Below, one piece after another: positions 1-64,000 of a DNA stretch of 64,000 bases. The position numbers were made by a program, and so were the translations under genes. The notes beneath the pieces are model-generated. The model saw only the letters and a list, made by a program, of their open reading frames with translations. It ran no database searches and had not been told where the DNA came from. The stretch is taken from positions 89,404,001 through 89,468,000 of the forward strand of contig OZ024744.1 in the NCBI GenBank assembly GCA_964016885.1. The letters run 5' to 3'. Source of the DNA: Eledone cirrhosa (Eukaryota). Positions within the stretch are counted from its first letter, which is position 1; every line of letters starts with the position of its first letter.

Positions 1-819
1 AATAAAGTTAATATATCTGAGGGTACAAGGTACCCCTAGAAATACATAGATTGTCTATGATTCAAGGTGGTTCTATGGTAATAATTTGATATACCAGAAC
101 TTAATATCAAGATAAGCAGAACAAGTAAAATTCAACCAATTTTTCAAAATAAATCAAAATTAATTTACAATTAAAATTAATCAAAATTTAAAAATATAAT
201 ATAAATATTTACCTATTCAAATGGCCCTTACTGTACAGTTTCACTTTGCAAAACATTAGATATCACATGGATATTAATGGAAAAACAAAGATCATCAGAG
301 AAGCATTTTCCTTTCCTAGGGTTAAAAACCTCAGGAACGATAAAATATATGACCTCGTCTCCAACTGACACAGGTCTGAAAGGTCGTAAAAGTGACCCGT
401 ATGTACGCTGGTGTGAAGTGAAGGCGGGAAATCGTAGACTTGTTGTCTATAGTCGCCACTAAAAAAATTAGCAGCTAGATAGAACGACAGATTTGTTCTC
501 TACATAACGGAGAATAATGAATAAAGTTAATATATCTGAGGGTACAAGGTACCCCTAGAAATACATAGGTTGTCTATGATTCAAGGTGGTTCTATGGTAA
601 TAATTTGATATACCAGAACTTAATATGAAGATAAGCAGAACAAGTAAAATTCAACCAATTTTTCAAAATCTAATGTTTTTCAAAGTGAAACTGTACAGTA
701 AGGGCCATTTGAACAGGTAAATATTTATATTATATTTTTTAATTTTGATTAATTTTAATTGTAAATTAATTTTGATTTATTTTGAAAAATTGGTTGAATT
801 TTACTTGTTCTGCTTATCT

Positions 820-821
<2 letters not shown>
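1..821 (-). mobile_element. Penelope-like pseudo-LTR cassette (direct plus inverted copies) carrying a hammerhead ribozyme
   Basis: 1-149 is repeated at 520-668; 669-821 is the reverse complement of about 109-261; hammerhead at 225-301; abuts (TA)n at 822. Confidence 0.7.
225..301 (-). ncRNA. Type I hammerhead ribozyme
   Basis: Minus strand: ctct CTGATGA tCTTTG...CAAAGt GAA ACTGTACAGT A aggg; palindromic stem III. Confidence 0.75.
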
Positions 822-908
<87 letters not shown>

Positions 909-1342
909 TAAGTCACGCTTTTAATTTTATTAACGGACATTATAAAACTAAATGCGATGGCACGTTGTTTATTCAATGCTACTACCTACATTAGTAAGGA
1001 GTCTGCAGCAAAAAAATAAAAACTAGGTACATTCTATAATCTACATTTCCCACAGGTTATTAATCTTGTTCCCACAATAAAACAAAGACAGGAGAGTTAA
1101 CATTAACACTAAATGATTAAAGTTGAAAAGTCGTTCACTTAAGCAAACTGTTCAAAGAATACTTAATTGGCTGATATGAACTGTCGTCCAACAGACTCCA
1201 AGATAAGTGCTTAGCTGTCTAGATGTTTGTATGTGTATGTGCGTACACGCCTGTGTTAGAGAGTGGGTTAGTGAGTTAGTAAGTAGATTTGCACACCGAC
1301 AGTGTAATGTGTGCAAATGTGTGCATGTGTGTGTGTCAATGC

Positions 1343-1454
<112 letters not shown>

Positions 1455-1979
1455 AGGAGTGTAGGTGCATGAACATAAACGTGTGTGTGTGAATGTGTGG
1501 GTTTTTCGCCACTCACGATTTAAGGTTTAGGTTAGTGTTTCGTGTATTTGAAAGCAATTTACTTATCAGAACTTCTCCTTGGGAATGACTGACTGGACTT
1601 AGTGCTGATTCCACCGTTGGCGATTCCCACGGACAAATTAGGCACTTAGTGAAACACTTCTTAAGCAGCATTAGTCGGCCGATTTATTAAGGAGGGAGAG
1701 ATAGACAGATAAAGCGAGAGGGAGAGAGAGGGGGGCAGGGGGGAGAGAGAGAGAGACCAAAGCAGCTAAGAAAGTAGTTAAAATCTTTTAATTATTTACT
1801 GCCTATCGCTGTTCTCTTGTTACTCGTTAAAAATATACATATTTCTGGCGACAAAAGTTCAATCTTTAATCTGGGTAGTAAGTACTTTGTTTCTGCCAAA
1901 CTTATATTCTCTTTTAACTTAACTTAATTGTTTCTGAGAAAATATCAATATTTTTTTATGCCAAGTATTTTCTAAAAGT

Positions 1980-2105
1980 CTTTGTTGTTATTGTTGTTGT
2001 TGTTGTTGTTGATGGTGGTGGTGGTGGTGGTGGTGGTGGTGGTGGTGTTGCTGTTGTTGTTGTTGCTGTTGTTGTTGGTGTTGTTGTTGTTGTTGCTGTT
2101 GCTGC

Positions 2106-2142
<37 letters not shown>

Positions 2143-2144
2143 GC

Positions 2145-2176
<32 letters not shown>

Positions 2177-2312
2177 CTGCTGTTGCTGTTGCTGTTGTTG
2201 TTGCTGTTGTTGTTGATGTTGTTGCTGCTGTTGCTGTTGTTGTTGCTGCTGTTGTTGTTGTCGCTGCTGCTGCTGTTGCTGTTACTGTTGTTGCTGCTGT
2301 TGTTGCTGCTAC

Positions 2313-2351
<39 letters not shown>

Positions 2352-2370
2352 CGCTGTCGCTGTCGTTGTT
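1980..2370. repeat. (TTG/CTG/GTG)n trinucleotide microsatellite
   Basis: Direct inspection; explains the poly-Thr and poly-Leu ORFs. Confidence 0.95.
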
Positions 2371-2627
2371 CGGCAGGATGTGAACTCAGAACGCAAAAAC
2401 ACAAAACAAATATCCAATGCTGTATCGTCTCTGCGAAATTGACCGCCTAATTTAACAATTAAGAAGTGATATTTGTTTTCTTCATTTAGTTTTTAATCAG
2501 TTAATTTAGCTTTTATTTTCTCTGTAATCACACACAGATTCTGTCTCAACGATTTCTTCTACTCCTTAGTTTGACGTTGTTCCATGTTATGTAAATCTAT
2601 ATATAAATTTGAACGACTTCCGTCCTT

Positions 2628-2822
2628 CCGTCACGCACGACATATGACTGAGGTAAAAAAAAGGTGATGAGGTCACGCACTAGAGATGACTGAGGAAGGA
2701 AGGGTGATAACGTCACGTTTTAGAGATAACTGAGGAAGGACGGGATATGACGTCACTCACTAGAGATGATTGAGGAAGGAAGGGGTGATGTCGCCACACA
2801 CTAGAGATGATTGAGGAAGGAG
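2628..2822 (+). repeat. ~46-bp degenerate tandem repeat, about 4 copies
   Basis: Unit about cgtcacgcactagagatgactgaggaaggaaggggtgatga. Confidence 0.85.
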
Positions 2823-2990
2823 GACGCCATGCTTTGCAGCATAGAATTATGGTCCTTTACGGTCTGAGGTCAAATCCCGCCGAGTTTAACTTTGCCTTTC
2901 ATCCTTACGGGGTCGATAAAATAAGGCACCAGCAACGTACTGGGGTCGATTTAATCGACTTTCCTTCTCCCCACCAAATTACTAGCCTAA
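2822..2990 (+). mobile_element. 5'-truncated tRNA-derived SINE (dominant family A)
   Basis: ggacgccatgctttgcagc...gaggtcaaatcccgccgag...ctttcatccttacggggtcgataaaata, as in the many other copies. Confidence 0.85.
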
Positions 2991-3181
2991 ATTACTTATA
3001 CTAAAAATCATTATAATCCGACTCTCCAAAAGCTGTATCAGATTTCTTTTTATGAAATAAAGGATTCTCAAGTTCTCAATCGGATAAGTAATTTCCAACT
3101 ATGACGGTTCTTTGTAAATTCTCACAAACCATGGTTTGTAGGAATTCCCCAAATAATGACATGCTTGAAATTTCCTCTATA

Positions 3182-4760
3182 AATTCTCGGGTCACAAATA
3201 ACAGGGGGTTTCGAATAAGCAGAGGGTTGGAATAAGCAGAGGTTTGGAATAAACAGGGGGTTGGAATAAACAGAGAGTTGGAATAAACAGGGGTTGGAAT
3301 AAACAGGGGTTTGGAATAAACAGGTGGTTGGAATAAACAGGTGGTTGGAATAAACAGTGGGTTGGAATAAACAGTGGGTTGGAATAAACAGTGGGTTGAA
3401 ATGAACAGTGGGTTGGAATAAACATGTGATTTGGAATAGACAGAGAGTTGGAATAAACAGGGGGTTGGAATAAACAAGGGGTTGGAATAAACAGGGTTGG
3501 AATAAACAGGATTGGAATAAACAGAGAATTGGAATAAACAGAGAGTTGGAATAAACAGGGGTTGGAATAAACAGGGGGTTGGAATAAACAGGGGGTTGGA
3601 ATAAACATGGGGTTGAAATAAACAGGGGTTGGAATAAACAGGGGTTGGAATAAAGAGGATTGGAATATACAGGGGATTGGAATAAACAGAGAATTGGAAT
3701 AAACAGAGAGTTGGAATAAACAGGGTGTTGGAATAAACAGGGGGTTGAAATAAACAGGGGGTTGGAATAAACAGGGGGTTGGAATAAACAGGTTTTGGAA
3801 TAAATAGAGAGTCTGAATAAACAGGGGGTTGGAATAAACAGGGGGTTGGAATAAACATGGGAGTTGGAATAAAAAGAGGGTTGGAATAAACAGAGAGTTG
3901 GAATAAACAGGGTGTTGGAATAAACATGGCAGTTGGAATAAACAGGGGGTTGAAATAAACAGAGAGTTGGAATAAACAGGGGGTTGGAATATACAGGGTG
4001 TTGGAATAAACTGGGGGTCGGAATAAACAGAGAGTTGGAATAAACAGGGGCTTGGAATATACAGGGTGTTGGAATAAACTGGGGGTTGGAATAAACAGGG
4101 GTTTGGAATGAACAGGGGAGTTGGAATAAACTGGGTGTTGGAATAATCAGAGAGTTGGGATAAACAGAGAGTTGGAATAAACAGGGGAGTTGGAATAAAT
4201 AGGGGGTTGGAATATACAGGGTGTTGGAATAAACTGTAGGCTGGAATAAACAGGGGATTGGAATAAACAGGATGTTGGAATAAACTGGGTGTTGGAATAA
4301 ACAGAGGCTTGGAATAAACTGGGTGTTCCGAATAAACAGAACGTTGGAACAAACAGGGTGTTGGAATAAACTGGGGGTTGGAATAAACAGGGGGTTGGAA
4401 TAAACAGGAGTTTGGAATGAACAGGGGGTTGGAATAAACATGGGGGTTGGAATAAGCAAGGGTGTGAAATCTGTAATTTTCTTAGGTTGTCCCCGTTGAT
4501 TTTTCTCGAATCCAGAATTAGACGTTTAGTTTACATATTGAGACTCCAAGCCATCCTATTTATTTCATATCGACGTATGGAATTTCTAGTAATGTACTTT
4601 TTTTGTCATTCATAATGTTTGTTTGTTTTTTAATGTATAAAGAAAATGCTACCACTTAAAATAAAATTGAGAGATAGACTAACAAAATTTAATAAGCGGA
4701 AGGGGATATATTAAAAATTATCAAGCGGGGGTGGGGACAATTATTAGCGATCCGAGAGTA
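3182..4760. mobile_element. Putative non-autonomous TIR DNA transposon containing a minisatellite
   Basis: Left aattctcgggtcacaaataa vs right end reverse complement tactctcggatcgctaataa (15/20 match). Confidence 0.5.
3222..4457 (+). repeat. ~18-21-bp minisatellite, core GTTGGAATAAACAG(G/A)n, roughly 60 units
   Basis: Direct inspection; produces the repetitive PVYSN/LFIPT ORFs. Confidence 0.95.
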
Positions 4761-4929
4761 ACACCTGAGAGGGTCATAAGAGGAGCACCATCGTGATATA
4801 CCTCGTTTCTTGAACATTTTAAACCTTGTGGAGGCGATCTATACTTTCTCTAGATCGGAACTCAGCCGATTTCTACCAGAGAAAGAAAGTGATAGAGATG
4901 AAGTGAGGAGAGATAAGCAAATAAATCAG

Positions 4930-5077
4930 CCCCACTACTAGTACATTTGTTTATCGACCGGGAAAGGATGAATCACAATGTTCATCGAGGCAGGATTTGA
5001 AGTCAGAGTCGAAACGAATACCGCAAAGCTTTCTATCCGACGCTCTAGCGTCTAACTGCTCTGCCAAATTCACCACC
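4930..5077 (-). mobile_element. Diverged tRNA-derived SINE related to family A
   Basis: ttatcgaccgggaaaggatga...ggatttgaagtcaga...ctgccaaattcaccacc resembles the family A reverse complement. Confidence 0.6.
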
Positions 5078-5094
5078 TCTCTCCCTCCCCTCTC

Positions 5095-5176
<82 letters not shown>

Positions 5177-5178
5177 TC

Positions 5179-5224
<46 letters not shown>

Positions 5225-5302
5225 CTGTATGTATGCATATATGTGTGGTGTGCGTGTGCGTGTGTGTGAGTGCGTATTGTGTTGTTATTTATGTTTACCT
5301 TT

Positions 5303-5355
<53 letters not shown>

Positions 5356-5356
5356 G

Positions 5357-5400
<44 letters not shown>

Positions 5401-5639
5401 TATTTCTTTATTAGCCACAGGGGCACAAAAGAAGGGGACAAATACAAAGGGGGAAGTTTACATACAATAAAAACGTGTAAAATGTTATCACAAATGCAAT
5501 TTAAAAAATTAGTCGATTTTCCCCAATAGAGGGAGACAGTTTATATGGGTAACACATACCCCCGAAAAAATGTGCAACCCTCAACTCCAGGAGTACAAAG
5601 AGTTTTTACTCCTTTCCTCTCTTCCTCTTTTTCCTCAAC

Positions 5640-8600
5640 CTACAGGCTGATATAGAGAGAAGGCCCATTCACTCGGGCCATTCTCGCCACTTTCACCCAC
5701 CTTTCATAAAACTTGCTGGGGTACAGCACCTCTCTCTCCATCCTGATTCTTCTTCCAAAGTGGTATTTGAAAAAAAGAATCAGTTGTTGGCCGGAGAGAA
5801 AGGTGTCTGACCTCAGCCTTTTCAACCTTGTCCACCATACAACCACTTTCGCCATAGCTATCACACAAAGGAAAACCGCCTCTCCTTCGTTTTTGAAGGA
5901 GGGTGGCGGTTTGATCATGACAATGGACTCGGTGGTCAACCGGATTGTTCCCACCCGCGACAATAGTCGTTCTACATAGCCCCACAGGTCAGTGACGCCC
6001 GGGCAGTGTATCAATGCGTGCGCGACGGTTTCTTCGTTACGCACGCACCTCGGACAGATCTTTTTTGCAGGGTCCTTGCCCGGGCGCCCATGTCTGTAGA
6101 GCTTGTCTCGAACTGGTAGAGCTCCTCGGTAGCACTGCCAGGCCAGGGACTTTTGGAAGTTGTCCATCGGTCTCGGGCGGAAGGTCCTACCGAACAGACT
6201 GGCCAGTTCGTCTTCCTCTACGCCTAGAGTTTCACCGAGCACGTCATCGCACTTGCTGCGGATCAACCCTCTATAGAATGACGAAGTGGAGTCTCCACTG
6301 ATCGCCGGGTCCGCCTGTCAGAGGGCTGTGAGCGCCTGAGCACATTCGAAGTTCCAGTCGCCCATTTTCTTCGGTCTTTGCTTGACCCAGGACTGCAGCT
6401 CAGTCAGCGAGACGAGTCGTGGGAAGGCGCGCCTCACGAACGGGGCCCATACCGGTTGTCCGGTGAGGAATACGTAGAGATGCCGCAGCCTGAGCGCGTG
6501 TTTGCTCGTCGTCAGCCACGGCATCCTCAGCCCTCCGTTCGAAGGGCGTTGTCAGCAGATGGATCTTCTCACCAAAGGAGCCTTCCTCTTCCAAAGAGGC
6601 GGGCTTCCATTTTGGCGAGCGTTTTGGCTGGACAAGTCACGACGGTCAAGTAGATGGCGGACGCTATAAAAGTGTTCGCCACCTCCGCACGACCTTTCAA
6701 GGATAGTTTACACTCGGCCCACTTCTGGGTGAGTGCAAACACCTTGGCCGTCACCTCGTTCCAGTTCTTCTCCACCTGAAGGTCCGGACCAAACCAGACC
6801 CCGAGCAGCTTTACTGGTCCTTCCGTCCAGCGTCCGACGACGCCATCGGAAGGCATCGGTTTGCCTCCCCACGATCCGTGTTGCAAACCGATGGACTTGT
6901 CCCGGTTCAGCTTCGCTCCTGTGAACCTTTCGTATTCCTTCAGTAAGGTGCCGACTTCCTCGATTTGCGAGGCGCTCGACACCATTACTGTTATGTCGTC
7001 GGCGTAGGCCGACCCCGCTTTCCGCAGTCCTGGTTCCAGAGGGATGCTCTGCAATAGCTCCAACTTCCGCAGTAGTGGCTCGAGAGTCAATACGTACAGA
7101 AGGGAGGAGAGAGGGCATCCCTGTCAAATGGATCGCGTGATATGGAACGGCTCCGAGAGGTAGCCGTTCACCTTAACCCTTGAGCAGATGTTGCTGTTAT
7201 GCATTGCAGCAATCCAGCCCCTGAACACGGGTCCGAAGCCTGCCGCCTCGAGCACCGCATCCAGGTAACAATAGTCGACCCTATCGAAAGCCTTAGACTG
7301 ATCCAAGTTGATCAGGGCCACACCTAAGCCGGGTTTACACCCTACCCTCTTTATGATGTATCGCATGAGGTGGAGATTGTCGTGTATGGACCTGGTCGGG
7401 ATTGCGCATGTCTGCGCTTCTCCCACCAAGTTCTCGACGGCAAGCGCCAGCCTCTTTGCCAACACCTTGGCCAAAATCTGTAACTCTGTGTTTAGCAGAG
7501 TTATGGGTCGGAAGTTGCCTATGTCATCCCCCTTATTCTCGTCCTTCCTGACTAGTGTGACTACGCCCACGGTTACAGAACTGGGAATTCTCCCGTTCTG
7601 TTGCCAGTTGCAGTAGAGCGCTTCCAGGAGCCCGGAGAATAAGTCCGGCATTGCTACGTAAAATTCGTAGGGTAGACCGTTGAGACCTGGAGATTTTCGT
7701 TTGCCGCATTGGCTCAGCGCGTCCCCTATCTCAGCGGCTGAAATCGGCTTTTCGCAGAACTTTGCCTCGCTGTCCGAGAGTGGCGGTAGGCCGTCGAGGT
7801 ATGGACCGAAATCCATAGCCCTTCCCGGCGCGCCGCCCAGCCCGAACAGCTGAGCAAAGTGCCGCTGAAAGGCCGCACACATCTGCTTCAGCTCACGTAT
7901 CACGTGTCCGTTTTGGTCCTTCAAAGACCGAATCGTGGACTCGTTGCCACTTTTTGCCTCCGTCACTCTGGCCCAGCTAACAGCTTTGGCTCCCTCGTTT
8001 CCCAGAGCACGTATTTTGCTTCTGACAACGCAGCCCTCATGCTTTGCGTCGAAGAACTGGTCCAAGGCCGTTCTCGTTGCTAACACGCTGGCTACGTTGC
8101 TACTTCTAATTGCCTCTTCTACTTTATCTACCAGTTCTTTCTGGTTCTATTTCTATCTAACGCTAATTCTTTACTAAAAACTAACGAGTCTAATCTAACT
8201 GCCCTCTTGAGAGAGTACCACCATCTGTTGTTGACAATGGACCCTGTCAAGTGCTGTTTAACTAAAGTTCTAATCCGTCTACTGTAGGCTTTGCATGTCG
8301 GTAACGTTTTGCATGTTCAGCTTCCAGTAGCCGGGTCCTTGTCTATGGGTTCTATAAAGGTTGACCATGCAAGTCACTTTTTTGTGATCTGAATAGGCAA
8401 CCATGAACATTTGTGGACAGCTTAACATGTCCCTATCCTTATTTCTAACTAGAACCCTATCTAGGTACGATCTAGCTGTTCCGCTACGATTAGTCCACGT
8501 CCACAGTGGCACAGTCGGAAAATCTAGTCGATATCTATCGGCCAGGTCAAATCGACCGATTAACTGTTTGAGGATGTTACACCCACTCACCCCATCCCCA

Positions 8601-9049
8601 CCCCTTTATCGGGACATGCTCCCACATAGTCCCAACGTGCATCTAGGATTCCATTCCAGTCCCCCACTGAAAGCAAGGAGCGGGACGTTCCCAGAAAAGT
8701 CTCTAGACGTTTGAAGAAGTCTGGCCGCGGTCTCCCGGATGGGGCATATGCGGCCACCAACCTGAAGGCTCCACCTTCACTACCGTCAACGTCTAGGACC
8801 ACCAGATGTACCGTCTGTGTTACGAGGCCCAGGTGTTTCCGCAGCAAAACGGCAACTCCGCCTCTACCCCCCGGCTGACAGAGAGATGAGTAGATCTCAA
8901 AGTCATCGAAGATGGGGTCCAGCTGTCGCTCGCTGTGGATCCTGGATTCGCAAATGGCTACTACATCCATACTGTGCGACCTGAGGTCGTTTAAGAGTTT
9001 GCATCCCCAGGCCGCGTACATTCACACACCCAACTCTTATATTGGCCAT
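5640..9049 (-). pseudogene. LINE ORF2 (APE endonuclease + reverse transcriptase), frameshifted
   Basis: MANIRVGCVNVRGL, VGDWN, SYLDRVL, YSDH, GPGYWKLN, KSPGLNG, NFRPITLLN, LDQSKAFDRV, AYADD, CPRC...ETVAHALIHC spread over several frames. Confidence 0.93.
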
Positions 9050-9087
9050 TGTTGGTTCTGAAAAGTTAAAAGAGGAGAAGAAAACAC

Positions 9088-10090
9088 TCACCTCTTCGTC
9101 TCCCGGGGATCAGGCCGCACGGTTTCCATGGGGGTGTTAGAGGAGTTGTCTGGGTGGATGGTGGTTTCCGTTGGGGTGGGGACGGAGATGTTTGGTGGGG
9201 TGGGGGTGTCTGGGGTGATGGTGGGGGAACTTTTTAAAAGGACGCGGTTAATGGGTTTAACACAAGGATTACCCACGTCCTTAGGAAAGTCTTCCTTTAA
9301 AGACTTATAGGTGTCCGTAGGGAGCCTAATCATCTTTAAATTAGGTTTGTCTACACAGTTCGAAAAAGTTTTCCCTTCGGTGAAAACCTCCATTAAAGTT
9401 TTGTTTTTACTGTTTATGTATGTGTAATGTTCTTGTTGTGTTCCGGTGGGTTTTTTCTGTTGTTCTTGTGGGAGCTTTCGTTTTGTTGTAGGTGTTTGTG
9501 TTTGGAGTGATGTCGTGGTTTTGTTTTCGGGGCGGGGGGGTTTTGTTTGTAATGTTTGTGTTGTTTGTGTTGGTGGTTGTATGTTTGTAGTGATGTTTGT
9601 TGTTTTTTTGTTCTTGTGTCTTTTCTTCTTTCTTTTCGAACGGAGAGGCTCTCCCTCATCATCACTTGGTGATGATGTGGGGGCCTCGTCCGTTGTGGTG
9701 TCTGTGTTATTTGGAAGGGGTATATTTTGGGGAGCTGTTGTGTTTGTGGGTGTTTTTGCAGTGGTTTTATGTGGAGTGGGTTGGGTGGGACTGTGCTTGC
9801 AGGTTGGGTTGTTGTTCTTGTTTTGGTTGTGTTTGCGTGTTGTTGTTGTTGTGGTGGTGGTGGTGGTGGTGGTTGTGTTGTTGTTTTGGGTGTTGGCAGT
9901 AGTGCCTCTTTTTTTTTTTTTTAGTTAACTGAGGACAGTAAGCCTTCAGGTGACCACTGCTTAAACAGTGGTAACATGAAGGCCGCCTACCCTCAACAGA
10001 AATGTTTATGTTTGAAATTCCATCCAGAGGCACACGTTGGGGTATTTTAGCTATCCGTTCTGGCCTCATTTGGACCAGAACTTCCATGCT
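9088..10090 (-). pseudogene. LINE ORF1 remnant (gag-like CCHC zinc knuckle, low-complexity C-terminus)
   Basis: EGRRPSCYHCLSSGHLKAYC = CX2CX4HX4C, upstream of ORF2. Confidence 0.8.
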
Positions 10091-10111
10091 TGTATAGATA
10101 GAAAGATATAT

Positions 10112-10212
<101 letters not shown>

Positions 10213-10658
10213 TAGACACAAGATTGCATATCGGAACTTTTGGCTGTTTATATTTTACTGTGATACTGTAGTTAAAATGCAAATCCCAGAAGACTCAATC
10301 CATATCGAGCTATAAATAAATATTACAGAGTATTATAGGTTAGTGATGTACAAGTAGCGTCCATTAATGGTAATGTAAAAATATGTAAATCACTGCAGCA
10401 GTTTGTCATGTATTAACAGCATATACACATGAGTGAAAACATACAGATCTACGTATGCAATAATATACATACCTGCACATATACACACACACGCTCATAC
10501 ACACACACGCGCACACACACGTGTATATATATATCTATATAATTTTTTTTAAATATATATATATATATATATATATAAGTATACACAGACATACACACAC
10601 GTACACACACGCGCACACGCACATATATATATACACACACACACATATATATATATGC

Positions 10659-10767
<109 letters not shown>

Positions 10768-10985
10768 AAAGAATAGAGGTGTAACACACAAGTTATGATA
10801 TATTGGTAAACGGAAAAGAAAATGCTGACAAATTGTTCACAGTGAAAAATATTTTAGTTAGGAATAAGTGAGAATTAGTAATAGTATTGGTTAGTATTCA
10901 GTTTTGATGGTATTAAATAAATGGAAACTATATTTATAAAACCATATTTATATATATTATATATATTTTATATTATATATATTTT

Positions 10986-11042
10986 ATATTATATATATTT
11001 TAAGGGTACCAAAAATTTTGGTACGCTTTCATCAGATAAAAT
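10986..11042 (-). ncRNA. Degenerate hammerhead ribozyme (G12>A), family shared with 11988 and 58124
   Basis: tttat CTGATGA AAGCGTACC aaaattttt GGTACCCTT AAA ATATATAT A at. Confidence 0.6.
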
Positions 11043-11475
11043 ACAAAATGTTTTATAAATATTTGACATGACCAAGGATAATATACCTTAACGGTTCAAG
11101 TTATCCCTGGAAAGTCCGAGGGATAACTTCGACATACATATATATATATATATATGTGTGTATGTGTGAGTGTATGCGTGTATATACATACACACACAAA
11201 CATATACAGACATATACTTACATAATTACCTAGTTGATGTCTAAATTCCAATGAAAGCGTCTTGATCCTGTGTTAGGAATCGACTCTCTTTCTTTCTCTC
11301 CCTCTCTCTCTCTCTCACTAACTCTCTCCCACTATCTATGTCACTCTCTCTCTCTCTATCTCTGTGAGAAATGGAGAAAAAAAACAGAACATGCATACAT
11401 ACATACATATATACAAACATACATACATATGCATAGATATAAATATGTGTGTGTATATATATGTATGTGTGTGTG

Positions 11476-11510
<35 letters not shown>

Positions 11511-11795
11511 CTTTAGATGTGCGTATATGTGAATTTGTGTCTCACAGGTGGCGCTGTCAACTCCTCTCCGTCTCCTGTTACTTTACTCAAACGTTGTCTT
11601 AATTTTCGAAGGTACATAACTCGCTCAACGTTTCTTAAAGTAGATTGTGTATGCATATGCACACACAGAGACACATATAAATGGATACACGCACTCGCAC
11701 ACACAGACACTTACGCACATGAAAATGCACTCAAAAACGTACATACGCCCACATTCAATTAAAAAAATATAGTGTTTGTGATTTGTGATATGATA

Positions 11796-11849
<54 letters not shown>

Positions 11850-11987
11850 TATATAAGCAAAAGTTATATTTAAGATTGTTGGGTTACAACGAGTAAATAT
11901 TTTATAACTGATATAAAAGCACTCAACAGTTTCTGGAGTAGGTTTACGATATTAAACAAATGGAAACTATATTTATAAAACCATATT

Positions 11988-12053
11988 TATTTCGTTATAT
12001 ATATTTCAGGGATATCATATTAAAAATATGGTATGCCTTCCTCAGACAAAATA
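11988..12053 (-). ncRNA. Type I hammerhead ribozyme
   Basis: tattttgt CTGAGGA AGGCATACCATATT ttt AATATGATATCCCT GAA ATATATAT A acgaaata. Confidence 0.8.
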
Positions 12054-12234
12054 CAATACATAAGCTGTTTTATATATAATTTTTGACATACCTTTTAAAT
12101 AATATATATATTTATATATATAGAGAATTAGTATATTTACGAACATATGCGTACAGATGTACACTAATGCTAGCAAATACATAAGTTATGTCATAGTACC
12201 TAGGTGGTTCAATGCAGGAGGATGCAGAACAATT

Positions 12235-12562
12235 ATATGAAAGACGTAAAATAAGAAAATTTTAAAAATTAAAAATTAACTTACTTACTAAAGGCAGTGA
12301 ACTTTTTCAGTGCTTTGGAATTTAGTCCTCGCTAGCTGTTCCATCCACCGAATTATTATTATTTTTATATGAGTCCCTAGTGTCCGCGCATTGCCTGGAG
12401 ACTTAGCTGAGAATAGACTCCCTGATGACGTAATGAATTCTCGACAGTTACATTACGTAACTATCTTTATCCCATTACAGAAACTAATTAGTTGGAGTGA
12501 AAATTTTAGTAAGTAAGTTAATTTTTAATTTTTAAAATTTTCTTATTTTACGTCTTTCATAT
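12235..12562 (+). mobile_element. Penelope-like/retrozyme cassette with ~57-bp inverted termini
   Basis: About 12235-12292 is the reverse complement of about 12506-12562; internal hammerhead. Confidence 0.7.
12417..12498 (+). ncRNA. Type I hammerhead ribozyme
   Basis: ACTCC CTGATGA cGTAATG...CATTACa GAA ACTAATTAGT T GGAGT; perfect stem I and palindromic stem III. Confidence 0.8.
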
Positions 12563-13270
12563 ATTTATATATATATATATATATTTACACATACTGAATT
12601 CATTTGCCAAAATCTGGGGGTTTCCCCTGTGAGTTACACATGTGCTTTTACAAAACACTGTGTCATCCACAACACTGGCGATTAATGCCTGTTGATAACG
12701 TGATATTCCTCGCTCGATCATTATACCAAAAGCTTATTGTTTTAAGCAGACAGTATTATTGATTTAGGTGTCGCAGAAACCCTGTACTGGATTTTACCAC
12801 CAATTCCAAGGGTCCAAGTTTGTTATATATATGTATATATATATATATGATTATGTCATTTATTTTGTCTGACCTGATTAGCTTGACTTGTTTTTTGGCT
12901 TAGGTGGTTTATGGCTTCTTGACCGCCTTCTCAGTTTGTATGGCCTTTACTTTATAACCTAAGTTTATTGCTCTGGTCTTTTTAGCCCATGGAGCGCTTG
13001 CCAGCATGACTCGGAATTTGCCTTACTTTTCGCTTTTTCTACCCGCCGAAATGCGATTCTCGGTGAATTTATATATATATATATATATATTGGTAAACGG
13101 AAAAGAAAATGCTGACAAATTGTTCCAGTGAAAAATAGTTTAATTAGGAATAAGTAAAAACTAGTAATAGTATTGGTTAGTATTCAGTTTTGGTTTTAAG
13201 TTTTACCGGTTGCGCATTTCTAATGCTTTTCAAAAATAATTTTGAGATAGAGCGCCCGTGATGTTTGCTC

Positions 13271-13358
<88 letters not shown>

Positions 13359-13617
13359 ATTTCACTCTTATTTTCACTCTTGCTTTTATTTTATTTTATT
13401 TTTATCATGTAACACTTTATATGTAAATTGCCATGCTATTTCATTTGATTAATGTCACCCCACTGTTGATCAATATGCGCATATGTTTTATGTGTCTCTT
13501 GGGTTGAAAAGGAGGTCAAGTATGTTATAAATAGCTGCTCCGAAGAATCCAAACCTCGATTTGGAGGAAACAATTGTAAGCAAATAAATGACTTAAACTG
13601 AACTTTGATTACTGTAA

Positions 13618-13655
<38 letters not shown>

Positions 13656-14942
13656 CAGGATGTGGACGATATTTGTTCGCAATTTTCAACTGCTAATTTT
13701 ATGCAAATCTTTTTTACATCCGTTGTCACTCTTGTCTACATAAAAACAGTGACGATATTTCCATTATTTATTTTCAGAATAATTGATTATGAATCATTTT
13801 GAACCTCCAAATTTGTGGAAGAGACACGGAGTTCTTCTTGGAATCCGCACCGGGAGGACAAATAAGGAAATTTCAGACTTTCTCAGCGTCAGCAGGAGAA
13901 TGGTAGAAAAGGTCAGGATTCAACTACGAAGCAATATCAGAGAGGAAAACACATGATCGACGATCTGATGCCTTCAGAACGCCCGAGTTCGTCGCTGAAG
14001 TTCAGGATATCATCAACAAAGAACCTAGCAAGTCGATGCGTGCCATTGCAAGGAAGAAAGGCGTGGATGGAAAGCTCATTAGGCTGATGGTACATGAAGA
14101 CATTCGCTACGTTTCATACAAGATGAGGAAAGGACAATTTCAGTTAAAGGCGATACAAGAAAAGCGACTGAAGCACGCAAAGAAGCTGATCTACAAGTTG
14201 AAACACCCACTGGAGCCAAATATGCTGTGGTTTTTCTCCGACGAAAAATACTTCTGCCAAGACCAGAAGATCAACTCCCAGAACAACAGGTGGCTCGCTG
14301 TCTCATCCAAAGACGTGCCCAGAGTCATGCAGACAAAGTTTCCAGCGACAACATTGGTCTTAGGTGTCGTCATCAGTCAAGGTGACGTCATGCCACTTCA
14401 CTTCTTCTCTGAGGGCCTCACGCTGAACACCGATGGCTACATCCGCGTTCTGAGCGAGGTAGTAAAGCCCTGGATAGACCAGGTAGCTGCAGGTAGGCCG
14501 TATGTGTGGCAGCAAGACTCAGCGCTCTGCCATACCAGCCGAAAGACTCAAGCCTGGCTGTCAGAGAACTTCGTCGACCACACTTCACCTGACATCTGGC
14601 CCCCCAGCTCGCCTGACTGCAAGCCCCTCGACTTCTTTGTGTGGGGCACAGTGGAACGAGACACCAACAGATCTAGCTGCAATACGAAAGACGATCTGAA
14701 GGCCAGGATCACAAGTGCCTTTAGGGGCCTAAGTCGGGGGAGAGTGACGAAGGCCTGTAGCCGGTTCCGAGGCCGCCTTCAGGCCGTCATCAAAGCCAAT
14801 GGCGGGTTTATCGAGTGAGATCGAAAGAACGAGTCATGAAGACAAACTGACCCAAGTTTGATAAATATATCTTAAAAAATAAAACTACTATGTTAGTTTA
14901 TCCTAGACAGTAATCTTGCGAACAAATATCGTCCGAACCCTG
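13656..14942 (+). mobile_element. Tc1/mariner transposon, maT (DD37D) family
   Basis: TIRs caggatgtggacgatatttgttcgcaa / ttgcgaacaaatatcgtccgaaccctg; TA flanks; transposase inside. Confidence 0.93.
13789..14818 (+). pseudogene. DD37D transposase; N-terminus disrupted near 13930-13955, catalytic domain open (14036-14818)
   Basis: FSDEK, WQQD-(37 aa)-D in WPPSSPDCKPLDFFVW; the upstream ATG frame MNHFEPPNLWKRH stops early. Confidence 0.88.
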
Positions 14943-15010
14943 TATATATATATATATATATATACACACACAGATACACACGCACGCACGCACATACACA
15001 TACACATACT

Positions 15011-15096
<86 letters not shown>

Positions 15097-15502
15097 CATA
15101 CATGTTTGGTGACCAATCGTAGCAAGCCCATGATCAAAACCTTCTAGTCGTGACTATCCATGACTATGTTCTTTGTTGTTTTTATAAGACACACTACATC
15201 CGAAACCATATGAGTCAATGGTTTTGGACATGAGGGAGGTTTAGATACTATGTTCGGCTCCTCTCTTATACACGAGGATTGAGAAAAGGTTCAGTCATCC
15301 TTGAGAAATGAAGTGAAACAGTGTTATATAGAGGTGAATAAGTATACTTGTGTATGTATGTCCATATGTATTTGTATTATGTGTGTGTGTGTGTGTGTTT
15401 GAGTGTTTATGCATATGTTTGTATGTGTGTGTGCGTGTATGTTTGTGTGTGTGTGTTTATGCACGTGTGTGCATGTGTAAGTGTGTGTATGTATATATAT
15501 AT

Positions 15503-15667
15503 AATGGAATTAGCTCGAAGGAGGAAAATACCCACTGAGCCGTGTATAAACTAATATGTATGTGATGAAACACAGATACCAACACATTATGTTTATACAC
15601 GGCTGTTTATACACGGCTGTTTATACACGGCTCAGTGGGTATTTTCCTCCTTCGAGCTAATTCCATT
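15503..15667. repeat. ~49-bp perfect inverted repeat with a 14-bp triplication at the inner right junction
   Basis: aatggaattagctcgaaggagg...ccgtgtataaac / (gtttatacacggct)x3 cagtggg...ttccatt. Confidence 0.9.
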
Positions 15668-16834
15668 GTAAAAGAATCCATTACCTTATTAATAACTGCT
15701 CCTAGTCTGAGCTGAAAGCCGCCTCATATATACGACTGTTATTTGTAGCAGTACGGTTATGAGACTAGCTAGATACTGTTAAACCATGTGCGTCACGCAG
15801 TCTTTTAAATTATTTAGAAGTGAAGCATATCAATTTGTCCCTGGATGTTTACTGAGGAGAGCAGGACATGATATTCCTACACTTATTTAATTCGAAACAT
15901 ATTTGGATTTTAAAGTTTAAACTTATCTACGGAACAGGTTTGATTTTGAAATTTAAATGTGTCTAAACATCATAGCCTCTTGGCAATGCAGTTCGTCTTT
16001 GTTGATTTATTATTTTAAATCGATATGGACAAAAGGTAGTATAATAATTAGTATACTTCAATCTGGCTAAATTTTCTTTTGCAATATGTATATATATGTA
16101 TGCCCTTCACACCTACCCATCCTCTCCCCTGTCCACCGCACCTTCGCCCCACACAGACACACACACACAATCCTCACCTCACTCCACCTGTCATCCCACT
16201 CTACTGCTATCTCTTCATCCCACTCTACGGCTATCTCTACACCCTGTCTTGACCCTCTGACCACTTCCTGTTGCGCGCGCACCCACTTACCTCCACTTCC
16301 TACTACCACCAACATTGGATTCCACACCTTCAGTCATCTCTCCAGCCATCCACGCCATATCTTGAAAAATATCCAGCACCCCTCCACACATCTGACGGAA
16401 CTACCTCAGGACCTTACCCACGAACATACACTCACACATTTTTTTTCGCACCACGCCACCCACATCCACACCACATATAAACACAAACACACACGTGCGT
16501 ACCCCCACTTATACACAACCTCCGGAATCCACACGCCACCTCCCCCACCCCTTGACCCCTCTCCTTCCACACATACGCACACACCTACTTACACCCCACC
16601 CCACGCACACACCTTTTCCTGAACATGGAACCTCGTTCTTCCTCAAACTCTCACATACACACACACACACACACACACTCACGTACACCTACACACATAC
16701 ACAAACACCACCTTCAGCCTTCCTCGCTTCGACACCCCGCCTCCCTCTTCCAACTCCACCCGCCACCACCCTTACACGCCTCACACCCTTCCACCACTTG
16801 TCCATCTTATTGTTTATTCTTGTTTATTTTTACG

Positions 16835-17093
16835 TTTATTTTTATTTTTATTTTTATTTTTATTTTTATTTTTATTTTTATTTTTATTTTTATTTTTATT
16901 TTTATTTTTATTTTTATTTTTATTTTTATTTTTATTTTTATTTTTATTTTTATTTTTATTTTTATTTTTATTTTTATTTTTATTTTTATTTTTATTTTTA
17001 TTTTTATTTTTATTTTTATTTTTATTTTTATTTTTATTTTTATTTTTATTTTTATTTTTATTTTTATTTTTATTTTTATTTTTATTTTTATTT
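16835..17093 (+). repeat. (TTTTTA)n hexanucleotide microsatellite
   Basis: Direct inspection. Confidence 0.97.
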
Positions 17094-17161
17094 GTTCTCC
17101 TTCCCTCTTTTTTCTAAATGTATTTCCACATACCCTCTGAACTCTCTTCCTAACCTATTTA

Positions 17162-17190
17162 CTCGTGAAGAAGGGCTTATGCCCGAAACG
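17162..17190 (+). ncRNA. Degenerate or truncated hammerhead core
   Basis: GTGAAGA aGGGC ttat GCCC GAAACG; C3>G and the 3' side is lost. Confidence 0.45.
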
Positions 17191-17272
17191 CCGCCCCCCC
17201 CCCCCTCTCAAAAGCGTAAACCTAATAAACATTTATTTGTATGCCTCTCTGTTTTGTTCCCGTATAAATTTG

Positions 17273-17327
<55 letters not shown>

Positions 17328-17500
17328 TTGTAATAAAATGAAAACGAAATTTCATTTCTCACTCTTAGTAAAAAAAAAAAAAGGTGACGTGGTTGCCTTA
17401 ACACCGTACGGCATAAATTGAGGCTGTTCAGTTTGTTTTCAAACGAACAAAGCGGGCGTTATAATAAGCGTCCGCTAAACTGATACGTACATACATGTAT

Positions 17501-17570
<70 letters not shown>

Positions 17571-18217
17571 TGCTACTGTACGTCTGTATACATATATGTA
17601 TGTACGTATACATACATACGTATATATATATATATATATATATATTCACCGAGAATCGCATTTCGGCTATATATGTATTTTTTTTATACATGTATATGTT
17701 TATAACAAGATGCATCCTTTCATGTATGACCTATTGTATATCTTTATATGACTTTGTGTGTATATTCTTTTTATGTGTATATGTATATATATATTTTTTT
17801 ATGCGTGCGTGAGTGTGTACATGAATATGCGCATATTTGTAAGAGTGTATATGAGTCAGTGTGTGTGTGTGTGTATAAGCACCCGTGTAGGGAAAGGGCT
17901 TGTTTGTGTGTTTGCGAGCGAGTGTGTATCTGTGTGTGTATATATGTATATGGGTACGTGTATATGTATGTGCGTGGGTGGAAGGGGGGGTGTCTATGTA
18001 TATGTCTGTACGTGTTCGTGTGTACGGGTATATATACGCGTGTGCATGTGTATGCACATGTATGTGTGTGTGTGTATGTTGATGCATATAGGCATGTGAG
18101 CATGTGTCCGTGTGTGTACGTGCCTCTCTAAATGCATGTATGCGTATGTTTACATGTTCTCCTTAAATGTGTGTGTATAGCGGGCGTCTATGCGTACGAC
18201 TGTCATTATCTCTGTGC

Positions 18218-18326
<109 letters not shown>

Positions 18327-18551
18327 TGGATGTGTGAACCAAACACACCAGTAATTTATTGAAGTGTAGCAGACATGGGACAGTTAACGCCCTGATAGTC
18401 AGCGGACTGGTACCTGTGGTCAGAATTATGATGATGTCGACAACGAGCAGCCAATCACAGGACGCGCGAAGAAGAAGATGAAGTTTTTGACGGTACTGGC
18501 CCCAGAGGGTCAGATACCCCAGTGAGAGAATATGCTCCGAAACCATTAGAC

Positions 18552-18639
18552 GTGTCCGTCGAACCTGCGGGTCCAGAATCAGACAAATCCACACACTGAT
18601 CGCGTCTCGAGCTGTCCGCCGGCGAAACAATTGTAACAC
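18552..18639 (+). ncRNA. Degenerate hammerhead with extended stem II
   Basis: GTGT CCGTCGA acctGCGG...CCGCcggc GAA ACAATTGT A ACAC; two core mismatches. Confidence 0.45.
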
Positions 18640-19440
18640 ACAATAAATTGAGTTCAGATGCATCACTGATTTTTCGTTTTGTACTATATATATATATATA
18701 TATGATGGCTGCAAACTCTGCTAAGAGTACTGCAATTGCTTGGAAGATTATACAGTGTGGTGCACTTTTAGGCTATGGCCAGTCATAACATATCCTGAAG
18801 AAGCAATGCCTGTGCTTTGAATGTTTTTTAAGTGGGGAAATGCCTTGCATTTGACCAATCCCTCTCTCTGAGCATCGAAAACACTACCCGAAAAGGAGAA
18901 CTAGTCAACATCATCGGATGCTTCAGAAGCCGCAGGTTTTTTTTTTCAAAGTTTCCTTCTCTTAGAAAGGTGTTGTGACAACAACTGGGCGGGAGGGGGG
19001 GGGGCTTTCACTCCCTGGTGAAAAAAAATAAAAGTAATATTATTTGGATGGCCGTTGACTCTGCCAAGTTCCTCCGCCCTTTGTGAGGTTTTGTATTTCA
19101 TCCTGCAGGCTGCCCAAATATCACCCTATCTATATATATATATATATATATGATGGCTGCCCCCTCGTTATCGAATATGGCCATTGGTCGAAAAAATAAA
19201 TATACATACATACATACATACATACATACATACATACATACACACATACATACATACATACATACATACATACATACACACATACATACATACATACATA
19301 CATACATACATACATACATACATACATACATACATACATACATACATACATACATACATACATACACACATATATATATATATAAATATATACATACACA
19401 CATATATATATAAATATATATATATATATATTTCTATTTC

Positions 19441-19471
<31 letters not shown>

Positions 19472-19689
19472 ATGTGTGTATGCTTGAGGGAGTTTGCAAT
19501 ATTGTAATATGTGTATGAAAGCAAGTGATATAGTTTGGTGTTGGCAGAAGTTACAAACAGGATTTAAAGAAATTATTTTATATGACATAGAACGTTGCAA
19601 GAAATGATTGGAAAAGAAAATGGATTTATGGATGCACTGAATCGGCACCTGACAGCAGATTGTTATTAGATCGGTGGGGTGGTGCTTGT

Positions 19690-20305
19690 TATTTCAGTAC
19701 ATTTTTGCCGACATGACAGCCGAAGACACTGAAAGAGATCTGCTGAACACCGTTGTCAAAAGCGTCAATTTTATTCGTTTTAAACGCTATCAGTCACCGC
19801 CATTTTGTCGAATTGTTTAAAAGAACTGGAGTCAGATTTCACTGAGAATGGTATATTTTCCAATGTTGAATGATTTAAGTCGCTGAGTTGTTTTGCTACG
19901 ACGCATTGCATTAACGATTCTACTTCAAGATGTTCTCTTCCACACCCCCACCCCCACCTCCATCCTCGTTTCAATAAATAAATAAATAAAATAAAATAAA
20001 ATATATTCGATATAAATACATATATAAATATAAATAAAATAAAATAAAATAAAATAAAATATATATTATATAAATAGACATATAAATATGAATATATAAA
20101 TAAATAAAATAAAATAAAATAAAATAAATAAAAAATATGTAAAATATAAATATACATATAAATAGAAAGATTGATAAGAGAGAAAGCGAGAGAGAGAGAG
20201 AGGGGGGGGGGGGAGAGAAGAAAAAGAAATCATCGACCTTCTCTTTTAAATATACATAAAAATATAAATATAAATAAAGATTGATAAGAGAGAGAGAGAG
20301 AGAGG

Positions 20306-20388
<83 letters not shown>

Positions 20389-20520
20389 GATCGACTTTCT
20401 TCACTTTTGATTGATTATGATGTGTAGCAATGAGATCAGTCTTATATGTTCTCTGACAGACATCAGCGCTGATGTTAAACAAACTTCAAGTAAAAGGGAC
20501 ACTTGATTTGTGACTCGGCA
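19690..20520 (+). pseudogene. Highly decayed hAT (Charlie/Buster/SPIN-like) transposase fragments split by low-complexity DNA
   Basis: DLLNTVVKSVNFIR...SHRHFVELF.ELESDF at about 19735-19845; weaker LxDI...LNKLQ-like text at about 20450-20510. Confidence 0.45.
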
Positions 20521-20796
20521 CAAGTTTTGCGAGAAATTCGGGCAAAACTAGAGTTATTTGTGTCATAGGAAATTCAACAAAGACATCAAAATACACATAA
20601 TATATCTCTACAATTCAGTTTGACAGGTATTGTTACAAACCGTTGACTTTTACAATAACGAAAGTAGATGTAACGACATTTCCTTAATAAATTCTTTTTA
20701 TATATATATATATATATACGTCTTTTTTTAGTTAATAAGGATGTTTATTTTTTATTTTTTATTTTTCTCTTATTGTTCTTATGGTTATTATTGTTA

Positions 20797-21980
20797 TTCG
20801 GTAGAGGGTCGGACGCCATGCTTTCCAGCATAGTTACGTCCCTTTACGATCTGAGTTCAAATCCCGCCGAGGTTGACTTTGCCTTTCATCCTTACGAGGG
20901 TCGATAAAATAAAGTACCAGTAATGCACTCTGGGTAATTGCTGGCCTTGTGCCTAAAGTAGAAACAATTATTGTTATCATTATCAGACACTATGTTTTGC
21001 AGCATAGTTATGGCCCTTTACGTTCTGAGGTCAAATCCCGGCGAGGTTAACTTTGCTTTCATCCTTACGGGGTCGATAAAATAAAACACCTGTCATGCAC
21101 TGGGGTCGATTTAATCGACTTTCCCCTCCCCCAACATTGCTGGCCTTGTGCTTATATAAGAAACCATTATCAGACACTATGTTTTGCAGCATAGTTATTG
21201 CCCTTTACGTTCTGAGGTCAAATCCCGTGGAGGTTAACTTTGCCTTTCATCCCTACGGGGTCAATAAAATAAAGTACCAGTAATGTACTAGGTAATTGCT
21301 GGCCTTGTGCCAAAAGTAGAAACAATTATTATTAAAGGCGGTGGATTGGCATTATCGATAAAGCGTCAGACAGCATGTTTTGCAGCATAGAGTTATGGCC
21401 CTTTGCGTTCTGAGTTCAAACCCTGTCGAGGTCAACTTAGCGTTTCATCCTGGTGGGGTCAATAAAATAAAGCACCAGTAATGCACTGGGGTTGATTTAC
21501 TCGACTTTCCTCTCCCCTAAAGTACCAGTAATGCACTGGAGTAATTGCTGGCCTTGTGCCAAAAGTAGAAACAATTATTATATATGGATTGACAGTATCG
21601 GTAGAGGGTCGGACGCCATGCTTTGCCGTATTGAGTTACGGCCCTTTATGATCTGAGTTCAAATCCCGCCTTTCATCCTTACGGGGTCAATAAAATAAAG
21701 TACCAGTCACGCACTGGGGTCGATTTAATCAACTTTCCCTTCCACCAAAATTGCTGGCCTTGTGCCTATATAAGAAACCATTATTATTGGTGGATTGGCA
21801 GTATCGGTAGAAGGTCTAACACCATGATTTGCAGCATAGGGTTACAGCCCTTTATGGTCTGAGTTCAAATCCTGCCCAGCTTAACTTTGCCTTTCATCCT
21901 TACGGGGTCGATAAAATAAAGTATCAGTAATACACTGGGATAATTGCTGGCCTTGTGCCAAACATAGTAACAATTATTAT
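20797..21980 (+). mobile_element. Head-to-tail cluster of six family-A SINEs
   Basis: Copies start near 20797, 20985, 21170, 21337, 21585 and 21789, each ending ...gccttgtgc..aaacaattatt or aaaccattat. Confidence 0.92.
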
Positions 21981-22146
21981 TGTTGTTGTTGTTTATTTGT
22001 TTTATAACTACACGAAAAGGTGGGGTTGGGGACAAAAATCAATTTTTAGAAACTTAGAAGATCGTATATCCAATAAAATTTACTGCTGATGAACCCGGGA
22101 AGAGTTTGACGATTTTATATTAAAAGTGTTTTATAATACATACATA

Positions 22147-22218
<72 letters not shown>

Positions 22219-22521
22219 TCTCTCTCTCTCTCTCCCTCTCTCTCTCTCTCCTTCTCTCTCTCTCTCTCTCTCTTATATATATATATATTAGAAAGTGAGG
22301 TTTTTTTTACAAAATGAAAAAAAAACGAGGTGTCCTACACGAGTGAAAGTATAAAGAAAAAAGATGAAATCGAAAATGCAACTGTGAGAAAAACCACAAA
22401 CCCTCCATCTCAACTCTACTTTCGAAAAGCAGAAGAACTGCGAAACCGGTAAAGGAATCAAATAAATATATATTTTTATAAAAAAAAGACTCTAGTTGCA
22501 TTTTCGATTTCATCTTTTTTC

Positions 22522-22586
<65 letters not shown>

Positions 22587-22589
<3 letters not shown>

Positions 22590-22728
22590 TAGTTCAACAA
22601 CTGTTAGTTAACCATACCGAGAACAATTGTTTCACCTTATTCGTATCCTCAGCTCGGTCTAGCTGAGTAACCGAATAAGGTGAAACAATTGTTCTCGATA
22701 TGGTTAACTAACAGTTGTGGAACTACTT
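22587..22728. mobile_element. Palindromic cassette with two divergently oriented hammerheads
   Basis: ~65-bp arms; begins directly after (TA)n. Confidence 0.8.
22616..22658 (-). ncRNA. Type I hammerhead ribozyme (a mirror copy with G8>T lies at about 22660-22699, + strand)
   Basis: ACCGAG CTGAGGA tacgaataaggt GAA ACAATTGT T CTCGGT. Confidence 0.78.
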
Positions 22729-22963
22729 CTACCAAACTCGTCCCATGTACTGAGTGCTCTACTACTACAGATATTACCTATCAATGTTCTATTGTTATAT
22801 ATATATGTGTATGTGTGTATGTGCGTGTGCGTGTGTGTGTGTATGTGCGTGTGTGCGTGTGTGTGTATGTGTGTGTGTGTATCTATCTATCTCTCTCTCT
22901 CTCTCTTTATCTCTCTATCTATCGATTTACTTCTCTTTCTTTCTTTCTATTTCTCTCTCTCTT

Positions 22964-22998
<35 letters not shown>

Positions 22999-23134
22999 CT
23001 CTCTCTCTATCTGCATACACACATATATATATTGCTAACTGAACACGCTAGTGCTTTCTCTACAAAAAGATTTTTTTTCGTTACTTCCGCACCCATCTCT
23101 CGTCTGCCTTTCTATACTTCTCTTTCTCATACTA

Positions 23135-23170
23135 TCCTCTGATGGAGGACTAACGTCCGAGACGTTAAAA
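23135..23170 (+). ncRNA. Degenerate minimal hammerhead (family of 35507/41254)
   Basis: CTGATGG aGGAC taac GTCC GAG ACGT T aaaa; downstream cctactatatcaa is shared with 41291. Confidence 0.55.
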
Positions 23171-23666
23171 CTATTTTCCTACTATATCAACTGTTAAACT
23201 GATATATATATATCCCCTTACTGCATCGTGAGGCTGTGTTGTTTATCCATTTACTTTTCGCATAACTCTTCCTCACACTTCCACTCACTCACTCACTGTT
23301 TCTCCTCTTCTCACTTCACCCCGTTCGCGACGAAAACATTTTCTCTCTTTCTCACATTTGAATTCGTTCCCGAAAGGTCTTTTTTCTAAGCACTCACATA
23401 TTCACCTAGCTTATGCTAACAGAATAACTATGAAGCTTGTTCCCTTCCTTCTACGGTTAGCTCTCCTCTTTGTTGTTATCTTGTCTCACTCGCTTTACGC
23501 GTTCTAATTGTCCTAATAACTTAATTTAGTTATTATTGCACCGACGTGAGGTATATGATTTTTAATGCAATGAAATATCTATGATCGTCGGCAAATCACT
23601 GATGAGGGACTTATTTTATTACAGGTTATCCATGTGCAACCTGCAGTATTCTTCTCCCCATTTTTT

Positions 23667-23700
<34 letters not shown>

Positions 23701-23719
23701 TCTGTATACGTACATACAT

Positions 23720-24340
23720 ACAGTGTTTAGCAACCATCGTTGCCCTTTTGTTAAACACTGGCAAAGGAACGATGTACTAGTTTCAAGCTTATTAACTATC
23801 GTCAGCAACGTATACCTTCCTGCCAGATGTTTGAACGTCTGAAAGTATATACTTTCCTTATGCATATTAACGGCTGAGCAGCCTAATTTGCATAAACACT
23901 GTACGGCTTAATTCGGGATGTTTGTTTACAAACAAACCGAGCATTATAATAAATGTTCGGTAAATCCATACGTACATATATATATATATGTGTGTGCATG
24001 TATGTATATATATACATACTACTGTACGTCTGTATACATGTATGTATGTACGTATACATATATTTAAGTAACAGCCGTACTAAGTGTGAGAAATGAACAA
24101 AAGGGCAACGATGGTTGCTAGACACTGTACGGCTTAATTCGGGATGTTTTTTTACAAACAAACCGAGCATTATAATAAATGTTCGGTAAATCCATACGTA
24201 CATATATATATATATGTGTGTGCATGTATGTATATATATATATATACATACTACTGTACGTCTGTATACATGTATGTATGTACGTATACATATATTTAAG
24301 TAACAGCCGTACTAAGAGTGAGAAATGAAATTTCGTTTCA
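23720..24340. mobile_element. Penelope-like pLTR cassette (inverted plus tandem copies); related copy at about 17335-17620
   Basis: 23720-23752 is the reverse complement of about 24097-24128; 23895-24097 is duplicated at 24122-24328. Confidence 0.65.
23769..23811 (-). ncRNA. Type I hammerhead ribozyme
   Basis: acgttg CTGACGA tAGTT aata AGCTt GAA ACTAGT A catcgt. Confidence 0.72.
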
Positions 24341-24348
24341 TTTTTTCC

Positions 24349-24404
<56 letters not shown>

Positions 24405-24869
24405 ATGTGTGTGTGTGTGTGTATTTGTGTGTGTGTAAATAAATATATATATAAATATATATGTGTGTGTGTGTGCTTGTGTGTTTAAATATATATATAT
24501 AATTGTTTATTTTTTAGATAGTGATTCGAACGCGAGACTGTCGGTTGGTAGCACGATGTATTTAGTATGCCGAGATGACGCGACTTTGTAAATAAATATG
24601 TCTCCGTCTCGAGCAATACATTGTTGACCGCTTTATCTCCATATCCTTGACTCCTCCTAACTTGAACATTAAGCAGACAGAAGAAAGAGATGGAAAGGTG
24701 AGAAAAGTTTTAAAAGGAAAAGAAGAGAAATAAAAAAGAAAGAGAGAGAAAGAGATAGGGGAGAGAAGAGAAGAGAGAGATGACCTAGTGCCTTCAACTT
24801 GGGGTCTTCACTTGAAGATATTTTTACCAAATACGAAAAAAGAAAATTGGTTATAAATATTAAATAGAA

Positions 24870-24978
<109 letters not shown>

Positions 24979-25018
24979 CTAATAAAATACAGTTATTAAC
25001 TCATATAGGTACCCTGCA

Positions 25019-25050
<32 letters not shown>

Positions 25051-25143
25051 ACATATATATATGCAGAGAGAGAGAGAGAGAGAGAGAGAGTGAGAGAGAG
25101 AGAGAATCGTTGTTATATTACAAGTACTTACACTTACAAAATA

Positions 25144-25205
<62 letters not shown>

Positions 25206-25294
25206 TATTTACATACATATATATATTTACTACCCTAAGTATTGAGTGCTTTGGTGCGTTATGGTCCACCTGGTTCCTTACCACTTTTCCCTCG

Positions 25295-25353
<59 letters not shown>

Positions 25354-25770
25354 TAATTTAATATATCTACTAACATAAGTGCACAGATGTACGCCAATGC
25401 CAGCAAATACACAGGTTATGTCATAGTACCTAGGTGGCTCGATGCAGGAGAATGCATATATATATATGTATATAAATACCTATATATATATATATATATA
25501 TAGGTATTTACATACATATATATATATACATATATATACATATGTATACATATATATACATATGTATATGCATATATACATACATATACACACACATACA
25601 CATATATACATATGTGTATATATATAAGAAACGGGAAGTAATGTTCTATACAAAACAGTGGATATAGAGAAAAAGTGAAATTGGAAATAGCACGGAAAAA
25701 TATTGTAGAGTCTGTTTTTCTTTTTTTTCCTTTCTTTGATTCGTCAAAGTGGCATTATTGAAAAAATGAC

Positions 25771-25950
25771 AGGTGGATTGGCAGTATCGGTAGAGGATCG
25801 GACGCCATGCTTTCTAGCATAGTTACGTCCCTTTACGATCTGAGTTCAAATCCCGCCGAGGTTGACTTTGCCTTTCATCCTTACGGGGTTGATAAAATAA
25901 AGTACACTGGGTAATTGCTGGCCTTGTGCCTAAAGTAGAAACAATTATTG
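25771..25950 (+). mobile_element. Family-A SINE with target-site duplication
   Basis: A-box-like TGGCAGTATCGG, B box GAGTTCAAATCC; TSD attattgaaaaaatgaca. Confidence 0.9.
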
Positions 25951-26410
25951 AAAAAATGACATTACTGAAAAATGAGAGGAACAATTCTTTTAAAAAAAGT
26001 TTTATATTGTATATAAAGTATATAAAGTATTACCGGTTTCGCTGTATTTATTAAAATTCATCTTATCAAATGTTGAGTATTTAAATTAAAAAGAATTAAT
26101 AAGAACTAAACACTGAAAATTAAAGATTTAAAATCAAGTGTTGAGGTAAGTTTTATTATTCCATCTTTCTTGCTGAGAAGGAGACTGGTGAATAAGTTCT
26201 TGTGTATATAGAGAGAGGTGTGTAGTCATAATAGTGGCAGCAGTGTTGGTAGTTGTGTTTCTTCACAGAACAAGATTGTTTTTTTTTAAGGGGCAAAGGA
26301 AATACTCTCTAAATATGTGTGTGTATATCTGATTGTGTTAGTATTAGCAATTGGAAATACCAATGGAAACATTGTTTCCTCGGTCTGATTTGACGAAAGT
26401 CGATCAACTG

Positions 26411-26457
<47 letters not shown>

Positions 26458-26591
26458 GCACACAAATATAAGGTTATGTTGTTTTTCTTGTTATTGTGGG
26501 TATTGGCATTCTAGTTTAGACCAGAGTCGGATTTTAAAAAAATCGAGACGCGCCTTTCTAATATTTTCTTTCTTTTGAGGGTGGGTTTTCT

Positions 26592-26672
<81 letters not shown>

Positions 26673-26933
26673 TCTCTCTCGCGCTCTCACTGATATTTTG
26701 CATGTGAAATGGGATGTGGTTTAGGATACATTTTCGACTAACACAAGTGAGAGACTATCATTATAAATTGATATTTATATACCAAGTGGTGTCTCAAATT
26801 AAATAATTCTACTGATAGAAAAGTGTTCTATTTCTGTCCACAGTTAATAGAAGACTTACTTATACTAGTGGCGTAACGTGGGCTTTGGTCGAAATGTGTG
26901 GTAACCAAAATGGCCGTCACCTTCACTTATCGC

Positions 26934-27122
26934 AGGGCCAGGTTACGTGATTTTGAGGCCCTAAGCACTTAAAAGGTTATGGTATTCTCCGCCATATATA
27001 AAGATTGCAGAAAACAATGGTGCGGGCAATGACTAATACATTAAATTTTAATACAATGTTGCTATTTTTCGTTTGATACACTAAGCACGTACATATTTGG
27101 TTTGATGGTTTATCCAGCCCTG
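26934..27122. mobile_element. Possible hAT-type MITE
   Basis: cagggccaggtta...ttatccagccctg imperfect TIRs; no convincing 8-bp TSD. Confidence 0.35.
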
Positions 27123-28364
27123 CATAAACGTAACAAATATTCGGCTACAGCAATTATAAGTAAACGTGACATTTGACCATTCATTCAACGCGAAACATGA
27201 AGGGTGAGTTGTTCGTGCTAGGATATGTGCTCTGAAAAACTGAGCGAATGTTGTTAAATGAGCGCGAATGTGTAACGCAATGTGGAAATAAATTTACATT
27301 TTGATTTTGCCAACGGGAAGATATGCCGGCGATACCAAGTCAGAAGTTAAACGTATGCCGCGATAACAGAATCTTCCGAGGGGATCCGCTTGTTGTCAGC
27401 GTGACATCTAAAATGAGACTGCTAGTGAATTTCGCACACGGATCAATAGTACCATCGTATTCGTGGATATGTGCTATTTAAAGATAGCATGATACGTTAC
27501 CTTGCGAAAAGAGAAAGGTTCTTTAACAGAATGTTCTTTTACAGAAAGAGTCCAGAGTGAGATTCAATGAAGCGGAAACTTTATATTGTTTATCTGAAGA
27601 AAATTGGTGATCCGAGAATATAGACATTGTCGCGTGTTGTCGGTCGTACTTCAGTCACTACAGATCGAACGAACTTTTCATTTACATTTACACACACACA
27701 CATATATATGACCCGCAACTTAAGCATTTTAAATCTGGCGGAACCCACTCCCTCTCCGGGTCTAAACTCATCTGATTGCTTCCAGAGACGTAGTGAGACA
27801 GAGAGTGGGGCAGAGACAGAGAGAAAGAGAAAGTAAGTGATGGTGAGGAAGGGAGAAACAGATACAGAGGAAGAATCGAACCAAGTAATGGACTGGTACT
27901 TACTTGATGTATCTCATTCAAACCTTCTTCTAATGACTCTGCTAATTCGTAGCCTCATATTTACGTTCAATTTACATTTTAATTTATATTTATCACATCT
28001 GACTTGGATGAGTTTATCTCGAGTCCAAGAAATGAACAAGACTGGAACAGCGTTGAGAAGGGTCATCTGTGACAGACTCAACAGGACCTCCCGCCGAGAC
28101 ATGAAAAACCAAATGCCAAACATTGAGCGATGAAAGCTTTGTGTTGGTAACGCAAAAAATAGGTCACTTTACTGGACACGGGTGGCGGATGTTATGATTT
28201 CAACAGCGATAAGCATACATAGTATCCCGTATGAAAGATGTGAACCGGTGCCTGGCACAAACCTTGAATATGATCACATCTGAAGGCATTACACATGTGC
28301 CACTTTATGAGTCGGTGTGTGCAGTGTATGTCTAAGTCTAAATTCTGTCTTAAACCAAAAGGCT

Positions 28365-28470
28365 TAAGACGTGAAATGAAGTGTTTTGCTCAAAAACACA
28401 ACACGCAACCTAGGAATCGAACCCTATGATCGTAAGTTGAACACCCTTACCACTAGGCCACGTGCCTCCA
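28365..28470 (-). mobile_element. tRNA-derived SINE, family B (other copies at about 44635-44930 + and 60300-60515 +)
   Basis: Minus strand: ggcacgTGGCCTAGTGGtaagg...GGTTCGATTCCtagg...ttgtgtttttgagcaaaacacttcatttc. Confidence 0.75.
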
Positions 28471-28602
28471 CGGAGTGTATGTGTATGTGTGTGATTAGTA
28501 AGACTAAAACTAAACACTAAAACCAACAACAAGCTTCTGATACCATATCATTCATAAATATATATATGTATACATACAGAGTGTGCCCGTGAAACATAAA
28601 CA

Positions 28603-31600
28603 TACACCAGGTCCTAACACAGAGGAGCCGAACTCCAACTGTCATGGCCTCCATCTCTCTCGCCCTCCCCATCACATAAACGTACACCAGGTCCTAATAC
28701 AGAGGAGCCGAACTCCCACTGTCATCGCCTCCATCTCTCTCGCCCTCCCCATCACATACATGTACACCAGGTCCTAATACAGAGGAGCCGAACTCCCACT
28801 GTCATCGCCTCCATCTCTCTCGCCCTCCCCATCACATACATGTACACCAGGTCCTAATACAGAGGAGCCGAACTCCCACTGTCATCGCCTCCATCTCTCT
28901 CGCCCTCCCCATCACATACACGTACACCAGGTCCTAATACAGAGGAGCCGAACTCCCACTGTCATCGCCTCCATCTCTCTCGCCCTCCCCATCACATACA
29001 CGTACACCAGGTCCTAATACAGAGGAGCCGAACTCCCACTGTCATCGCCTCCATCTCTCTCGCCCTCCCCATCACATACACGTACACCAGGTCCTAATAC
29101 AGAGGAGCCGAACTCCCACTGTCATCGCCTCCATCTCTCTCGCCCTCCCCATCACATACACGTACACCAGGTCCTAATACAGAGGAGCCGAACTCCCACT
29201 GTCATCGCCTCCATCTCTCTCGCCCTCCCCATCACATACATGTACACCAGGTCCTAACACAGAGGAGCCGAACTCCCACTGTCATCGCCTCCATCTCTCT
29301 CGCCCTCCCCATCACATACATGTACACCAGGTCCTAACACAGAGGAGCCGAACTCCCACTGTCATCGCCTCCATCTCTCTCGCCCTCCCCATCACATACA
29401 CGTACACCAGGTCCTAATACAGAGGAGCCGAACTCCCACTGTCATCGCCTCCATCTCTCTCGCCCTCCCCATCACATACATGTACACCAGGTCCTAACAC
29501 AGAGGAGCCGAACTCCCACTGTCATCGCCTCCATCTCTCTCGCCCTCCCCATCACATACATGTACACCAGGTCCTAACACAGAGGAGCCGAACTCCCACT
29601 GTCATCGCCTCCATCTCTCTCGCCCTCCCCATCACATACACGTACACCAGGTCCTAATACAGAGGAGCCGAACTCCCACTGTCATCGCCTCCATCTCTCT
29701 CGCCCTCCCCATCACATACACGTACACCAGGTCCTAATACAGAGGAGCCGAACTCCCACTGTCATCGCCTCCATCTCTCTCGCCCTCCCCATCACATACA
29801 TGTACACCAGGTCCTAACACAGAGGAGCCGAACTCCCACTGTCATCGCCTCCATCTCTCTCGCCCTCCCCATCACATACATGTACACCAGGTCCTAACAC
29901 AGAGGAGCCGAACTCCCACTGTCATCGCCTCCATCTCTCTCGCCCTCCCCATCACATACACGTACACCAGGTCCTAATACAGAGGAGCCGAACTCCCACT
30001 GTCATCGCCTCCATCTCTCTCGCCCTCCCCATCACATACACGTACACCAGGTCCTAATACAGAGGAGCCGAACTCCCACTGTCATCGCCTCCATCTCTCT
30101 CGCCCTCCCCATCACATACACGTACACCAGGTCCTAATACAGAGGAGCCGAACTCCCACTGTCATCGCCTCCATCTCTCTCGCCCTCCCCATCACATACA
30201 CGTACACCAGGTCCTAATACAGAGGAGCCGAACTCCCACTATCATGGCCTCCATCTCTCTCGCCCTCCCCATCACATACACGTACACCAGGTCCTAATAC
30301 AGAGGAGCCGAACTCCCACTGTCATCGCCTCCATCTCTCTCGCCCTCCCCATCACATACATGTACACCAGGTCCTAATACAGAGGAGCCGAACTCCCACT
30401 GTCATCGCCTCCATCTCTCTCGCCCTCCCCATCACATACACGTACACCAGGTCCTAATACAGAGGAGCCGAACTCCCACTATCATGGCCTCCATCTCTCT
30501 CGCCCTCCCCATCACATACACGTACACCAGGTCCTAATACAGAGGAGCCGAACTCCCACTATCATGGCCTCCATCTCTCTCGCCCTCCCCATCACATACA
30601 CGTACACCAGGTCCTAATACAGAGGAGCCGAACTCCCACTATCATGGCCTCCATCTCTCTCGCCCTCCCCATCACATACACGTACACCAGGTCCTAACAC
30701 AGAGGAGCCGAACTCCCACTGTCATCGCCTCCATCTCTCTCGCCCTCCCCATCACATACACGTACACCAGGTCCTAACACAGAGGAGCCGAACTCCCACT
30801 GTCATCGCCTCCATCTCTCTCGCCCTCCCCATCACATACACGTACACCAGGTCCTAATACAGAGGAGCCGAACTCCCACTGTCATGGCCTCCATCTCTCT
30901 CGCCCTCCTCATCACATACACGTACACCAGGTCCTAATACAGAGGAGCCGAACTCCCACTGTCATGGCCTCCATCTCTCTCGCCCTCCCCATCACATACA
31001 CGTACACCAGGTCCTAATACAGAGGAGCCGAACTCCCACTGTCATCGCCTCCATCTCTCTCGCCCTCCCCATCACATACATGTACACCAGGTCCTAATAC
31101 AGAGGAGCCGAACTCCCACTATCATGGCCTCCATCTCTCTCGCCCTCCCCATCACATACACGTACACCAGGTCCTAACACAGAGGAGCCGAACTCCCACT
31201 GTCATGGCCTCCATCTCTCTCGCCCTCCCCATCACATACATGTACACCAGGTCCTAACACAGAGGATCCGAACTCCCACTGTCATCACCTCCATCTCTCT
31301 CGCCCTCCCCATCACATACACGTACACCAGGTCCTAACACAGAGGAGCCGAACTCCCACTGTCATCGCCTCCATCTCTCTCGCCCTCCCCATCACATACA
31401 CGTACACCAGGTCCTAACACAGAGGAGCCGAACTCCCACTGTCATCGCCTCCATCTCTCTCGCCCTCCCCATCACATACACGTACACCAGGTCCTAATAC
31501 AGAGGAGCCGAACTCCCACTGTCATCGCCTCCATCTCTCTCGCCCTCCCCATCACATACACGTACACCAGGTCCTAATACAGAGGAGCCGAACTCCCACT

Positions 31601-31868
31601 GTCATCGCCTCCATCTCTCTCGCCCTCCCCATCACATACACGTACACCAGGTCCTAATACAGAGGAGCCGAACTCCCACTGTCATCGCCTCCATCTCTCT
31701 CGCCCTCCCCATCACATACACGTACACCAGGTCCTAATACAGAGGAGCCGAACTCCCACTGTCATCGCCTCCATCTCTCTCGCCCTCCCCATCACATACA
31801 TGTACACCAGGTCCTAACACAGAGGAGCCGAACTCCCACTGTCATCACCTCCATCTCTCTTGCCCTCC
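28603..31868 (+). repeat. 80-bp satellite, about 41 near-identical copies
   Basis: Unit cgtacaccaggtcctaatacagaggagccgaactcccactgtcatcgcctccatctctctcgccctccccatcacataca. Confidence 0.98.
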
Positions 31869-32272
31869 TTATCTCTCAGTATTATGATCAAATGGGATCC
31901 TACGCACTGGTCGCCCCATGACCCCGGCGGACAGAATGAAGAAGGCGTTTCTCCTGAGGATGGTGAGGAGACGAGTTGGAGGAGTCATTCCAGTTCGTTG
32001 TCTAGTGAAAAACAATATTAAGTTTATAGGTGTGTGAAGAATGGAATTTACTGCATGTTATTATATGTTTATGGTTTGTTTGCTCGGCTGTTGTTGAAGA
32101 TAGCTTGTGTCTCATCGTTTTATTAATTGTTTATTCTAAAGATGTGTGGGGCTTGGTATTTGTCTACTTCAAATAGGCTTTAACATTTTTTTTTTTAATT
32201 TTAATATATGTTCAACAATGGTGTTTTGTGGCACGTAGGCACACACATGCACACACACACGCACACACACAT

Positions 32273-32381
<109 letters not shown>

Positions 32382-32423
32382 TACACACACAAACACAAAC
32401 ACATATACACACATATATATATA

Positions 32424-33367
32424 CTAGCAAATGACCCCCCGTCCATTGGACGGTGTCAGTTCTTGGTAGGGCTGCAATGTTAATGGTCAATTTCCGTGTT
32501 GTATGTTTAACTTGGAGGATAATTTTACCTGATCAACTCTTTCAATAAAAAAAAATGAGACGGTATTCAAAAAGAGCAAGTTTTATTTACAGATATGTGT
32601 CATTAAAATGTGAACATAGAGAAATGTATCGTTAGCCGTGTCGGTTGAACAATGTGTATTTTAAAACATCCATCATGTATACACACACACAAACACATAC
32701 ACACACAAACATACACACACACATACACACACAAACACACATACACACACATACACACACAAACACACACACATACACACACACACATACGCACACAATC
32801 CCAAGACGTGACGTTGTGGAAGGGGGAGAGTTAAGAAGTGTAATAAATAAGTTAAAATTATAAACGCTGTATTTATCATATTCGCGTCACACACACTCCT
32901 CTCTTTCTTTATTTTACTCTCTCTCTCTCACTCCTCTCTTTCTATCTCCCTCTCACACATTCTTCTCTCTCTGGCCGTTATGGAAATTACACACACACAC
33001 ACACACACATGCACGCACACATACACACACAAACACATACACACACATATACACACGCACATACACATACAATCCCATAACGTGTGTTGTGGAAGGGGGA
33101 GAGTTAAGAAGTGTGTAAAAGGAACGCTCTCTCTCTCTCTTTAATGGCCGCCATGGAATTTGTTAGTGCAAAAGTCTATAAGATTATAAAATCGAAGTTT
33201 GTGACTTCGAAATTAATCATTATGAAATAATTTTTTGTTGATGTTACAAACGGTAGCCTATTTTGGCTATGTGTTTAATTTGACAGAGATCGATGGAATA
33301 TTTTCCAAGTGAAACTCTTTTACACACACACACAGAACGGGAATAGAACGGGAATTATATATATAGA
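32424..33367 (-). mobile_element. Non-autonomous Helitron
   Basis: Minus strand: A|TCTATATATATAATT... and ...CCGTCC aat GGACGG ggggtcatttg CTAG|T; internal duplication (about 32790-32845 vs 33065-33115). Confidence 0.85.
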
Positions 33368-33799
33368 TATATGCATAAAGACAAAACTTGACATATATAT
33401 ATATGTATAAGTGTGAAATGCATGGGCCCGCGTGTCTGCATACGTGCGTACATGTATGTGTGCGTCTGTCTGCCTGTGTGTATGTCCGCGTATGTATGTG
33501 TGTGCCTGTGTGTGTGGTGCGTGTGTACGTGTGTGCTGTGTGTGCACGTGTGTGTCTGTGTATATGTGTATGTACGTGTGTCTGTATGTGCGCGTGTATA
33601 TCTGTGTGTGACTGTACGTGTGTCTGTGTGTGTGTGCGTGTATACATGGGAATTAAAGAAAGATGTTGAAAACCTGAAAGTTCTAATGGAGTGTGAGAGG
33701 AACAATTGAGTATGAAAAATTACAATAACCTAAATTAGAACAGCTTAATTTCTCTGAAATGTCAGAAGAGAACATTTCATGTTCTAAATTAGAACATTT

Positions 33800-33902
<103 letters not shown>

Positions 33903-33957
33903 AACATATCGATCCACCAACATAATTGTGTTAACATCTTATAATGTCACACTAGTG

Positions 33958-34873
33958 CAGGTTGCTATGGTACCAAATGCACACAACAGCTCCATGCCGA
34001 CGTCACAGGTCGCTGTGGTACCAATTGCACACAACAGCTCCCTGCCGACGTCACAGCGGTCGCGATGGTACCAATTGCACACAACAGCTCCATGCCGACG
34101 TCACAGGTCGCTATGGTACCAATTGCACGCAACAGCTCCCTGCCGACGTCACAGGTCGCTATGGTACCAATTGCACACAACAGCTCCATGCCGACGTCAC
34201 AGGTCGCTATGGTAGCAATTGCACACAACAGCTCCATGCCGACGTCACAGGTCGCTATGGTAGCAATTGCACACAACAGCTCCCTGCCGATGTCACAGGT
34301 CGCTATGGTACCAATTGCACACAACAGCTCCCTGCCGACGTCACAGGTCGCTATGGTACCAATTGCACACAACAGCTCCATGCCGACGTCACAGGTCGCT
34401 ATGGTACCAATTGCACACAACAGCTCCATGCCGACGTCACAGGTCGCTATGGTAGCAATTGCACACAACAGCTCCATGCCGACGTCACAGGTCGCTATGG
34501 TAGCAATTGCACACAACAGCTCCATGCCGACGTCACAGGTCGCTATGGTAGCAATTGCACACAACAGCTCCATGCCGACGTCACAGGTCGCTATGGTAGC
34601 AATTGCACACAACAGCTCCATGCCGACGTCACAGGTCGCTATGGTACCAATTGCACACAACAGCTCCATGCCGACGTCACAGGTCGCTATGGTACCAATT
34701 GCACACAACAGCTCCATGCCGACGTCACAGGTCGCTATGGTACCAATTGCACACAACAGCTCCATGCCGACGTCACAGGTCGCTATGGTACCAATTGCAC
34801 ACAACAGCTCCATGCCGACGTCACAGGTCGCTATGGTACCAATTGCACACAACAGCTCCATGCCGATGTCACA
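33958..34873 (+). repeat. 48-bp satellite, about 19 copies
   Basis: Unit caggtcgctatggtaccaattgcacacaacagctccatgccgacgtca. Confidence 0.98.
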
Positions 34874-34886
34874 GAAATATCTGTAA

Positions 34887-35202
34887 TAATTGTTTCTACT
34901 TTTGGCACAAGGCCATAAATATACTCAGTACATTACTGGTACTTTATTTTATCAAACAATAAGGATGAAAGGCAAAGTTAACTTCGGCGGGATTTGAACT
35001 TAGTCCGTAAAGGGACATAACTCTATGCTGGAAAACATGGCGTCCGACTCTCTACCGATACTGCCAATCCAGCGCCCTCTTTGTAATACTTGTTTCTACT
35101 TTTGGCACAATGCCAGCAATTACCCAGTGCATTACTGGTACTTTATTTTATCGACCCCGTAAGGATGAAAGGCAAAGTTAACCTCGGCGGGATTTGAACT
35201 CA
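34887..35202 (-). mobile_element. Two adjacent family-A SINEs (one near full-length, one 5'-truncated)
   Basis: Reverse-complement match to family A. Confidence 0.88.
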
Positions 35203-35411
35203 AAATGGCCCTCTGTGTAATAATAAATAATAAATAATAATTATGTCACTTCTGCCTTAACGTTTATTTCATACATGATAACTTCGTTACGTTTGATAGC
35301 CACCTCTTGGCTGGATTGACACAACTGACATGGAGCACGTCGTATATATGTGTGTGTATGGTGTATGATGCGCGTGAGTGTGTGCGTATGTGTGTGTGTG
35401 CGTGTATGTAT

Positions 35412-35481
<70 letters not shown>

Positions 35482-35506
35482 TCCCCTCAATCTATCTTAT
35501 TCTCAT

Positions 35507-35542
35507 TCTTCTGATGAAGGACTAGCGTCCGAAACGTTAAGA
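35507..35542 (+). ncRNA. Minimal type I hammerhead ribozyme
   Basis: TCTT CTGATGA aGGAC tagc GTCC GAA ACGT T AAGA. Confidence 0.85.
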
Positions 35543-35748
35543 TCCTCTTCCTGCTATGTCAAGCGTTAACCTAATATATCCCTTCCATATACTGTACCGA
35601 TTGTGTTGTTATTTCTGTTTACCTTTTACATATGATTCCAGTTCCTCAGAGAAATAACAACCCAACCAGGAGCTGGACATATCGGAGTATTAACGGAGTA
35701 AAACACACTTCAACAACATGTGTACCTGTCTCTCCCACACCAATTCGG

Positions 35749-35803
35749 ACTGCCTGAAGAGGTCACAGCCAATTATGGCTGTCACCGAAATATATATAGC
35801 AGT
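35749..35803 (+). ncRNA. Type I hammerhead ribozyme in a ~230-bp repeat (35633-35865; second copy 53055-53275)
   Basis: ACTGC CTGAAGA GGTcACAGCC aattat GGCTGTcACC GAA ATATATAT A GCAGT. Confidence 0.87.
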
Positions 35804-36252
35804 ATATCTATAATTTATAATAAACGAAGCCAAATTTTACATATTTGACTTAATTATTTTATTTTATATATTTATATATATATATAGTATTAATTATACT
35901 ATTTATGGTTATGTAAATACAAAAACCTTTTGCAGTTATATATATTTTTTTATACAAACCCTAAATAGTGGTAGGCAGTAATATATTACTACCTTATTAC
36001 CAGTAAGTTAAGTAGCTCAATGATTTTTTTATACAAACCCTATATATATATATATATTTGACAATGTGAGAATCACAAATGTAGAAAATAACTGTAACAA
36101 TTCCTTTAATGATTAACTAATTATGCAATCCCGACCTAATTATGTCGCCAGGATCTTACGTAACAAGGGCATTGCACTATATATAGTGTTTTTGCAACAA
36201 TAAAACTTTGAAGGAACATCACCAGTCCGGCGTCCTGTTGTTTTAATCAAAG

Positions 36253-36307
<55 letters not shown>

Positions 36308-36453
36308 ACCCACCCCACCCACACACGCATATATATATATATATATACTGACACACTTCACTGAAATCAGATATAACCGTAAACTATTCCACGAGAGACT
36401 ACAGTAATCTCACCAGTATGCCTGCCTACTTCCGAGGATATGCTGCTATTATT

Positions 36454-36489
<36 letters not shown>

Positions 36490-36809
36490 GGCCCAAACTG
36501 TCTGGCATGATAGGATCGAGAGAATAGGAAGCTTCCACTGGGGATATATATTGTACAAACACGCGGGGGCACACACACACACACATACACATACACACAC
36601 ACATACATACATACATACGTACATATATACATATATACATACAAACATGCATACATACATATATACATACATATATACATACACACACACACATACACAC
36701 ATACCTGCATACATATATACATGCATACACATACATATATACATCCAATCATCCATACATACATAGATACATACATAGATATATACACATTTACATACAT
36801 TCACACACG

Positions 36810-37354
36810 TATACATACATACATACATACATACATACATACATACATACATACATACATACATACATACCTATATACATACATACATACATACATACAT
36901 ACATACATACATACATACATACATACATACATACATACATACCTATATACATACATACATACATACATACATACATGCATACATACATACATACATACAT
37001 ACATACATACATACATGCATGCATACATACATACATACATACATACATACATACATGCATACATACATACATACATACATACACACACATACATACATAC
37101 ATACATACATACATACATACATACATACATACATACATACATACATACATACATACACACATACATACATGCATACATACACACATACACACATACACAC
37201 ATACATACATACATACATACATATATACATATATACGTACATACATACATACATACATACATACATACATACGTACATACGTACATACATACATACATAC
37301 ATACATACATACATACATACATACATACATACATACATACATACATACATACAT
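36810..37354 (+). repeat. (CATA)n microsatellite; resumes at 38537-38670
   Basis: Direct inspection. Confidence 0.97.
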
Positions 37355-38536
37355 AAGAACTCGAAAACTTCTCAGTGTTACTGGGAACTTTAACATCAAT
37401 GGTGATGTGGATAGGCTATACTTCTCACGCAAGGAAGGTGGCCGGGGTCTAAAATCAATATTAACAACATATGAGACCCGGATAGTAACACTGAAGCAAC
37501 ACCTTCAGAGGAAAAAGGTTGGCAACCATCTTGCCCAGGTTTATGACCATGAAAAAATAAATATCATTAGAATAGCGACTGATCTGGAGCAGAGATATGG
37601 AATAAAGCCTGATATAAATCTCTCACCCAGAGAAATCGGAAGATCCTATTCAATGTTCAAACAAGATAAAAAAATTGACCAATTTACAGAAAAAGTTGTG
37701 CATGGATACTTGAGGCGTAAAACACAGACCATAGAGGGGATAAACCACTCAAAAAGCCTGGCATGGAGTTCCGACAAGTTTATGACATCACACCTTGAGG
37801 GATATCTCTATGCAATACAGGAACAAGAACTCCCTACCAAATATCTGCTGCACAAAAGAGGAGGGCCAGCAGCTGACAATAAATGTAGGCTATGTAAAAC
37901 AAAGATCGAGGATGTAAGCCACATTGTTGCCAGCTGCGAAAGAATGTCATCTCGCTACTACCTCCCCATGAGACACGATGGGATAGCTAGAACCATCTGG
38001 AACGCACTTCGGAAAACAAAATTAATAACAAACGAGGAAGAATATATTGAGACAGATGGCACTAAGGAATACTGGTGGAACCTGAAAATAAAAACTGCCA
38101 CCAAATTAAAGCACAACCGGCCTGATATTGTAGTTTGGGACCACACATTGAAAACGTGTTCTGTTGTGGAGATCAGCTGCCCACTTGATGTAAACGTTGT
38201 CAGGAAAATACAGGAGAAGGAGGACATCTACGGACCATTGATGAGGAGTTTACAAATCCAGTATCCAAGATACACCTTTAGCTTCATACCCATCATTATT
38301 GGTGCTACGGGTTATATACCAACCCGCTTGGACCAAAGTATGACTGAACTTGGATTTGCGGACAAAAAGCGCAGCTCCCTAATTCATAGTCTACAAATGG
38401 CTGCGATAGCTGGCACCTTCAAAATTTGCAAAACATTCTTGCGATTCAAGGGATGACAATTTCTTTTCTTTTACAACCTTGCCACCAGGAAGGTGGCCGG
38501 TCAAAAAAATATACTCGAAATTAAGAGAAAGAGAAA
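37355..38536 (+). mobile_element. 5'-truncated R4/Dong-clade (RLE) non-LTR retrotransposon; ORF uninterrupted to the stop at 38456
   Basis: RLYFSRKEGGRGL, AIQEQ, CRLC...EDVSHIVASC, RHD, NRPDIVV...VEISCP restriction-like endonuclease; the YIHT N-terminus of the ORF is only flanking microsatellite. Confidence 0.92.
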
Positions 38537-39011
38537 ACATACATACATACATACATACATGCATACATACGTACATACGTACATACATACATACATACAT
38601 ACATACATACATACATACATACATACATACATACATTCATACATAAATACATACATACATACATACATGCATGCACTCATGTATGCGATGTTGTTTGATA
38701 GGGATGCTAATTTCCAATTCATTAACCTAGCTGAGACCGGAAAGACCACTGGAAATAACTAACTACTGTCGCCATCTGGAGACAGCTAGTGGCAAAGTAG
38801 TCGCCTGTTGCACTTAACTTCATACACTGACTTACTCTCAAGCGCGTGTGCGCGTAGACACTCACAGACACTCACACATACACACACACACATACATATA
38901 CACACACACGCACACGCACACACGCACACACACATATATATATATAGACGCACATACATATGCATACACATACATGCCTCACACACACACATACATACAC
39001 ACACACATAAA

Positions 39012-39061
<50 letters not shown>

Positions 39062-39556
39062 GAAACATGCCTGCGTGTAGATTCTCTATATCACATAAAA
39101 ATACACATACACACACACACACATATACACACATACACACACAAATACATATACATAGATACACATGCATATGCATATGCATACAGCTACACGCATATAG
39201 ATTCTCTATACTACATAAACAAACACAAAAATACACACACACACATATATATATATATACATACAGACACACACACACATATATACATACAGACACACAC
39301 AAACACGCATGTCAATACAAATAAACGCAACAACATTGATGGTGACCACGCAGCAAACGATAACTGCGGTAGCAACAACGCCGACAGATAAACTAACGAT
39401 ACCTATATATATATATCAACGGTATACATTGATTTAGAAACTAAATATCAGTTTGTATTTCTTTTCTTGATTTATTATTTTAAACTAGCAGAAAAACCGC
39501 CCTCGGATACAGGCCGAAGCTGTAGTTCATATATATACAGTATGCCTCCACCCAAA

Positions 39557-40960
39557 ATGTGTAGGTGTCACGACAAAAAGCACCCAGCCCACACTATAAA
39601 GTGGTCGTGTAGGTGTCACGACAAAAAGCACCCAGCCCACACTGTAAAGTGGTCGTGTAGGTGTCACGACAAAAAGCACCCAGCCCACACTGTAAAGTGG
39701 TCGTGTAGGTGTCACGACAAAAAGCACCCAGCCAACACTGTAAAGTGGTCGTGTAGGTGTCACGACAAAAAGCACCCAGCCCACACTGTAAAGTGGTCGT
39801 GTAGGTGTCACGACAAAAAGCACCCAGCCCACACTGTAAAGTGGTCGTGTAGGTGTCACGACAAAAAGCACCCAGCCCACACTGTAAAGTGGTCGTGTAG
39901 GTGTCACGACAAAAAGCACCCAACCCACACTATAAAGTGGTCGTGTAGGTGTCACGACAAAAAGCACCCAGCCCACACTGTAAAGTGGTCGTGTAGGTGT
40001 CACGACAAAAAGCACCCAGCCCACACTGTAAAGTGGTCGTGTAGGTGTCACGACAAAAAGCACCCAGCCCACACTGTAAAGTGGTCGTGTAGGTGTCACG
40101 ACAAAAAGCACCCAGCCCACACTGTAAAGTGGTCGTGTAGGTGTCACGACAAAAAGCACCCAGCCCACACTGTAAAGTGGTCGTGTAGGTGTCACGACAA
40201 AAAGCACCCAGCCCACACTATAAAGTGGTCGTGTAGGTGTCACGACAAAAAGCACCCAGCCCACACTGTAAAGTGGTCGTGTAGGTGTCACGACAAAAAG
40301 CACCCAGCCCACACTGTAAAGTGGTCGTGTAGGTGTCACGACAAAAAGCACCCAGCCCACACTGTAAAGTGGTCGTGTAGGTGTCACGACAAAAAGCACC
40401 CAGCCCACACTATAAAGTGGTCGTGTAGGTGTCACGACAAAAAGCACCCAGCCCACACTGTAAAGTGGTCGTGTAGGTGTCACGACAAAAAGCACCCAGC
40501 CCACACTGTAAAGTGGTCGTGTAGGTGTCACGACAAAAAGCACCCAGCCCACACTGTAAAGTGGTCGTGTAGGTGTCACGACAAAAAGCACCCAGCCCAC
40601 ACTGTAAAGTGGTCGTGTAGGTGTCACGACAAAAAGCACCCAGCCCACACTATAAAGTGGTCGTGTAGGTGTCACGACAAAAAGCACCCAGCCCACACTG
40701 TAAAGTGGTCGTGTAGGTGTCACGACAAAAAGCACCCACCCCACACTGTAAAGTGGTTGTGTAGGTGTCACGACAAAAAGCACCCAGCCCACACTGTAAA
40801 GTGGTCGTGTAGTTGTCACGACAAAAAGCACCCAGCCCACACTGTAAAGTGATCGTGTAGGTGTCACGACAAAAAGCACCCAGCCCACACTGTAAAGTGG
40901 TCGTGTAGGTGTCACGACAAAAAGCACCCAGCCCTCACTATAATGTGGTCACGACAAAAA
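39557..40960 (+). repeat. 48-bp satellite, about 29 copies
   Basis: Unit gtgtaggtgtcacgacaaaaagcacccagcccacactgtaaagtggtc. Confidence 0.98.
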
Positions 40961-41174
40961 GCACACAGTACTCACTCTAAACGAGGTTGCCGTTAGGAAG
41001 GGCATCCATCTGTAGAAACCAAGCCAAAATCAGTTCTGCAAGACATGGTCACCTCACCTAGCATTGCCCATAACAGGACAACTCCTGTAACCCATGCTAG
41101 TGTGGAAAAATGGACGTAAAACGGTGATGATGATGATGATGATGACGATGACGATGACGATGATGATGATGATT

Positions 41175-41205
<31 letters not shown>
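40948..41205 (+). mobile_element. 3' part of a SINE with (GAT)n tail
   Basis: gttaggaagggcatccatctgtagaaacc...aacccatgctagtgtggaaaaatggacgtaaaac(gat)n; resembles, from memory, octopus SINE/RTE-type tails. Confidence 0.7.
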
Positions 41206-41206
<1 letters not shown>

Positions 41207-41253
41207 ATAATCCCAAAATGGCTGAACAAACAGACATGTGCTTTCCTCCTGCA

Positions 41254-41286
41254 TCTTCTGATGAAGGACTAATGTCCGAAACGTTA
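41254..41286 (+). ncRNA. Minimal hammerhead, 3' strand of stem I damaged
   Basis: tctt CTGATGA aGGAC taat GTCC GAA ACGT T a. Confidence 0.68.
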
Positions 41287-41362
41287 TTTGCCTACTATAT
41301 CAAGCGTTAAACTCATGTGTATCTTCATTGTACTCTATCGTTTCCCTGTGTTGCTTTCGCAC

Positions 41363-41419
<57 letters not shown>

Positions 41420-42018
41420 GTGTGTGCGTGTATTTGTAAACTGTATTATTTTCCCGTACGTCAACAGCACAAAGCGATTGGGTATGCTCAACTAATTAAA
41501 ACAGACAAGAATACAATTGGTGGATTGTTCGAGACACTTCCATCAATATTTATTTAAGAATTTTCAGCTACCGTCTTGCTAAAATTTCATTTTTAGTCAG
41601 TTTCATCTTTTAGTCAGTTTCATACTTTCATGAATATTAAAACATGCCAACTTTCATATTTTTGTGTTTTTCATATATGATATTGAAGTAATGAAAATAT
41701 CACGCGGCTTAGTGTATGAATATCACTTCTTCTGTGTATAACAATTGGATATATATATATATGTGATGTGTTTTTTTTCTTTGTTTTTTTTTTTTTCTAA
41801 TGGGTTTTCGAGAACCAATCAAATCTTGATGACTAATCACTTTTCGATGTGTTTATGAATATTTTTGCCCATAGTTGAATAAACAGATAACGCCAAACTT
41901 ACAATTCAAGAAGCTTCAACCTTTCTCTTTCTCGCTCCTTCACCCAATCTCTTACGCACTCTCTCTCTTTATCTCTCCCTCTCTCTCTTTTTATCCCCCC
42001 TCTCTCTCTCTCTGTATA

Positions 42019-42115
<97 letters not shown>

Positions 42116-42126
42116 ATATATATATG

Positions 42127-42199
<73 letters not shown>

Positions 42200-42362
42200 C
42201 GGGGTTCCACACAATTACCGTGTACTAAATTTCATTTACAAAGTATTAGTAAACCCAGAACTAGAGTAGAAGATATTTGCTCGAAATGTCACCCCGTGGG
42301 ATTAAGCACGATAATTTCGTAGTTGTTTAGCGAACTCATTAACCAAGCAACCATGCTTACGC

Positions 42363-42416
<54 letters not shown>

Positions 42417-42545
42417 GTAATCTGAGTTTTTCGAATATTAATAATAACGTTCGATTCATTTGCAATTATGCAAACAAGCCTCAATTTTATAGCCATGTCA
42501 GTAGAATGAACACTTTCTTCTTGCTCTTGTGTTGGCATGTGAACA

Positions 42546-42595
42546 GAACTGCAGACACTAATGTTTCTGGGTATCACCCTTCATCAGTACAGCTC
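42546..42595 (-). ncRNA. Type I hammerhead ribozyme
   Basis: GAGCTGTA CTGATGA aGGGT gat ACCCa GAA ACATTAGTGT C TGCAGTTC. Confidence 0.85.
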
Positions 42596-42660
42596 ACTGT
42601 TCACCTGCCAAACTGTCAGAGCTAGTGAAAATATATGCTATTGTCAAAAATGCACAGTGA

Positions 42661-42760
42661 CTGATCGGCCCGATTTGCATATTAGGAGACTGGCTGATCA
42701 GTCAGATCTGCATATTAGCAGATCCACTGATCAGCCAGATTTGCATATCAGCAGACTGGC
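42661..42760. promoter_or_regulatory. Three 33-bp repeats each carrying an octamer motif (ATTTGCAT/ATCTGCAT)
   Basis: Motifs at 42673, 42706 and 42739, upstream of the minus-strand hammerhead; function inferred only. Confidence 0.4.
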
Positions 42761-43024
42761 CAGTCAGTTTCCTGTATACGAGCGATAAATGGCCGGCTTT
42801 GCCAAATTCAAATAAAAACGAAAATGTCGCTCTACATGGCTGAATACAATAAATGTAATCTGAGTTTTTCGAATATTAATAATAACATTCGATTCATTTG
42901 CAATTATACAAACAAGCCTCAATTTTATAGCCATGTCAGTAGAATGAACACTTCATTCTTGCTCTTATGTTGGCATGCGAACAGAATTGCAAACCAATCG
43001 AATGTTATTATTAATATTCGAAAA

Positions 43025-43210
43025 GGCGATGGATTGGCAGTATCGGTAGAGGGTCGGACGCCATGCTTTCCAGCATAGTTACGTCCCTTTACGATCTGAG
43101 TTCAAATCCCGCCGAGGTTGACTTTGCCTTTCATCTTTACGGGGTCGATAAAATAAAGTACCAGTAATGCACTGGGTAATTGCTGGCCTTGTGCCTAAAG
43201 TAGAAACAAT
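43025..43210 (+). mobile_element. Full-length family-A SINE with TSD
   Basis: ggcgatggattggcagtatcgg...aaacaatt; TSD attattaatattcga(a/g)aa. Confidence 0.92.
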
Positions 43211-43415
43211 TATTAATATTCGAGAAACTCATTTATTGTATTCAGCCATGTAGTGCGACATTTTCTTTTTATATATATATATATATATACGTGTGTTGTA
43301 TTGAAGCGAATAACTATGTGTATACTCTGGAATGTATTCTACATTATCTATTGAGTAGGCTGAAATACAACCGGTCCTGTCATTGTTAAATACGGTGGGT
43401 CCGTCAACTCCTTAT

Positions 43416-43454
<39 letters not shown>

Positions 43455-43455
<1 letters not shown>

Positions 43456-43645
43456 ACGAAGGAAATGTGGTAAGGAACCAGGTGGACCATAACGCACCAA
43501 AGTACTCAATACTTGAGGTAGTAGAGTGGGTAATAGGAACCAGTAAGACCCCGACAGCTGAGCTCAAGCCGTTTTGACGGCTAATTCTGGACTCAGAATT
43601 AGCCGTCGAAACGGCTTGAGCTCAGCTGTCGGGGTCTTACTGGTT

Positions 43646-43651
<6 letters not shown>
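43455..43651 (-). mobile_element. pLTR fragment with fold-back palindrome (43533-43650) containing a hammerhead 3' half; shorter copy at about 25228-25297
   Basis: GACGGCTAATTCTG gact CAGAATTAGCCGTC GAA ACGGCT tgagctc AGCTGT C. Confidence 0.68.
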
Positions 43652-43680
<29 letters not shown>

Positions 43681-43737
43681 TCACTTTTATTTATATATTA
43701 TATTTATATATATATGTATTTTATTTCACTATATATA

Positions 43738-44024
43738 TATAGTGAAATAAAATAACAAGGACGATTGGTTACTCCTTCATTACGTTTATTGGTTGGTGAC
43801 GCGCGTTTCGCCACTGATCAGCTCAAAGTTCGATCTTGAACTGATCAGTGGCGAAACGCGCGTCACCAACCACAAACGTACTGAAGGAGTAACCAATCGT
43901 CCTTGTTATTTTATTTCACTATAATACACTCTGTCTAGCTCTACACCTCGACACTAAAGTGAACCTAAACATCGAGTGCTCACTCGGGTGAACCTACAGT
44001 AACTCCAAGTTACACTCGCTGGAT

Positions 44025-44025
<1 letters not shown>
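43738..44025 (+). mobile_element. pLTR fragment with fold-back palindrome (43738-43923) containing a hammerhead 3' half
   Basis: GCCACTGATCAG...CTGATCAGTGGC GAA ACGCGCGT C accaacc; ~85-bp arms. Confidence 0.7.
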
Positions 44026-44089
<64 letters not shown>

Positions 44090-45054
44090 CTATGTTGTAT
44101 CGAAATGTTTCTGAAGCATTTTTGTTGTTGTCTACGCTTGATTTCTCAAAGTAATATAAACCTAGATTGTTTTAGAGATCAATTTTTTATCCTTTGAAAA
44201 TAATCTTAAAGCACTAAATAGCTCCTCGAAATGAGTATAGGTTTAGATTCTTGTGGTATTGTTGCTGTTGCGGGTGGGGGGCATTTCACTTGACTTCTTT
44301 TTCCTATATGACTAGAAAAAACTCTACCTTGAATTTCATTGTTAAATTACCCCAGCTCTATGAAAGATTTGAGAAATAAAAATGTTTTTAAACTAGTGTT
44401 TTGTTTTGATTTGTTTTGTCTTGTATTTCAGTTTTAGATTGAATACATATCAGTTAAATCACGTGAACTGCATCTACGATCAAACCGCAATTACATTTCA
44501 TTTTTTTATCAATTATTCTTGATAATATATCGTTCTGTCTCCTCGGGCTTTGGTTTTAAATAGCATCAGAGTCGACTTTAACATTTTCTTTCTTTATAAT
44601 CGATAAAATAAGTACCATTAATATTAGCATCCCTCGCGCATGGCCTTGTGGTTACGGTGTTGGACTTACGATCATAATGTCGTGGGTTCGATTCCTAGAC
44701 TTGCTTGTGCGTTGTGTTCTGGAGTAAAACACTTCATTTCATATTGTTCCAGAATATTCAACTGGAAATGAGTTCCAGAAATAGCTGGGGTGGAAGTGGG
44801 GTTAACCCTACATAGGATTGGCATCATGTCCAAGGTGGAATCTTGTACTTTCAGCCCCTTCCTGCCACAGAAACTGAGATAAGTACAGGCCTGATGAGCC
44901 TCCGGGTTCGAGACAGACTTTAGACTTTATCACATGCTTGGAGTTGTACATTTGGTTTCGATTCATTGACTGTTATTCCTTCATGTAAATGTCTTCCTGT
45001 GTGTTTAGTCAAAAGGAAATGATTGTTATATGTAAGTTAGAATCTACTAAATAT

Positions 45055-46360
45055 AATGATTTCTTATATAGACACAAGACCAGCAATTCTGGGGGAGGGG
45101 AAAGTCGATTAAATCGACCCCAGTGCGTGACTGGTACTTTATTTTATCGACCCCGTAATGATGAAAGTCAAAATTAACCTCGGCGGGATTTGAACTCAGA
45201 TCATAAATGGCCGTAACTCTATTCTGCAACGCATAGCGCCCGACCCTCTACCGAATCTTCTAAATATAATAGTTTCTACTTTGGGCACAAGGCGAGCAAT
45301 TACCCAGTACATTACTGATACTTTATTTTATCGACCCAGTAAGGATGAAAGGCAAAGTTAACCTCGACGGGATTTGAACTCAGACCGTAAAGGGACGTAA
45401 CCATGCTGGAAAGCATGGCGTCCGCCTTCTGCTGATACTGCCAATATCAAGAAAGTCAGACTAAATCTAAATAATCTTAGTATTCGATAAGATCCGTCTC
45501 CGTTTTCAAATTCTGCGTTGTTATGCTAAGCTATGGAGCAGACAGTATTAAACATAGATTATTTCTTTCGCCAGAACATATGACCAACTTATTTGATTGA
45601 AAGGTGTAGACGACCAATTCGACTGCAATCTATCAACTTGTGCTTTTTGTATCAACTCGTGGAATAATGTAAGGAAAATTCGACACGGACGGAAAATGGA
45701 TTTGCAAATGAAAGGGGAGGGATTAATACTTTAATGACGAACTGTTATTGAAGTATTAATTGACGGTGGATTGGCAGTATCGGTAGATAGTTGGACGCCA
45801 TGCTTTGCAGCATAGAGTTACGGCCCGTTATGGTCTGAGTTCAAATCCCGCCGAGGTTAACTTTGCCTTTCATCCTTACGGGGTCGATAAAATAAAGTAC
45901 CGGTAATGTTCTGAGATAATTGATGGCCTTGTGCCAAAAGTCGAAACAATTAAAGTATTAATTGATCTGGCTAATCAATTTGCTTCAATGAATGGTGTCA
46001 AGTGTCGAACGTGTAAGGAAGTATTTATATTGTCACCCGATATGTCATAAATAGCAGTCAAAATATCCCTCAAAACCACTCACCACCAGACCTGTCAACC
46101 TCTAAAAACCCAAACGGATAGTACCATGAAAAAAATGCCAAAAAACGGGGAGAAATGGGGAATTTTATATAATTGTTTCTACTTTTGGCACAAGGCCAGC
46201 AATTACCGCAGTGTAATAATGGTACTTTATTTTATCAACCCCGTAAGGATGAAAGGCAAAGTTGACCTCGGCGGGATTTGAACTCAGACCGTAAAAGGCC
46301 GTAACTCTATGCTGCAAAACATGGCGACCGACCGTCTACCGATACCGCCAATCCGCCGCC
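45055..46360. mobile_element. Four family-A SINEs (45055-45253 -, 45268-45444 -, 45763-45951 +, 46170-46360 -)
   Basis: Matches to family A; the 45763 copy has TSD att(g/a)aagtattaattga. Confidence 0.88.
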
Positions 46361-46774
46361 CTCTCCCCGAGGAGATTTTACATAATGAAAGCTATACACA
46401 TGTTCACAAGAGAAGACATCTCTCACCTACCCCAAAGTGGGTGGGAGATCTCCGCGTCGGGAGGGGAGAGTCGATAGGTTTGAACTACTGTTTTAAAAGA
46501 TAATATATTCATGAGCAAAAGAAAGTTAGCATAGTAACGGTTTGAATGCTTTTTTTTTTTTTATTATAGTCCAACTCAATCAAGATCAAGTTGAGGACTA
46601 AAGAACAACAGCATTTCGTTTCATTTGATTCATTCAAAACCAACACATGCATTGCTCCCCACCCTACTTCCACGAACAATGTGTTCGCTTTTTACGCGAA
46701 GATGCATTCGTGAACGTGGCAGGTAAAGCAAATTCGCATAATTCAAGTCTTATATTTCTGATAAATAAAAAAAA

Positions 46775-47883
46775 TGGAGTTGAGGGTTGTTCTATCTACG
46801 GGGTATAAAACAACCCATTTGTAACGCCTCCCTCCTATTGGGGATTTCGATTGTTGAATTCGTTTGTTAAAAAATTGTTTACACGATTGTATGTAAAATC
46901 CCCGGCATATGTCTTTGTATTGTCCCATTTTCTTGTAGATAGTCTACCCTATGAGTTTTACATAGGCATGCCGGACTTGTTCACTGGCGTCCTCGAAGCC
47001 GTCTACTGTAATTGACAGCTGAACGGGACAATTCCCAGTTCTGGAGGCAAGGGCGTAGTAACGCTGATCAGCAAAGACGAGAACAAGGGGGACGAAATAA
47101 ACAATTTCAGGCTAATAACTCTGCTCAACATAGAGTTAAAGATTTTGGTCAAGGTGCTAGCAACGAGGCTGGCGTTTGTCGTCGAAAACCTGGTAGGGAA
47201 ATCGCAAACGTGTGCAATCCCGACCAGGTCCATACACGACAAACTCCACCTCATGCGATACATCATAGTAGTATACATCGGGTAGTAAACCCGGCTTCGG
47301 TGGGGCTCTGATCAATTTAGATCAGTCTAAGGCATTCGATAGGGTCGACCATCGATACTTGGAAGCGGTTCTCAAGGCGGCCGGTTTCGGTCCCGTTCTC
47401 AGAGGCTGGATCAAGGGGATGCACACCAGCATCTGCTCGAAGGTCAAGGTGAACGCTAACTATCGGAGCCGTTCGCAATCGCGTTCCATTCGACAGGGAT
47501 GCCCTCTCTCCTCCATTCTGTACGTATTGACTCTAGAGCTACTACTGCGGAAGTCGGAACTTTTGCAGTGCATCCCTTTAGAACTGGGACTACGAAAAGC
47601 GGCGTTGGCTTATACTGACGGCGTGACGGTAATGCTGTCGAAAACCTCGGAAATCGAGGTAATCGGCAACCTACTACAGGAATACGAAAGGTTCACAGGA
47701 GCAAAACCGAACCCGGACAAGAAAAGGGGACAATACGAAGACACATGCCGGGGATTTTACATACAGTCGTGTAAAAATATTATTGAACAAACAAATTTAA
47801 CAATCGAAATCCCCAATAGGGGGGAGGCTCCACAAATGGGATGTTTAATACCCCGTCGATAGAACAACCCTCAACTTCAGGAG
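46775..47883 (+). mobile_element. Rearranged Tx1-type LINE: decayed RT fragment (46945-47720) between inverted copies of the LINE 3' UTR
   Basis: NFRLITLLN, LDQSKAFDRV, IRQGCPLS, AYTDG homologous to 6900-7670; 47724-47883 and reverse complement 46775-46927 resemble 5434-5593. Confidence 0.85.
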
Positions 47884-48354
47884 CGTGTTGTGAAAGTGCT
47901 CTTTTCTTACTCGAGTGTATATATAGTGTATATATTAGTCATGGCATCACTGGTGCCAAGCTGTATTGGCCATTTCCTTTCTCTTGGACAACATTATATA
48001 TGGTGTATATATACAATATATAGTATATATATATATATAGTGTATATGTAGAGTATATATATATATAGTGTATATGTAGAGTATATATATATATAGTATA
48101 TATTAGTTGCAACATCACTGGTGCCAAGCTGTATCGACCATTGTCTTTTTGTTGGTCAACATCGGTGGCATAGATGTATATGCAGGTGTGGCCAGCCACA
48201 TATATTCTAACCATTAGAAAAAGCAAGATGAATGCTTCACCTTCGAAAGAAGAAGACTTATCATAAGAAGCAAACAAGTTACTCTTATATAGTCTTCTTT
48301 GATTTGTTTTAACCATCATGGTCCAAGCCATTCTGGAGCTACTCCTTCAATTAT

Positions 48355-48392
<38 letters not shown>

Positions 48393-48660
48393 AATCCTCC
48401 TCCTCATCCTCCTCATCCTCCTCCTCCTCCTCATCATCATCATCATCATCATCATCGTGTCGTCGTCGTCATCATCATCATCATCATCATCATCAGGTTT
48501 TTGATTATGTAGGGTTGGGTCATGCCTGACAAGGTTCCTTAGCGTCCCACTCGATGTGTTTCTGTCCGTCGGTTTCACTTGGTCCCGGCCAAGCCTAGCT
48601 TGATCCTGATGGACATCCTCCATCCAAGTCCTTTTTTGGTCTTCCTGGGCCTCTACTGCT
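48355..48660 (-). mobile_element. 3' end of an RTE-type LINE with (GAT)n tail
   Basis: Minus strand RGPGRPK[fs]TWMEDV..D...LG......DR motif followed by (GAT)n. Confidence 0.65.
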
Positions 48661-48969
48661 TCCTATATAGAAAAATTAACTTAAGAAAATAAGTAACAAA
48701 CGGAAGAAGAAGAAGAAGAAGAAGAAGAAGAAGAAGAAGAAGAAGAAGAAGAAGAAGAAGAAGAAGAAGAATATTGATTTCCATTGATTAGGCAAAAGGA
48801 CAACCATCACTTCAATATAAAATATATCACTCGTCTATTGGATTATCTTCGTAGATGAAGTCAATCGGGTTAATCATTTATTTTGTCTTTTTCTTTTTTC
48901 TTCTTTCCTTTTGTTTTTATTCATATATTTTTTCTCTCTTTTATTTTTTGTTGTTTTTTTGTTTTTATT

Positions 48970-49000
<31 letters not shown>

Positions 49001-49552
49001 CTTAGCGAGTTCGCGGAGTAAAAGTGAAACGGTTGGATACCATGGAGTGAATACTTTATTTCGGCTCCTATAATCTAATCTAATCTGGCCGAGTTTACAC
49101 TCGCAAATAAAAAGAACCAGGGCCGCCTCTAGGAGCATTGGATTTGGTGTACTTCATATTTGTTTCGGTTGCTGAATACAATCAGGGGTCGCTGCTTCTC
49201 CCTAAGGTCAATAGTTCTCTTCTAACTCAAGCGGGAGCGCCCTTCTATTGTCAATTTACATTGACGATCTGCAAAGCCGCATTGTTTTCAGAACCACTAC
49301 ACCAGTATTTCGATACGTGCAGCTGGAACTACTGCCTCCCATTGATGTATCCAATTTCCGAGAGTGAGAGAGCGAGGGTGGGAGAGAGTAGATAAAGGGG
49401 AGAAGGAGGGGGCTAGAGAAGGAGAGAGGAGGAGAGGTAAGAGAGAACTTTTAATTGACGGATAGAGAGAAAGAGAGAGAGAGCAGAGAGAAGAGAGAAA
49501 ACGGACCCAGTACTTAACTGGTATTTATTTATCAACAACTAAAGTGAACAGA

Positions 49553-50256
49553 AGACACACCACCGAGGAATTAAACCCCACATCTCTCGGATACCAGGCG
49601 AATGTAAAAAAAGAGAACCAACACACCACCGAGGAATTAAACCCCACATCTCTCGGATACCAGGCGAATGTAAAAAAAGAGAACCAACACACCACCGAGG
49701 AATTAAACCCCACATCTCTCGGATACCAGGCGAATGCGAAAAAAGAGAACCAACACACCACCGAGGAATTAAACCCCACATCTTTCGGATACCAGGCGAA
49801 TGTGAAAAAAAAGAACCAACACACCACCGAGGAATTAAACCCCACATCTCTCGGATACCAGGCGAATGCAAAAAAAAAGAGAACCAACACACCACCGAGG
49901 AATTAAACCCCACATCTCTCGGATACCAGGCGAATGTGAAAAAAGAGAACCAACACACCACCGAGGAATTCTCTCGGATACCAGGCGAATGTGAAAAAAG
50001 AGAACCAACACACCACCGAGGAATTAAATCCCACATCTCTCGGATACCAGGCGAATGTAAAAAAAGAGAACCAACACACCACCGAGGAATTAAACCCCAC
50101 ATCTCTCGGATACCAGGCGAATGTGAAAAAAGAGAACTAACACACCACCGAGGAATTAAACCCCACATCTCTCGGATACCAGACGAATGTAAAAAAAGAG
50201 AACCAACACACCACCGAGGAATTAAACCCCACATCTCTCGGATACCAGGCGAATGC
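49553..50256 (-). repeat. ~66-bp satellite, about 11 copies, tRNA-like unit
   Basis: Minus unit cattcgcctggtatccgagagatgtggggtttaattcctcggtggtgtgttggttctctttttt. Confidence 0.96.
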
Positions 50257-50507
50257 ATTAAGCACAATGATAACGAACAACTAGACACTAATTACGTCTT
50301 TTCAGAAGATTTTAAGATTTTTAGATCTGTATATACGATCCTACTTGATACCAGGTAGTGGTTGATCTCCTGTTCCCTACTTTACTGAAGAAGCTAGTAA
50401 TCGTCCACTGGGTCAACACCACTTCACCTTGGAATCAAATTATAGTATTGAGTGCTGATGTTGAACTTGTATTAAGTCTGTATTAACTGCAATCCCCAAA
50501 ACTAATA

Positions 50508-50587
<80 letters not shown>

Positions 50588-50589
<2 letters not shown>

Positions 50590-50844
50590 TATAGGAGGAA
50601 GTTGTAGTTCACTTGAAGCATTGTGTAATGAGGTATAAGAGTAAAAGAACACCTCAATACTAACGCTTCCTCATTTAAGAAACACCTAGTGAAATGCAAA
50701 AACACCGATAAAAACATAACAGTTAGGATAGAAACTAAGGAAAGAAACCTCGGCAATCTTAGAATTAAGGAAGCACTGATTATAGACAAAACACACCAAC
50801 CAATCAATAATAGACTAGAATTCAACACCCAATTTTTAACATGA
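50588..50844 (+). pseudogene. Penelope-like GIY-YIG endonuclease C-terminal remnant
   Basis: YIGGSCSSLE...RVKEHLNTNASSFKKHL...NLRIKEALII...QPINNR (YIG, RxxEH, H, E and PxxN motifs); not in the ORF track. Confidence 0.78.
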
Positions 50845-50917
50845 TAGAGCACCTAGCCCCACACTTACACCCCCCTCACACACACACACACACACACGCA
50901 CACACACACGCACACAC

Positions 50918-50954
<37 letters not shown>

Positions 50955-51278
50955 TACACCCCCACTTATTCTCTCTCACACACACACATACACACAAAGA
51001 CCAGTCTTAACATGATAGAGCATCTAGCACCCACATTTACATATAGACATATCCTCTCACACTCACACACACACACATACACACACACACACACGCATAC
51101 TTACGCCTTCACGTATTCTTCCACACACTTAAACATACATCTACAAAACCCCTTTTAAAGGGAGACAACTCATTATCCACCTAACCTTCAATCTTTAACA
51201 TTAGAATGGAATCTCTATACCATTTCCTGTCAGCATGACTTGGCAAGCTAATTAGAACACTGGATTAACCCCTTTACT

Positions 51279-51316
51279 TCCCTCCGAAGAAGAGATATTA
51301 TCTCGAAAATTAAGGA
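51279..51316 (+). ncRNA. Hammerhead (U4>C) in the pLTR downstream of the GIY-YIG remnant
   Basis: cct CCGAAGA aGAGATA t TATCTC GAA AATT A agg. Confidence 0.6.
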
Positions 51317-51423
51317 TTTTCAAATGAATTTAAGGTAAAAGACTAATTGTCAACAATATCTTTTGCATTTGTATTTATATTCTATATCCATACCTGCATT
51401 GTCTTGGCCTTCCAACTCCAAAC

Positions 51424-51474
<51 letters not shown>

Positions 51475-51552
51475 AGCAGCGATTCTTTGCTTAAACTTTA
51501 ATCTGTTATTTTAATAAATATATATATATACATATATATATATATATGTGTG

Positions 51553-51626
<74 letters not shown>

Positions 51627-51658
51627 TATACATATACATATATATGTGTGTGTGTGTT

Positions 51659-51695
<37 letters not shown>

Positions 51696-51746
51696 GCATT
51701 CACACATAAATAGATAAACACACGCACACGCTCACACACACACACA

Positions 51747-51801
<55 letters not shown>

Positions 51802-51804
<3 letters not shown>

Positions 51805-52944
51805 GGTGCCTAAGGTATCTGAGAACATACCTTTTTTGGGGGGGGGGTATTGCTGCATTCTACTAAACTTTATATCATCTTTTTTTTTCGGAAAACAATA
51901 ATTGTTTCTACTTTTGGCACAAGGCCAGCATTTATCCCAGTGCATTACTGGTACTTTATTGTATCGACCCCGTAAGGATGAAAGGCAAAGTCAACCTCGG
52001 CGGAAAACAATATTGGCAGACACTCAGCTTACTCAAGAAATGAAAAAGCATGCTTTAATTGTGGCTTTAAAGGCTGGGTACAGCGATTTAGAAATATCCC
52101 GATTTTGAAAAGTTGCCAGAACTTTAGTCTATAAAGTTCGTAAGGAGTTATAGACTGAAGACGGAAATGTATCAGCAGCATCACAGCGTAAAAAGTATTC
52201 CAAACGCTCTGACATCATCAGAACACCTGTATTTATTCAGCAAGTTCAGCAGACCATTGATGACAAGACCCAAAAAATCCATGAGATCACTAACAAAAGA
52301 TGCCCGTGTGTGAGAAGGAACAATCAGAAAGGTTGTCTACGATGACATCAGATATAAGTCTTATGTGATGAGGAAAGGTCAATTTATGTCAGGGAAAAAA
52401 AGAGAAAATCGCTGCAACTGTCATGGTGTTTGGGGGTTGTCAGCAATGAAGGACATGTGATTCCTTTTCACTACTTTTCACAAGGCCTTAGAGTTAACTC
52501 TGCTGCCTGCATTGAGGTCCTGGAAACAGTTGTTTTCAGCAAGACACTGCACCATCACACAAGGCTCAAGTAACACAGGAATGAATGGCTGAAAATGTTC
52601 ATGATCACAAACCCCCCAACATTTGGCCTCCAAATTTCCCAGATCTCAATCCATTGAACTACTACGTGTAAAGCGTTGTTGAGCGAGAGGTCAATGAACA
52701 CCCACATAACACAAAAGATTCTTTGAAATCCACCATAGTCAGAATAATCCAATATGAACCAGGTCTATTTAATTCGAGCATAGAAGCAGTTATTGAAGCT
52801 GAAGCTGGCTTTATTGTATAAAATTATAAAAAAGATTATTTACTTTTATACTTATAGCATTTTTTCAATAATTAAGTTATTATTTGTTACTGTATATCTG
52901 TTTTTCTATAAACAAAGCTGTCCTCAAATACCTAGCGCACCCTA
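51802..52944 (+). mobile_element. Decayed maT-like Tc1/mariner element with nested SINE fragment (51901-52000, TSD cggaaaacaata)
   Basis: TIRs cacggtgcctaaggtatctgagaaca / tgtcctcaaatacctagcgcaccct; EMKKHALIVALKAG, DIRYKSYVMRKGQF, FQQD, WPPNFPDLNPLNY with stops and deletions. Confidence 0.87.
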
Positions 52945-53168
52945 TATATATATATATGATGTATTTATATATGTATGAATATAATGTTACACGATCCGAC
53001 GTTTCCGACAACGAACGATCCACTGTTATTTCACTGAGGAACTGGAATCATATCTGATTCCAGTTCCTCAGTGAAATAACAACCCAACTAGGAACTGGGC
53101 ATATCAGAGTATTGACAAAGTTATACACCTCAACAACATGTGTACTCGTCTCTACCACACTAATTCGG

Positions 53169-53225
53169 ACTGCCTGAAGAGGTCACAGCCAAAGATGGCT
53201 GTCACCGAAATATATATATAGCAGT
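53169..53225 (+). ncRNA. Type I hammerhead ribozyme
   Basis: ACTGC CTGAAGA GGTcACAGCC aaagat GGCTGTcACC GAA ATATATATAT A GCAGT. Confidence 0.87.
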
Positions 53226-53372
53226 AATAAACGAAGCCAAATTTTAAACATTTGACTTATTTATTTTATTTTATTTTACATTACTCCGGAGTAACCAAAC
53301 CAACCTGCACATTTCGTCGAGTGCTCCAATCTGCATACTGATGTGTTCGTATGCAACCAACATATACTCAAA

Positions 53373-53407
<35 letters not shown>

Positions 53408-53434
53408 GGAGGTGGTACAATAAAACTCACCTCC

Positions 53435-53478
<44 letters not shown>

Positions 53479-53823
53479 GGAGGTGAGTTTTATTGTAGCA
53501 CAATAAAGCAACGTTATCTTACAACGGTTTTTTTTATTTCTCTCTGAGACAGTGTTTCTCAGTATTAAAGGTTATCTCTCTCTCTCTCTCACTAATTTTC
53601 TCCTCCTCTCTCATCCTTCCTTCTTATACTCCTCCTCCGTCATCCTTTCCTTATTATTATATATTTTTTCTTATTATATTCTTTCTTCCTCTTCCTTACC
53701 TTTTCCTTCCCCCCTCCCTTTCCTTTTTTCCAATCTTATATATACATCTTATTTTATTTTTCATATGTTGATTTAACACTTCACTGCTCGCAAGTGATTT
53801 TTAAGCTTCATATCATGTCTCCC

Positions 53824-53894
53824 TATTTTATCTGATAAGAACGCAAATATCATCCCATGATGATATTTGTTTTTGAAATGCGCATAATAAAATA
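53824..53894 (+). ncRNA. Hammerhead with altered core
   Basis: TATTTTAT CTGATAAga acgCAAATATCA...TGATATTTG ttttt GAA ATGCGCAT A ATAAAATA. Confidence 0.65.
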
Positions 53895-53929
53895 CATGGA
53901 ACTCTTTTAACCATCTTTTGATTTTATAT

Positions 53930-54039
<110 letters not shown>

Positions 54040-54447
54040 CATATATCTATCATATGTATGTATGTATGTATGTATATTTATATTATGTATATAAGAGGCA
54101 AACAGAGTGAGGTTGAGAGAGAGAAAATGATGAAAAATGCGGCGGGGAAAAAGATGTCACTTACTTAATATCATTACGTCCGTCAGTCTATTTCCTTAAC
54201 TGTTTGTTCTGTATTGGACTGCGGCAGCTAGGCGTGTAACATGACCGTTTTGTGAGGACAATGGTGACCAGTGGTTAACAACAGACAGCATCGTGAAACT
54301 TCTGACTTTCCCAAAGTATTATTTTACAAATCGATATGCTAAAATTTGATTCTCATATGTGGGCCGTTATAAATAAATAAATAGGACTAAAGAAAGGAAT
54401 TATAGTGTAACATGTATAAATAAACGAATTAATAATTTAATAAATAA

Positions 54448-54543
<96 letters not shown>

Positions 54544-54617
54544 CGTTAAAACTCTTTTCTTACTATATTAAGCGTTAATCTAATATATATATATATACAG
54601 TCTGTGTGCGTGTATAC

Positions 54618-54729
<112 letters not shown>

Positions 54730-54733
54730 GTTG

Positions 54734-54772
<39 letters not shown>

Positions 54773-54777
54773 TGGAG

Positions 54778-54964
<187 letters not shown>

Positions 54965-55820
54965 CGTACATACGTACATACAGGGCACTCAAATGAAGTC
55001 AACACGGAAAATGATCTCCCTATTGGATTCAGAACGTCTGTGTTTGCATCCACCAACGAAGGAGAAGAAGAATTATCTCACCGCATATATTATTAGGACT
55101 GACTAAGAAGAAACCTTAACCCCAGTCGGTTTGTTTGTTAGGCATTTTATTTTTTTCTATTTTTGTTTGTTGTTTGGGGGGATTTTTTGTTTGTTTCTTG
55201 TTGCTGTTTTATTTTTGTTTTATGGAGGTTTTTTTGGTTGTTGTTGTTTTGTTTTTTTTGGTTGTTATTGGTACTGATTTAGATTTGGCGTTGTAAGTGA
55301 GACATTTTTATGTTGCAGCGACATTTACGGATATAGATTTTTAACCAACACTATTAATGAGCAAGTAAATAGACTATATAACAAAGGCGAGACATACACA
55401 GTTTTTTTAACAGAGTTTATCGTGTATTGTGATGAACGCTAGTAAACTTATTGCGGAAGACACCCCTAAGATGTTTTATCCATGTCACTATTTTAAATTC
55501 CCAAATCAGTGAATGTTTTTCACACAAAACTTTTATTCTCTAAGTCATTCTTATATCTCATAAATACGAATAAAACTATAGTTCGCTTGGGAGGCTTAAT
55601 GAGGCAGAAACATATCGAGAGTTGTCGCCCGTATTAACAAAAAACAATCAGATTTTCGCTTTCACTAGATCGCCCTATTCATCATTTTGTTAATTTGAAA
55701 TTAAAACTTGTTTCCTTTGTATTTGTTGGCAATAATTAATCCGTTGAAGCTATTGAGTTGCTGCTACATTACGAGTTTATTTTAATTAATTTAAAATATT
55801 GTTGGTTCACAACATTAAGT

Positions 55821-56021
55821 ACAAGACTCGGCTGGAAAGTTCATAGGCTGCCAAGATACTCTCATGGAATAACTAAATGAGGTCTATTTTTCAACATAGT
55901 CCCTGGAAAAAAAACAATGCAGTTTTTAATAAGAAGAGTTGAAATTAATGCATGCAAGATTTCACAGCTCTAGCGCTACTCCTTCATAGTGATCCTATGA
56001 ACTTTTCAGCCTTTCCTCATA
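55821..56021. mobile_element. Mariner-type MITE
   Basis: ggctggaaagttcatagg / cctatgaacttttcagcc inverted repeats near TA-bounded ends. Confidence 0.65.
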
Positions 56022-56099
56022 TTTTAGTCCACATTTAACTATTCTCGGTTCTCGAATAATCGTAACCCCCCCCCCCCCCCAACATTATATCAGAATGCA

Positions 56100-56505
56100 A
56101 AGGGCCGTAACTCTATGCCGCGACGCAGGGTGTCCGACCCTCTATCCATTCTGCCAGGTTTCTGATTTAGGCACAAGGCCAACAATTTCGGGGGGAAAGG
56201 GAAAATCGATTAAATCGACCCCAGTATATTGCTAGTTCTTCATTTATCGACCTGTAAGGATGAAAGGCAAAGCAAACCACGGCGGGATTTGAACTCTGAA
56301 CATAAAGGGACGTAACTCTATAATAACTCGAGATACTGTAGAGACTCCCTTGTTCACTCGTTTAAGGACTTACTAAATTTATGGAAGGCGGTGAATTGGC
56401 AGAGTTGTTAGAGCATCGGATAGAATATTTTGCGATATTCATTTCTGTCAACTTTGCCTTTCATCCATTCGAGGTCGATAAAGAAAGTACTAGTCAAGTA
56501 CTGAT
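56100..56505. mobile_element. Family-A and related SINE fragments
   Basis: 56100-56320 on minus; 56387-56505 on plus (ggcggtgaattggcaga...ctttgcctttcatcc). Confidence 0.75.
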
Positions 56506-56631
56506 GTCGGTTATACCTCTATATCCCTTTCTCACTTCCATTCTCCCACTCTCTCTATTCTTCTGTGAAAGAAATATTCTGTGTTCAAATCTGGAGAGTG
56601 ATGGGCGCCACAAGTAATATTTTTTAAATAC

Positions 56632-57637
56632 TCTAGAAACACCTTATGCCAAGACGGTGCCTCTGCGGCTCCCTCCGTCTAGAAACACCTTATGCCAAGA
56701 CGGTGCCTCTACGGCTCCCTCCGTCTAGAAACACCTTATGCCAAGACGGTGCCTCTGCGGCTCCCTCCGTCTAGAAACACCTTATGCCATACGGTGCCTC
56801 TACGGCTCCCTCCGTCTAGAAACACCTTATGCCATACGGTGCCTCTACGGCTCCCTCCGTCTAGAAACACCTTATGCCAAGACGGTGCCTCTACGGCTCC
56901 CTCCGTCTAGAAACACCTTATGCCAAGACGGTGCCTCTGCGGCTCCCTCCGTCTAGAAACACCTTATGCCAAGACGGTGCCTCTGCGGCTCCCTCCGTCT
57001 AGAAACACCTTATGCCAAGACGGTGCCTCTGCGGCTCCCTCCGTCTAGAAACACCTTATGCCAAGACGGTGCCTCTACGGCTCCCTCCGTCTAGAAACAC
57101 CTTATGCCAAGACGGTGCCTCTACGGCTCCCTCCGTCTAGAAACACCTTATGCCATACGGTGCCTCTACGGCTCCCTCCGTCTAGAAACACCTTATGCCA
57201 TACGGTGCCTCTACGGCTCCCTCCGTCTAGAAACACCTTATGCCAAGACGGTGCCTCTACGGCTCCCTCCGTCTAGAAACACCTTATGCCAAGACGGTGC
57301 CTCTACGGCTCCCTCCGTCTAGAAACACCTTATGCCATACGGTGCCTCTACGGCTCCCTCCGTCTAGAAACACCTTATGCCAAGACGGTGCCTCTACGGC
57401 TCCCTCCGTCTAGAAACACCTTATGCCAAGACGGTGCCTCTACGGCTCCCTCCGTCTAGAAACACCTTATGCCATACGGTGCCTCTACGGCTCCCTCCGT
57501 CTAGAAACACCTTATGCCAAGACGGTGCCTCTACGGCTGCCTCCGTCTAGAAACACCTTATGCCAAGACGGTGCCTCTACGGCTCCCTCCGTCTAGAAAC
57601 ACCTTATGCCAAGACGGTGCCTCTGCGGCTCCCTCCG
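56632..57637 (+). repeat. 46/45-bp satellite, about 22 copies
   Basis: Unit tctagaaacaccttatgcca(ag/t)acggtgcctct(a/g)cggctccctccg. Confidence 0.98.
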
Positions 57638-57749
57638 GAGTTACGGTAGCAGGCATGCATGCATATGGAAACATTTGTAGAAGTGAATACGTTCTTTGAA
57701 GTCAACAGGCGATAGAAGATAATTTAATTACAAAGTTTCAAAAATAAAT

Positions 57750-57925
57750 AATTGTTTCTACTTTTGGCACAAGGCCAGAAATAAGTCAATTGCATTACTG
57801 GTACTTTATTTTATCGACCCCGTTATCCCGTAAGGGCGAAAGGCAAAGTTAACCTCGGCAGGATTTTAACTCAGAAGGTAAAGGTCCATAACGCTATGGT
57901 GTAAAGCAGGGTGTCCGACGCTCTA
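57750..57925 (-). mobile_element. Family-A SINE (another fragment at 58228-58313)
   Basis: Reverse-complement match to family A. Confidence 0.85.
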
Positions 57926-58123
57926 GTGTGTATATATGTATATATAGTGTGTGTATATATATATATATATATAAACCGTTGTTTTTTCAATTTTTTCGGA
58001 CATTCATTTGCATACTCACACATTAATTACCCTCAATAAAAAAAATGTTCCATTATCCAGCGAACCTCCAACCGTCAAGGTTGTTCTTCTGCGGGTACGT
58101 CAACATTTATAAAACAAATTTTG

Positions 58124-58188
58124 TATTTTATCTGATGAAAGCGCACCAAAATTGCCTTGGTTGCCCTTGAAATATATATAATAAAATA
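58124..58188 (+). ncRNA. Type I hammerhead ribozyme
   Basis: TATTTTAT CTGATGA AAGcGCACCAA aattgcc TTGGTtGCcCTT GAA ATATATAT A ATAAAATA. Confidence 0.82.
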
Positions 58189-58314
58189 ATTATGGTATTA
58201 TAAATATAGTTTCCATTTATTAATATAATTGTTTCTATATTAGGCACAAGACCAGCAATTACCCAGTACATTACTGGTACTTTATTTTATCGACCCCGTA
58301 AGGATGAAAGGCAA

Positions 58315-58436
58315 TAGTGTGTAACGTTTTTCGATATATTTACTTCTGCGTTCACAGATCGATTTTTTTAGTTTCAGAAGATCCCGTTAAGGGTGAAAGC
58401 AGCGATTCTTTGTTTAACTTTAATCTGTTATTTTAA

Positions 58437-58498
<62 letters not shown>

Positions 58499-59643
58499 TA
58501 TTCGTGTACAGATATTTTGGCATACACAATAACAAAATATAAACAAAAGTATTTATTTCGCGATAATGTATTGATTTTCTTTGCACGGAAAAGAACCCTG
58601 GTAATCTACGACGAATTTTTTTTATAAGCACAAAATGTAGACACCATCCCGAGGGATCCCGTACTTCTCTGTACTGTTTCAGAAAGGAGGGATAAGCATG
58701 CCAATCTATGTTTAGAATCCCGAGCAACGCCGGGCCATTCTGCTAGTATAATATAATATAATATAATATAATATAATATAATATAATATAATATAATATA
58801 ATATAATATATATATCTAAAACAGAGCATGTCTGTCTGTCTGTCTGACTCCCTAAAACTCGAGAACCACCCAACCGATTGATTTCAAACTTTACACGTAA
58901 TACTTATGGTCCTGTGAGTGTTTTGAGCAAAAAGTATTTCAAATTTTCAATGCCCTAGGGACCGCATATAATTCTTAGTCTGTCTTTTTAGATAGATACA
59001 TAGCTACAACGTCGCGCCCTTATAATATCTGTCTGTATGTCTAGCTGTCTGCATTACGACATTATGACACTATCTGTGTGTGTATATATAGTATGTGTGT
59101 ATATATATAGTGTGTAATGTTTTTCGAAATATTTTCTTCTGCGTTCACAGATTGATTTTTTTAGTTTCAGAAGATCCCGTTAAGGGTGAAAGCAGCGATT
59201 CTTTGCTTAAACTTTAATCTGTTATTTTAATATATATACATATATATATATAATTATATATTCGTGTACAGATATTTTTGTATACACAATAACAAAATAT
59301 AAACAAACGTATTTATTTCACGAGGGTCGATAAGGATAAATATATATCAATAGAGCAAATACATTGCTGACGAGGCAGAAGGGGGATATAGACGAATGGC
59401 TGAAGAAGGACGAGATTGTGTTAGTAGTACGAACAACAGAGGCAAAAACAACAACAACAAAGAGAGGGAACGCAATTACACGCCTTTGAAAAATCTTAAT
59501 GGAAAATTATTTACCTATTCACCCAAGGCGACTTCACTTTTTATTAGGACTTCTGCATCAATTGGTGAAGATACGACGAAACTGTTTCACAAAAATACCA
59601 ATCTATGTTTAGAATCCCGAGCAACGCCGGGCCATTCTGCTAG
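58315..59643 (+). mobile_element. Two tandem non-autonomous Helitron copies (58315-58746 partial; about 58810-59643)
   Basis: Both end CCCGagcaacgcCGGG ccattctg CTAG|T; 58315-58560 is similar to 59108-59320; 5' region has (GTCT)n and aactcgagaacc..aaccgatt. Confidence 0.85.
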
Positions 59644-59879
59644 TATAATATAATATGCCACACACAAAAAATACAAAAGCAAATAGTGTTATTAGGTTCA
59701 TGCTTTGGCTAAAAGAGATAAAAGTTTATCGTATCGGATGTTAGTCTTTCGTCATGTGAGTTCAAGTAGATAGATTGGGAAATAAAACAGACAAAGGGGG
59801 GGGGGGGGGCATGTAAGTGTATGAATGTGTAGTTTTTGATTTTTGTGTGTATCGCCGTATATATTGGTAGAATGATATA

Positions 59880-59964
<85 letters not shown>

Positions 59965-60513
59965 GTCGTAACCTAGTGGTTCAACAAACGGAGATCGGTA
60001 AAGTATAGACCAGATATGGAGGGAAAATATGATGCGGCTAAAATTCTTGCACGTGATGCTCCAGTATGGCCGTAGTCTAATGACAAAAACAAGTAAATAA
60101 ATAATATTGGAATGGAACCTCTTTTGATTGTTTTAGTTGTTCGCTCAGCGAAACAGCTTGCTCATGAAATAAATGCGTAAGTGGCCGCGCATCTCACCGA
60201 TACTTGTAAACTTAACGTAAATCTCTGGGTGATTCGGCGTGACACACTACGTGACAAGACAATGCCACTTAATTAATTACAGGTAGAGTCCATCAGAAGA
60301 TGCGTAGCTTTGTAGTTAGGGTATACGGCTAACCATCCTAAGGTCGTGAGTTCGATTCTCGCCGACGCGTTTTGTCCTTGAGTAAGACGCTTTATTTCAT
60401 GTTACTATGGTACCCTCCTCTGGCGAAAATGAATTGTACCTGTAATTCGAAGGGTCAGCCTTGTCACATTCTGCGTCATACTGAATCTCTCTGAGAACTA
60501 ATTTAAAGGTATA

Positions 60514-61348
60514 CCACCACCACCACCACCACCACTACCACCACCACTACCACCACCACCACTACCACCACCACACCAGCACTACCACCACCACCAACAA
60601 CAACACTACCACCACTACCATCACCATCACCACCGCTACCACCACTACCACCACGACACCACCACTACCACCGCCACCACTACCACCACCATTACCATCA
60701 CGACTACCATCACCACTACGACCACCACCACCGCCACCACTACCACCACCACCACCACCACCGCCACCACTACCATCACCCCACCACCACTACCACCACC
60801 ACCACCACCACCACACTACCCCACTACCACCAACACTACCACCACCACCAACACCACACCACCACCATCACACTACCCCACTACCACCACCACTACCACC
60901 ACCACCACCACCCCATCACTACCACTACCACCCCATCACTACCACCACTACCACCACCACCCTATCACCACCACCACCACGACCACTACCACCACCACCA
61001 CCACTACCTCATCACTACCACCACTACCCCATCACTACCACCACCACCATCCTATCACCATCACCACCACCATCATCACCACCACCACCACTACCACCAC
61101 CACCACACCATCGCCACCACCACCACCACCACCACCACTACCACCACCACTACCACTACCACCACCACCACCACCACTACCACCACCACCACCACCATCA
61201 CCACCACTACCACCACCACCACCACAACCACCACAACCAACACCACCTCTACCACTACCACCACCACTACGACCACTACCACCACCACCACCACCACCAC
61301 CACTACCACCACCACCACCATCACCACCACTACCACCACCACCATACC
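60514..61348. repeat. (CCA/CTA)n imperfect trinucleotide tract
   Basis: Direct inspection. Confidence 0.95.
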
Positions 61349-62484
61349 AAAGTCTCGTCCGCCAGTTTTGTTCTGAATGATTAATATTTGTAAGCATCTA
61401 TATTCTTCAAGACTAAATGACGTCAGACAGGGGAGGAAATTAATAAAGGACTTAACTGATTCAATAATTTTTTCTTCTTCTTTTTCTTCTACAATTTTCT
61501 TCCTTTTTTTTCTTTCTTTTTCTTTTATCAATTCATTTCTTCATTTCTGATTTCCTCTCTCTATATTTTTTTTTTTATAATTTAAAAAAAATTACTTCGT
61601 TTTATTTTTTTTTGTATGTAGTTTTTTTTTTTTTTTACTAATTTAAAAAAATTTTTTTTACTAATTTAAAAAATTTTTTTTACTAATTTAAAAAAATGTT
61701 TTTACTGATTTCTTTTGATTTTTTACTAATTTTTTTTTTGTTTGGTTTTGTTATCTTTGTACATCTTTTTTTTCATTCAGCTTTCGTTTCTCATTAGATA
61801 TTTCTATCAAATTATTTTATTTTCAGTTTTTTAAGAATATATATATATTTTTTTTTATTTTCTCCCATTTTCTCCCTTTCTCTACATTTCTCATCCTTTC
61901 TGTCGTTTTTTTGTTATCCCCCTCTCTCTTTCTCTTCTCTCTCTCTCTGTGTCTCTCTCTCTCTCTCTCTCTCCCATTTTCTCCCTTCTCTACATTTCTC
62001 ATCCTTTCTGTCGTTTTTTGTTATCCCCCTCTCTTTTTCTCTTCTCTCTTTTTCTCTCTTTCTCTCTTTCTCGCTCTCTGTCTCTCTCGGTTTTCTCCCC
62101 CTCCCTCTCTCTCTTTCTCTAACTCATTATTAGCAATTTTTCTTCACTGCCTCTATCTCACTCCCTCTTTCGCCCCCCTCTCTCTCTCTTTCTCTCACTC
62201 TCACTCCTTCTCTCTGTTTTTCCCTCTCCCTCTCTCTTTACTCACTACACAGGTACACACAGTCACATAAATACACACATACACACACACACAGATATAC
62301 ACATATATATACACATATACACACGCACATGTCTCACACATTTTATTTATTTTATTTTATTATATATTTTTGTTACTATCTTTGTTCCTTTTGATGCAGC
62401 GTTTGTGACAACATAGCCAGATAGGAACGATGTCGGATTTAGCTGAACAAACAAGTCGCCATATTTAAAACCATTGACTCTGTG

Positions 62485-62773
62485 AGAGAGAGGAGGCGGA
62501 GAGAGAGAGCGTGAGAGAGAGGAAGAGAGAGGGGAGAACAGGGAGAGAGAGTTGAGTTAGAGAGAGAGAGGGAGGGAGAGGGGTGAGAGAGAGAGAGTGG
62601 AATGTGAGAGAGAGTAGAGTTAGAGAGAGAGAGAGGGGCGAGAGAAGGAGAGAGAGTGAGAGAAAGAGAGAGAGAGAGAGAGAGAGGGGGTGACATAGAG
62701 GGGGAGAAAGAGAAAGAGAGTTTGTGTGCGTGAGAGAGAGAGGGAGTGAAAGAGAGGGGCGTGAGAGATAGTT

Positions 62774-62809
<36 letters not shown>

Positions 62810-62985
62810 GGGAGTGAAAGAAAGAGAGTGTGTATGTGAGTGAGTGCCTGTGTGAGAGAGAGGTAGAAAGTGAGTTTGTGTGTGAGCCTGGTTGTGTTTG
62901 TGAGAGAGAGAGAGAGGGGGGGCAGAGAGAGAGAGAGACAGACAGAGAGAGGTGGAGAGAGGGGGAGAGGGGAGAGTATGTGTGC

Positions 62986-63017
<32 letters not shown>

Positions 63018-63058
63018 TGGAGTGAAGGAGAGAGGGGGAGAGGGGAGAGTATGTATGC

Positions 63059-63092
<34 letters not shown>
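62485..63092. repeat. GA-rich low-complexity tract; a CT-rich tract lies at 61860-62245
   Basis: Direct inspection. Confidence 0.9.
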
Positions 63093-63093
<1 letters not shown>

Positions 63094-63679
63094 GAACAGG
63101 CGTCTAATTCTGGAAATCTACCTGCAATGTAATTGGCCAATACTCAAGAGTCAAACTTTTCTTCAAAGAACAGACATGATGTTTCACAGAATATACACTA
63201 CAATGAGACAAGGCTGATGTCATTTTGTTTGTTTTGGTTTTTTTCAATCTATATATAAATTTCTGCGATTCTGTCACAACACGTAAAGAGAGAGAGGAGT
63301 TGTTTGACTACCTCATACTACTCCTCTCTCTTTACGTCTTACATCTGCTATCTGCATGAATGCATGTGTGTGTGTGTGTAAAAGGAAGGCAGTGGGTGGT
63401 GAATGTGTAAATATATGTCTGTTAGCGCGTATTTTTGTAAGTGTGTCTGTGTTTGCACGTTTATATTTATAAACTCTTACATATAAATGTCTGCATATGC
63501 ACATACATAAATACACACACATATACACATACGCGTCTGCGTATGGAAAAAAAAATTCTAGTATATAATATAACAACGAAAAATATGTTGCAGGCAAATC
63601 ATCTGGTAGTGTCAATCAACCATGCTGAATGAGGTAAGAAAGTGACTGACTGACATAGAAAAGAAAAGAGCTAAACAGT

Positions 63680-63864
63680 ATAATTGTTTATACTTTTGGC
63701 ACAAGGCCAACAATTATCCACTACATTACTGGTACTTTATTTTATCGCCACCGTATGGATGAAAGCCAAAGTTAACCTCTGCAGGATTTGAACTCAGACC
63801 AAAAAGGGCCGTAACTCTTTGCTGCAAAGCATGGCGTCAGACCCTCTACCGATACTGCCAATCA
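63680..63864 (-). mobile_element. Family-A SINE
   Basis: Reverse-complement match to family A. Confidence 0.88.
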
Positions 63865-64000
63865 ATAAAGATAGGTTATAGGTGGCTGGGTGGTTGGATT
63901 CGGGCTCGGGTTTGAGGAAAAAAAAAAAATAATAAACAGTATGATGGAGATAGGTTATAGGTGGCTGGATGGTCGGATTCGGGCTCCGAAATGGGGAAAA

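Follow-up and report, generated by a model that had tools for sequence, protein, structure and literature searches.

A small non-coding repeat inserted into a (TA)n microsatellite

We analyzed a 64,000-nt window of the Eledone cirrhosa genome (assembly GCA_964016885.1, contig OZ024744.1, positions 89,404,001 to 89,468,000 of the forward strand), and all coordinates below refer to this window. At 42412 to 43270 lies a single insertion of a 438-nt non-coding repeat with (TA)n on both sides, which is one copy of a small, protein-free mobile repeat. Along the locus, a (TA)n target microsatellite (42372 to 42411) is followed by a 580-nt arm of 1.3 units on the minus strand (42412 to 42991), an arm on the plus strand (42985 to 43270) and a second (TA)n stretch (43271 to 43290). 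Here, an arm is a stretch that matches the unit in a single orientation; reverse transcription would begin at its 3' end and stop at its 5' end. Unit positions are numbered from the first base 3' of a predicted ribozyme cut (+1), with position 438 written as 0; for the unit at 42554 to 42991, the window coordinate is 42992 minus the unit position.

As the initial annotation had it, the repeat unit measures about 438 bp and contains no open reading frame. A 146-nt direct repeat within the main arm (42411 to 42556 and 42849 to 42994, 95% identity) has a spacing of 438, and the same unit, from predicted cut to predicted cut (42554 to 42991, minus strand), was present at the 255 + 30 loci that we fetched from the genome; the longest stop-free stretch in 42412 to 42991 is 62 aa in the sense and 87 aa in the antisense direction. 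The 3' end of the main arm falls at unit position ~142-143 (priming site A), and its second, 5' pass through the unit (42850 to 42991, minus strand, unit +1 to +142) is unlike the 3' pass at sites 25 and 84, both of which are polymorphic in the family. The inverted arm extends from unit position 87 to ~177-180 (priming site B) and includes a tail of ~35 nt at about 43237 to 43270. The initial annotation closed the feature at 43265; the inverted arm is indeed present, but it runs to ~43270 and is split by a SINE that inserted later (43025 to 43208, plus strand, with many copies in the window) between duplications of 18 nt (43007 to 43024 and 43209 to 43226, 17 of 18 positions identical).

The two arms meet head to head at 42985 to 42991. 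The second copy had been described as stopping exactly at the predicted cut and switching strands via TGCA. The spacing agrees with this (42553 + 438 = 42991) and there is short homology at the junction, but the overlap is 7 nt long with one mismatch to the direct copy: base 42987 (+5) agrees with the inverted arm and disagrees with the direct copy, at a position that is G in 252 and A in 9 of 267 read-through copies. Because of this overlap, and because base 42987 fits the inverted arm, the arm end can be placed anywhere from +1 to +7 (42991 to 42985). One locus with an end somewhere in 7 of 438 nt is weak evidence, and the claim therefore rests on a family-wide count. Contigs of runs X1 and X3 have TA-rich loose ends at 42849, and the junction of the window copy was spanned by none of the run contigs listed.

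Three 33-bp repeats (42673 to 42746, minus strand; unit positions 246, 279 and 312) each carry an octamer-like motif (ATGCAAAT/ATGCAGAT), marking them on sequence grounds as a possible internal promoter element; they may resemble the snRNA-type promoters of newt satellite 2. At two loci, L062 and L088, these repeats have expanded into minisatellites. SINE insertions across the family cluster at unit position 109 (window 43007 to 43024), where 20 of 30 SINE-associated breaks resume. Nearly all of these SINEs lie in the same sense, and their lengths and duplication sizes differ; position 109 is likely a target hot spot matching the ATT-rich 3' end of the SINE.

A type I hammerhead motif with a predicted cut site

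Read by hand, the minus strand at 42546 to 42595 has the layout of a type I hammerhead, with a predicted cut between 42554 and 42553: an 8-bp helix I, CUGAUGA, a 4-bp helix II, GAAA, a short helix III of 3 bp with a 4-nt loop, and GUC. The features of the type I layout (CUGANGA, GAAA, NUH, three helices and an open helix I) are all present. Since no Rfam hammerhead model matched a 201-nt query, even at E ≤ 10, and no hammerhead appeared in the best 150 of 220 rows of another Rfam search, the ribozyme call, first made in the initial annotation and upheld here, rests on motif layout and not on a family match. The core is intact in 168 of 224 complete copies; its divergence is 2.3%, against 3.0% elsewhere, a difference that does not discriminate among copies 95 to 98% alike.

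Helix I is predicted to extend around the hammerhead, with unit positions 381 to 403 paired with +2 to +22 (42530 to 42612, minus strand; fold z -3.85), and a circular fold predicts it as well. For the monomer, the active structure is predicted at -10.2 kcal/mol and a misfold, in which the core pairs with helix III, at a minimum of -16.4 kcal/mol. The helix III stretch is fully self-complementary, with a predicted self-duplex of -8.8 kcal/mol. Because the monomer is predicted to misfold and helix III is self-complementary, the hammerhead, as modeled, may need a dimer for cutting; our predicted folds agree with the dimer-dependent hammerheads described in parts of PMC4209133.

Sampling of the repeat family

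Copies were drawn from the same 3.0-Gb genome by DNA queries, with the best 40 matches per query scored from 126 to 3,885 first-look candidates; the family comprises at least thousands of fragments. We fetched 255 loci and later 30 more (L306-335), in which most segments were 95 to 98% identical to the family majority. The longest arm measured 973 nt, and 3 of 366 exceeded 800 nt. Arms spanning two hammerheads occur (for example at L007, L168 and L316), and among the fetched loci, again the best 40 matches per query, we found partial tandems and no long tandem array. Of 144 head-to-head insertions, 128 have the motif TATATATA no more than 44 nt from one or both outer ends, against 12% of background windows.

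Left out of the counts were the window copy, the two loci with expanded 33-bp repeats and 30 index arms from a query starting at the cut (biased by design). Segment breaks that trace to a SINE insertion or to slippage in the repeats were dropped as well, as was any end adjoining a SINE or the edge of a locus, and duplicates sharing a junction sequence were merged before counting. An arm counted as at risk from the 5' edge of the query that had retrieved it, and a partner arm from 20 nt off its 3' end. Expected values assume a uniform stop rate in a sample that consists of best matches and is not random, and both ends of a junction were treated as independent observations. Head-to-head junctions supplied 276 of the 366 ends in the first count.

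5' ends accumulate at the predicted cut

In the first count, of 366 ends from 197 loci, positions 0 to +2 held 19 ends where 3.12 were expected. This was the best 3-nt window of the 438 (P = 2e-9 uncorrected, about 1e-6 corrected), and +1 was the commonest single position, with 10 ends, or 15 when overlaps were allowed. Positions +1 to +20 together held 58 ends against 22.7 expected, with 213 arms at risk. Loci fetched after the peak had been noticed (L175-255) reproduced it, with 9 ends against 1.18 expected at 0 to +2 (P = 4e-6), and had no excess at 11 to 20. A third set of 59 new ends (L306-335) contributed 0 ends at 0 to +2, where 0.27 were expected from 13 arms at risk, and 4 against 1.9 at +1 to +20 (13 to 17 at risk). 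Over all 425 pooled ends, the counts were 19 against 3.41 at 0 to +2 (P = 4e-9) and 62 against 24.8 at +1 to +20. Truncation points across genomic copies, which the initial annotation proposed to plot, are thus not random with respect to the cut.

The stop rate climbs toward the cut, from 1.1x at 21 to 30 through 1.8x at 11 to 20 to 3.1x at 1 to 10, and upstream of it amounts to 1.5x at -9 to 0 (not significant) and 1.0x at -19 to -10. Against a background of ~0.6% per nt, this corresponds to 5 to 6x at 0 to +2 and 2.5x at +1 to +20. About 10% of arms end at 0 to +2, the excess in 0 to +20 amounts to ~19% of arms at risk, and roughly three arms in four continue past the predicted cut. We conclude that the excess of ends likely records ribozyme cutting in living cells. 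The earlier proposal that reverse transcription reached a self-cleaved 5' end and then switched template is supported in part by the pile-up of ends, with the amendment that the effect is partial.

A reference-edge artifact was rejected as the source of the peak, as a rotated reference gave 19 of 19 identical end calls. Copies that read through the cut bear no scar of end-to-end template jumps: indels amount to 0.2% at -2 to +3 and 0.9% unit-wide. The strongest predicted hairpin region had no stop excess (0.2 to 1.0x), local fold energy was unrelated to stops (rho 0.04), and 37 other 4-mer palindromes had no excess of ends (0.99x). A smaller second peak of 8 ends lies at +14, in a GCATGC palindrome. 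Upstream of the ribozyme, a start-site peak was not significant (12 ends against 7.2 at 376 to 385, P = 0.06). Head-to-head junctions account for most of the sharp peak, since ends joined to flank or by a jump numbered only 2 against 0.7 at 0 to +2, which is not significant.

The base just upstream of +1 ends is A in 10 of 10 cases (L028, L034, L035, L108, L110, L118, L202, L225, L231 and L247), against 33 of 86 at comparable ends, and may be a non-templated nucleotide or reflect a joining preference; the window copy has T there. In two single cases, at L056 and in a joint of run X2 (1854-1913) on L019, the sequence passes directly from the cut into the 5' strand of helix I. The landing points are positions 402 and 381 and the ribozyme core is deleted, as if the reverse transcriptase (RT) had hopped across a cut but still-paired RNA.

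Head-to-head pairs combine two arm starts

Arm 3' ends fall into two classes, at ~143 (137 of 354) and ~160-190 (147 of 354), the latter centered at ~176-180. Among 145 head-to-head pairs, 96 had both ends classified and 49 had at least one unclassified end; 91 of the 96 paired one ~143 start with one ~180 start, and 5 had both starts in the same class. This strict one-of-each pairing is the observed pattern, and its cause is a matter of interpretation. Each arm holds at least 15 nt absent from the other in 41 of the 145 pairs, and the remaining 104, the window locus among them, are nested and do not discriminate between models. Junction overlaps were 1 to 4 nt in 104 of 183 cases in the first set. 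Partner arms share family variants beyond random expectation (56 of 63 against 57% at site 42).

A second cDNA, primed at the opposite end of the target and linked to the first through short homology, explains the inverted arm better than RT fold-back does. The initial annotation derived this arm from a template switch, which accounts for neither the 91 of 96 one-of-each starts nor the 41 non-nested pairs; a final switch onto the partner cDNA is compatible with the data. A related arrangement is known from L1 twin priming, in which both target ends prime synthesis and microhomology joins the resulting inverted segment. There, the internal site of the second priming varies and the arms are free of overlap, whereas in the 438-nt family the arms begin at two fixed sites ~35-37 nt apart and overlap in the sequence that they copy.

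The template RNA

Stops at the cut were more frequent in second passes through the unit (8 of 39) than in first passes (11 of 134; Fisher P = 0.04), as were stops in +1 to +20 (22 of 50 against 36 of 163, P = 0.0035). At inherited variants, the passes within an arm match in 84 to 91% of cases, compared with 57 to 82% for random pairs. They disagree at 8 of 51 (site 42, a transversion), 6 of 65, 5 of 49 and 7 of 64, against 5.2% over all bases, and the two passes of the window copy differ at 2 of 4 variant sites. These data are best accommodated by a linear RNA that exceeds one unit in length and has been cut at the 5'-most hammerhead but not at the inner one. Circles, or seamless switching from one RNA to another, may also play a part.

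A monomer circle of ~440 nt as the only template is disfavored. The second pass stops at the cut more often, which speaks against such a circle because it has no end there, and the passes carry different variants. A rare four-site haplotype occurs 6 times, in 4 of them paired with a different haplotype in two-pass arms (L010, L015, L025 and L028) and in either order, which hints at a source of mixed units or a dimer template.

A probable non-autonomous Penelope-like element of retrozyme type

The dispersed 438-nt repeat is best read as a non-autonomous Penelope-like element of retrozyme type. It combines a partial tandem with an inverted, 5'-truncated copy, has a 30- to 40-nt tail on one end (91 of 96 pairs having one of each 3' class) and occupies AT-rich or microsatellite targets, as do Penelope-like elements; as in retrozymes, its non-coding unit falls within ~150 to 450 nt and carries a type I hammerhead. 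The unit encodes neither an RT nor a GIY-YIG ORF and is not an autonomous Penelope-like element. The element itself is ordinary in kind and is of interest for what its copies tell about mechanism.

Candidate autonomous partners are present in the genome. We scored 150 of 10,596 GIY-YIG candidates; 8 of 8 scanned ORFs matched RVT_1 and 6 of 8 also GIY-YIG (Pfam), with RT plus GIY-YIG ORFs of up to 938 aa. In 50 GIY-YIG loci drawn from the 150 scored, unit sequence was nowhere part of an autonomous element, and two of these loci held it only as unrelated neighboring copies. The PF01541 loci contained other hammerhead families, none matching the unit, and the flanks of 5' ends had no common sequence. 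At three GIY-YIG matches (L286:2809-5622, L287:2488-5019 and L288:1775-5062), RT-containing frames stay open for 938, 844 and 1096 codons; these are possibly recent autonomous Penelope-like elements. Hammerhead-like motifs of other families, some with a long helix III, occur near Penelope ORFs at L265, L288, L291, L295, L296 and L298.

Relation to known elements

Metazoan non-LTR retrozymes have been described as non-coding units of 150 to 450 bp with a type I hammerhead, low GC and a proposed Penelope origin (PMC7229834; bioRxiv 10.64898/2026.07.22.740005, both in part). The 438-nt unit resembles them in its lack of coding capacity, hammerhead layout and low GC, but where those retrozymes form tandem arrays, the copies fetched here are dispersed 5'-truncated arms in head-to-head pairs. 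Retrozymes seem to lack promoters according to parts of a review (PMC7761336), whereas the present unit carries octamer-like repeats. With Penelope-like elements, as far as described in sections of PMC8557442, PMC3846280 and PMC11167929, the family shares a pLTR, an inverted 5'-truncated copy, a one-sided tail of 30 to 40 nt, microsatellite or AT-rich targets, a hammerhead in the repeat and two internal RT starts; it differs from endonuclease-positive members in lacking an ORF.

In vitro, Penelope protein cuts and extends both target strands, with two internal starts bounding the tail (PMC11167929, in part). For the anole element, sections of the same source report that hammerhead cleavage is dispensable in vitro and that no RNA-seq reads end at the cut; in contrast, genomic ends of the 438-nt family mark the predicted cut. 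A parallel is the R2 retrotransposon, whose HDV-like ribozyme cut sets the 5' junction of copies, with chance microhomology varying the junctions (PMC3774820, in part). A ribozyme cut shapes 5' junctions there and probably does so here. R2, however, has another ribozyme, belongs to another element class and is site-specific and autonomous, and its cut defines the full-length end, while the cut predicted here accounts for a minority of ends. In full-text searches of main articles, we found no comparable junction-end count for Penelope or retrozyme families.

A model of insertion and its alternatives

We regard as probable a mechanism in which a Penelope-like RNA, partly self-cleaved, is copied into arms from two separate primings. 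An RNA longer than one unit would be made, and its hammerhead would cut part of the time. By analogy with Penelope biology, the RT/GIY-YIG protein of an autonomous element would then cut both strands of the (TA)n target, and each broken end would prime cDNA synthesis at unit position ~143 or ~180, in keeping with the observed pairing. The excess of stops would reflect run-off of RT at the 5' terminus left by cleavage, together with some trimming, and the two cDNA ends would be joined head to head, as seen in the junctions, mostly with 1 to 4 nt of overlap. For the window copy, a second-pass run-off would have been joined to a partner arm that stopped at 87.

The peak at the cut could also come about with the RNA uncut, if RT stalled, or joining were preferred, in helix I (+2 to +22) or at short palindromes. 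Helix I begins at the cut by design, which confounds the two effects; the excess is spread over +1 to +20 with its second peak at the +14 palindrome, and three junctions link +1 to 82 through TGCA. However, stalling should peak where RT enters the helix, at about +22, where the rate is near background; a stronger hairpin at 254 to 302 has no excess, TGCA at 280 and 313 has 0 ends and at 247 two, and 12 ends at 0 to +2 come from junctions overlapping by at most 1 nt (1.9 expected). We consider stalling unlikely. A transcription start near +1, driven by upstream octamer repeats, would likewise give the RNA a 5' end there; octamer-like motifs do lie 120 to 190 nt upstream of +1, and the surplus of second-pass stops is what the 5'-most end of a linear RNA would give. 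Yet the mode sits on the nucleotide right after the conserved NUH triplet, the peak is also present in first-pass arms, and no extra G precedes the +1 ends, all ten having A, which makes a start site quite improbable.

Self-priming on an antisense template has been proposed for head-to-head inverted copies (PMC3846280, in part), and the inverted arm might accordingly derive from fold-back of one cDNA or from an antisense template. Containment of one arm in the other, at the window locus and in 104 of 145 pairs, and the variants shared by partner arms fit such an origin, but fold-back on its own cDNA fails for the 41 pairs because each arm holds sequence that the other lacks, so that the model is largely refuted for these; nor does it predict the pairing of ~143 with ~180 starts, and an antisense template would not result in stops at the sense-strand cut. 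We judge this origin a still slimmer prospect than a start site. Finally, the peak might be inherited, with a few source loci or segmental duplicates that already ended at +1 having been copied. In its favor, there are segmental duplicates (L003/L004), and three junctions share the +1/82 configuration; against this, duplicates with the same junction sequence had been merged, and the ten arms ending at +1 range from 126 to 586 nt and are joined to flank or to seven different partner positions. Inheritance therefore seems very improbable.

We lean slightly toward the more specific reading that the hammerhead cuts in vivo, setting the 5' end for a fraction of the RNAs, and that every head-to-head insertion is the product of two RT molecules, each primed by one of the broken target ends, at two fixed RNA sites ~37 nt apart. 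The role of Penelope-type hammerheads is described as unknown in parts of PMC7761336, and cutting in vivo, if true, would be the first in vivo role for them; together with two primings, it would give one mechanism for the pLTR, the one-sided tail and the inverted copy. The value of the analysis lies in two findings, the accumulation of ends at the predicted cut throughout the family and the pairing of arm starts as one of each class. A short, young, high-copy family makes arm formation testable by junction counting, and the count can be applied to any Penelope or retrozyme family.

Neighboring features

Two further near-perfect inverted-repeat inserts lie between (TA)n stretches at 43455 to 43650 and 43740 to 43920 and probably represent other Penelope families inserted head to head within this microsatellite-rich region. 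Both arms of the second contain CTGATCAG...GAAACGCGCGTC, resembling a minimal hammerhead. On the other side of the locus, at about 39500 to 41000, we observed a homogeneous tandem array of 48-bp units that are ~99% identical to one another.
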